Below, in pieces: positions 1 through 64,000 of a DNA stretch of 64,000 bases. This DNA comes from Eledone cirrhosa (lineage: Eukaryota), in assembly GCA_964016885.1 (NCBI GenBank), contig OZ024745.1, forward strand, positions 22,444,001 through 22,508,000, given 5' to 3'. The notes under the pieces were generated by a model that worked only from the letters and a program-made list of their open reading frames with translations, did not search any database and was not told the DNA's origin. Numbering within the stretch: the first letter of the stretch is position 1; every line of letters begins with the position of its first letter. Both the position numbers and the translations under genes were made by a program.

Positions 1-392
1 CAGGGACTTCCTTGGCTGCAGTGGATGGCCACGACGTCTGTAGTGCCTTGCCGTGCCCTAGCGCTTGCCACCGCTTGCTGTTGCCGCCTTTGTGACCGTT
101 GGGAGGATGTTGTCCTCCTCCACTCACTCCGCCGGGTCCAGTGTTCGCATGCGGGGGAAGGCATCCCCTATCTAACTCACCGTGGGGTTTCAGACCCGTC
201 CAGCTACCCTCAACCTTGTTCGGCCCGCCAGCCAAGGCGGTTTACTGGGGTGTGGCCACTGTCGCATGCTACAACTTCTTGGGGTCACAGGTGAGGGCTG
301 AGTGTCAGGTGGGACGCAATGCAGAACGAGCTGTCATGAAAAGGGCATGGCTAGCCCTCCCTACAGAGGTACATGCCCCTCCCTGACACCCC
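1..392 (-). mobile_element. 5' UTR of a probable RTE-clade LINE, running off the window start
   Basis: GC-rich unique block that starts abruptly next to a TA/CA microsatellite and opens with an HDV-like fold; resembles RTE 5' UTRs from recall only. Confidence 0.55.
207..392 (-). ncRNA. Candidate HDV-like self-cleaving ribozyme
   Basis: Minus strand: P1 GGGGUGU/ACACCCC, P2 CCCUCACCUGU/ACAAGGUUGAGGG, P4 CCGCC/GGCGG, J4/2 GCCGA, in HDV order; P1.1 and P3 imperfect. Confidence 0.55.
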
Positions 393-568
393 AGGCATAT
401 ACACACGCATATACATACACATACATATGTACATGCGTATATAAATATTTACACATTTTTGGATAGCATTTGACTCTTATGAGTTCTTCCGCCCTTTGTC
501 AGGTTTTGTTTTTTGTCCTGCAGGGTAACAAAAATCACCTTCCTCACCAAGTAAACTTGGTGGGGTTG

Positions 569-687
569 CCAGTTTAGTCGCCGACAACCCGACCATGCGA
601 CAGGTTGTACTGGGTTACATGTTACCAGTAGCACTCAAGAGTGACATGACATAGGGCGTGACTAACCGCTTCTTATTCATGCTGGTC
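569..687 (-). ncRNA. Second candidate HDV-like ribozyme (5' remnant of a non-LTR element)
   Basis: Minus strand: P1 GACCA/UGGUC followed by GG, P2 CCAGU/ACUGG, J4/2 GACUAA; P3 imperfect. Confidence 0.4.
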
Positions 688-839
688 ACTGTCGAGACCT
701 CTAGTGTCCTCCTCCTCCCCGCCCACATAATCACACCCACCACCAACACCAATGTTATTAACAGTAAAACTCCCCTATCACGACTCCCTGTTGGTTATTT
801 TAGTTTTTTTCTATCATCTTTTTTCGACAATCTTCTCGC

Positions 840-1250
840 TCACTGTTATCATCATCATCATTAATAATATAATAATTCGTACTACGACGACCGCCATTAC
901 CCCCACTACAACTACCACTTCCACAATCACCACCAACGTAATCAACACCACCACCACCATCACCATTATCACAACTACCACCACCACCACATCCACGACC
1001 ACTACCATCATGACCTTGACCACGATGGCGACGACAATCATTCACATCATCATCATTCACATCATCACCATGACCAAAGCCACCACGACAACCACCATCA
1101 CCATCACCAGCACCACCATCACCACCAGCACCATCATTCACATCACCACTATCGACACCAGCACCATTACCAACACCACCACGATCACCACCACCACCAT
1201 CACCACCATCAGCACCATAACCATCATCACCACCACCAACATTCACATCA
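840..1250. repeat. Degenerate (CAC/CAT)n low-complexity tract
   Basis: Visible triplet periodicity. Confidence 0.9.
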
Positions 1251-1449
1251 GCTGGTAGTAAACCACGACAACATATCGTCATCTCCATTAACTGAACCGT
1301 CCTTATGTCAACCAACGATATCCGGATGTTCAGCTAGGTTAGAATTGATCGGCAATTTTTGAAATATGACATATCTCACGCCATTTATTGAAAAAAATTC
1401 ATAGTATGATGGATTACATGCCTCCTGCCAACGTATACCACAAGATCGA

Positions 1450-2980
1450 CAACACCAACACCACCACCAACACCAACACCAACACCAACACCAACTCCAA
1501 CACCACCAACACCACCACCAGCACCAACACCAACACCAACACCAACTCCAACACCACCAACACCAACACCAACACCACCAACCCCAACACTAACACCAAC
1601 ACCACCAACACAAACACCACCAACACCAACACCAACACCAACACCAACACCACCAACACCAACACCACTACCAACACCACCATCAACACCAACATCAACA
1701 CCAACACCGACACCAACACCACCAACACCACCAACACCAACACCACCAACACCAACACCACCAACACCACCAACACCAACACCAACACCAACACCACCAA
1801 CACCAACACCACCAACACCAACACCACCAACACCACCAACACCACCAACACCACCAACACCAACACCACCAACACCAACACCACCAACACCAACACCAAC
1901 ACCACCAACACCAACACCACCAACACCAAAACCAACACCACCAACACCGACACCACCAACACCAACACCAACACCAACACCAACACCAACACCAACACCA
2001 CCAACACCAACACCACCAACACCAACACCACCAACACCACCAACACCAACACCACCAACACCAACACCACCAACACCACCAACACCAACACCAACACCAC
2101 CAACACCAACACCACCACCAACACCAACACCAACACCAACACCAACACCAACACCAACACCAACACCAACACCACCAACACCACCAACACCAACACCACC
2201 AACACCAACACCACCAACACCAACACCAACACCACCAACACCAACACGACCAACACCAACACCAACACCAGCAACCCCAACACCAACACCAACACCACCA
2301 ACACCATCACCACCAACACCAACACCAACACCAACACCAATACCACCAACACCAACACCAACACCAACACCAACACCACCAACCCCAACACCAACACCAA
2401 CACCACCAACACCAACACCACCAACACCAACACCAACACCACCAACACCAACACCACCAACACCAACACCAACACCACCAACACCAACACCACCAACACC
2501 AACACCACCAACACCAACACCAACACCACCAACACCAACACCACCACCACCAACACCACCAACACCACCAACACCAACACCACCAACACCAACACCACCA
2601 ACACCACCACCACCAACACCACCAACACCAACACCACCAACACCACCACCACCAACACCACCAACACCACCAACACCAACACCACCACCACCAACACCAC
2701 CAACACCACCAACACCAACACCACCAACACCAACACCACCAACACCACCACCACCAACACCACCAACACCACCAACACCAACACCACCAACACCAACACC
2801 ACCAACACCACCACCACCAACACCTCCACCAACACCACCAACACCAACACCAACACCAACACCTCCAGCAACACCAACACCAACACCTCCACCAACACCA
2901 CCAACACCAAGACCAACACCAACACCACCAACACCAACACCAACACCAACACCACCAACACCAACACCAACGCCAACACC
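1450..2980. repeat. ~1.5 kb (ACC/AAC) compound tandem repeat
   Basis: CAACAC/CAC units; source of the spurious poly-TN and poly-VL ORFs. Confidence 0.95.
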
Positions 2981-3000
2981 AGTATTATCCTCCTGCGTGC

Positions 3001-3380
3001 ATGACTATCAACAACATCATCATCATCATCATCGTGAGTATCATCATCATCATCACCATCATCACCATCGTCATCATCATCATCATCATTTATCATCGTC
3101 ATTATCATCATTATCATTGTCATTATTATCACCATTATCAACATCATCATCATCATCGTCATCATCATCGTCAGTGTCATTTTTATCTTCCCCCATCCCA
3201 CCTTCTCATTGCTTCTCTCCTTTACCATCGTCATCTTTCATCATCAGTATTGTTCTCATCGGTGTCATCATCTCTGTCATCACCGTCATCATCAGTTCAT
3301 CGTCGCCATTATTAACATAACTATTAACTCTGAACCACTAGTTGCTGATGTTGTTCTTGTTGTTGTTATTGTTGTTGTTG
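3001..3380. repeat. (CAT)n / (GTT)n degenerate microsatellites
   Basis: Direct inspection. Confidence 0.85.
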
Positions 3381-3882
3381 ATTATTCCCAAGTCAGCCCT
3401 GATTAGTGACGTAGCTATCCTAGATGTTATACTGATTGATGCCATCTTTGAATTGGTGGCAAGGACTAAAATCAACCCAATACACACCAAGAACTTCTCT
3501 CGGGAAAGGTGTCACCTATGGTGAACTGAAGCCCTCACAACCCACGTATCTATGCTACACTTGTTGATCAAGCAGATCTATAACCAAAAGCATTCCATCT
3601 GTGACTACCCATCCTTCTTGGCCCCATCATCTTTCTATCCTTGTATTCAACCATCCCCATTTTAACAACTTAAATCATGCAATTCTTTTCAAAATACCCC
3701 TATATTCTAGAAGCCAAAAGGCGAAACTCCGAGTTAGTGTATCGTTCAATTAGATCAGAGGTTCTCGAAGTGGGTGCTACCGCCCCCCGGGGACGTTGAG
3801 AAGGTCCAGGGGGCGCTGGCGCCTAAGAGGGTGGTGGGGCGATAGAGATGATATAATAGTATATTAAATATCAAATGATATA

Positions 3883-4560
3883 TCTAAACTATAATAAAGA
3901 AAGGAGTGCGGCACTACGTCCAGAATAGATTTTTTTTTATCCCGTTTGTAAAATAAGTTGGATTACTTTGATTAAATAATTGTTTCTACTTTAGGCACAA
4001 GGCCAGCAATTACCCAGTGCATTACTGGTACTTTATTTTATCGACCCCGTAAGGATGAAAGGCAAAGTCGACCTTGGCGGGATTTGAACTCAGATCGTAA
4101 AGGGACGTAACTATGCTGGAAAGCATGGCGTCCGACCCTCTACTGATACTGCCAATCCACCGCAAATAATGAATGAATATTATGTAATTTATCTACTAAA
4201 TTTCGTTATTCTTGATTAAATATAAATAATTATGTTGCTTATTTTAAGATTCACTTCTTTAAAATTTTCAAGTATCAACACTTCCGGTTAGCGATCGCTT
4301 AAATAAACAGTAATATCTTTCCGTCACCAATTTTCTCCTAATGCAGTTTATATATAATATCGTCTTTTTTTAATGTATCATGGTTACGTTACTGATTACA
4401 TAAGACAGTGTAACACAGTCTTCGTTCAATTTCTGTGTATATTTCAATTACGATTTCATTTGATGTATCTTATCTACATGCATATATACTTGCGTATAAT
4501 ATCAATATACACACTACACATGCTAGCAGAAAACAACCCGAAGGCTGGTTCTTCTGCTAG
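3883..4560 (+). mobile_element. Non-autonomous Helitron nested in the hAT MITE
   Basis: A|TC start, subterminal hairpin, CTAG|T end; homologous copy at 52978-53459. Confidence 0.8.
3981..4163 (-). mobile_element. tRNA-derived SINE nested in the Helitron
   Basis: B box GAGTTCAAATCC on minus; AAATAAT duplicated at both ends; site is empty in the 53k Helitron copy. Confidence 0.9.
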
Positions 4561-4660
4561 TATTATATAAAAATATATTAAAATAAAAAAACAGTAAAAT
4601 GAAAAATATATAATATTTATTTATACACAGTATATATATTATATTATTATATTATTTATT

Positions 4661-4822
4661 AGGGCGGTGGATTGGCAGTATCGGTAGTTACGTCCCTTTG
4701 CGATCTGAGTTCAAATCCCGCCGAGGTTGACTTTGCCTGTCATCCTTACGGGGTCTATAAAATAAAGTACCAGTAATGCACTGGTTAATTGCTGGCCTTG
4801 TGCCTAAAGTAGAAACAATTAT
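4661..4822 (+). mobile_element. tRNA-derived SINE
   Basis: Head GGCGGTGGATTGGCAGTATCGGTAG, B box GAGTTCAAATCC, conserved body, tail GTAGAAACAATTAT. Confidence 0.9.
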
Positions 4823-5450
4823 ATTATTTATTATATATAAATTTATATTTAAATTATATATAAATTATTATATTATTTATTATATATAAATTAACGATTT
4901 TATATATTATATATTATTTACAATTTTCGTGGAGGGGTGGGCGCTGATGGTATTATATGGCCATGAGGGAGGCGGTGGCCCCAAAAGTTTGAGAAACTCT
5001 GAATTAGATGAAAGTTGTAGTGGCATTTTACACCTTATGATCATTTCTTATTCCATGGTACGTCGTGTGATTTAGAGAAGCTCTTGTGAGTATAAATATC
5101 AATATGGTGGCAACTTTTAATGTATTATTCAAACTACCGAAAGATTACTTTTGTTACATGTCAAAATCGTAAACATTGATTCAAATGGAAACAACAAAGC
5201 AAACAGCACAGTACAATGAAGAAATATTTTAGATTAACGCTTAACAATGAACCAGTGGTTCCCACACATTTTTGCTCCATGCCCCTCCTCAACATCTAAA
5301 GAATGTTTATGTCCCACTTTAATATAAAAACTTTTGTAAAAGTGTAATTACTGTAATATAAAGTAGAAATCCTTTAATCAAACAAAGCTAAAACTGGAGC
5401 GAACAATCTTTTCTTCCTATTTAAGTTCAACTTAACTCACCAAACTCCAC

Positions 5451-5613
5451 CAATTATCCCAGTGTATTACTGGTACTTTATTTTATCAACCCCGTAAGGA
5501 TGAAAAGCAAAGTTAACCTTGGCGAGATTTCAACTCAGACCATAAAGGGCCGTAACTCTTTGCTGCAAAGCATGACGTCAGACCCTTTACCGATACTCCC
5601 AATCCACCGCCCT
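5451..5613 (-). mobile_element. tRNA-derived SINE (same family)
   Basis: Reverse complement matches 4661-4822. Confidence 0.85.
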
Positions 5614-5923
5614 CAAGATAAAATAATGCAAGTTAGTCATTTAGTGAGATCCATTAGCTTGATGTATGCTACAAATGTTTCTATTTGAAGCACCGATTTA
5701 GTCAGTTATAACATTCAATCTCCTCGTTTAGTGATAACCATTCAATTACTTTTTTCCAGTTACCAGAAACGTTAGTACAGTTTGTAAATGATAATTACTT
5801 TGCATAAGAAGTGTAACTGGAAGTTTGGTCGTATTATATCACTCTCAAATTGCCTCCCATTATATTCAAATTGGCCACCTATGAAGCGTGCGCCCGACTT
5901 TGGGAATAACTGAAATAGACAAT

Positions 5924-5999
<76 letters not shown>

Positions 6000-6032
6000 A
6001 TATATGTGTGTGTGAGTGTGTGTGTGTGTGTG

Positions 6033-6077
<45 letters not shown>

Positions 6078-6081
<4 letters not shown>

Positions 6082-7114
6082 TATAAAACAGAGGATGTCT
6101 GTGTGTCTGTCTGTGTAAATCCCTAAAAAAGTACCGATTTTTTTAAAGCTAGGAAATTTGCTAATTAACATTGGGCATTACATGCCATTTTCATTTTCAA
6201 TATAAACGGTACTTAAACATCGTAAGTAGCGTATAATATTTCGTTAAAAATTTTGTTTATTTAACAGAGGACACAACACTTACTTTTAAGCAGGACCGTT
6301 TTCGGGGGATTGAGGAAATGAGGAGGACCTTGACATTTTTTCATCACGGACAAATCCGAGCCCTGTGTACGTTGACGTGTTATTGACACCGTAAAACTCA
6401 CGTCTGTGCTACTTTTACTAAAACCCCTTTTCTTGCACCCACACCGCAGTATGAACGCTCTGCGTAAGTACGCCGAACAGCGGTTGTGCTAATTCCGCGG
6501 TGGCCCCTTTTGTCGCACTTTTGTTGCTGTGTAAACGCAGTGCAACCAGTGTCGCCCAGCGCTTGTGCTAATTGCACTATGACCCCGCCCCTTCTGCTGC
6601 AGCTACGTTGCCACGCTGATTTCGTCATCTCAATATCCCTGCTTAAACGTACATCCCTACTTGGTTTTCACACAATTGACTACGTCGCTCCTTCAGACTG
6701 GCGTGTGTTCCCCATCCGTGACGTAATTCGTGAACAGACGACATACAACACCCCACAACACTTGCTTACTCCTTTCGCATACAGGATTTCCGCAATCAGC
6801 CCACTGTCCGAATGACTGGGTGCAAATCTATAAAACTCGAAAAGTACCTAACCGATTTTCTCCAAATAGAAGAAAAATCATACGCTAAGATTATTACGCT
6901 TAAAGAGTATCCAGCTGATTTTCTTCAGATTTTGCACATGCATGCAGATGTTTCACGATTCGGGCCTGCTGGTCTTCTACGTTTCCAGTAGATGAACAAT
7001 CATTCTCTGAGAATAATAATTCAAAATTTACACAGTTACATTCCTCAAACTTTGCATATTCGTGTTGCTATTTTACGTTTCCTACCCCCGTGCAACGCCG
7101 GGTCCTGCTGCTAG
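6078..7114 (+). mobile_element. Non-autonomous Helitron
   Basis: 3' end CCCGTGCAACGCCGGG hairpin, short spacer, CTAG|T; 5' boundary approximate. Confidence 0.7.
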
Positions 7115-7116
7115 TA

Positions 7117-7147
<31 letters not shown>

Positions 7148-7435
7148 TTGTACGTATATTTAGATACGTGTTAAAAGGACCCACGTGAGTAAAGAAGGGG
7201 AGATGCACCAGTCAGAAACAACGGAAAACCTGAAAGTATAAGAATTTCCAGAAGTTGACGGAGAAACGGAAAAGAAATGACTGTTCAATTTTCCGTTGTT
7301 TTTTTCCGTTGTCTTTGTCATGTGCGCCCTACTTTTGTTGATATATATATATATATATCAACAAAAGTATATATATATATATTATGAAATACTGTTGGCT
7401 TCTTGCTCACAATAATTTCTATACTTTTCATTTAG

Positions 7436-7466
<31 letters not shown>

Positions 7467-7513
7467 TATACATTATATATTATATATTATACATTATATA
7501 TTATACATTATAC

Positions 7514-7545
<32 letters not shown>

Positions 7546-7553
<8 letters not shown>

Positions 7554-7635
7554 ATATTAATAAATGGAAACTATATTTATAAAACTATATTTATTTTATT
7601 ATAAATATAGTTTCCATTTATTAATATATTGTGTA
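7546..7635. repeat. AT-rich fold-back inverted repeat beside (TA)n
   Basis: CAATATATTAATAAATGGAAACTATATTTATAA ... TTATAAATATAGTTTCCATTTATTAATATATTG. Confidence 0.8.
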
Positions 7636-7720
7636 TTTACTCCACTGAGCTGTTGAGTGCTTTATATCAGTTATAAAAATGTTTAAGCTTGTTGAATCCC
7701 AACAAATTAAATATAACCTC

Positions 7721-7758
<38 letters not shown>

Positions 7759-8036
7759 GAGAGAGATAGATATATACGTACAAACGTATACATACACAGT
7801 CAGACACGCGCGTGTATATATGTGTATATATGTGTATATATATATATATCAAAGTGTTTGCTTTACTTTCTTTTATTTCATGTTTGTCTTCATGCCTGTC
7901 TGTCTGTCGCCGTCTTGTCCTACATTTCATTGAGGCCTGCCACTTTCTTCCTTTCAGTCTCTCTCTTGATCTTTGTCTCTGTCTATCTAACTAGTATCTA
8001 TCTATCTTTCTATCTATCCTTCTGGCAAATAAAGAA

Positions 8037-8127
<91 letters not shown>

Positions 8128-8519
8128 AAAAAGTATGACCCGACGGCAGAGCTCAAGCCGTCATACTTTTTCCTATTTCCCACTCCACTACCCTAAGTAT
8201 TGAGTACTCTGGTGCGTTATGGTCCATCTGGTTCCTTACCACAATTCCTTTGTTATATAGATATATATATATATATATACATATATTTATCTTCGTCTAC
8301 AATTTACTTAGTCATATTTTATTTATTTATATATTTATGTATTTATTGAAGAGCACTTACAGAGCCCTTCATATTTAGAGCCGAAGTAAAACGGAAGGCA
8401 TTTGCCTTAGAAGAGCTTCAAGTGGTGAAGGGGAAAACTTACTATTCAAAGCTCATGGACAACAAGTGGTTATTTGTGGAACACCCCTTCCATATAGGGG
8501 ATAATAATAATACGGAGAG

Positions 8520-8996
8520 GAAGGAGGAGAAGAAGAAGAAGAAGAAGAAGAAGAAGAAGAAGAAGAAGAAGAAGAAGAAGAAGAAGAAGAAGAAGAAGAA
8601 GAAGGGGGAGGAGGAGGAGGAGGAGGAGAAGAAGAAGAAGAAGAAGAAGAAGAAGAAGAAGAAGAAGAAGAAGAAGAAGAAGAAGAAGAAGAAGAAGAAG
8701 AAGAAGAAGAAGAAGGATGGGGGAAGAAGAAGAAGTAAAAGAATGAGGAGGAAGAGGATAGGGAGAAGAAGAGGGAGGAGGAGGAGGAGAAGAAGAAGAA
8801 GAAGAAGAAGAAGAAGAAGAAGAAGAAGAAGAAGAAGAAGAAGAAGAAGAAAGGGGAGGAGAAGAAGAAGAAGAAGAAGAAGAAGAAGAAGAAGAAGAAG
8901 AAGAAGAAGAAGAAGAAGAAAAAGAAGAAGAAGAAGAAGAAGAAGAAGAAGAAGAAGAAGAAGAAGAAGAAGAAGAAGAAGAAGAAGAAGAAGAAG

Positions 8997-9030
<34 letters not shown>
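8520..9030. repeat. (GAA)n/(GAG)n/(CAA)n microsatellite block
   Basis: Direct inspection. Confidence 0.95.
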
Positions 9031-9031
<1 letters not shown>

Positions 9032-9159
9032 GAATAACAATAACAACAACTACAATTACAAAAATAATAAGAAACAACAAGAAAAATAGGCTTAGAAGAA
9101 ATGAAATTCTGTTTCCTATTTCTACTGTCGTTTTTTTTTCTTTCATTCTCTTTTTTCAT

Positions 9160-9630
9160 TATATTTGTTTTATATTTGTTTTATATTTGTTTTGCATTTT
9201 TTTTAATATTTGTTTGTATTTGTTTTATATTTGTTTTATATTTGTTTTTTATTTGTTTTGTATTTGTTTTATATTATTTTTATATTTGTTTGTATTTGAT
9301 TTATATTTGTTTTATATTTGTTTTGAATTTGTTTTGTATTTGTTTTATATTTGTTTTGTATTTGTTTCGTATTTGTTTTATATGTTTTTATTTGTTTTGT
9401 ATTTGTTTTATATTTGTTTTATATTTGTTTTGTATTTATTTGTTTTGTATTTGTTTTGTATTTGTTTTGTATTTGTTTTATATTTGTTTTGTATTTGTTT
9501 TATATTTGTTTTATATTTGTTTCGTATTTGTTTTATATTTGTTTCATATTTGTTTTGTATTTGTTTTATATTTGTTTTATATTTGTTTTATATTTGTTTT
9601 GTATTTGTTTATATTTGTTTTATATTTGTT
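9160..9630. repeat. 12-bp minisatellite (TATTTGTTTTR-T type)
   Basis: Tandem ATATTTGTTTTR units. Confidence 0.9.
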
Positions 9631-9684
9631 TTTATTATAGTTAGTTTGGTATTTTTCAACTCTGCAATTGTTATTTATTTTCGT

Positions 9685-9834
9685 CGTCATCATCATCATC
9701 ACCATCATCATCACCATCATCATCGTCTTCATCATTGTCATCGCCACCATCACCATCATCACCATCATCATCCACACCATCATCATCATCATCACCATAA
9801 TCATCACCATCCCCACCATCATCATCATCACCAC

Positions 9835-9905
<71 letters not shown>

Positions 9906-10129
9906 GCAGCAACACCATCATCATTGTCATCATCACCATCACCATCATCATCACCATCATCATCACCACAATCATCAACATCATCATCGTCATCATCATT
10001 GTCATCGTCACCATCACCATCATCACCATCACCATCCACACCATCATCATCACCACAATCATCACCATCATCATCATCACCATCATCATCATCAGCAGCA
10101 GCAGCAGCACCACCATCATTGTCATCATC

Positions 10130-10162
<33 letters not shown>

Positions 10163-10361
10163 CCCATCATCATCATCATCACCACCATCATCATCATCAT
10201 CATCATTATCACCACCATCATCATCATCATCATCATCATCCCCATCATCATCATCATCACCACCATCATCACCATTGTCATCGTCGTCGTCATTACACCA
10301 GCTGCTCTTATTGTTTGTGTTTCGTTTTGGTTCTTTTTGTATCTATGTTTGTTGTTGTTAC

Positions 10362-10396
<35 letters not shown>

Positions 10397-10397
10397 A

Positions 10398-10432
<35 letters not shown>

Positions 10433-10442
10433 ATGTTGTTGA

Positions 10443-10498
<56 letters not shown>

Positions 10499-10500
10499 TA
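9685..10500. repeat. (CAT/CAC)n then (GTT)n microsatellites
   Basis: Direct inspection. Confidence 0.95.
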
Positions 10501-10539
10501 CTACTTTGATTTCGTGGCACCATGGACTATGTTGTAAGC

Positions 10540-10680
10540 ATTCGTTACGTCCCTTTACGATCTGAGTTCAAATCCCGCTGAGGTTCATTTTGCCTTTCAT
10601 CCTTACGGGGTCGATAAAATAAAGTACCAGTAATGTACTGGTATAATTGCTGGCCTTGTGCCTAAAGTAGAAACAATTAT
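10540..10680 (+). mobile_element. tRNA-derived SINE, 5' truncated
   Basis: B box and body match other copies. Confidence 0.85.
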
Positions 10681-11340
10681 TTACAATTGCCAGTTACTAG
10701 AATGAAGTATATCTATGTGCGCGCCTGCCTGAGTTAGTATGTGTTGGTGTATGTATGTACGTTGTGTGTGTGTGTGCGTGTGCGTGCGCGTGTGTGTGGG
10801 GGGGGGGGGGGTACGTGAGAGTGAGAATGAGAGTGACAGAGACAGAGAGGAAGAGAGAGAAAATATGGAAAAGTGGAGAGAATGTAGGTATCAATATATA
10901 TGACATTATATATATATATATTTCTCTCGACTGACCTCTTCCTCGCACTTGCACTCACTCACTCTCTGTTTCTGCCCTTCTCACTTCCTCCCGTTCGCTA
11001 GTAGTGGGGTTCCTTCTTTCTCACACTGCATTCACGGCGTACGGTCTGCTTCACTAACCGCTCATGAAATTCACCCAGCTTATGCTGATCGGATAACTAT
11101 CATGTTGCTTGCTGTTTTTCCAACCTTCGGTTTGCTTTTCCTTCTGTTGTTTACTTGTCTCACTCGCTTTACGCGTTTCACTTGTCCCAATAGCTTATTT
11201 TAGTTATTGCTCGCACCAACCTGAGGTATCTGATTTTTAATGCGATGAAATACCAATGATGGTTGGCAAATCACTGATGAGGGACTAATTTTATAATATG
11301 TAATCCATGTGCAACCATGCAGTATTCTTCTCCCCTTGTT

Positions 11341-11387
<47 letters not shown>

Positions 11388-11392
<5 letters not shown>

Positions 11393-11604
11393 GTGGTTAC
11401 ACAGCAGTTAGTTCACCATATCGAGAGCAATTGTTTCACCTTAGCGGATCCTGAGCTCGTAATCCGGATTACGAGCTGGGGATCCGCTAAGGTGAAACAA
11501 TTGTTCTCGGTATGGTGCACTAACTGTTGTGTAACCACTTCTACCTAACTCGTCCTATGGACGGAGTGCTCTGGCACTACGGATATTACCTTCCAGTGTT
11601 CTAC

Positions 11605-11610
<6 letters not shown>
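11388..11610 (+). repeat. Fold-back insert in (TA)n (palindrome 11388-11543 plus unique tail)
   Basis: ~78-bp arms centred on TCCGGA; carries GAAACAATTGTT, a hammerhead 3'-half motif. Confidence 0.85.
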
Positions 11611-11649
<39 letters not shown>

Positions 11650-11650
<1 letters not shown>

Positions 11651-12547
11651 GAGCTGTGTCAGAAAAGTTCCAGGACTGATGTCACAAAAGATTTATTTCA
11701 AACCCAAACTTCACACTAAGAGTTTTCTCCTTCAAAGTAATCCCCCTGTAGTCTAATGCACTTTTCCATCCTTTTCTGCCACGCTTGCATGCACTCCTGG
11801 AAGGATTCTTCCAGGAACCTCCGCAGTTCCGTCGTCACGGCCTTTTTGATGTCGTCCACGTCTTCAAAACGGGTCCCCTCCGGGTCGTACTCGAAGATCC
11901 ATGACTCATCACCGGTGATGACTGTCCCTAGCAAGTTTGGTTCGGTTTCAAGACGCTCGAGGATGTCCTGGCACACTTGAATGCGTCTTCCCTTCTGGTC
12001 ATCGTTCAGCAGTTTTGGCACTATCTTCGCGCAGACTCTCCGCATGTCCAAATCTTCAGTGAGAATCTTCCAGACGCTGTCCCGATTCATACCCAGCTCA
12101 TTTGCCATCAGTCGAAATGTCAGCCGACGATCGCTACGCACCATCTGCCTGACGCGCTCAACGTTGACCTCAGTCCTGGTTGTTGAGGGCCTTCCGCTCA
12201 TGGGGTCATCTTCCACGTTTTCGCGTCCTTCTTTAAACCTCTTGCACCACTCAAAAACACGTGAGCGTGACATCGTCTCATCTCCATACACTTGCTGCAG
12301 CGGAGTTTTCCCAAACCGTACCAGAAACTTCAAGTTTGTTCGTTTGTCTGTGCTCATTGCTTGACGACCTGAAACAGAGGACATGTATATAAAATTATGT
12401 AGAAAAAGTTTGATCGCTGCAGAGAGCTAAGATTACAGTTACATACTCCAGGGGGATTACTTTAAAGGAGAAAACTCTTAGTGTGAAGTTTGGGTTTGAA
12501 ATAAATCTTTTGTGACATCAGTTCTGGAACTTTTCTGACGCACCTCG
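11650..12547 (-). mobile_element. Internally deleted mariner element with ~100-bp TIRs, in (TA)n
   Basis: TA|CGAG...CTCG|TA ends; 11650-11748 inverted at 12449-12547. Confidence 0.93.
11716..12384 (-). pseudogene. Mariner transposase with in-frame internal deletion (222 aa)
   Basis: HTH region, SGRP, IVPKLL (WVPHEL equivalent), TGDESW, C-terminal GDYFEG; second Asp and YSPDLAP(D) missing. Confidence 0.92.
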
Positions 12548-12741
12548 TATATATATAAAGATATATATATATAGCTAGATAGATATATGTAAAATCCCGA
12601 CCGCGGTGCCAAGCTGTTTCGGCTTGTGACGTAACTTCTAACGATCAGCGGCTTTTAGACTCACCTGATTAAAGAAACAATTGTTAATACTGTAAATAAA
12701 CCCTATTGTACAGTCGACTATGTTATTCTTCATTCTTTTGC

Positions 12742-12910
<169 letters not shown>

Positions 12911-12920
12911 GTGTGTGTGT

Positions 12921-13185
12921 ATTGTTATAGTTGGGGAGGGTCATATTGTTGTAATAATATTGCCAGAAATAATAACAGAACACACTCACTGATTGCTTGG
13001 TTTTCACTTTTGTATCTTTTATATCTCCACAGTTAATTCATTTGGTCCTCAATGTTTATCATTGACTGGCCAACGGTAAAAAATACAGATATAGTATAGA
13101 TATAAACACATATATATAGTCTAACAAAGTTCTTTCGTTGCACATCTGCAACATCATCAGTGATACTATTATGTTCCTCCTGTTG
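12921..13185 (-). mobile_element. Solo 3' terminal region (pLTR) of a Penelope-like element
   Basis: Closely matches 38050-38335, downstream of the Penelope ORF. Confidence 0.85.
13124..13163 (-). ncRNA. Minimal type I hammerhead motif
   Basis: CUGAUGA-U-GUUGCA(GAUG)UGCAAC-GAAA-GAAC-UU; stem I weak. Confidence 0.7.
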
Positions 13186-13744
13186 TATGTATGTATGTAT
13201 GTATGTATGTATGCCCGGGAGAGATGACCCCTTAGCCTTTGTCAAGGCAGAATTCTAGGAGAAGGAAAACTCTGATATAACACCTGCAACCCTGATGGTA
13301 TCCAATGATGTTGACTTGTTCTTCTTTTTGGTAAATATCATCTTGGTTAAGAGAGTGGGACTGGCTTTGTGCAGTGCCTTTGCTCACTATAAAAGCTTCA
13401 CGGCACAGGCATTGCTTTATATCTGGAGATCTCTCTGCACTTGTCGTCACATGGTACCATGGGCCCAGCACTATGTGTCAGTAATTGTCACAAGTGTAGT
13501 GTTTGTACCAGAGTTTTCAAGTCGCTGGCTGGACTAAAAAGTCACACGCGTTCAGCGCATCGGTAGGGGTTCTCCTACATGGATATAAAGTAGTGGCCGT
13601 ACTCGAAAACGAGTTGGCAGCCACCATGTATGTATGTATGTATGTATGTATGTATGTATGTATGTATGTATGTATGTATGTGTGTATGTATGTATGTATG
13701 TATGTATCACATATGTGCGTGTGTGTCTTTTTTCGACGAAATTA

Positions 13745-14135
13745 GACCATACTGGAGCAGCGCCTTTATTGCTTCATTTTCTGTAGCTGTCCCTCCTTGG
13801 TTGGCTCCTGATGCATGGGGTTTATCTGGGATCTTAGATAGCGGAATGTTGAGATGTTTCTTGAAAACCTCTACAGCCACTACAGAAAGAATTTTGACGT
13901 ATGTTTTCATCACATTAAGGAGCTGAGAACACTTGAAACTATTGCAGTATTAGATCCTAAATCTAGCGGTGGAGGATGGGATCTTTGCCATTATGCAGTG
14001 ACATCCTTTTCTTAGGTTAGTCGAGCTCTCAGTATCAGAGTTTGATGCTGTCCTTCCCATGATCTTCCGTGTGTATATCACTGCGTATCTCCCTCGTCTT
14101 CGCTCCTGGGAGTAAAATAGTTGTTCTCCGCCGGA
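13745..14135 (-). pseudogene. Degraded 3' end of a CR1/L2-group LINE ORF2
   Basis: YSQERRRGRYAVIY...YCNSF..SQLLNV...[17 protein letters not shown] resembles CR1/L2 C-terminus; stops present. Confidence 0.65.
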
Positions 14136-15215
14136 GTCTACATAGACCCAGGGCGTCCATATAATAATGTTGGAGGCCCCACAAAAATAATAGTTAATTG
14201 AGGGCCCACGATAGTATTTTTGAGGTCCATAAAAATGTTGCATTCAAAGTATGTATCTTAAGCTTTTGAGAAAGAAAACAGATTGAAAAATAACAAACAA
14301 ACAAATATAACAATTAACCAAAGCCGTTGGTCAAAAGCTTTCCCTCGGAATTAATTGAAATAAAAAATCAGAATCAACAGCACCTAGAATCAGTGGTGAT
14401 TGAGTGAAAATAATTTCATGTACATGTCCATACATACGTACTTATATATACATACATATGACCCCTATTGCTCCAATTAGTCCACAAACACTCAGCAAAC
14501 ATCCTAAACCGAAGGCCAGCCTACACCTAGGATCCCTGCCAAACTAAACCGTACTCACCCTACAAATTCGGCAAATCAAATGTGTACCGCCAATCTTCTC
14601 AATCTCAGCATACGTAACCCGATAACAACAACCACCAAATGGGGAAGACAGGCGTTATCAAGCTGTAGCTGATGATACACACCCACGACTATTGTCTCCA
14701 GAATATTTTCCCGAAAATTCCATAGACACGTGTATTGTTAACGTAGATCTCCCGTAATTTCACTGTGACACAGTTTGTGAAAAGGAGTGTTACACGGTGT
14801 GTGACAAGGCTGGAGGTTTCAGTTACGAGTAAGGCTCATTTCTTTCCCACTAAGTCGACTTCAGTAACATGAAATATATATTGCTAAAGTATACAGCCCA
14901 TCCCCGGGTATTGAGCTCATGATATTACAATTTTGAGCCGAACATCCTAACCCATAACCTACGTGATTTCACTGTGTTTAGGTAACTATACAAATAAATG
15001 CATGTCATATTGTCACAAATGTGTAGATATATTTATGGTAGTATGTATGTATGTATGTATGTAGGTATGTATGTATGTATGTATGTATGCATGTATGTAT
15101 GTATCCATGTATGTGTATCTATGTATTCATGTATGCATATGTATATATGTATGTATGTAGTAATGTATGTATGCATATGTATGTATGTATTCATTTATAT
15201 ATGCATGTATGTATA

Positions 15216-15312
<97 letters not shown>

Positions 15313-15452
15313 ACGTGTGAGTGTCTATGTATGTATATATATATGGAAGTGTGTGTGTGTGTTTTTATTTATACATACATATGTGTATGCCTACCGATTT
15401 ATTTACAAGAAATGTTGCTGGCAGAAAAAGAGCAAGGTCGAGTAAATTGGGA

Positions 15453-15536
<84 letters not shown>

Positions 15537-16036
15537 CGTGATGATGATGATGATGATGATGACGACGACTACATGGTGATTATGAGGAGGGGGGGATAAC
15601 GATAATGATTAGAAGGATGATGATGATCATCATCGTCCTTATAATGATTATGGTGGCGATGAAGGTTGTCGTTGCGGTGATGGTGATGATGATGGTTTTA
15701 GCATCAGCTAACTGCTACTGTTGCTTCGGCTGCTGCCTGTAAGTTAAAAAAGAAAAAGAGAAAGAAACAAACACTTCCCATCTGTTTGTCATTGTTGTGA
15801 TGACTCACTGCTATTGCAATTTCGAGGTGGACGTCAACTATTAACAACTAATGACGTCACATAACGACAGGGAAGGGATTTTCACGACCGACGGTGAAAG
15901 TCACGGCTGGTTACGGCGAAGTTCGGTTGAAATAAAGTTTTACAACGGCTAATTCCAGACATTTTACTCAATAATATATATATATATGTATATATATTAT
16001 ATTATATTATATTATATTATATATATAGAGAGAGAG

Positions 16037-16222
16037 AGTGGTGGATTGGCAGTATCGGTAGAGGCGTTGGACGCCATTCTTTGACGCATAGAGTTACGGC
16101 CCTTGCCATTCTGAGTTCAAATCCGGCCGAGGTTAATTTTGCCTTTCATCCTTACGGGGTCGATAAAATAAAGTACCAGTAATGTACTGGGTAATTACTG
16201 GCCTTGTGCCAAAAGTAGAAAC

Positions 16223-16226
<4 letters not shown>
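16037..16226 (+). mobile_element. tRNA-derived SINE
   Basis: Full head, B box and tail. Confidence 0.9.
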
Positions 16227-16262
<36 letters not shown>

Positions 16263-16547
16263 CCATATATATATATATACATATACATATATACAAATAT
16301 ACATATATATGTATATATATATATAATCACATATTTTTTTTATTTGTTTGACCCGAGTTACTTGGTCGTTTCTATGGCTATGCGGATGACGGTTTAAACC
16401 ATCGTCTCAGTGTGTTTGGCCTTTAACGTATGTTGTAGCTCTGGTTCGTCAGAATTATTGAGCGCTTGCCACACATCTCGGAAGTTGTTATTCGCTAATT
16501 CCAAAGCCGAAATACGATTTTCGCTAATTTATATTTATATATATATT

Positions 16548-16918
16548 TAAAAGAATCGAGGTGTAACACACGAGTTATGATATATTGGTAAAAGGAAAAG
16601 AAAATGCTGACAAATTGTTCCCAGTGAAAAATAGTTTAATTAGGAATAAGTAAAAATTAGTAATAGTATTGGTTAGTATTCAGTTTTGGTTTTAAGTTTT
16701 ACCGGTTGCGCATTTCTAATGCTTTTCAAAAATAATTTTGAGATAGAGCGCCCGTGATATTTGCTCTAATCTAACCAGATTAGAGCAAACATCACGGGCG
16801 CTCTATCTCAAAATTATTTTTGAATAGCATTAGAAATGCGCAACCAATAAAACTTAAAACCAAAACTGAATACTAACCAATACTATTACTAATTTGTCAG
16901 CATTTTCTTTTCCTTTTA

Positions 16919-16922
<4 letters not shown>
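16548..16922. repeat. Fold-back insert carrying a U3-A8 hammerhead-like motif (16696-16733, minus)
   Basis: Inverted arms around 16770-16776; UUGAAAA-GCAU..AUGC-GCAA-CCGG-UA. Confidence 0.8.
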
Positions 16923-16979
<57 letters not shown>

Positions 16980-17049
16980 CTCCCTTTTTTCTAAACGTCT
17001 CTCCACCACTCCCCCACACACCCTCGGAACTCTCTCCCCTTCACACTTT

Positions 17050-17082
17050 TCTTCTGAAGAAGGGCTTATGCCCGAAACGTCG
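17050..17082 (+). ncRNA. Minimal hammerhead core, stem I not evident
   Basis: CUGAAGA-A-GGGC(UUAU)GCCC-GAAA-CG-UC. Confidence 0.6.
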
Positions 17083-17161
17083 TTCCCCACCCACCACCCT
17101 CAACGTTTGTTTGTACTGCCTCTCTGTTTTGTTCCCGTTCCATTTTTCACTATATATATAT

Positions 17162-17197
<36 letters not shown>

Positions 17198-17230
17198 AAA
17201 ATTACAAACTTGACTGTCACCACAGAATAT

Positions 17231-17268
17231 GAAACCTGAAGATTGCGAAAGCATGAAAGTACTTGTTC
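17231..17268 (+). ncRNA. Minimal type I hammerhead
   Basis: AAC-CUGAAGA-U-UGC(GAAA)GCA-U-GAAA-GUAC-UU-GUU; palindromic AGUACU. Confidence 0.75.
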
Positions 17269-17412
17269 AATTAACACTTAACATTTAATATTCTACCATA
17301 TCATTATAATTTTAAAGGATTGTAAATAAAACGAGTAAATCAGACAAAGTTGGAATTCCTTTTATTTATATAATCTTCTATACACAATCATACACACCCG
17401 TGTATATTTATT

Positions 17413-17885
<473 letters not shown>

Positions 17886-17960
17886 ATTAAAATACTAGAG
17901 CGTGTTGGAGTTAAACACCCTCTTCGTATTATAGAAATGAAAATACTTCTTGTTGTTTTA

Positions 17961-18005
17961 ATTGCCCTGATGAGTCCTTAATAGGACGAAACATTGTTGG
18001 CTAAT
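17961..18005 (+). ncRNA. Type I hammerhead
   Basis: GCC-CUGAUGA-GUCCU(UAAU)AGGAC-GAAAC(AUU)GUU-GGC. Confidence 0.8.
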
Positions 18006-18046
18006 AAAGACTTTTGATGTATTGAAGGCTTCTTTGTTTTACTTTC

Positions 18047-18117
<71 letters not shown>

Positions 18118-18129
18118 AAATAAAATAAA

Positions 18130-18930
18130 ATAATAGTATTTATAGTTATGTATATACTATAAACAAGTATAAACATGAAAGGTCAGTAATTTCCTACTAC
18201 CTTATTACCAGTAAGAGAAATAGCTCAATGTAAGAACATCAGTCGTTTTACAGAGCAGGAAAATAAATAAATTAAACAAATGTCAAAGTTGTGTTCAAAT
18301 CATTTAATAGCTGACAATCGTTTCTTCCTAACTCTCGTTTGGAGTCATTAGAGCAATATCAATGTTTGTACATATAATTAACCTCCTATCCAACTGAACA
18401 ATAATATAGATACATATATATTGATGTTGTGAGCAACAGTTTCGTATTTACAGGGTGGAATGGATGTGACATATATTTTACGAGAATTGTACAATAATTA
18501 TACAAAAATTCAAATTAAAATTAAAAGCACAGTGGAATACATGCAACAGATAAAACAAGAGAATAGTCTAATAATTAAAGAGGCATTGAGAAATGTGTTT
18601 TGAGAAATGCCTCTTTAATTATAGGACTATTCTCTTGTTTTATCTGTTGCATGTATTCCACTCTGCTTTTAATTTGAATTTGAATTTTTGTACAATTATT
18701 GTACGATTCTCGTAAAATATATGTCACATCCATTCCACCCTGTAAATACGAAACTGTTGCGCACAACATCAATATATATGTATCTATATTATTGTTCAGT
18801 TGGATAGGAGGTTAATTATATGTACAAACATTGATATTGCTCCGATGATTCCAAACGAGAATTTGGAAGAAACAATTGTCAGCTATTAAATGATTTGAAC
18901 ACAACTTTGATAATTGTCTAATTTATTTTT
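18130..18930. repeat. Large fold-back insert (~330-bp arms), one hammerhead motif per arm
   Basis: Arms 18260-18587 / 18606-18930; motifs at 18310-18354 (-, CUAAUGA) and 18839-18883 (+, CCGAUGA), each one change from CUGAUGA. Confidence 0.9.
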
Positions 18931-18942
18931 ATATATATATAT

Positions 18943-19094
18943 ATAGGAAAATGTTTAACCCCGACGACAGAGCTCAAGCCGTTTCGACGGCTATTTCTGG
19001 ACCCAGAAATACCGTCCAAACGGCTTGAGCTCTGCCGTCGAGGTTAAACATTTTCCTATTACCCACTCTACTACCCCAACTACCCCTCCTTCGT

Positions 19095-19095
<1 letters not shown>
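18943..19095 (+). repeat. Fold-back insert of the 'GTCGAAACGGCTTGAGCTC' family
   Basis: Palindrome 18943-19059; relatives at 8125-8250, 36000-36150, 36210-36400, 60198-60258, 61075-61256. Confidence 0.85.
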
Positions 19096-19119
<24 letters not shown>

Positions 19120-19125
<6 letters not shown>

Positions 19126-19475
19126 GTGAGGTTTTTTTTACAAATTGAAAAATGACCGAGGTGTCCTACACGAGTGAAAGTATAAAGAAAAAGAGATGAA
19201 ATCGAAAATGCAACTGGAGTCTTATTTTCTTTTTAAATATATATATTTATTTGGTTCCTTTACCGGTTTCGCAGTACTTCTGCTTTTCAAAAGGTGAGTT
19301 GAGATGGTGGGTCTGTGGTTTTTCTCACATCTGATGGGAGAAAAACCACAGACCCTCCATCTCAACTCACCTTTTGAAAAGCAGAAGTACTGCGAAACCG
19401 GTAAAGGAACCAAATAAATATATATATATTTTTTTTAAATAAGACTCCAGTTGCATTTTCGATTTCATCTCATTG
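19120..19475. repeat. Fold-back insert with a U3-A8 hammerhead in both arms
   Basis: Arms ~19194-19326 / 19337-19471. Confidence 0.9.
19370..19407 (+). ncRNA. Minimal type I hammerhead, U3-A8 core variant (mirror copy 19257-19294 minus)
   Basis: CCUU-UUGAAAA-GCAG(AAGUA)CUGC-GAAA-CCGG-UA-AAGG. Confidence 0.8.
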
Positions 19476-20521
19476 CATATATATATATATATGCAATGAG
19501 ACTGTGTGCAGCTTTAGTCTAGCAAATTTCAATCACAATGTGTTGGTCAATGCGATTATAGTTAATGACACGTGTCCCAGAGACTGAGTCCAATGGCTGG
19601 ATTGCAGACATATATATACATAGGTTTTTTTCCTTTTCTTTCCACACAGAGACATATTTTTTCAAAACATATTTCCCTACAAATCCATCAGATATTTAAT
19701 ATGTGGAATTTCAAGCAGTGAAATTAGAAAACATAGAATTTTAATTTCCTCCTTTTAAAAAATAATTTCCTTAAATCCTTCTGCACACCATCGAGAGTGA
19801 TCTAATTAGATTTGTTTGAGTATTCCAAAATGGAAATTGGTGGTAAAAAATAAAACAATAAACATTTTGAAATTTTAATCGCCGATGTTTCAGATTAAAA
19901 CCAGGATAGAACAAATTTAAAAAACATTTTTACATGGCGTACTTATTCCGGTACATTTTTTTAATTTAAACAAAATATCCTTCAATATTGTTTAAAGTGT
20001 TTCCACTTACAAAATAATCTTATTACTGTTATGAGATTTATAACTCCAGTAGATTTCCTTTTGTATACAAACATATATCGTTTGTATTTGAAGTGTATAT
20101 ATAAGTATACTATATTTGGATTTGTAATTACAATTTCATCCTCAATAAATTGAAACTAAAATATATGCATCTTACATTTTTAGGAAGAAAAGCAAGAATT
20201 CTTTCAAATATAATCAAAATATATTCATACATTTCAATGTAAACGAAATATATATATACGTAAAAGCAAAAGTACTGCAGCTGTAAATCCTCAAGCCTTA
20301 ATCAGTATGACAGGTAAATAAAACATTGTAAACGGTATTTGTGAAATTAAAATCAAATCTTCAAAAATCCGAAGACCGTTCCACCAAAATTGTCGTATTC
20401 TGGCTTCGTTTCCAGTTTCGATAGTGTACCTACTCAAAAGGATATATACATACATACAAACAAACATACAAACATACAAACACACACACACACACGCGCG
20501 CCAACACAGACACACACACAA

Positions 20522-20614
<93 letters not shown>

Positions 20615-20792
20615 AAGTTTAAGCAAAGAATCCCTGCTTTCACTCTTAATGGGGGACCTTCTGAAACTTTAATCTTGCTTAAACTTTAATCTGTTATTTT
20701 AATAAATATTTGCTCTACGGTTTTATCTATTATATATATATATTATCCTTATCGAGCCCTCTTCGGATTTTAGTCTTCACATTTATTATTAT

Positions 20793-20826
<34 letters not shown>

Positions 20827-20828
<2 letters not shown>

Positions 20829-20884
20829 CATTCTGATGATTGAAAGCAACATTTTTTGCTTTTAAGAAACCACTGGTAAATGGA
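20827..20884 (+). ncRNA. Complete type I hammerhead making up most of a ~90-bp insert in (TA)n
   Basis: UUCAUU-CUGAUGA-UUGAAAGCAA(CAUUUU)UUGCUUUUAA-GAAA-CCACUGG-UA-AAUGGA. Confidence 0.85.
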
Positions 20885-20910
20885 ATAATTGCCTTATGTT
20901 GTTTATTACA

Positions 20911-21121
<211 letters not shown>

Positions 21122-21665
21122 TTGTTATTGTTTCGATCACCTTCAAAATATTTGAATTTACAGCGAATTAGAATTTCTTCATTCTTCTCTTTTACATTTT
21201 AGCCAGTTTCAGTCTTTTGTCTGCGGGGGACAATTTCCAAGTGTTCTCGCCATTTATATCGCCTTCAGTATATATTTCTATATTGTAAGTAATTTATTGT
21301 TCTCTATTTATTGGATGGCTAAGTTTCAATTTGTTGTAAATAAACGCAAATTGATGCTTTGGTTTCTACCATTATATGCAAATATAAACTTACATACACA
21401 CGCACACACACAGATGCAACATAGTTATAAACACACAGATGCAACATAGTTATACACACACAGTCAAGTATATAAGTATATATATAGTTTGTATGGTTTG
21501 TAAAACTGGTGTTAGAGTTACTGTAGTTTTATTTATTACTTTCTAAATACTGGTAAAAATACTGGTATAGAATATATATTGATTGCAAGTTTAAATTTTG
21601 ATATAGAGGGGAGTTGTGTTTTAATGGATATTTGGGTATTGTGTATATCGAGAGGATATATACAT

Positions 21666-21734
<69 letters not shown>

Positions 21735-21904
21735 ATATATATATATATGTACGTCAATACTCATCTTTTTCCATTTCTCCGAGGGTTCTTAACCCCACTA
21801 TCGGGCTAAAATAATTTCTTTAATTTCTTTAGTCAAAATACGGCGATAGCTAACATTTCTAATAATTTCAAATCCACTCGCTGTTTCGAAAATATTCTTA
21901 CTTG

Positions 21905-21951
<47 letters not shown>

Positions 21952-21962
21952 ATATATATATA

Positions 21963-22090
<128 letters not shown>

Positions 22091-22103
22091 GAGTGTGTGT
22101 GTA

Positions 22104-22699
22104 TAAATTTTTTTTAAAAAAATATTTTCTTATTTTACGTCCTTTATATTATTGTTCTGCATTCTCCTGCATTGAACCACCTAGGTACTATGACATAACC
22201 TGTGTATTTGCTGGCATGGGCGTGCATCTGTGCGCTTATGTTAGTTGATATATTAAATTATCTATATTTATCTCCAAATCACTGATTTGTCGAGCAAACT
22301 TGTCAAAACCACTTCTAAAAAAGTTTTTTTTGGGGTGTTAGTAGGCGTCAGTCATCTTACCATCCCATTCCTTCTAACTAGCTTCTGTGTCACGTGATTG
22401 ATTCTTTAGAATCGGCCATTTGACTTGAAGCAGTGAGAATATCGGTACATAGAATCCAGTCCTCGCAAGCTGTTCGATCTACCGAATTATTATTATTTTT
22501 ATATGAGCCGCCAGTGTCCGCGCATTGCCTGGAGACTTAACTGAGAATAGACTTCCTGATGACGCAATGAATTCTCGACAGTTGGATTACGTAACTGTCT
22601 TTATCCCATTGCAGAAACTAATTAGTTGGAGTGAAAATTTAAGTAAGAAAAAAATTTTTTTTAAATTTTTTTTAAAAAAATATTTTCTTATTTTACGTC

Positions 22700-22705
<6 letters not shown>
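22104..22705 (+). mobile_element. Retrozyme-like element, ~558-bp unit with terminal redundancy
   Basis: Direct repeat of TAAATTTTTTTTAAAAAAAATATTTTCTTATTTTACGTCCTTTATAT at both ends; homologue at 40451-41107. Confidence 0.75.
22551..22632 (+). ncRNA. Type I hammerhead with extended stem II
   Basis: ACUUC-CUGAUGA-C-GCAAUG[..GACAGUU/AACUGUC..]CAUUGC-A-GAAA-CUAAUUAG-UU-GGAGU. Confidence 0.8.
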
Positions 22706-22761
<56 letters not shown>

Positions 22762-22980
22762 TTAGCGAGAATCGCATTTCGGCGGGTAGAAATTTAGCGA
22801 AACGCGACTTCCGTAATGTGTAGACAAGCGTTCCATGGATATGAAGAAGATACCAGAGCTATAAACATAAGTTAAAAAGGCCATACAAACTGAGACGAAG
22901 TTTAAGAAGCCATTAACCACCAGAGCCAAATAAGCGAACAAGCTAAACGGGTCAAACAAAATAAGATATGATTGACAGTG

Positions 22981-23195
22981 GCGGACTAGGTCCAAAAGTA
23001 TTGGTTGTCAGATGAAGGGGGCCCACCTACATATAGAATGGAATGCTATCATTGAATTTTTATGATGAATAAATAACATTTTCGAAAAATATATAAGTGG
23101 AAACAAAACTGTGATTAAATTTTTCCGGAAAAATATCTTACCTTCTCCAATAAAAAAATATTATGTATTTTGCGAAATTCAGAGACTTTCAATAA
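22981..23195 (+). repeat. Dispersed repeat, second copy at 24049-24260
   Basis: Both begin CGGAYTAGGTCYAAAAGTATT..GGTTGTCAGATGAAGGGG and align for ~200 bp. Confidence 0.75.
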
Positions 23196-23202
23196 TGACC
23201 AG

Positions 23203-23622
23203 ATGTCGACCCCAAATATTACTAATAGCTCTAGGAAAGCCATGAACGACAACACATCTTTTTAACTTTGATTTTGAAAATACGTTTATAATTTTCAATT
23301 TTCATGGTACATTTGTAACTGTCTCGGTGGCCTAGTTGGGGGAATGAGAGATGGTGGTGGTCCTGGTCTGAAGTCCCGGTAATCGTTTTCAGTTTTTTTC
23401 TATTGGTTGTAAAATAAAAACTGAAAAAGGGTACATATACCTCTTGACAAGGATTGAACCCAATGTCAGAACCTCAACCGTCTCTCGTAATTACCGCTAG
23501 GCCACAGAGACAACTGATAAAGTATTGTGAAAATTCATACTTATAAACCTACTTTTACAACAAAGTGTTGTTGTGTCGTTCATGTCTTTCTTAATGTTAT
23601 TGCTCCTACTTAAGGTCGACTT
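23203..23622. mobile_element. Old palindromic MITE-like element with tRNA-like segments
   Basis: GAAAGCCATGAACGACA / TGTCGTTCATGTCTTTC and TGTCTCGGTGGCCTAG / CTAGGCCACAGAGACA inverted. Confidence 0.55.
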
Positions 23623-23835
23623 CTAAATCATTTGGGTGTTCCATAAACTGCATCACCGTTTTGTTTCTCATCTATCTTAGACTACATTTTAACCTATAAT
23701 CCATGTTTCATTTCTGTTCCACCTCATTTCTCTCCCGCCTCTCTCTCTCTCTATCTATCTATCTATCAATCTATCTATCTATCTATTTATCTATCTATCT
23801 ATAATCTATCTCTCTATCTATCTACCTATCTACTA

Positions 23836-23919
<84 letters not shown>

Positions 23920-24728
23920 TCTTTCTTTCTCTCTGTGTTATTTGAATCTACTACGATTTGGGCTTACCTTATTCCTATATATATGTTTTTGCATGTCAGT
24001 TAGATTCAAACTTAAAATGATTGGCATTATATATATATATATATATATACGGATTAGGTCTAAAAGTATTATTGGTTGTCAGATGAAGGGGCCATACGTA
24101 CATATAGAATGTTATCATTTAATTTTTATAATGAATAAACATTTTCAAAAGATACATAGTTGGAAACAAAACAGTGCATTCACATTTTTGCGAAAAAATA
24201 TCTTATCTTCTCCAATAAAAATTATTATGTATTTTCCGAAATCCAGTGGCTTTCAATAATCATCTTTGGTCTGTCACACCCACTCAATATATATATATAT
24301 ATAAATGTGTGTGTGTGTGTGCCTCTGTGTGTGTCTGTGTATGTGTGTGTGTGTGTGTCTGTATATATATTTACATGTATTTTTCTTCCTAATAATCATC
24401 TTTTTCTCCCTGTTTTCATATATATATATATATGCTTGTGTATCTGTGTCTATAAATGTATGTTTGCATGCATGAATGAATACACTAAGCCTTAGATTTA
24501 GTAGAATGTACAACCACTGATTCCAGCTATCTGCACTATCATATATTTTGATTTCTAGTAATTCCCTGTGGAATTGGTTGACCAAATGCTTTGCTTAATC
24601 GTTTTATTTATTTATTTTTTTATGTTTTTCTTTCTCTTAGATTTCAGGTAATTTTTGAAAGCAAAGCATTGTCCCCTAAAATACTAAAGTGGCCTTTGCG
24701 ATGCCATTGGGAAACCTGGCCAGTATAC

Positions 24729-24809
<81 letters not shown>

Positions 24810-26402
24810 CTTCCTTTTCAACAGACAAAAACAACAAGTGATGCTGGATTGTTGATATGATGTACTGAAATGTATAGGAATCCATGAAATGTTATAAAAT
24901 ATTTGATAAGTATCAATATGTAAATATATCTCAATTACGAATACTAAAGTTTTTGCTGGCTTTAACGGAAAGTGTGGTTTTGTTGAGTGAAGCTAAGTTT
25001 AAATGAGTTAGCAGTTAAGCCAATGTATGCGATTCGTTGGGGGGTGAATATACAATGGATTTTACAAGAAACTTTACATAATCCAGACAATAATTGTAAA
25101 TTACATGATCAGTTATTACTTATGTTAAAGCCAGAAAGATCCCATTCTTTTGTAATGTTTTAGATTATTAATTGAAGGTGAGGTTTTTGCAGCTGAATTT
25201 AATGGGTTTTTGTTTAAATATTTTTCAGTGCTTGCCTTGCAATAGGGAAATAGGTGCATACAATTTTTATAAAGATTTTGCTGATGCAGGCATTAACATT
25301 AATAGAATCTGGTGGATTAATTCACAGTATCAGTTTCCCACAAGTTTTTAGATAGATTTAAAATATTTATTTTAACTTCAACGTGCTTGTAAATTATCAT
25401 ATATGTTAGCTACATTGTTCAATGGCACTTTATCATGGGGTATTGATTAGATTATTTAGCTTAAAGTTTCTGATTTGCTATTAAGAATATAACGTAGATG
25501 ACTAGAACTGCAGTTTAATTATAATATAAATTCATTTAGATCAGGATACAACAGAGAGTTATTGTAAAAGAAAGGTTGAATCAACTTTTTTAACGTTATC
25601 ATTAATGTTAATTTTAGGGTTACTGCTCCGGGTAAATTTCAAGGTGGCGTGAAATGAGATCAAGTCCGGAACATGATTTAAAAAAGATCAAATCAGGAAG
25701 ACCATGATTGAAAAACGAACTTCTGAAACTGACGCCTTTGTCAGCTCCCATTTTTTTCTTCTTTTTGATTTTTAACCAAGGGTGGCCCTGATCGAAAGCT
25801 TTGAAATCTTTGATCATGCGTTTGTTCAATCATAAACGTTTATATCAGCTCGGCATTTAGGCCAATGTTTGTATTTTGCATTTCATACCTTACAAAGTGG
25901 AGAAAATAAATACTATCATTGTATTGTGTTCAAAATAATAGATTAAAACAAACCGCCATGAAAGCAGTGTTATGGCAGAGTGAAAGTTCATTTAATGAAA
26001 CCAGAAAAATAAAAGGATAAGGAACATTTACCTAGATACATAAATGTGTGCTGTCAACATAACTTTGTAACTAGAACAAATGTAAAACTGGCTCCGATTT
26101 ATATCATGTACCCGTTTTGGTTCCTTTTATTTTACATTTTCCAGCTGTCTGAATACATGTACATTTAATACATATTGAAAAATATAGAAAGGAGAGAAAT
26201 AGTAAAAAATAAGAGAATAATAGGATCCGGTGCAGACAGGGGCCACTGAAGTGTAGTAAAGGGAAAAAGTGAGAATAGCGTAAAACAGGCCGAGTGGTGT
26301 GATGTCTATTATATGATAGTTTCAAAAAGAAGCTGCATGACTAAGTCTTTATAAATTGAAAATAGGATATAGAGAATAGAAAAAACAACGGAAAGACATA
26401 TG

Positions 26403-26588
<186 letters not shown>

Positions 26589-28046
26589 TGTACGAGCGTG
26601 TTTGTGTATGAGTGTGCATCTGTGAGTTTGTTTGCATGTGTGTGTGTGTGCGTGTGTGCATGTGTTGGTGGGTGTGAGTATGTCTGTTGGTGTGTGTGTG
26701 CATTGTGAATTCGGTAAAATATTTTATAACTAACAGCAATTTAGTAAAATATTTTATAATTCTGTTATATCGTCTTCAATACTATCTCTTCTGCTATCAT
26801 TATCACCACCACTACAGTTATCACCCTAGTCATCACCACCACTACAGTTATCACCCTAGTCATCACCATCACTATCATTACCCTAATCATCATCATCAAC
26901 AACATCGTCATTGTATTATATTCATCAATGTTATTTTTCATCTCAATTTAATCTTCTCAAAGTTTATTTTTTTTATCGTCCTCCTCATCACCACCACAAC
27001 CACCATCATCTCCATCATCCTAATCATCATCATCATTATCATCATCACCACTCCAGCACCACAATCACCACCACAACCACCATCACTACCACCACCACAA
27101 CCACCATCACTACCACCACTACTACTAAATCACTATATCACCATTACAAACACACATAATACCACCATACCACTTTTACAAACACACACATTTCAACACT
27201 TACTATTACACATATACCCTATCACCACCATGACCGACACCACCGGCACCACTCACTCCCTCATCACCACCACCACCGCCGCCCTCTCCACCACCACCAC
27301 CACAACAACAACTAAAACCGACACCGTTATCACTTTCAAAACCACCATTTTTGTGTTTTGCTATATCAAGGTCATATTTCCACCATCACCACCGCTGTTC
27401 GTCATCACGTTCTTCACAAACAACATTGACCCAAGGGCTCTTTACCCCTACCCCCTGACACCAACATTGCCCCAACCACTATTCTACCATCCTGATCTCA
27501 TCGTTACCACTTCAATCATTGTCATAAATACTACCACCACTGGTAAAAACACCGCTATAATTACAGCAATAACACCATAAATACCAACACCAACACCAAT
27601 AACATCGCAAATACCAACACAAGCAACAACAACACCAATAACAACACCAATAACAACACCAACACCAATAACATCAGAGATACCGACACCAACACCAACA
27701 CCGACACAAATAACATCACAACCTCGGTAACTCTACCGTTAACACCGCCAATTTCAGCACTTGAACGACCGTTTGTGATGATGATATTGATGATGTTAAT
27801 ACTGTTGATGATGATGATGATGGAGTGAGTGGTGGTGGTGGTTGTGGTGGCGGTAGTGCTGGTGGGGTGGGTAGTGAGGTGGTGATGATGATGGTAACTG
27901 TGGTAGTGGTGGTGATGGTGGTGGTGATGGTTTGGGTAGCAATGATGATGTGGATGATATCGTTGATGATGGAGATGTTGGTAGTGGTGGTTGGGTGGCG
28001 ATGATGATGATGATGATGGGGATGTTGGTAGTGGTGGTTGGGTGGC

Positions 28047-28096
<50 letters not shown>

Positions 28097-28850
28097 CGAC
28101 GATGATGATGATGATGTGATGATGACGATGATGATGATGATGATGATGATGATGACGGCGATGATGATGATTAGGAAGATTAAGATGGTGATGACGTAGA
28201 TTTTCGCCATACGAATCACTTCTCTAACAATCACCGTTGAGTTTATTTGATGTCCTCGATCTTCGAATTGAGGTTTTTCTCTCTTCCCCTCCAGCCTCAC
28301 CTCCACCTCCAGCCCACCTCCCAAAAAGGAAGAAAAAAAAATCAGGAGAGTTCATCTAGCCTGAGGAAATAAATCCTTTGAGGTGGAGAGTAGCTGATGC
28401 AACGTGTGATCGCTGTAGTCAGTGGCAATGCTTTCGTCATTGTGCCGCCACGGGGCACAAGACTGAGGTGTCGTGTCTACTGCCGCTCCATCCATCCATT
28501 ATTTTTCCTTATTTATATTTTATTTCACTCTTTGTTTTTCTTTTTTTATTGCAAACATTATATAAAAAAAACTATTGAAATTTGTTGAATAAAATATCAC
28601 CGGAGAATTACAAGAGTTCACATGTACTTTATTTAAAGAAGAAGAAAAAAGCCTCACACACACACACAGACAGTTCTTTTGTTTAACACATTGGGATAGA
28701 GAGAAGCGCCATTGCTTCAATTGAGGGCTGACCTATGACCTAATATAACAATTCTTGGGAGTTTTTGTGTTGCTGATAGAATTAATACAGGTGGAGGTGG
28801 CAGCAGAAAGCAATAACAACAACAACAACAGCAAGAGTAGGATGGGGCGG

Positions 28851-28928
<78 letters not shown>

Positions 28929-28935
28929 GGTGGTG

Positions 28936-29019
<84 letters not shown>

Positions 29020-29422
29020 ATCGTTGTTGTCACTGTATCATTGTTCTGTTGTTTGTTCTGTAACCCCAGATTTCTGTACATTCAATTGCTGCAGTCTTCC
29101 GTGGGGAATCATTATCACCATATCACCATCTTACCTGTGACTAAGCCGCCATCTTTACCCACATATATCCTATAGTTTTGTTATTTTGTTATTTACTATA
29201 TATTCGTCTAAGTTTATGGCTGTAATGTGATTGAGTCGTTATGACTAATAACATTCCAGCCGTGACAATCCCATCATTTTTAGGCAGACTATCGAAGTAA
29301 ATTGACTGAGTCGTGAGAGCAGCGTTTTCAACCTTTTCACCCTTATGAAACCCTTGAAATAGTTTTCATGTCTCAGGGTACCTCAATATAAAATTATTAT
29401 ATACCCTTCTTAATATCTTTCT

Positions 29423-29613
29423 AGGGCGGTGAATTGGCAGTATCGGTGGAGGGTCGGACGCCATGCTTTCCAGCATAGTTACGTCACTTTACGATCTGAG
29501 TTCAAATCCCGTCGAGGTTAACTTTGCCTTTCATCCTTACGGGGTCGATAAAATAAAGTACCAGTAATGTACTGGCTATTTGCTGGCCTTGTGCCAAAAG
29601 TAGAAACAATTAT
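29423..29613 (+). mobile_element. tRNA-derived SINE
   Basis: Full-length match to the family. Confidence 0.9.
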
Positions 29614-29794
29614 TAATATCTATCTCTTTTAGAGGTTGAAACCTTTATTATAATAACCAAGGGTTTTCCAACAATGTGAAGGACGTGTATAGTGGTGAAG
29701 GGTTGACTAAATTATTTATACTATTGCCAAAATGCCCCTAATTTGGGAATAAAAGGTAAAAAACAATTATATCAAACTCTAGTAGCTTACTTTA

Positions 29795-29922
29795 TTTTAC
29801 CGACCATGGAATGATGAAAACCAAAGTTGACTTCGTTGGGATTTGAACTCAGGACGTAGAAAGTCATAATTAAATACCACAAGGCATTTTGTCTGACGCT
29901 CTGACGATACTACCAATCCCCT
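29795..29922 (-). mobile_element. Diverged tRNA-derived SINE
   Basis: GGGATTTGAACTCAG and GACGATACTACCAATCC, reverse complement of the head. Confidence 0.7.
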
Positions 29923-29972
29923 CACTATCTTGAACTGTGTATACTGCAGTAGTAGTAGTAGTAGCAGTAGTA

Positions 29973-30003
<31 letters not shown>

Positions 30004-30016
30004 CAGCAACAGCAGC

Positions 30017-30098
<82 letters not shown>

Positions 30099-30434
30099 AC
30101 AGCAAATGATGTAACAATAAAAACAACCGAAATCTCGAACATGAAAACTGACAAATCTCAACTTCCTGTTTGATTCAGTGAGTCACCAGACAAGACTGTC
30201 TTCCTATCAATTACCTCCCTTTGTAACTATTTCTTTCTTTTTATTGTTTATTCCATTTGTTTTATTTTACTTTTGTTTCTATATTTTTTCTCGGTAATAT
30301 TTTTATATTCATATTTTCCTTTTTTTTTTGCGGTCTGTCTTTTTCGTTCTCTCGACATTTTTTCTTTCTTCAATATCATCATCATCGTCATTATTATCGT
30401 CATCATTATCATCATTATCATCATTATCATCATT

Positions 30435-30484
<50 letters not shown>

Positions 30485-31329
30485 GAACATCACCATCACC
30501 ATCACCATCACCACCAACTCCACCACCACCAACATCATTGTTCTCGCCACAGGGGCTGCCGCCGCCACCATCATCATAGTTGCCATTGTCATCATCATCA
30601 TTATCACCATTAGCATCGTCATCATCATCGCCACCACCACCACCATCATTATCATTACCATAGGCAAGTTATGTATGTCATCCACAATATTATTATCTTT
30701 ATCTCGTTCTTCCGTCATTTTTTACTTCTCTTCTTCTTCTTCTTCTTCTTCTTCTTCTTCTTCTTCTTCTTCTTCTTCTTCTTCTTCTTCTTCTTCTTCT
30801 TCTTCTTCTTCTCCCTCCAATGTGGACTTGAACAAATCACTGCGGGTCATCCATGTCGTATTTAGATAGAATTTTCATGAGAATAGCAGATAGAATTAGT
30901 CGAATTTAACCCCAGTTTCGGGTAGTGGGATATACGGACCACACATTTGCTGGACAGCTCCGGTCATCAGTTGAGTCTATAATGAAAATTGTGGGGCCAT
31001 CTTCTTTTAGACTGGAAGCACGGAAAGTCCTCATCGACCTGGTAGCTATGGCTAAAATAACTAATTGATGGATACGTCTAAATGGTTTAAGGATTGCTAT
31101 CACATTCTCTGGCCAAATCCACATCAACTTCTTCAAGTATCCCTACCTCCGCCTCCACAAAACTACCACCACAATCACAACACTACCCTACCATCAACAC
31201 TACGATTACCACAACTACAACCCATCACAGCAACACCACCACACTTCCTCCACATCAACTTCTCCAAGTTTCACTTAAGGTGGAATGTCAGGGTAGACAG
31301 GTTGAGGTTATTGCTTTCTAGTGTGTTTT

Positions 31330-31830
31330 ATGAAATATGGGTGAGAGCAACGTTAGATTGATGGGGCTGAATGAATCAACTCGAAATAAGCTTTTCTTAG
31401 CAGCAGGATATAAACCAAGAGAGGGCATTTTCAAGGCCTATGATTCGACAAAGTAATCCAAGGTTTCTGTGTAGAGTTTTACATGGAATTTCCCTAGAGC
31501 GCAGCCACTCACCCCTATCGTATAAACAACATCACATTTTCTATACCTCGTTGACATTTGTTGTGGTTTCGTATTGTTCACATAAATATGTATTACATGT
31601 GGTTAGAATGTCTCAGGAAGGAATCGCTGGACAGATTTTACAGGAAAAAACCAGCCGGTAAGAAAGCCCGAGTTAGACCCTGAGCAAGATGGTTGGACAT
31701 CATTCATGAGCTTGGCTGGTCTCGCTTGGGGACCCAGCCGGAACAATAGAGACGGTTGCTTCTGACAGGACACTCTCGGAGGAGTGTTTAAGGACCCCGC
31801 CACCATGACCCTCTCAGGAGTAAAGAAGAT
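31330..31830 (+). pseudogene. Degraded RTE LINE 3' fragment
   Basis: HVVRMSQE.IA.QIL..KPAGKKARVRP*ARWLD resembles the RTE C-terminal GHVxRM...GxRxRGRPxxRW motif. Confidence 0.6.
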
Positions 31831-31964
31831 GTAATACAATTCTTGTTATTCCTCCTGTTTTCCTTTCGTTGATGTCCCATTTATTTTACCTTTCAGTCCT
31901 TGTATTATACACGGTGTCTTGGTCCCTTGTGGCTAATAAAAGAAATCGTCATAATTATCATTAT

Positions 31965-32180
31965 TGGATTAGCAGTATCGGTAGAGCGTTGGACACCCTG
32001 CTTTGTGACACAGAGTTACGGCTCTTTGCGTTCTGAGTTCAAATCACGCCGTGATTAACTTTGCCTTTGATCTTTACAGGATCGATAAAATCAAGTACCA
32101 GTAATGCACTGAGATCGATTTAATCGACTTCCCCTTTTCCCCAAAATTGCTGGCCTTGTGCTATAGTAGAAATCATTATT
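31965..32180 (+). mobile_element. tRNA-derived SINE (longer variant)
   Basis: Head, B box GAGTTCAAATC, tail GTAGAAATCATTATT. Confidence 0.85.
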
Positions 32181-32283
32181 ATTATTATTGTTGTTGTGGT
32201 GGTTGTTGTTGTTGCTGTTGTTTTTGTTACTACTACTACTACTACTACTGCTGCTGCTGCTACTACTACTACTACCACCACCT

Positions 32284-32328
<45 letters not shown>

Positions 32329-32739
32329 ATTTCTCCACCTCTTTAATAACATCACAGCATATTCCATTTCCTTTGATGCAAAAACATCAAAATGTCGAAA
32401 GAACGGCTGGAGAGAGACTTTAAACATTCTCAGCAATATAGAGGTGGTTGGTTGAATTATTGGGTAGTGGTGAATATAGGTTGGGTCAGTAGACGGCAGA
32501 GTAGAGGTGGGAGGAGCAGGGGAGGGGGGAAGCGGGAGGAGGGGCGAGGTTGGGGGATCATGACGGAAATGGCAAGGATGGGGGGAGGTGTGTGAGTGGG
32601 AGGAGAAGAAGAAGAAGAAGAAGAAGAAGAAGAAGAAGAAGAAGAAGAAGAAGAAGAAGAAGAAGAAGAAGAAGAAGATACTGGTGATAATGATGATGAA
32701 ATTAATGATGAAGATGGCGGTGGTGGTGCTGCTGATGAT

Positions 32740-33695
32740 GTTGGTGGTGTGGTGTTGTGTCGTGGTGGTGTGGTGGTGTGGTGAAGTGGTGGTGTCGTGG
32801 TGTGGTGGTGTCGTGGTGTCGTGGTGTGGTGGTGGTGTGTTGGTCTGGTGGTGTGGTGTGGTGCCGTGGTGGTGTGGTGGAGTGGTGGGGTGGTGGAGTG
32901 GTGGTGTGGTGATGTGGTGGAGTGCTGGTGTGGTGGTGTGGTGGTGTGGTGCTGTGGTGGAGTGGTGGGGTGGTGGAGTGGTGGTGAGGTGATGTGGTGG
33001 AGTGGTGGTGTGGTGGTGTGGTGGAGTGGTGGATTGGTGGAGTGGTGGTGCGGTGGTGTGGTGGTGTGGTGGTGTGGTGGTGTGGTGGAGTGGTGGTGTG
33101 GTGATGTGGTGGAGTGGTGGAGTGGTGGAGTGGTGGTGTGGTGATGTGGTGGAGTGCTGGTGTGGTGGTGTGGTGAAGTGGTGGAGTGGTCCTGTGGTGG
33201 TGTGGAGAGTGGTGGTGTGGTGGAGTGGTGGAGTGGTGGTGTGGTGAAGTGGTGGAGTGGTCGTGTGGGTGTGGTGGAGTGGTGGTGTGGTGTTGTGGTG
33301 TTGTGGTGGCGTGGTGTGGTGGTGTGATGGTGTGGTGGTGTGGTGGTGTGGTGGTGTGGTGGTGTGGTGGAGTGGTGGAGTGGTGGTGTGGTGGTGTGGT
33401 GGAGTGGTGGAGTGGTGGAGTGGTGGTGTGGTGGTGTGGTAGAGTGGTGGAGTGGTGGAGTGGTGATGTGGTGGAGTAGTGGTGTGGTGATGTGGTGGAG
33501 TGGTGGAGTGGTGGAGTGGTGGTGTGGTGGTGTGGTGGAGTAGTGGTGTGGTGATGTGGTGGAGTGCTGGTGTGGTGGTGTGGTGGAGTAGTGTGTGGTG
33601 ATGTGGTGGTGTGGTGGAGTGGTGGAGTGGTGGTGTGGTGGAGTGGTGGTGTGGTGATGTGGTGGAGTGGTGGAGTGGTGGTGTGGTGTGGTGGA
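32740..33695. repeat. (GTG/GAGTG) compound tandem repeat
   Basis: Direct inspection. Confidence 0.95.
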
Positions 33696-33947
33696 GAATA
33701 TAAGAGGAATACCGACGAAGTATTGATAAAGATAGAGCAAGTGTGTGTCTGTGTGTCTGTGTGTCTGTGTGTGTGTGCCTGTGTGTACATGTATGTACCT
33801 GTGTGCTTCAAAATGTGTGTGTATATGTGTGTGTATGTGTTTGTATGTCCATGTATGTATCTGTGTGCTTGAAAGTGTGTGTATGTGTGTATGTATGTGT
33901 TTGTGGGTTCATGTATGTGAGTATGACAGAGAGAAAGAGGTAAAGAA

Positions 33948-33987
<40 letters not shown>

Positions 33988-34161
33988 AGAAAGATACAGA
34001 GAGACAGAGAAAGCAAATGTGTGTATGTGAGCGTGTGTATGTGCGTATGTGTGTGTCCCTCTGTGTATCTGTGTGTATCTGATTGTGTGAGTGTGTGTTT
34101 GACAGAAGGAAGGAAAGAGAGTGAGTAAGAGACAGAATAGATAGATAGATAGATAGACAGA

Positions 34162-34221
<60 letters not shown>

Positions 34222-35045
34222 AGAGAGAGAGAGGTGGGAGAGGGAGAGAGAGAGTGTGTGTGTGTGAAAGAGAGAGAGATGAGTGATAAAAAAACACATA
34301 CGTCCATCAAACGTTCGAATTGAATTCTTCGATTTCTAAAAGATCGTTGAGAAGGAATCGATCGGCGGAGGAGGTGGAGGTTGGGTGGGGCTTTGTAGAA
34401 GGGCGTAAGTGGAAAGTCGGAAAAATTGCTAGGTCATAAGGTGAGAAGGGGAGGGGTCAACGTGGAGATGTTCACATGATTGATTGCTGAAGATGTCTGC
34501 AGAACATTCAGTGACGAAGCAGACGGTAGATTGATTCTTGGCAGTGGGTTTTGGTATGGATGGGTGGTTTATGACATGGATGGGTCGATCTGTCGATATA
34601 TGGATGGATGGATGGATAGATGGATAGATGGATAGATGAAGATATGGGATCGATATTAGCAGCATTGAATGGTGATTTCTGGATGGTGAAAACTCATTGG
34701 TGGGTCTCGGATTGGCTGGTTGACGATGGACTGGGGGAGAAATAAAGGGAATCGACTTGTGAAATATTGCGAAATCGATATTTAGATGTTTGGTGGAGAA
34801 GAGAGTAAATTGGTGTCCCGTAGGTGAGGTAGCATTAATTATATCTTTATATTAGAAAAAAGATGTTAAAATATGGGACACGTAGCAGGGGTAAGGCAGT
34901 GGGAGTTACAGTTGGATATTTCTTATCTCTGTTTATTTGTTCTACTATTGTCTCATTACTCTAAATACTTCATAATATTACTGTTTGTGTTTCTACTTAC
35001 AATGATACCAATACACACACAGGCACACACGCACACACGCACACG

Positions 35046-35169
<124 letters not shown>

Positions 35170-35273
35170 TGTATATATGTATATACATATCTGTATGTCT
35201 GTATGTATATGTATATATGTTTATATTTATGTATACATGTGTGTATGTATGTATAAAAATATATGTACGAATG

Positions 35274-35558
35274 CAGGCAACTTCGACAAAATTACATAAC
35301 AGGGTTACGTTGACCCCAAACATATCACGGAAGACAGGGAAAAGAGAATAGGAACTTGAAAATTAAAAATTCGTTTCGGGGACTACCTGTAAAAAGACAT
35401 TTCTATTGGGAGGAGGCAGTCCCCGGAGACAACAGCTTTTTACAGTCAGTCCCCAAATCGAATTTTTAATTTTCTTTTTCCTATTCTCTTTTCCCTATCT
35501 TCCGTGATATGTTTCGGTTCAACGTAACCATGTTATGTAATTCTGTGGAGGTTACCTG
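35274..35558. repeat. Diverged fold-back inverted repeat (~125-bp arms)
   Basis: AATTACATAACA..AACATATCACGGAAGA..GAGAATAGGAA mirrored on the right. Confidence 0.85.
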
Positions 35559-35851
35559 AAGAGGTCATTCTCTCTTGCATCATATTTGGATGATGGAGTT
35601 GGGTCATTGAAATATGTATAGTGATTTCATGGAATTAAAGTTTTAAAGCATATCTTCCAGTCCCGCCTTCGGTTGTCATTTAATAAATATTTTACTCCAT
35701 TCCTGCACCAACCATTGGATACCACATCTACTATGGATGACTTGCATAACGTTGAGTGCTTTGTTTGAATTGTTACATCGGGATTTGCCTACCAATACCT
35801 CCACCTCTACCCATTAATAATCAAAATAACTTATATATATAAATAAAAACA

Positions 35852-35883
<32 letters not shown>

Positions 35884-36146
35884 TAGAATTGGTGCTCTGA
35901 AACAATAGCGTAAGGTCTTCGAAATGCATTTAATTAAGCATACAGTGTATTGCAAAATACACTGTATATACATTCATATATATATATATATACATATATC
36001 AGATAAGGTGTGGTAAAGACCAGCGAGACCATAACCCACCACAGTACTCGATACTTGGTGTAGTAGAGTGGGTAATTTCGACAGCTACATCCGAACGGAT
36101 CTAGCTGTCAAAATGGCCGGAGCTCGGCCGTCGGGGTGCCGAATCT

Positions 36147-36183
<37 letters not shown>

Positions 36184-36400
36184 AGTAAGTATATATATAT
36201 ATATATATATAGGAGTAAGTAAGACCCCGACGGCTGAGCTCAAGCCGTTTCGACGGCTAATTCAGTACAGAATTAGCCGTCGAAACGGCTTGAGCTCAGC
36301 CGTCGGGGTCTTACTTACTCCTATTACCCACTCTACTACCCTAAGTATTGAGTACTTTGGTGCGTTATGGTCCACCTGGTTCCTTACCACTCTTCCCTCG

Positions 36401-36429
<29 letters not shown>

Positions 36430-36432
<3 letters not shown>

Positions 36433-36796
36433 TTCACCGTATTTTTTACTAAAGGAATGTTAGCCTGATAATGGGGTTTAGAACCCTCAGATAAATGGAA
36501 AAAGATGAGTATTGACGTACATGGGAGTCGAACGCACATCTTTGGTTATCGCGACCACTGTGCTACCATTATTTGAATGGAAAGGGATGGCTGATGTGTT
36601 GGTGTAATGGTAGCACAGTGGTCGCGATAACCAAAGATGTGGGTTCGACTCCCTTGTACGTCAATACTGATCTTTTTTCATTTATCTGAGGGTTCTAAAC
36701 CCCATTATCAGGCTAAAATTCCTTTAGTCAAAAATACGGTGAAAACTATATATTTTTTAATTTCAAACCTGCTTACTGTTTCAAAACATACTTACT

Positions 36797-36800
<4 letters not shown>
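36430..36800 (+). mobile_element. Fold-back insert with tRNA-like (Pol III A/B box) head
   Basis: Arms 36432-36570 / 36606-36745; TGGTGTAATGGTAGCAC...GGGTTCGACTCCC; related piece at 21749-21905. Confidence 0.75.
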
Positions 36801-36851
<51 letters not shown>

Positions 36852-37981
36852 GACATATATATGTGTGTGTGTGTGTGTGTATACCCCTTATATCTCCACA
36901 CCCACAGCCAACACCAAACTAAAAGTTAAAATCAAACTGCTAGAGACACAACACCATCACATATACACACATAGAGAAAAACAACGCCTGCCACAAATAA
37001 ACAAAATCTTCTATTAAATCACCTCCCAATTTACCAAATCAAGAAATTGAAATTCAGAATTAAATATTAAATTAAAAATATAATTCATACAAAAATTAGA
37101 AATTAAATTAAGATACAATATTATGAAGTAAAATTTAAAAAGATACATTCACAGACATTCTGATACGGAAACAACAGTCTTCTACTGACAGCAACAGTAG
37201 ACATCACTTCGTTACAATTACTACCAACTATGGACACCAGATTATTTCTATCATAAATTCTGTTCTGTACTCGTTACTATTGCAACTGTGAAGACCATTA
37301 TCTCAATCACAATTTTTTAAACAATTTAAATTTAAGGATTCTCTCCTCTTCTTTCTACGACAAGATTTGTTAATATCACTAGTTACGTTTCCTCTCAGTG
37401 CGAGTTTATAAATTCAGTTTATTCAACATTGCACTTAATAGGTTAAGAAAATGTCTAACTTCCGGAGGTTCAATAGGCCGGTGCTTTTCCCAGTTTCCTT
37501 AAAGTTAAGCAATTGAGAGTACATGCTACCACCCCACACCTCCCACCTACCCACTGGACGCCTGTTCATCGAAGGGCTAGACACCCAGTTTTTGCAGGTA
37601 TTCATTTTTAGCTCAGTATATTGGAGCAACATGAAATGAAATGTTTTGTTCGAGAGCACAACACACAACCCAGCCGAGGAAACGAATCCATGACATTATG
37701 ATAGTAAATCCATCATCTTCACCACTAAATCATACGACTTTCTCTATATTATCTCCAACAAAACTATGGTTCATTTAATACACACGTGTGTGTTTTTTCT
37801 CGTTTCTTCTCGTACTTCCTCTTCTCACTCTTCATCTTTCTAAGAGTATTTTATCTTAAACTAATATATTTTTTTTCATTGTACTGTGTCGTTTGCTTTG
37901 TTATTTCCGTTTACTTTTTAAACACACCCACACACACTCACACATATATACACGCACGGACGCGTGCATACATACACACAC

Positions 37982-38055
<74 letters not shown>

Positions 38056-38267
38056 ATATTTGGGGAGGGTCATATTTGCGTAATATTGCCAGAATTAATA
38101 ACAGAACACACTCACTGTTTGGTTGGTTTTCGCTTCTCGCTGTCTTTTATATATATATATCTGCGATCTAACTTACTCGGTCCTCAATGTTGCCATTGAC
38201 TGACCGGCGGTCAAAAATAATACAGATACAATATAGACACAAACACATATATATAGTTTACATAATT

Positions 38268-38309
38268 TACATAAATCTTTCGTTGCACATCTGCAACATC
38301 GTCAGTGGT
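38268..38309 (-). ncRNA. Minimal hammerhead in Penelope 3' region
   Basis: CUGACGA-U-GUUGCA(GAUG)UGCAAC-GAAA-GAUU-UA; stem I weak. Confidence 0.7.
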
Positions 38310-38575
38310 GTTATATTCATTGTTCCTCCTGTTGTGTTGTATGTCTACGCCATTTTTTTTTTGTTCAGTCTGTCTATATATTTATTTATTTATTTGCTTG
38401 TTTGTTTATCTTATTTTATTTTGTCTTCTTTGCGCATGCGTTTGCGTGTGTGTATAGTGTTATGTGTGATGTGTGACTAGTGTGTATAGTGTTGTGTCTG
38501 CTGGGTGACTAGTGTGTGTTTATGTGCTTGTGTATGTATTTATTTATCTTATTTTATTTAATTTTATTTACTTAT

Positions 38576-39543
38576 TTATACTTCTCTTAGGTCAGTGTTG
38601 TTTGTTTGGGTGTTGTTGTTGTTCCACTCATTCTTTCTGTTTAGCTTTGGTCTTCTAATTTCTATTTCACTGGCCTCTCTGATTTGCATATCTGCTGGGT
38701 CATTCCTATGTTTAGATATTATTCTAATTTCTATGTTGTCTATGTTACCGTCATGTTGTTGTCTAGCATGTTCGTATAGTACTGACACGTTTTTTCGTCC
38801 TTTTAGTTCCCCCCAGTGTTGGTCTATCCTTTCACCTATGCTACGAGCTGTCTCACCTATGTATGTTGTTGTCATGTTTCTGCAAGTACCCTCTGTACAT
38901 CTTATGCTATAGACTACGTTTCTAGTTTTACAGTTTATCCGGGGGTTCACCTTACAAATGATACATTTCCTATTGGTACAGTGGGTTTTCTTAAAAGGGT
39001 AGGTTTTGCTGATCAGGGATTTTATGGTGGTTCCTGGCTTTTCTACCACCTTTATTTTTAAGTGGGTCTTTCTCAGGGCCTTTCTACACTGGTTAGCTAA
39101 TTTCCCTCCAGGGGTGGCGTCCACAAACATGACACTCTGATATCTCTGGTTGTCGTACCATGATGTGGCCTTCCCTATCTTATGTCTAGCCCTATCTAAG
39201 CTATTCCATGATTTGCTCCTGTATAGTGGGCAAATTCCTTTCATGTCCAGTTCTATGAGGGTCTTATACTTTTCCATGGCTCCTTCGTATACTCTGACTC
39301 TGTCTCTTTGGTTGTAGCCAGAGAACTGCATGCGGTTGATGAAGTGTTGGATGTGTCCTTCCATTTCTGTTGGGTCGCACATGCTGGACACATTCTTCAT
39401 CACTCGTACCAAATCTGCGATCAGAATATTAAACTTAGCACTACTGGACATTGCTGAGTTTTTGAGTATCAGGTATTTGGAGGCCATGGGTTTAGCATAG
39501 TGTGAGTGGAGAATTTGGGCTCTCTCGTCTATAGTGTTAATCC

Positions 39544-39545
<2 letters not shown>
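38576..39545 (-). CDS. Penelope-like RT thumb + GIY-YIG endonuclease (N-truncated, frame open)
   Basis: HYAKPM, FSGY, C-x3-C-x2-C linker, NVVYSIRC...YIGET.R....R..QH...REASEI...PKLN; ORF-track N-terminus is TA repeat. Confidence 0.9.
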
Positions 39546-39620
<75 letters not shown>

Positions 39621-39624
<4 letters not shown>

Positions 39625-40048
39625 TATGTACACGTACATACATATATGTATACAGACGTACAGTAGTATGTATATATATATATATATATATACATGCATA
39701 CACACATATATATATGTACGTATGGATTCACCGAACATTTATTATAATGCTCGGTGTGTTTGTAAACAAACATCCCGATTTAAGCCGTACAGTGTCTAGC
39801 AACCATCGTTGCTCATTTGTTCAACACTGACAAAGGAACGCTGTACTAGTTTCAAGCTTATTAGCTATCGTCAGCAACGTATACCTTCTTGCCAGATGGT
39901 TTAACGTCTGAAAGTATATACTTTCCTTATGCATATTAACGGCTGAGCAGCCTAATTTGCATATCGAGTGAGTTAATCGGCCGGGGTACCGAAAACGATA
40001 AACGGAAAAAATGAAACGAAATTTCATTTCTCAGTCTTAGTACGGCTG
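39621..40048 (-). mobile_element. Retrozyme-like unit (~440 nt), permutation 1, hammerhead at 39839-39879
   Basis: CGUUG-CUGACGA-U-AGCU(AAUA)AGCU-U-GAAA-CUAG-UA-CAGCG on minus. Confidence 0.8.
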
Positions 40049-40063
40049 TATATATATATATAT

Positions 40064-40378
40064 ATACTACTGTACATCTGTATAAATATATGTATGTACG
40101 TATACATACTTATATTAAAGTAACAGCCGTACTAAGAGTGAGAAATGAAATTTCGTTTCATTTTTTCCGTTTATCGTTTTCGATACCCTGGCCGATTAAC
40201 TCACTCGATATGCAAATTAAGCTGCTCAGCCGTTAATATGCATAAGAAAAGTATATACTTTCAGACGTTCAACCATCTGGCAGGAAGGTATACGTTGCTG
40301 ACGATAGCTAATGAGCTTGAAACTAGTACAGCGTTCCTTTGTCAGTGTTGAACAAATGAGCAACGATGGTTGTTAGAT
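40064..40378 (+). mobile_element. Same unit, inverted, permutation 2, hammerhead at 40293-40333
   Basis: Reverse complement of the neighbour, but reads through that copy's end-to-start junction. Confidence 0.8.
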
Positions 40379-40380
40379 GG

Positions 40381-40450
<70 letters not shown>

Positions 40451-40456
<6 letters not shown>

Positions 40457-41107
40457 CGTAAAATAAGAAAATTCTTAAAAAAAGTTTTTTAAAAAAATTT
40501 TAACTTACTTAAATTTTCACTCCAACTAATTAGTTTCTGCAATGGGATAAAGACAGTTACGTAATCCAACTGTCGAGAATTCATTGCGTCATCAAGGAGT
40601 CTATTCTTAGCTAAGTCTCCAGGCAATGCGCGGACACTGGGGACTCATATAAAAATAATAATAATTCGGTAGATGGAACAGCTAGCGGGGGCTAAATTCC
40701 ATGCACCGAAATCCTCGCTGCCTCTGGTCAAATGGCCGATTCTAAAGAATCAATCACGTGACACAGAGGCTAGTCAGTAGGAATGGGATGGTAAGATGAC
40801 AGACGCCTACTAACACCCCCCAAAAAAAATTTAGAAGTGGTTTAGGCAGGTTTGCTCGACAAATCAGTGATTTGGAGATAAATATAGATAATTTAATATA
40901 TCTACTAACATAAGCGCACAGATGTATGCTAATGCCAGCAAATACACAGGTTATGTCATAGTACCTAGGTGGTTCAATGCAGGAGGATGCAGAACAATAA
41001 TATAAAAGACGTAAAATAAGAAAATTCTTAAAAAAGGTTTTTAAAAAAAATTTTAACTTACTTACTTAAATTTTCACTCCAACTAATTAGTTTCTGCAAT
41101 GGGATAT
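40451..41107 (-). mobile_element. Retrozyme-like element, ~553-bp unit plus ~100-bp redundancy; hammerhead 40519-40600
   Basis: 40451-40549 repeated at 41004-41106; homologous to 22104-22705. Confidence 0.78.
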
Positions 41108-41126
41108 ATTAAATTATCTATATATT

Positions 41127-41191
<65 letters not shown>

Positions 41192-42031
41192 TCTTTGTAT
41201 ATATGTTATGACATCCTTATTTCTGTATAGATTTGTATATAGATTTATATTCTCTGATAGTTATATACTACCTGTTGGAGATGAATCCATATGTGTGTGC
41301 ATGTGTTTGTGCATCAGTGAGTGTATATGTTCATATATGTATGTGTGCATCTTTGAGTGTATATATTTGTAACATGTATGTATATGTGTTTGTATACCTC
41401 TCTGAGTGTATATATTAGCATCACGTGCTAAACATGTTCCAATAATGTGTGCAATATTATCTTCTTGTGTTTATATACAAAGATGTGTTTATTTGCAAAG
41501 ACGTGTCAGTGTGTGTATGTGTGTAGTACATCTGTATTAGTTCGTATGTGTGTGCTCCAGACGTGTCTGTAACACGTTATATTCTCTCAGGCCTTGACAT
41601 TGTGAGTGTGTTTTACAGTTTCTATATTCTTGAGAGTGAAATGGTTATGAACGTTTAACAGTGCGTTTGTATATGCAAATATACACTAGGGATGTAAATG
41701 TGTGTACACGTGTGTGTGTGTGGTTGAAATCGAGAGAGGGGGCGAGTGAGAAAGTGAGAAAGAGAGAGAGAAAGAGCTTGTGCTTATGTGACAGCCTGTC
41801 GCATTGTGTGTATCGTATTTGGCAGTCAATGTGTGATATATACAGTTCATAGTTAGTTTATTATCTGCGTCTCTACGTATTATCTGCGTCTCTACGTATG
41901 AACATGTATTTCAGTTTTAAGTTTGCACAGTATATCTGTGTCGGTATGCATATGTGTGTTCCTGTCCAAGTTACAGTCGTACATGCTGAGCATACGTATT
42001 TGAATATATGCATATATGAATATATGTACAT

Positions 42032-42155
<124 letters not shown>

Positions 42156-42208
42156 GTTACATCAAGGTTGACGATACGGAATGACCAGTTCTATCCAACA
42201 AACCCAAA

Positions 42209-42261
<53 letters not shown>

Positions 42262-42428
42262 TCAACAAGAGGTTTCCTACTATTACTCCAAGAATAACCT
42301 ACAAAGGAATTCTCGCAAACTCGCTACCTAACTAACTGAGTCAAACAATGCCGTACGTTAAAACTATCCATAGTACAGAGTACTCACAACCTCTAACTGG
42401 ATTACCTAAAACGATAACTTGTTATCCC

Positions 42429-42518
<90 letters not shown>

Positions 42519-42687
42519 ATATATAATATATATATATATAGTAATAATAATAAATTTGAAGACTAAAATCGAAAGAGGGCTCGATAAGGATGAATATATA
42601 TCAAATATATAAGAACCCTAGAGCAAATATTTATTAAAATAACACCGATTCTTTGCTTAAACTTTAATCTGTTATCTTAATAAATAA

Positions 42688-42785
<98 letters not shown>

Positions 42786-42898
42786 TTATTTATTAAGATA
42801 GATGGGGGTGTCTTAACTACGATGTTTATATCATCTACGTAGCGGGAGTACATTATCAGGGTTAAGCTGTCTTCTAATTGTTCATTAAGTTTTTGTAA

Positions 42899-44131
42899 GG
42901 CGACATAGCTAACTTATTCATGGTATGGTGGGACAGTAGACTTAAACAAAAACTTAATGAACAATTAGAAGACAGCTTAACCCTGATAATGTACTCCCGC
43001 TACGTAGATGATATAAACATCGTAGTTAAGACACCCCCACTAAAGAACAGTCAGGAACTAGAGAAAAACACAATGGAAAGCATCCAGCAAATAGCAAACT
43101 CCATCCACCAGAGCATTAGAGTTACTATAGACTACCCAAGTAGACACCCCAACCATCGATTACCTGTACTAGACACAGAGCTCTGGTTAGATACCATTAA
43201 CAACCAAAAACAAATCCTCCATTCCCATTATGCCAAACCCATGACTTCCAAACATCTGATCCACCGAAACTCGGCCATTTCGGACCATACCAAAATCAAC
43301 ATACTGATTGCGGATTTGGTACGGGTGATGAGAAATGTGTCCCGCATGTGCAACCCCGAAGAACTAGAGAGACACATACAACACTTTATCTACCGTATGC
43401 AGTTCTCTGGCTACAATCAGAGAGATAGAATCAGAGTGTATAAAGGAGCCAGAACCAAATGGGAAAAAATGGTAAATAATGACATAAATGGGACCTGCCC
43501 CTTGTATAGGAGCAAATTTTGGAATAGAATAGAAAGAACTAGGAACAAGGCCAATAAAATAAACTCATGGTATGATAGCAATAAATACCAGAGTGTAATG
43601 TTCATCAATACAACCCCTAGAGGCGAACTAGCCTACAAATTTAGAAGGGCCCTAAATAAACATAACCTCAATATTAAGATAGTAGAAAGACCTGGTACCT
43701 CCGTAAAAACACTTATTAGCAAGACATACCCGTTCCAAAGACCCTCATGTATAGATAAGAAATGTATAACCTGTAAAATAAGCCCCCATATTAACTGTAA
43801 AACTAGAAATGTAGTGTATAGCATAAGATGTACTGAAGGACAATGTAGAAACAAAAATATAGTGTACATAGGTGAGACAGCTCGTAGTATAGGGGAACGA
43901 ATAAATGAACACTGGCGAGACCTCCAAGATAATAAAGAATCATCTGTGCTCTACCAACATGCTAAGATAGAACACAGGGGTAGATTAGAGAGCATAGAAA
44001 TAAAAATAGAATCCACGCACAGAAAAGATGTAATGTTTAGGCAAATTACAGAGGCAGTAAGCATAAAAGAATTAAAACCAAAATTAAATAGAAAATATGA
44101 GTGGAACAGCAACATCACAACTTACAATTAA
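42899..44131 (+). CDS. Penelope-like reverse transcriptase (partial) + GIY-YIG endonuclease
   Basis: [38 protein letters not shown]...R..EH, ITEAVSI..LKPKLN; no stops. Confidence 0.93.
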   Translation, partial: GDIANLFMVWWDSRLKQKLNEQLEDSLTLIMYSRYVDDINIVVKTPPLKNSQELEKNTMESIQQIANSIHQSIRVTIDYPSRHPNHRLPVLDTELWLDTINNQKQILHSHYAKPMTSKHLIHRNSAISDHTKINILIADLVRVMRNVSRMCNPEELERHIQHFIYRMQFSGYNQRDRIRVYKGARTKWEKMVNNDINGTCPLYRSKFWNRIERTRNKANKINSWYDSNKYQSVMFINTTPRGELAYKFRRALNKHNLNIKIVERPGTSVKTLISKTYPFQRPSCIDKKCITCKISPHINCKTRNVVYSIRCTEGQCRNKNIVYIGETARSIGERINEHWRDLQDNKESSVLYQHAKIEHRGRLESIEIKIESTHRKDVMFRQITEAVSIKELKPKLNRKYEWNSNITTYN

Positions 44132-44409
44132 GGACAAAATGAAAACACACACACACATAGAACAAACAACTTACAATTGAAAACACACACAAAATGAAAA
44201 CACACACAGGACAAAATGTAAACACACGCACACACATAGAACAAACAACCAACCAACAATAAATAAATAAACAAATAGAAAAATGAACACAAACACACAC
44301 AGACACCCGGTGTGGCACATGCGCAAACTGAGCACACAACACACACACAGAAACAAAATGGCGTAGGATAGAAGAAAGAAAAGGCACAGAAACGAAGAAA
44401 GCAATCCCC

Positions 44410-44454
44410 AGTCACTGAAGAGGTCACAGAGTGTGTGACGAAAGGACTATGACT
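44410..44454 (+). ncRNA. Minimal type I hammerhead in Penelope 3' region
   Basis: AGUCA-CUGAAGA-G-GUCACA(GAGUG)UGUGAC-GAAA-GGAC-UA-UGACU. Confidence 0.85.
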
Positions 44455-44618
44455 ATATATATAAACAACTATCTGGTTGTGGAACCAACCAACCAACCAA
44501 CCAGAAATTTATAAGTTTGTAGATTTGCAAATTTATAAATTTATAAATATATAATAAATTGAAGTGAAAGCAACTGGTGCGTGTGTTTCTTATTGGCAAC
44601 ATGACCCTCCCAAAGTAT

Positions 44619-44686
<68 letters not shown>

Positions 44687-44859
44687 TCGAAGTTTGAAAG
44701 CCACGACAATGTGTGTTTGGGCGGAGTATAATCAAAACTTAAGAAACAGGGCTTGTTTTGGGGGGTTTTTTTACCTTAATTTATTCATATGTCCTGATAT
44801 TTCGAGATTAATAGCCCTTCTTCCTAGAAAAATTAAAGGAACTATTCCATTGCCCGATG

Positions 44860-45356
<497 letters not shown>

Positions 45357-45465
45357 CACAGTTTATACGTATATATTTGTAATTGCTAATATATGAGGTT
45401 TTGTAGGTATGAAACAACAAACGTGCGCTAGTGTTTGTATGTATATATATATAAATATATATATA

Positions 45466-45583
<118 letters not shown>

Positions 45584-46899
45584 GGTGTGTGTGTGTCGGT
45601 GCATGTATATATATAAATATGTGTGATGGCCTGCTTGTGTGTAGCTAGGCCTTTGACCTTGTCAATATGTGAGTAGAAGCGTGAGTTTGAATGCGTATTT
45701 TTTTATGTGCATTTACTTGTGTGTAGTGTGTGTAGGTATACCTGTGTATGTATGTTTGTGAGTGTGTTGGTTTGTCAGTGCATGTGTAATAGATAGGGTG
45801 TGAGACAAGTTGTGACAGGTCAGTTGCCACTTCAGTATGCGTGACTTCCAGTCTAATATACTTAGAGGGGTGTGAGGAGAAAGAGGAGAAGGAGGAGGAG
45901 GAGGAGGAGGAGGAGAAGGGGGTAGCAGGACATGGAGGAGGGGGAGTAGCGGACGTGGAGGAGGAGGAGGTGGTGGAGAGGGATGACTCGGTTGAATGTG
46001 ACGGAGGAGGAGTAGCAGTTGGAGGAGGAGAAGGACGTGGTAGTGGAAGACGTAGTGAAGGTGGGGGGTGGAGGAGGGGGCGAAGGATGAGGAGGACGCG
46101 GTAGTGGAAACGTAGTGAAGGTGGTGGTGGCGAATGTGGTGGAGGAGAAGGAGGGGGAGGAGGAAGAGCACGTGACGAGACAGTAGTGGGTGAAGAGGGG
46201 TATGTTTTCACCTCTGTGAGTGATAGCTACAACGCTAGCTTGGGGGTTGATAGATAGCTGGTGTGAATTTACGTGAAACGATGATGACGATGATGATGAT
46301 GATGATGAGGATGATGATGATGGTGTTGACGATGGTGACGATGGTGACGATGACGATTATGACGTTGACGTGGTCGGCGATAGGAATATGATGATGATGA
46401 TGATTATCATCGTAATGATGGTAATGTTGACCGAAATGTTTATAGATGATGATGATGATTGGCAAAAAGTAGTTCCTAATAACGACGATGAGGGTGATAA
46501 TGATGATGATGATGATCATCATCATCACCATCATCATCATCATTATTATCACCACTATTATCATCTTTATCGTCAACCACAAAAACATTCATTAACATCG
46601 AATGTAAAACGGGGTATGGATGGAGTACATACTTTGGAGGATTTTGGTGACAACAATGCTGAAAATTGACAACAATGACTGCAAGATTCTTATTTAGCGT
46701 GAGAACCTTTCAGAAAAAAGCTCAACAAAGAACTAGTGGAGGGGCTCACCTGGGACCACTAAATACCCAGATTACCCGTTTTCGTTTTCTTTTGTATATA
46801 GTTGGTTTTTTTTTACTTTTTAATAAAAGTACAAGGACACTCGCTAAATAAAATCAGGTCACTCGAATTGCATTTCTTTGACTAAGTTACAAATCAAAC

Positions 46900-47400
46900 G
46901 GATGAGTATCTGGCATCTAGAATGTTGCCAGACACTCACAGATTCTAGTGGATGCGTCATGTAGCCGATGGAAGGTCAAACATTTAAAACCCATAGACAA
47001 GGCCCGTGAGACAAATTTCTGAGAGATGCTCTGAGCTTTGATTAGAACAATCTAAGCTCAAGATTTGGTTCAATTCGAACCTCCGGGAAGTTATCACTGA
47101 AAGGCCAGGCAGAGGTGGTGAATGCATGCAAAAGTTCTTAGTTTAACCTCTTTCCAGCAACTTCTTTAGTAAATGTGTTGAGCCGATAACTTTTCAGCAA
47201 CTCCGTACATTGCCTTCGTCATAATCTACCGCCTGATCATCGTACCTGATCCTAGTTTTCATCTGAGCAAATTGGAGCGTCAGATCTTCCGCTATTTGTG
47301 GAAGGGTCTCGTTTACGGGTCAGTCAGTCGGGTTGTTTCCAACACTCACTGCAGAGAAGGCTTGGAATGCCATTAGAATTGAAGGACAGGCACGTGTCAG
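46900..47400 (+). pseudogene. Degraded L1/Tx1-like LINE ORF2 fragment
   Basis: SLKGQAEVVNA ... YIAFVIIYRLIIVP...LERQIFRYLWKG ... LGMP. Confidence 0.6.
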
Positions 47401-47611
47401 TGTTAGAAATATTTCTTTTCCCGACAAACAATGAATATATTGAAGAATAATTTTTATCGGTATATGAGACATTTCTTAAAAATATAGCCAAGAGAATATT
47501 TCGAGCCAGTCCATATGTAATTGACTGAATACATATGTGATTTTTTAAAAAAAATTCCGTTCCTTCCTCTTCTCACTCTATCTTTCTATTTCAACTCTTA
47601 TTTCTCATTCT

Positions 47612-47649
47612 GTCTTCTGATGAAGGACTAGTGTCCGAAATTTAAAGAC
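47612..47649 (+). ncRNA. Minimal type I hammerhead
   Basis: GUCUU-CUGAUGA-A-GGAC(UAGU)GUCC-GAAA-UU-UA-AAGAC. Confidence 0.75.
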
Positions 47650-47735
47650 GTTTTTCCTACTATTTCAAGCGTTAAACTAATATATTTCTTCATTATACTG
47701 TGTTGTCGGCTTTGTCATCTCCCTTTCTGTTTTGC

Positions 47736-47818
<83 letters not shown>

Positions 47819-47839
47819 CACATATATATATATATATAT

Positions 47840-48535
47840 GATGAAAACAGCGAGAAAAAGACGATTATTATGAAGAAAAAAATGTTTTTTCCCTTTTTAT
47901 TTATCTCTCTCTTTTTTCTGGGTTAGAAAATGATTAAAACGAAATATTTTACTTTGTGTGAAGTGTTAAGGTATTAGTTGCTTTATTTATTAATTAACAA
48001 TGGCATTTATTTATTTATTTATATATTTAATAATTGTCTATTACCGGTTTCAGCATTTTTATGCATTATCAAATGATAATAATATGTATTGGTGTAAAAT
48101 GGTGGTGTTGAACATGTTAAAGAAATGGTGCAGAAGGAATAATGTTATTTACAAACAAGGTTTTCTTTTCGCTTCATAAACCTTGTTTGTAAATAACATT
48201 ATTCTTTCTGTACCATTTCTTTAACATGTTCAACACCACCATTTTACACCAATACATATTATTATCATTTGATAATGAATAAAAATACTGAAACCGGTAA
48301 TAGACAATTATTAAATATATAAATAAATAAATACCATTGTTAATTAATAAATAAAGCAACTAATGCCTTAACACTTCACACAACGTAAAATATTTCGTTT
48401 TAATCATTTTCTAACCCAGAAAAATGAGCGAGAAAAATAAAAAGAGGAAAAACTAAATTTTTCTTCCTAATAATCGTCTTTTTCTCCGTTTTCATATATA
48501 TATATCCTAACTCGTGTGCATCCTCTCCTCATTTT
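47840..48535. repeat. Large fold-back insert (~320-bp arms) with U3-A8 hammerhead-like motifs (48037-48076 -, 48265-48304 +)
   Basis: Centre 48163-48177; UUGAUAA-U-GCAU(AAAA)AUGC-U-GAAA-CCGG-UA. Confidence 0.85.
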
Positions 48536-48680
48536 ATTATTATTATATACATATATACACACACACACATACACACATATATATATAAATGAAAATAGAG
48601 AAATTAATGTGAGCAAGAAGTCAACAGTAATTCATAATATATAAGTGACTATTACGTGAAGATGGAAAATATTTAACGTA

Positions 48681-48730
<50 letters not shown>

Positions 48731-49989
48731 GTCTGTGTGGATGAACGTTTGATTACCATATGCTACCCTCTTTATTTTTAGGAGTTCTGTCACACAGTAT
48801 GAAACTACAAAACGCATCGCTTTTATTAGTTCCAATCAACATAGTTGTTGCTGAATGAAAGAAGCTGTCATACGAAATATCTTCTTGCTACACAACTAAA
48901 TATTAGTTAGGAGAGCTGACTGCTTGATTTGGACACCATCTTTCCAATCACGTTGCTACACCGTTGCCTTTTCAAGAGCGAAATAAGATTTGAACTCAAT
49001 ACTGTGAGTCAATAAAACCGACTTCAATAATGTAGTTTTTTGTGCTCTTTACAGTAATGAGCCAGCAGCAGTTAGATGCATAGACACAGGTCTTTCACAC
49101 TGGTAATCCAACACCTTATTGATTCAAGTAAATACTATTCTAAAATTACCAGTAATATATCGGTGTACACTTACGAGACTCACAGACGTTTTCGTGTCTG
49201 TACGAAATAAATCGGTTTCTTTTTACATTATATGAACTTGATATTGTAAGTAAAGCAGTACGTAGAACAGTGCTTTTAAGCGGAAGCTATGTGAATGGGA
49301 AGCTATGTGGGAGGGGGTTACTGTGTGTGTATTGGTAGTGTTAGGTAGAACCAGTGTGTTGAGCAGTGGAGGTTAGTGAAAACAATACGAGGGTCAATGA
49401 TGATAAGTGCAAACATTGCATGGGTCAATGGCGGTAACTAGAAATAGTGTGGATAAGAGGGAATGGTAGAAATTGTGTGGAACTGTGTGGTGTAAGTAAA
49501 AAGAGCATCGGTCAATGATAGTAGCTTAATCTAATCTTCAAATATATAAATCTTCAAACCTTCAGAATATTGTCTACTTCCGGTGGGTAGATGTTTCAAA
49601 AATATAAAGCCGGAGACAAGGGAGATTACTCGGTGTGGTCAGCGAAGGGAACAATATCCATTTTTAAAAGCCTCTGCAATATACCAATCAGAACTAAATT
49701 TCTATTGGGTTGTAATTACTGTGAACATTCTATGGAGATTAGTGACATTCTCGGCCATCACCCCGGTCAGTACTGTGCTCAAATCTATTCATAAGACACC
49801 TATTGACGTCTATCATATTGCACACTTTCCTTAAAATAAAACATGTTAAAAGGTATTTAAATATTGCATAACAATTTTAGAAATTTATTTAGAATATTTA
49901 AAAACAGAAATTAATAAAGAACATAATAAAAAACATTTACAATGATTTTAGCTTTTTTTCTTTGGAGAATATATAAAGAGTTTGTGGGT

Positions 49990-50480
49990 GTTTTATTCTC
50001 TGGAACAACCTACATACAATTGACCATGTGAGAAACAGCCGTCTTCTAAATGGATACGAACAACCTGCAGTGTTTCGCCTTGAGACTTGTTTATGGCCAT
50101 TGCATAACTAACTCTCACTGTGAATTACAATCGTTTGAAACGAAAGGGGATATCTGTTAGTATTAGTGGTATTCTAGGTATAAATATGATGTCTCCTTTA
50201 CCGTATCCAGTGAAGAATTTGGATTTGATAAAATGAGGTTGTAGTTCAGTCACAACTATACGCGTCCGATTGCACAATCATGGCTGATCCAGTTTTCTAA
50301 GAAGCATGATGACTGTACCCTTCTTCAATTCAAGGTGGTATGGCAGCATACCGGGTGGTTTCAGGATATTGAGAAATTCAACAGAATAAGGAATAGTTTC
50401 GTCCTCGTCGACAACTTGGTCAATAGATTTGTACATCTGGTTACCTCCATCTACTTTTAGAAATTTTTGTTGATGGCATT
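49990..50480 (-). pseudogene. Helitron RepHel PIF1-type helicase C-terminal remnant
   Basis: EFLN...PPGM.P.HLELKKG...MLLR.L...LCNRTR...IPRIPL...YAMAINKSQGETL...CFSHGQLYVGCSR, with stops. Confidence 0.9.
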
Positions 50481-51521
50481 CACTGTGATGTTTTGTGGGG
50501 CAAGGATTGCTTTTCACACATCCCCTCCTCATTTGAATGGTGGATTTTGAAATTGTTGATTAATTAAATTTACAACGCTTTCCACAACAGTACAAAATGA
50601 TGAATGATCAAAACATCCTTCATTATCAAGTGATTGCTTTCTGTAAATTTAAGCACCTGAGAGGTGCTTCCGTGCCTCTGTTATTCCCACTAAAGAAATC
50701 CCCGAGGTTTCGAACATCCGAGGGTTCCCCCCACTAATTCTGTTTTCAGAAATGAAGGCAATCGTGGGCATGTCGGAGGCCAGATTAGTTAAAAACAAAC
50801 TAAAAGGTCTGGGATAAAATCTTCTTCGTAATCTCCAGCGGATGATTTTCTATAAATTTAAACGGCCGAGACAACGTACAAGCAACAAACTTCCTTTTCA
50901 TAAGTACTATAAATACAAAACCTTGTATAAAAAAAATATATGTGATATTCATAACTAGCTAGTATGGGGTGAAGTAGTTTTTAAAGTAAGGGGTATATAC
51001 CAGTTGAATAGCTGACAGAAATAAAAAAATATATATTTGGGTTTCGATCGCTCCAAGATCAGCTGTATAATATCAGAAATGGAGTGAGCATCGATTAGAC
51101 GCATCAAAATTGGTCAAATATTTAACATAAAGTTATGTCTATTTTCTTGTCTAGTTGAAGGCTTTCTCAACGAAGACTATGAAAGTAAGAGTTCGCTGAA
51201 ATTCATGTATTAAAATATATAATTACTTCTATGTTTTCCCATCGATGGTTCATTCTTTTGTAATACAAAATTATTCTCTATTAACTATACATATTAAATA
51301 GATATTTTAATGAGACTAGAATGTGTGCCTGAAAATACTATTTTCAACTTGGTACAAATATAAATGAAGATATCAGTGTTTAAAAAAAATTATTACGAAA
51401 CTCGTTAAAATGATATATGACTGTCTTTTCAATTCGACACGTCGTAAATAAAACTTGACACCAACCTACTAAACTACATATGATATATATATATGTGTGA
51501 GTGTGAGTGTATATATATATT

Positions 51522-51601
<80 letters not shown>

Positions 51602-51713
51602 GGGGGGAGTGTATATATATATACATTTGAGTGTGTGTAAGTGAGCGTACATATGACTAAACAGACAAACACGCATACGCACGTGTATGCTTATATATGG
51701 ATAAAAAGACATG

Positions 51714-51789
<76 letters not shown>

Positions 51790-51793
<4 letters not shown>

Positions 51794-51890
51794 GATACAC
51801 ATTCACAATCTGAACGGAACGCGATCAAGTCAGTCACCTACATATCCAATCTCCGTCGTTTCTTACTGCTCTTCCCACAGGCAATAGCTC
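51790..51890. repeat. ~100-bp unique block in (CA)n, duplicated at 58686-58783
   Basis: GCAGATACACATTCACAATCTGAACGG...CCCACAGGCAATAGC nearly identical. Confidence 0.9.
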
Positions 51891-51934
51891 ACACACATAC
51901 ACACACACATACACACACAAACATACACACTAAT

Positions 51935-51983
<49 letters not shown>

Positions 51984-52041
51984 TATATATATATAGAGAG
52001 AGAGAGAGGGAGAGGGAGAGGGAGTTGTGAGTGTGTGTGTG

Positions 52042-52094
<53 letters not shown>

Positions 52095-52095
52095 A

Positions 52096-52180
<85 letters not shown>

Positions 52181-52230
52181 ATATAGATATATACATATAT
52201 ATATATATATATATAGATATATAGATATAT

Positions 52231-52269
<39 letters not shown>

Positions 52270-52313
52270 TATACATATAGGTATATATATATATAGATTT
52301 ATATACAAATACG

Positions 52314-52377
<64 letters not shown>

Positions 52378-52384
52378 CATATAC

Positions 52385-52426
<42 letters not shown>

Positions 52427-52812
52427 ATATACATACATACATACATACATACATACATACATACATACATACATACATACACCTATATGTATATATGTAT
52501 ATGTATATATTCCTCCCTTCCTTGAATTTCTCCATTCGTGAGACGATCTATGAACAGAATTTTTATATTTCCGAAGTAAGAAGTATATTGAGAATATGCG
52601 AATATCGGGTTGAAATGGCAGCAAGCTGAGCCGGATCACATCCAGTGAGCTTCTAATATTACACACTTGCACACAGATACACACACACTAATATACATAT
52701 GTACATATACGCACAAAACACACAAAAAACACACAAATACCAGCACACATAAACACATACGGTCATACATATATCCAAATACGTAGTAAGACACACACAA
52801 ACACACACACAA

Positions 52813-52910
<98 letters not shown>

Positions 52911-52977
52911 CATAACACTGTAACGTGCTATTTTGATCACAATACGAAGCTAAAGTACCGTGGGAACATTATATATA

Positions 52978-53459
52978 CTAACAGAAAAACTACCCCTTGG
53001 GTGGTTTTCTGCTGGAATGTGTAGTGTGTATATTGATATTATACGCAAGTATATATGCATGTAGATATGATACATCAAATAAAATCGTAATTGACAATAT
53101 ACACAGAAATTGAACGAAGACTGCGTTACACTGTCTTATGTAATCAGTAACGTAATCCATGATACATTAAAAAAGACGATATTATATATAAACTGCATTA
53201 GGAGAAAATTAGTGACGGAATATAGGAATGTTTATTTAAGGGATCGGTAACCGGAAGTGTTGACATTTGATAGTTTTAAAGAAGTGAATCTTTAAATAAG
53301 CTATAAAATATATTTAATCAACAGCCACGAAATTTAGTAGATAAATTATGTAATATTCATTCATTATTTATTCAAAGTAATCCAACTTATTTTACAAACG
53401 GGATAAAAAAAACATATTCTGGACGCAGTCCCGCACTCCTTTCTTTATTATAGTTAAGA
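52978..53459 (-). mobile_element. Non-autonomous Helitron (SINE-free copy of 3883-4560)
   Basis: Colinear reverse complement; TC start, hairpin, TTAG end. Confidence 0.8.
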
Positions 53460-53477
53460 TGTATATATATATAAAGA

Positions 53478-53560
<83 letters not shown>

Positions 53561-53569
<9 letters not shown>

Positions 53570-54100
53570 TAAACAAATAATGAATAAAACAATGAAACAG
53601 TTCCTTATATTAAACAAAAAAATTCATTATTTAACGATCGTTTCTAGGATATATATGTGTTAGAATTGGCATGCATATTCAACAGATCTATGTACAAAAT
53701 TATACAAAATTATACAAACTATCAAGATTAAATATACATACCAAACACACATATTTCATTATTTCTGAAGACGGCGTATATGTGTGTTTGGTATGTATAT
53801 TTAATCTTGATAGTTTGTATAATTTTGTATAATTTTGTACATAGATCTGTTGAATATGCATGCCAATTCTAACACATATATATCCTAGAAACGATCGTTA
53901 AATAATGAACTTTTTTTGTTTAATATAAGGAACTGTTTCATTGTTTTATTCATTATTTGTTTAATATTTTATCTTGACTCTGTATACCGTTTATCTTTCA
54001 CCGAAAGTGATTTTTCATTACATCTCTTCTTTCCATGATATCCGGAATACATTGAGTTCTTCATACGGATTGGACACTACCGTAAACTATTGGTAGATTT
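53561..54100 (+). repeat. Near-perfect fold-back insert (~190-bp arms)
   Basis: 53561-53754 mirrored at 53778-53972. Confidence 0.92.
53755..53909 (+). ncRNA. Type I hammerhead with ~115-nt stem II domain
   Basis: UUCAUUAUUU-CUGAAGA-[GUAUAUGUGU...ACACAUAUAU]-GAAA-CGAUCG-UU-AAAUAAUGAA; perfect 10-bp stem I. Confidence 0.75.
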
Positions 54101-54103
54101 ATC

Positions 54104-54144
<41 letters not shown>

Positions 54145-54219
54145 CCCCCACCCCCAAGCGTAAACATAATACTAACATTTTGTACTGAACTCTTCGCTTT
54201 GTTCTTGTTTTCTGTTTTA

Positions 54220-54276
<57 letters not shown>

Positions 54277-54359
54277 CATATATATAACCCGAGGTGAAAA
54301 TCCGCCTGAGGTGAAACAAATTGTTCGGATGGTGAATTAGCTATTGTAGAACTATTTCT

Positions 54360-54525
<166 letters not shown>

Positions 54526-54947
54526 ATGTGTATATGTGCGTATATGTGTATATATATGTGTATATATATGTGTGTGTGTATGTATATATATATGTGTGTG
54601 TGTGTGTATATATAAAAGGACAAAATTAAAACTAGTTTAAAACAAATAAAGACCAGAATAGTAGATGTAGGTGTATCCTTGCTTTTCTTTATGTTGCTAT
54701 TTCAACAAGTCGAACTACATATAACATCAAAGCTTCATCTGTTGCTCATTGTTGCTATTGATATTAGTATTAAACCAAAGATTTGGCGTGATCGAGATCT
54801 GTGATCGAAAGCCCTTCAGTTGTGGCCATCCTGTACAGATTTACTCCGGATACAAAGCTTTCCTATTAAAAACAAGGGATAGGTCGATGTCTTAGACTTC
54901 CATTCACAACACCTCCGGTTGTAAGACCGTATTTTTCATTGTTGTTG

Positions 54948-55008
<61 letters not shown>

Positions 55009-55215
55009 GGGCAGAAGGAGAAATGTCAAAACGCCGATCTCAATACTTGCAGGTCATCTGTTACGAGCTTGACTTTTCTTTTCATTCATCAAGTCCTCCC
55101 TTCACATACTCAACTTCAACTTATCTTTTAACCATTGAACCACCATGAGAAATTGTTATCCCGATTGTTGGTTATCGTTTTGTTGCAACGTCTTTTCCGA
55201 GCTGAATGATTTAGT

Positions 55216-55246
<31 letters not shown>

Positions 55247-55939
55247 GCGAGAAAGATTAGGAAGTGGGGATATTTTAATTTATGAGATTTGGCATCACAC
55301 TGAAGCTTCTACTAAACGATAGCTATTGTTTCAACATATCACCGTCTTAGTTATATAGTCAGATATGTTTTTATCTTTACCACTGTCAACTCCGATTATT
55401 AAAAAAATAAAATGGCGTGGTCTATGGAATTGAAAAGAGTGGCGGAAGCTGATAAAAAGAAAATGTTGTAGAAGACCATTGTCAAGGCAGTTCTTTTGTT
55501 TGAAATACTGTTACCGATATTAGCTGTAAAAAGGAAAAAGCGCAGCGACTGTGCCAACGCTGTTACTACCAATCGTAAAATGCCTCGAATAATGTCAAAG
55601 ATACTACTGCGGGGATTATAATGGATGTGTTAATGGGTACAGCAGCTGTATTTACTGTTACACCTAGTATCCATTAACAACAAACATAGTCTCAATAAGA
55701 GTATCACCAACTGTAGTCGAGGCAATAACTGTAAACACATCAACAGTAACAACCACAACAACAGCAATAGGTGTTACCGTCCTATGGTCTCGTGGATCAG
55801 TAGAATTGGATCGTGGAACATCTGAACCCAGACTTGATGATGGAGAATGTACTAGAATCCAGAAAATATATGTTAAATGATAGATTTGTTAAGTTATTAG
55901 AAAATAGGATTGAAGAAAATCTGAAAATACCAATATTAT

Positions 55940-56130
55940 GCGGTGGATTGGCAGTATCGGTAGAGGGTCGGGCGTTATGCTTTGTAGCACAGAGTTACGC
56001 CCCGTTATGATCTGAGTTCAAATCCCGCCGAGGTTAAATTTGCCTTTCATCCTTACGGGGTCGATAAAATAAAGTACCAGTAATGCACTGCGATAATTGC
56101 TGGCCTTGTGCCAAATGTAGAAACAATTAT
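55940..56130 (+). mobile_element. tRNA-derived SINE
   Basis: Full-length match to the family. Confidence 0.9.
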
Positions 56131-56914
56131 ATAATTTCTGGTAATGGAATCATCAGCTGATTTCCTCTAAGAAGGACTATTTGTGTCAGACATTCAAAGA
56201 CAGTCGATCTTTCATTTGGTACATGTATATAAAGATGTAAGAAATATACTCAGATACTCTTAGAAAGAGAACTGTATATGTGATAGCAAAAGTAGCAATT
56301 ATTTCCACCCTCGTCCTACGGTCCAAGATGACTACCTGGTCTTTCGGTGAATTTGGCAACCTTCAAACTTTTTTACGGTTTAAAGATTATTTCCTACTCT
56401 TCTCTCACCAGTCTCAGATACTCTGGCAATACAAACGACCATGTAAGCTATCATTCTCTCTTTGACTAAATGGTTAGAAAAAAGAATTCCACATAATAAG
56501 CGTGTTTTGTGTTCCAGGCATTGGTGACACATTGGTGACACATAGCAATTACTGAAAAGGAGATAACATAGATGGCAGTTATAACTACAAAAAAAAAAAA
56601 AAATTACCATCATGCAACTCTTAAAAAAGTCATGATAACAAAATCAATCTCAGCCACAAACGACCCATGAAAACAGCAACAACAATAAACTTAATCACTA
56701 CAGCCATGACAATTAAAAACAATAGATGAAACAAAGCCGACAATGTCAAAGTAACCTCACACCACACGCCAGTCCACATGCAAGGTGTCAGTGTCATGAT
56801 GCACAACATGTAGGCGGATGTGGACATGAATCTTCAATCAATACTTCCGTTGCAGCAAAACTCAACCAGAGACTCTATTTCTAATATAAACAGGGGATTG
56901 ACACGGGTATATAT

Positions 56915-57518
56915 TGTTGAAGCTGATATAATAAGCAATGTGAGTCGATATTCAATCACTTGTAGGCGACTCGCCATATCTTTCAGTAGGGAGTGAATGT
57001 TTATGTAAAAAGAAAAGGGTATTTAAAACCAGACTGTCGAGTTATGGAGAACAGCAAAACTTCTGGATGATAGCCACAACACGACAGAAGAAAGTTAATA
57101 GAGATAGATGAGTTGTTTCTTCTTCTTCAGCCCCCGGAAAGTCTGTTATTGGAAATAGGCATACCCTGAGCTGCACCGTCGTAGCCGATCTTGAGCCATT
57201 CATGGCCAATCTTTTTCAATTTTCTTGAGGTCGTCTCGACCTCTGGTTTTCTGGTGGCCCTGGTTTCCTGTGTGACCACTTGGCGGCTAGCAGAGTTAAT
57301 AGATGTCTTAATGGAACAAAAATAAATCAGTTCTATGAAGTGGGGTTGCAATGAACTGCAATGTCTCCTCTACAAATCCAGAGATTACAGAGAGCCTGTG
57401 AGAAGAACTCCAGCTGCGTATGATCGTATAAACATTCACTCCCTGCTGAAATATATAGAGAGTCGGGTACAAGTGATTGAATATCGACTTGCATCGCTTA
57501 CTATATCAGTTTCAACTT
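56915..57518. mobile_element. MITE-like element with ~90-bp diverged TIRs; contains an RTE 3' fragment (57115-57275, minus)
   Basis: AGTCGATATTCAATCACTTGTA..GGGAGTGAATGTTTAT mirrored at 57427-57515; DDLKK...MAQDR and (GAA)n tail inside. Confidence 0.6.
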
Positions 57519-58874
57519 GGGTCGATACACGCAGGACTTGAACTCATTAATTAGAATGGTGAAACTATGGATAAATATCCCAGGGTAGCGAGGGAACATT
57601 AATGGCGACCAGAACAATAACAAGAAGAATTCGAGCAACAGGGGATAATGAACAATAATTGCAGTGAGGTCAATGACACAGCAACAACAAAGAAGAGGAA
57701 GATGATGAGGATTAGGAGGAGGAGGAGGAGGAGGATGAGAAGGAGGAGGAGAGGAAGGGGCAGGAGAAGGGGATTCAAAGAAGAAAAAGAAAAGTGAGGA
57801 GAACTACACGAGGAAAAGCAACAACAACAAAAAAAGAAAAACAAATGAATAAGAAAAAGAAGAAACATCTGATGACATTAATAAAACTACGGAAAGGATG
57901 AAGAGAAAGGAGAAGGGAAAAGAAGAGGAAGAGGGGGAGGGGTGGAAAAGAGGGAAGTGGAAGTGGAGGAGAAGAAAACAGGAACTACAGGGAAAGAGAA
58001 AAGGGTACACAGAGAGACAAGTTAGGTTGAGGGAGAGACACAGAGAGAGATAGGGGGGGGGCAGAGATAGAGACAGAGACAGGGAGATGGGGAGAGGAGA
58101 AGTGTGGGTAGAAAAAAGATTTGAGGGGTGGGGTTAGAAGAAGAATTGATATCCAAAATTTTCTGTAGAAATACGACAGTATGCTGAAAAGTTCATAGGC
58201 TGACTCTGAAACATTGATGCTACAGCTGTGAAATCTTGCATGCATTAATTTCAACTCTTCTTCTTAATAACTGCATTGTTTCTTTGCAGGGACTATGTTG
58301 AAAGATAAACCTCATTTGGTCATTCCATGAGAGTCACTTGGTCAGCCAATGAACTTTTCAGTCGACCGCGTACAAAACTGAAGAGAAATGACGAAAGTAA
58401 AAATTTGAACATGTAGTATATGTTTAGGCCGATGTTGGGGTTGAGATTCCGTAGTTATGTCCTTCATTTAATGGAACGGTATGGTGGCATTTGGGGGATA
58501 TTCACCTGTTATTTCTAGCTAGTTGAAGGATCATCTAGATGTTTCTTGTGTGTCAGGTGAATATATATATGAGTATATAGATAGTCAGATATATGAACAA
58601 TATACACACACGCACATATACACGCACAGAAACACGCACACACACACGCACACAGACAAACACACACAGGCACACAGACACACACGCAGATACACATTCA
58701 CAATCTGAACGGAACGCGATCAAGTCAGTCACCTACATATCCAATCTCCGTCGTTTCTTACTGTTCTTCCCACAGGCAATAGCACACACATACACACACA
58801 TACACACACACACATACACACAAATACACACACACACATACACACACACACACCTATATATATATATATATATT

Positions 58875-59410
58875 TTTTGAGCTGACTTTTGGGATGCTCC
58901 CATACAGCTCTGAGTTTTTCATCCTCAGTGTATACTGATTAATGTTCAGAGCCATCCTCAGCATTCTCGTGTAGCACCCATCCACCATCTGAGTGAGTCT
59001 CTTGGTCAGTGTCCAAGTCTCAGACCCATACAGCAGCACAGACTCCACTACAGCAATGAAGAGGCGGATTTTCAGGTCTCTACGAAGGTCCGACTTCCAC
59101 ACCGATCTCAAGCTGTGACACGCCGCCCAGGCCTTGCTCTTCCTCTCAACCACATCATCTTCCGTATTCCCAGAGGAGACTGAGGTTGGCTGGACATGCT
59201 CACCGACATCCAGAGTTGACATTGCACTCAGTGCTCCTTTGGGAGCCCCTACATGGACACACTAGAAGAGGAAGACCAAGGTTAACATATGTTGATGCCC
59301 TAAGGACAGACACTGGTCTGTTGGAGATGCAGGATATGGCAGCGATAATGAGGGACAGAGACCGCTGGAGAGAACTCGTCCATGGATCTCGGGAATTTTA
59401 CCCGCCTTAG
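58875..59410 (+). mobile_element. RTE-group LINE 3' fragment with inverted 5' portion
   Basis: 58875-59171 (-) ESVLLYGSETWTLT...RMLR; 59172-59410 (+) RLAGH...RGRPRLTYVD...DRDRW. Confidence 0.9.
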
Positions 59411-59666
59411 ATAGATATATATATATGAAAAATAGCGTGCTGTGTTGTTGCAAATGTGATATACAAATTAAAATGAAGAATTAGAAATAGAAGCTAAGAC
59501 TATCCATCATCAGTTGTCTACTAGCCATCATAGGTATTTCTTCGCATTAAAGACCAGATACCTCAGGCTAGCGCGAACAATAACTAAAATAAGTTATTGG
59601 GATAAAAAGAATTGGGTGGAGAAAGAGAGACTGGTAAACAAACATGGATCCCGGGAATTTTACCCG

Positions 59667-59737
<71 letters not shown>

Positions 59738-60287
59738 TGGAAACAAAGTTCCCGCACAACTTTGTAAATAAATGTATGTGGGAACTTTCCAGCCCAATAC
59801 ATATAAATATATAGGTGTGTGTGGGTATAGAGAGTAGTGATGAATTATTTAGCATTGGATATCCAGAGTTGGAGAACACTCAATCTGTAGAAAGTGTTTG
59901 TATCATTTATTACACTAACAATCGCATCATTTAAGTACAATTGTTCCGCTAGCCGTTTGTTTCAGATCTCTTACTAATAGCAGACTCCAGTTCGTCAGCC
60001 AATATTGTTATCATATAGTGTTTATAAGGATATAAATAGATAGATATTTTATAACTGTGAAACAATACCAATAATTTCAGGACCAGGAGTTTCGTGCTTA
60101 AAAACAGCTTGATAAGTCCCCTTAAGAATGAAACTCCTGTCCGTAGAGTTTTTAATAATATTTTACTCACACACGTACGTATATATGTATGATTATATAG
60201 GAAAATGTAGACCCCGAGGGCAGAGCTCAAGCCGTTTCGACGGCTAATTCTGGACTCATGTATGATTATATTTCTGGACTATGTATG

Positions 60288-60339
<52 letters not shown>

Positions 60340-60340
<1 letters not shown>

Positions 60341-60702
60341 AAAAGAATGCAACGAAATTTCATTTCTCACTCTTAGTACGGCTGGTACTTAAATGTAAGT
60401 ATGTATACGTACATACATATATGTATACAGACGTACAGTAGTATGTATATATATACATACATGCACACATATATATATATATGTACGTATGGGTTTACCG
60501 AACATTTATTATAATGCTCGGTTTGTTTGTAAACAAACAGCCCGAATTACGCCGTACAGTGTCTAGCAACCATCGTTGCTCATTTGTTCAACGCTGACAC
60601 AGGAACGATGTACTAGTTTCAAGCTTATTAGCTATCGTCAGCATCGTATACCTTCCTGTCAGATGGTTGAACGTCTGAAAGTATATACTTTCCTTATGCA
60701 TA
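60340..60702 (-). mobile_element. Retrozyme-like unit, permutation 3, hammerhead at 60606-60646
   Basis: On plus it starts with the sequence that ends 39621-40048; stem I CGAUG/CAUCG. Confidence 0.8.
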
Positions 60703-60740
60703 TATATATATATACATATACATATATATATATATATATG

Positions 60741-60989
60741 TCACTCAAAAGTGACCAAGAGGAGATTGAGGTTAGCTGGACATGCTCACCGACATCCAAA
60801 GTTGACATTGCACTCAGTGCTCCTATGGGAGCCCCTACATGGACACACTGGAAGAGGAAGACCAAGGTTAACGTATGTTGATGCCTTAAGGACAGACACT
60901 GGGCTGTTGGAGACGCAGGACATGGCAGCGAAAATGAGGGACAGAGACCGCTGGAGAGAACTCTTCATGGATCTCGAGAATTTTACCGG

Positions 60990-60995
<6 letters not shown>
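60741..60995 (+). mobile_element. RTE-group LINE 3' fragment (same family; 27-bp tip also at 59643-59670)
   Basis: SKVTKRRLRLAGHAHRHP...DRDRW, ending in (TA)n. Confidence 0.9.
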
Positions 60996-61072
<77 letters not shown>

Positions 61073-61394
61073 AAACAAAGAAGGTGTGGTGTAAGATACC
61101 AGGTAAACCATAACGCACTAGAGTACTCGATACTTAGGGTAGTAGAGTGTGTAATAGGAAAAGAGTCAGGACCCCAACTGCTGAGCTCCGGCCGTTCGGA
61201 TCTAGCTGTCGAAACGGCCGGAGCTCAGCCGTCGGGGGCCTGACTCTTTTCCTATTATATATATATATATGACTCTCCCTTTTTATATAACGAAACATAA
61301 ATAGATAGATTAAAGAGAGAAAGAGAAAGAGAGAAAAGTCAACCTTCCAATATGTGCAAGGAGTGAAGAATTACTGTGTATGTATGTGTATGAG

Positions 61395-61425
<31 letters not shown>

Positions 61426-62078
61426 CTGTGTGTGTGTTTGTGTGTTTGTGAGGGTGTCTGTATGTGTGTCTGTGTGTGAGTGTGTATGTGTGTGTGTGAG
61501 TGTGTGTGTGTGTAAGAAAGAGAGTCGGGTTAGTTGATAGAGTATGAGAGAAGAGTTTGTGTGAAAGGAGAAAATATGGTGAAGAGAAAGAGAGGGAGAG
61601 ATACAGGCAGACATACAGACAGAGAGTCTGTTGTGCAGACATTGCAAGGTTAGAGTTGAGTAAGAAAAGAAAATAGTGAGAGAGATATTAATATATATAT
61701 AAGGGTGGCGTAGGAAATCAGAGTGTGTAATCTAGAGAGGGGGGGGGGCGAGAGGGGCAGAGGGAGGGAGAGATAGATAGATAGATAGAAAGTATGGACG
61801 CAAAGCGAGAGAGAATTATAGAGAGGGGGTTGAGGGAGAGAGAGAAAGTAAGGACTTGAAGCGAAAGAGAATTTGAGAGAGAGATAGAGAGGATGGACAT
61901 AAAAATAAGAGAAGTAAAGAGAGAGGGACAGAATGAGTGAAAGAGAAAGGGAGATAAGGATGTAGAGAAAGAGAGGGGGAGATAGAAAGGATGGACGTAA
62001 GGCGAGAGTGAATTAGAGAGAGAGAGTGAAAATATAGAGAGAGAAAGAGGGAGAATGCGTGTGTGTGTGTGTGTGTGT

Positions 62079-62187
<109 letters not shown>

Positions 62188-62423
62188 GTTTGATTGTGTG
62201 TGTGCGGTTGTGTGTGTGTGGCTTAGTTAAGCGAAGTTTGAGATTGAGGTTCAGCTAATTAGATTGAAGCTACGGGGAGAAGGAGGTCAGCTCGAGTTGA
62301 GTGGAAGGTGAAAGGTGAAGCTCGAAGCAAATCAATAAACGAATGTATTGGCTTTGCCGGCTGCCGGAAGTTACAGAAAGATCCGCCATGATGGTGCAAA
62401 GAGAAAGAAAAAAGAGAAGGAAG

Positions 62424-62460
<37 letters not shown>

Positions 62461-62529
62461 AGAGAGAGAGATATGTATATATATAGATATATAGATATAT
62501 ATATATACCTATATATATATATGAGAGAG

Positions 62530-62597
<68 letters not shown>

Positions 62598-62599
62598 AT

Positions 62600-62688
<89 letters not shown>

Positions 62689-62964
62689 AATATATATATA
62701 TATGCATAATATATATATAATATGTATGTGTGAGTTTGTGTGTTTATATATATGTGCGTGTATATATATAGATATATATACATATATAGATATATATACA
62801 TATATAGATATATATACATATATATGTGTGTGTGGAGAGAGAGAAGGAGAGAGACGGAAAGAGAAGGTATAAAGAATAGAACCAAAAGAGAGGGAATAAT
62901 GTGAAGGTTAACCAAAGTTGATTGAAGATTTGTGCAGCCAAGAGAGTAGAACACGTAATTATAT

Positions 62965-64000
62965 AGGTATATATACACACAGAGGCACACACAGACCCAC
63001 ACGTATATATACACACAGAGGCACACACAGAGGCACACACATATATATACACACAGAGGCACACACAGACCCACACACAGAGGCACACACAGACCCACAC
63101 ACATATATATACACACAGAGGCACACACAGACCCACACGTATATATACACACAGAGGCACACACAGACGCACACACACATATATATATATACACACAGAG
63201 GCACACACAGAGGGACACACAGAGGCACGCATAGACGCACACACACATATATATATATACACACAGAGGCACACACAGAGGGACACGCAGAGGCACGCAT
63301 AGACGCACACACATATATATACACACAGAGGCACACACAGACGCACACACACATATATATATATACACACAGAGGCACACACAGAGGGACACGCAGAGGC
63401 ACGCATAGACGCACACACATATATATACACACAGAGGCACACACAGACCCACACGTATATATAAACACAGAGGCACACACAGACGCACACACACATATAT
63501 ATATATATATATATACACACAGAGGCCCACACAGACGCACAGGTATATATACACACAGAGGCACACACAGACGCACAGGTATATATACACACAGAGGCAC
63601 ACACAGACGCACAGGTATATATACACACAGAGGCACACACAGACGCACAGATATATATATATACACATAGAGGCACACACAGACGCACACATATATATAC
63701 ATACACATAGAGGCACACACAGACGCACACATATATGCACGCACAGAGGCGCACACAGACGCACACATATATACACTCACAGAGGCACACACAGACGCAC
63801 ACATATATACACTCACAGAGGCACACACAGACGCACACATATATACACGCACAGAGGCACACACAGACGCACACATATATGCACTCACAGAGGCGCACAC
63901 AGACGCATACATATATACACTCACAGAGGCACACACATATACACGCACAGAGGCACACACAGACGCACACACATATATATACGCAGAGAGGCACACACAT
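62965..64000. repeat. ~28-34-bp minisatellite (ACACACAGAGGCACACACAGACGCAC-ATATAT)
   Basis: Tandem units to the window end. Confidence 0.92.

What the first reader, a model, noticed from the sequence alone, without database searches (positions are those of the whole stretch)
42803..43038. Penelope 5' end carries an inverted duplication that explains the window's palindromes
42803-42897 is a reverse-complement duplicate of RT-coding sequence ~45 nt inside the truncation point, while the original stays intact. This differs from the LINE twin-priming inversion at 58875, where nothing is duplicated. The same geometry (inverted arm, short unique 5' spacer, longer main arm) recurs at 11388, 16548, 17590, 18130, 18943, 19120, 35274, 36210, 36430, 44860, 47840, 53561 and 61153. 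Inferred: cDNA snap-back second-strand priming is a routine integration step. Inverted pLTR ends are known for Penelope elements; this frequency is striking.
Basis: partly seen in the sequence, partly recalled or inferred. Interest (0 to 1): 0.72.

Follow-up and report, generated by a model that had tools for sequence, protein, structure and literature searches.

The report
Fold-back ends of Penelope retrotransposon insertions
A truncated Penelope-type jumping gene begins with an exact mirror copy of 94 bases of its own coding sequence, likely made when the new DNA strand folded back on itself during insertion; such mirrored ends are a known trait of this class, here unusually dense.

Summary
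42803-42896 is the exact reverse complement (94/94) of 42946-43039, inside a 5'-truncated, (TA)n-inserted Neptune-type Penelope-like element (PLE). The 49-nt spacer is in-frame RT sequence; public contigs place the truncation at 42898. All 13 other listed palindromes exist, plus six more.

'Same geometry, routine step' is only partly right. Six of 13 have a spacer of 4 nt or less. The spacer belongs to the long arm in 2 of 6 informative cases and to the short arm in 4. Only 2 of 9 canonical-hammerhead loci carry an arm. Most short palindromes look like head-to-head pLTR pairs with the known PLE 'tail', which priming from both target strands could also make.

New detail: the focal junction also holds a 19-nt inverted copy of the target flank, and the arms appear to be regenerated per copy.

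Inverted 5' copies and self-priming were already described for PLEs (PMC3846280, PMC8557442), and snap-back for R2 (PMC11371274). The scan found a similar case in another genome (e1-7507279). This insertion was not confirmed in independent reads.

The parts
42673..42691 (+). left target flank (end of an older palindromic insert, 42541-42691); source of the flank copy
   Evidence: 19-nt exact palindromic extension across the (TA) run
42692..42781 (.). (TA)n target run, 90 nt
42782..42800 (-). inverted 19-nt copy of the target flank at the 5' junction, followed by 2 unassigned bases (42801-42802)
   Evidence: about 0.03 expected at this length from mismatched flank pairs; partly low-complexity
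42803..42896 (-). inverted arm: exact reverse complement of 42946-43039, covering the YVDD RT motif region
   Evidence: 94/94; both arms carry the minority letter seen at 42958
42897..42945 (+). spacer: one base that differs from other copies (42897), then sense, in-frame RT sequence from the truncation point 42898
   Evidence: loose end before 42898 in 9 contigs of X9; homolog alignment
42946..43039 (+). template arm, intact and in frame
42899..44131 (+). 5'-truncated PLE ORF, 410 aa: RT C-terminal part, C-x4-C-x2-C linker, GIY-YIG endonuclease with CCHH
44415..44459 (+). minimal hammerhead ribozyme motif in the 3' pLTR region
44460..44684 (+). 3' end of the element (about 44623), then (TA)n; last 33 nt match the end of the second PLE
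   Evidence: high family depth up to 44620
38052..39545 (-). second Neptune-type PLE, 5'-truncated directly at (TA)n with no inverted arm (counter-example)
16548..16921 (-). head-to-head pLTR-type palindrome, family B; degenerate U3-A8 hammerhead; 39-nt tail
17590..17820 (+). family B copy with a different centre and the same outer end; 40-nt tail
18110..18930 (-). 323-bp palindrome; near-canonical hammerhead in the arms (18842)
19120..19501 (-). palindrome with a U3-A8 hammerhead in both arms; inverted arm joined through a 9-nt inverted flank copy with 3-nt overlap
47840..48545 (+). about 310-330-bp palindrome with a U3-A8 hammerhead
36205..36402 (+). family A palindrome (also at 8126, 18943, 36005, 60197, 61153): half-hammerhead, inverted arms end at one fixed TAT site about 80 nt before the 3' end
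36430..36800 (+). tRNA-headed insert (tRNA-Ser call at 36592-36664) with a 149-bp inverted arm; spacer in main-arm sense
11388..11608 (+). palindrome with a degenerate hammerhead-like motif; no spacer
53561..54107 (+). 194-bp palindrome, 23-nt spacer; only a weak half-hammerhead
35274..35558 (.). 123-bp palindrome, 39-nt spacer; family not assigned
44950..45235 (.). old diverged palindrome; family not assigned
58874..59409 (.). LINE fragment with a twin-priming-type inversion and no duplication (control)

Best explanation
A Neptune-type Penelope-like element inserted into a (TA)n run and is truncated at 42898; its first-strand cDNA end likely folded back about 45 bases onto itself and was extended for 94 bases, then likely copied 19 bases of the neighbouring target flank and annealed through (TA)n, leaving an inverted duplication beside an intact original. 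Shown: the arms, the sense in-frame spacer, the truncation point, the flank copy, the element type. Inferred: the order of events, and which polymerase did the copying (PLE RT or host repair). Most other palindromes are likely short non-coding PLE pLTR fragments in the known head-to-head arrangement. Their near-zero spacers also suggest fold-back. Their fixed outer ends at TA-like sites fit either annealing to the (TA)n target or priming from the second target strand. The outcome is frequent here but not obligatory.
For: Arms are 94/94 with a 49-nt spacer. The spacer continues the ORF in frame and matches the conserved RT stretch of homologs. Nine X9 contigs leave the window exactly at 42898 and run on into the natural upstream coding sequence, so the spacer belongs to the main copy, as snap-back requires. 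Both arms share a letter at 42958 that 42,315 of 44,989 depth units in X9 and all of X12 do not have: one template lineage. The arm's outer end lies mid-ORF, about 1.4 kb before the next TA run, not at a pLTR start site. Inverted flank copies occur at 42782 (19 nt), 19493 (9 nt) and 7359 (11 nt), against about 0.03, 0.3 and 0.05 expected. cDNA ends priming on cDNA or on nearby target DNA are seen for R2 (PMC11371274). In family A, arms of one copy are 91-98% alike (3 of 3 pairs) and arms of different copies 70-89% (25 pairs), so arms are regenerated per copy or lineage. X9 holds another opposite-strand joint, 43553/43608, at depth 19.9 in a different copy (polarity not given).
Against: Microhomology at the focal fold-back is only about 2 nt and needs a 2-nt slip or one untemplated base. 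In 4 of 6 cases with a reference (8126, 61153, 42541, 39623) the spacer belongs to the short arm. At 39623 the short arm holds sequence absent from the long arm, which simple snap-back cannot make. Only 2 of 9 canonical-hammerhead loci have an arm, and 0 of 9 related metagenome loci show a long fold-back (short contigs, weak test). A purified PLE cuts and extends both target strands from two RNA start sites (PMC11167929), a route to head-to-head pairs without snap-back. No contig shown bridges this particular junction.
Confidence: 0.65

Rival explanations
1. Dual target-primed reverse transcription: both target strands prime separate cDNAs (dimeric enzyme, two RNA start sites) and the two cDNA ends are joined head to head. 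It is unlikely for the focal mid-ORF arm but plausible, perhaps as likely as snap-back, for the short pLTR palindromes.
For: PAc cleaves and extends both strands, and its two start sites define the tail (PMC11167929). Inverted arms end at one fixed site per family, 38-40 nt (B) and about 80 nt (A) before the 3' end. The spacer is on the short arm in 4 of 6 informative cases; at 39623 the two arms (133/138) are barely closer to each other than to another copy (130-131/138).
Against: Two independent cDNAs should not end within 0-4 nt of each other in 6 of 13 sites. The focal arm starts mid-ORF and ends within 49 nt of the truncation point. Outer ends show TA-type microhomology of 3 nt or more in 7 of 15 arms against 6% background (the copies of families A and B are not independent), whereas PAc initiation was reported not to need homology.
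Confidence: 0.2
2. The fold-back is done by host end-joining (polymerase-theta-like snap-back; recalled knowledge) on any insertion or break in self-complementary (TA)n, and is not specific to Penelope.
For: Inverted copies of target flank at three (TA)n runs. A tRNA-headed insert and three unassigned inserts show the same form. R2 insertions in human cells give snap-back junctions.
Against: 0 of 9 copies of the window's other SINE and 0 of 2 further LINE fragments have a 5' arm (best scores 10 or less), and the LINE inversion has no duplication. This view is compatible with the best explanation as to geometry; it differs in the enzyme.
Confidence: 0.2
3. Inherited palindromic masters: one old fold-back copy per family is transcribed, and its built-in hairpin reproduces the same centre in all progeny, so the count overstates independent events.
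For: Family A centres recur about 15-17 nt upstream of the GAAA motif in 18943, 36210, 60197 and 36005, and the 5' half of the hammerhead is missing in all of them.
Against: Family B copies have different centres. Copy-specific segments are mirrored in both arms. It cannot apply to the focal arm, because other copies run on upstream of 42898.
Confidence: 0.15
4. Amplification or assembly chimeras.
For: The focal arms are identical, and no listed contig bridges the junction; the raw-read run X15 laid 0 reads.
Against: The other arms have diverged (88-99%), the arms coincide with element 5' ends and family-specific outer ends, and an opposite-strand joint occurs in independent short-read contigs.
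Confidence: 0.04

Closest known systems
Inverted 5'-truncated copy / inverted pLTR of endonuclease-containing PLEs (PMC8557442 Fig. 2 text; Pen2a_Av, Pen3a_Av in PMC3846280)
   Same: Head-to-head inverted copy directly at the 5' end, palindromic junction, tail on one end only, (TA)n targets; self-priming was already proposed from such palindromes.
   Different: The focal arm is a 94-nt internal RT segment, not a pLTR. The 2013 proposal used an antisense RNA template; the geometry here fits fold-back of the first-strand cDNA. About 19 cases in 64 kb.
Dual minimal hammerheads on opposite strands 100-700 bp apart in Schistosoma; U3-A8 core variant (PMC4209133)
   Same: Opposite-strand hammerhead pairs at 19290/19374 and 39874/40298; the U3-A8 core in families at 19120 and 47840.
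   Different: A different animal group; family A keeps only the 3' half of the motif.
Snap-back 5' junctions of R2-mediated insertions (PRINT, PMC11371274)
   Same: The cDNA 3' end primes further synthesis on the cDNA or on nearby target DNA before joining.
   Different: There it is an engineered non-LTR R2 system in human cells and one minor junction class; here natural PLE copies.
PAc in vitro mechanism (PMC11167929)
   Same: AT-rich targets; two RT start sites that define a tail.
   Different: PAc is Poseidon clade, and second-strand and inversion steps were not resolved in the parts I read.
LINE twin priming (recalled; example at 58874-59409)
   Same: An inverted segment at the 5' end.
   Different: In twin priming the inverted piece is upstream sequence and is not duplicated; here the original remains.

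Membership tests
EN+ Penelope-like element | one ORF with PLE-type RT and C-terminal GIY-YIG endonuclease | tested here: met
   RYVDD and VYxIxC...YxGETxR are conserved with 102 homologs. Pfam did not hit the focal ORF; homologs P0042 and P0069 give weak RVT_1 and GIY-YIG hits below cut-off.
EN+ Penelope-like element | CCHH motif in the endonuclease | tested here: met
   C300, C311, H338, H354, H359 invariant in 20 sequences
EN+ Penelope-like element | hammerhead motif in the pLTR | tested here: met
   44415-44459; 10 canonical hits in the window against a shuffle mean of 0.24
EN+ Penelope-like element | inverted 5'-truncated copy adjacent to the 5' end (frequent, optional) | tested here: met
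   literature
EN+ Penelope-like element | 5' pLTR / partial tandem and target-site duplication | tested here: inconclusive
   the copy is truncated inside RT and both ends lie in (TA)n, so no duplication can be read
Neptune clade | CX2-5CxxC linker between RT and endonuclease; (TA)n preference | tested here: met
   C284, C289, C292 invariant; definition from PMC8557442. Nematis shares the linker.
Neptune clade | phylogenetic placement against named reference PLEs | not tested
   no named reference set was available; hence 'Neptune-type'
PLE-derived pLTR fragments (13 other listed palindromes) | hammerhead core or homology to a core-bearing copy | tested here: inconclusive
   Met for 19120, 47840, 18130, 16548, 17590; partial for 11388, 18943, 36210, 61153, 53561; not found for 35274, 36430, 44860
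LINE twin-priming inversion | inverted piece not duplicated in the main copy | tested here: not met
   the focal original is intact; the feature is met by the LINE at 58874
MITE / foldback DNA transposon | inverted repeats at both termini of a symmetric unit | tested here: not met
   one arm runs on for 23 to 1414 nt before the next (TA)4 run; true terminal repeats flank only the mariner-like element at 11650-12547

The most novel reading that the evidence does not exclude
In this genome, PLE integration into (TA)n closes its 5' junction by serial DNA-templated jumps of the nascent strand (first onto itself, then onto the target flank). This regenerates a fresh hairpin at a large share of insertions of many PLE-mobilised families, including a tRNA-headed SINE that borrows the PLE machinery. 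It would seed about 300 near-perfect hairpins per megabase and give a natural dataset that can settle the unknown PLE second-strand step.
Probability: 0.25. Interest if true: 0.62.

Novelty: new member of a known kind. Interest (0 to 1): 0.33.

Why it matters
How PLEs make their second strand and their inverted ends is stated as unresolved in PMC8557442 and PMC11167929. A genome with about 19 such junctions in 64 kb (about 5.0 kb of palindromic span) offers thousands of natural junctions. Spacer polarity, allele sharing between arms and outer-end position would separate snap-back from two-strand priming. Dense near-perfect hairpins also matter for assembly errors and, if transcribed, as double-stranded RNA (inference). 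The architecture and the self-priming idea themselves are not new.

Tried and rejected
No whole genome is held, so no genome-wide count was possible. BLASTN self-search missed the local palindromes and was replaced by seed and alignment scans. The exact-arm part had an off-by-one error and was redone. Rfam was swamped by microRNA-like hairpin matches; among the 150 rows shown (of 194) it gave one hammerhead (17961, below gathering score) and one tRNA. A palindromic-stem 'half-hammerhead' scan gave 28 hits against a null mean of 5.3: too noisy to assign single loci. A profile of 450+-aa PLE homologs found only the two ORFs and the focal inverted arm. Pfam on 7 short ORFs from palindromic or tandem inserts found nothing credible. 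A metagenome pattern scan for family A found 0. Nine related metagenome loci showed no long fold-back; the best was 26 nt, a weak test. Run X15 laid 0 reads; X12 and X1 had no depth at 42782-42843; only 24 of about 12,900 pieces and 15 of 49 joints were displayed. RNA folds of the hammerhead candidates are no more stable than shuffles (z -0.1 to -1.2), so they support topology only. A possible old flank copy at 17882 is suggestive only. Literature searches for a PLE-mobilised tRNA SINE, PLE twin priming and R2 repair pathways listed nothing directly relevant by title or abstract; this does not show absence from print. Rejected: MITE/foldback transposons, microRNA genes, LINE-type twin priming for the focal site.

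Full report
SETTING. The window is AT-rich animal DNA full of microsatellites. The best-scoring named homolog of the focal protein is from Octopus bimaculoides at 54% identity, and I recall the window's common SINE as cephalopod-like; the host is therefore probably a cephalopod (inference). No genome is held.

OBSERVATION. 42803-42896 is the exact reverse complement of 42946-43039 (94/94), with a 49-nt spacer. Six more were found: 7550, 8126, 20611, 36005, 39623 and 42541. Spacers are not uniform: 0, 4, 0, 2, 1 and 0 nt at 11388, 16548, 17590, 18943, 19120 and 36210, and 14-57 nt at the other seven.

THE ELEMENT. The ORF 42899-44131 has 102 homologs at E 0.001 or less. It holds the RT motif RYVDD, a C-x4-C-x2-C linker and a GIY-YIG domain with CCHH. 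Pfam does not recognise it. A hammerhead lies at 44415-44459, and the element ends near 44623 in (TA)n, sharing its last 33 nt with a second PLE at 38052-39545. By the definitions in PMC8557442 (passages) this is a Neptune-type PLE; I built no tree.

THE FOCAL JUNCTION. The spacer is in frame and matches the conserved stretch of homologs. In run X9, nine contigs leave the window before 42898 and continue in coding sequence that fits the homologs' upstream motif. So the copy is truncated at 42898, and base 42897 is not natural. The spacer thus belongs to the main copy, as fold-back of first-strand cDNA requires. The complement available at the fold is about 2 nt, followed by a 2-nt slip, or one untemplated base: not above chance. 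Both arms carry the letter at 42958 that 94% of X9 depth and all X12 depth lack. The outer end of the arm is mid-ORF. It is joined, via two extra bases, to an exact 19-nt inverted copy of the flank on the far side of the 90-nt (TA) run. Of 148 (TA) runs, three show such non-microsatellite flank copies (19, 11 and 9 nt; about 0.03, 0.05 and 0.3 expected from mismatched flank pairs). The 9-nt case closes the inverted arm at 19474 with a 3-nt overlap. The simplest path is a nascent strand that primes on itself, then on the nearby target, then anneals by (TA)n. Both kinds of jump are described for R2 insertions (PMC11371274, passages).

INDEPENDENT READS. Four runs were laid on 42782-44620. The family is abundant in X9 (11,821 contigs laid), X12 (634) and X1 (298); X15 laid none. 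No displayed piece bridges this junction, so this insertion is not independently confirmed. Two of the 15 joints shown (34 not shown) change strand: 43553/43608 in X9 (depth 19.9) and 44552/44590 in X12. They show similar inversions with short spacers in other copies, though polarity is not given.

THE OTHER PALINDROMES. Ten canonical hammerhead cores occur at nine loci (null mean 0.24). Three U3-A8 variant cores (described in PMC4209133, passages) occur at 19290, 19374 and 48072 (null 0.05). 16548 aligns with these and 17590 is 86% identical to 16548. 18130 has a one-mismatch core. 11388, 53561 and family A (18943, 36210, 61153) show only partial motifs. 35274, 44860 and 36430 show none, and 36430 carries a tRNA-Ser-like head. 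So 5 of 13 are well tied to PLEs, 5 tentatively, 3 not. PMC4209133 already notes hammerhead pairs on opposite strands 100-700 bp apart.

FREQUENCY. Of the nine canonical-core loci, two (39623 and the focal one) have an arm; seven, including the second ORF-bearing PLE, do not. The variant-core families were found through their palindromes, so they cannot be counted fairly. Controls: 0 of 9 SINE copies and 0 of 2 further LINE fragments have an arm; the LINE at 58874 is inverted without duplication. The trait is therefore frequent and tied to (TA)n-inserted elements, but not obligatory.

TWO CLASSES. In families A and B the inverted arms stop at one fixed site, about 80 and 38-40 nt before the 3' end. 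This is the PLE tail. Outer ends match (TA)n for 3 nt or more in 7 of 15 arms against 6% of background positions (related copies are not independent, and four arms without an adjacent run or a usable main arm were not entered). Arms within a family A copy are 91-98% alike against 70-89% between copies, so they are remade per copy or lineage. The spacer lies on the long arm at 42803 and 36430, but on the short arm at 8126, 61153, 42541 and 39623. Later deletion of palindrome centres could explain the first two of these, not 39623, whose short arm holds sequence that the long arm lacks. PMC11167929 (main text, parts 1-2 of 4) shows a purified PLE cutting and extending both target strands from two RNA start sites that define the tail. 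That gives head-to-head pairs without snap-back, though it does not explain near-zero spacers. I put snap-back at about 0.65 for the focal site, and regard the short pLTR class as open between the two routes.

KNOWN OR NEW. An inverted 5'-truncated copy is described as often present in PLEs (PMC8557442). Palindromic head-to-head junctions were interpreted as self-priming in 2013, on an antisense template (PMC3846280, passages and Discussion). Nine answered literature searches listed no genome-wide test of spacer polarity or of a tRNA-headed PLE partner; I judged most listings by title and abstract only, and most subscription papers are not held. I read no supplements; those of PMC8557442 list cephalopod PLE families and may bear on family names.

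VERDICT. Real, a new member of a known kind. Its value is as a dense dataset for an open mechanistic question, with three small additions: the flank copy, per-copy regeneration of arms, and mixed spacer polarity. Interest 0.33.

Noticed in passing
window 36430-36800 and 21749-21904: tRNA-Ser-headed repeat inserted in (TA)n; one copy has a PLE-like inverted arm and tail, the other is truncated without one. Possibly a SINE moved by PLE enzymes.
   Followed up: partly
window 39623-40382 and 60339-60699: Hammerhead-bearing unit of about 450 bp that occurs circularly permuted or in tandem with variable 3' ends; resembles a pLTR tandem or retrozyme.
   Followed up: partly
window 22105-22710 and 40452-41106: Two copies (91% identical, opposite orientation) of a (TA)n-inserted repeat with partial direct terminal repeats; no arm, no ORF recognised.
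   Followed up: no
window 11650-12547: Internally deleted mariner-like element with about 100-bp terminal inverted repeats, flanked by (TA)n (HTH hits).
   Followed up: no
window 7330-7370: 11-nt inverted copy of flank across a (TA)9 run, not tied to an obvious 5' junction.
   Followed up: partly
window 17806-17905: Possible old, diverged inverted flank copy at the 5' end of the hammerhead insert starting at 17882.
   Followed up: partly
window 18588-18614: The spacer of the 323-bp palindrome contains a 9-nt direct duplication of the start of the right arm, like repeated priming.
   Followed up: no
window 3973-4171, 4685, 5454, 10544, 16033, 29426, 29788, 31965, 55931: Nine copies of one SINE family; pairs in opposite orientation give long-spacer inverted repeats unrelated to fold-back.
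   Followed up: partly
window 56916-57516: 89-bp inverted repeats (88%) 423 nt apart; likely a small DNA transposon.
   Followed up: no
L004:1-3441 and L001:1-4336: Metagenome PLE relatives: L004 has identical 123-nt ends (circular or tandem assembly); L001 is flanked on both sides by a 21-nt tandem repeat.
   Followed up: no
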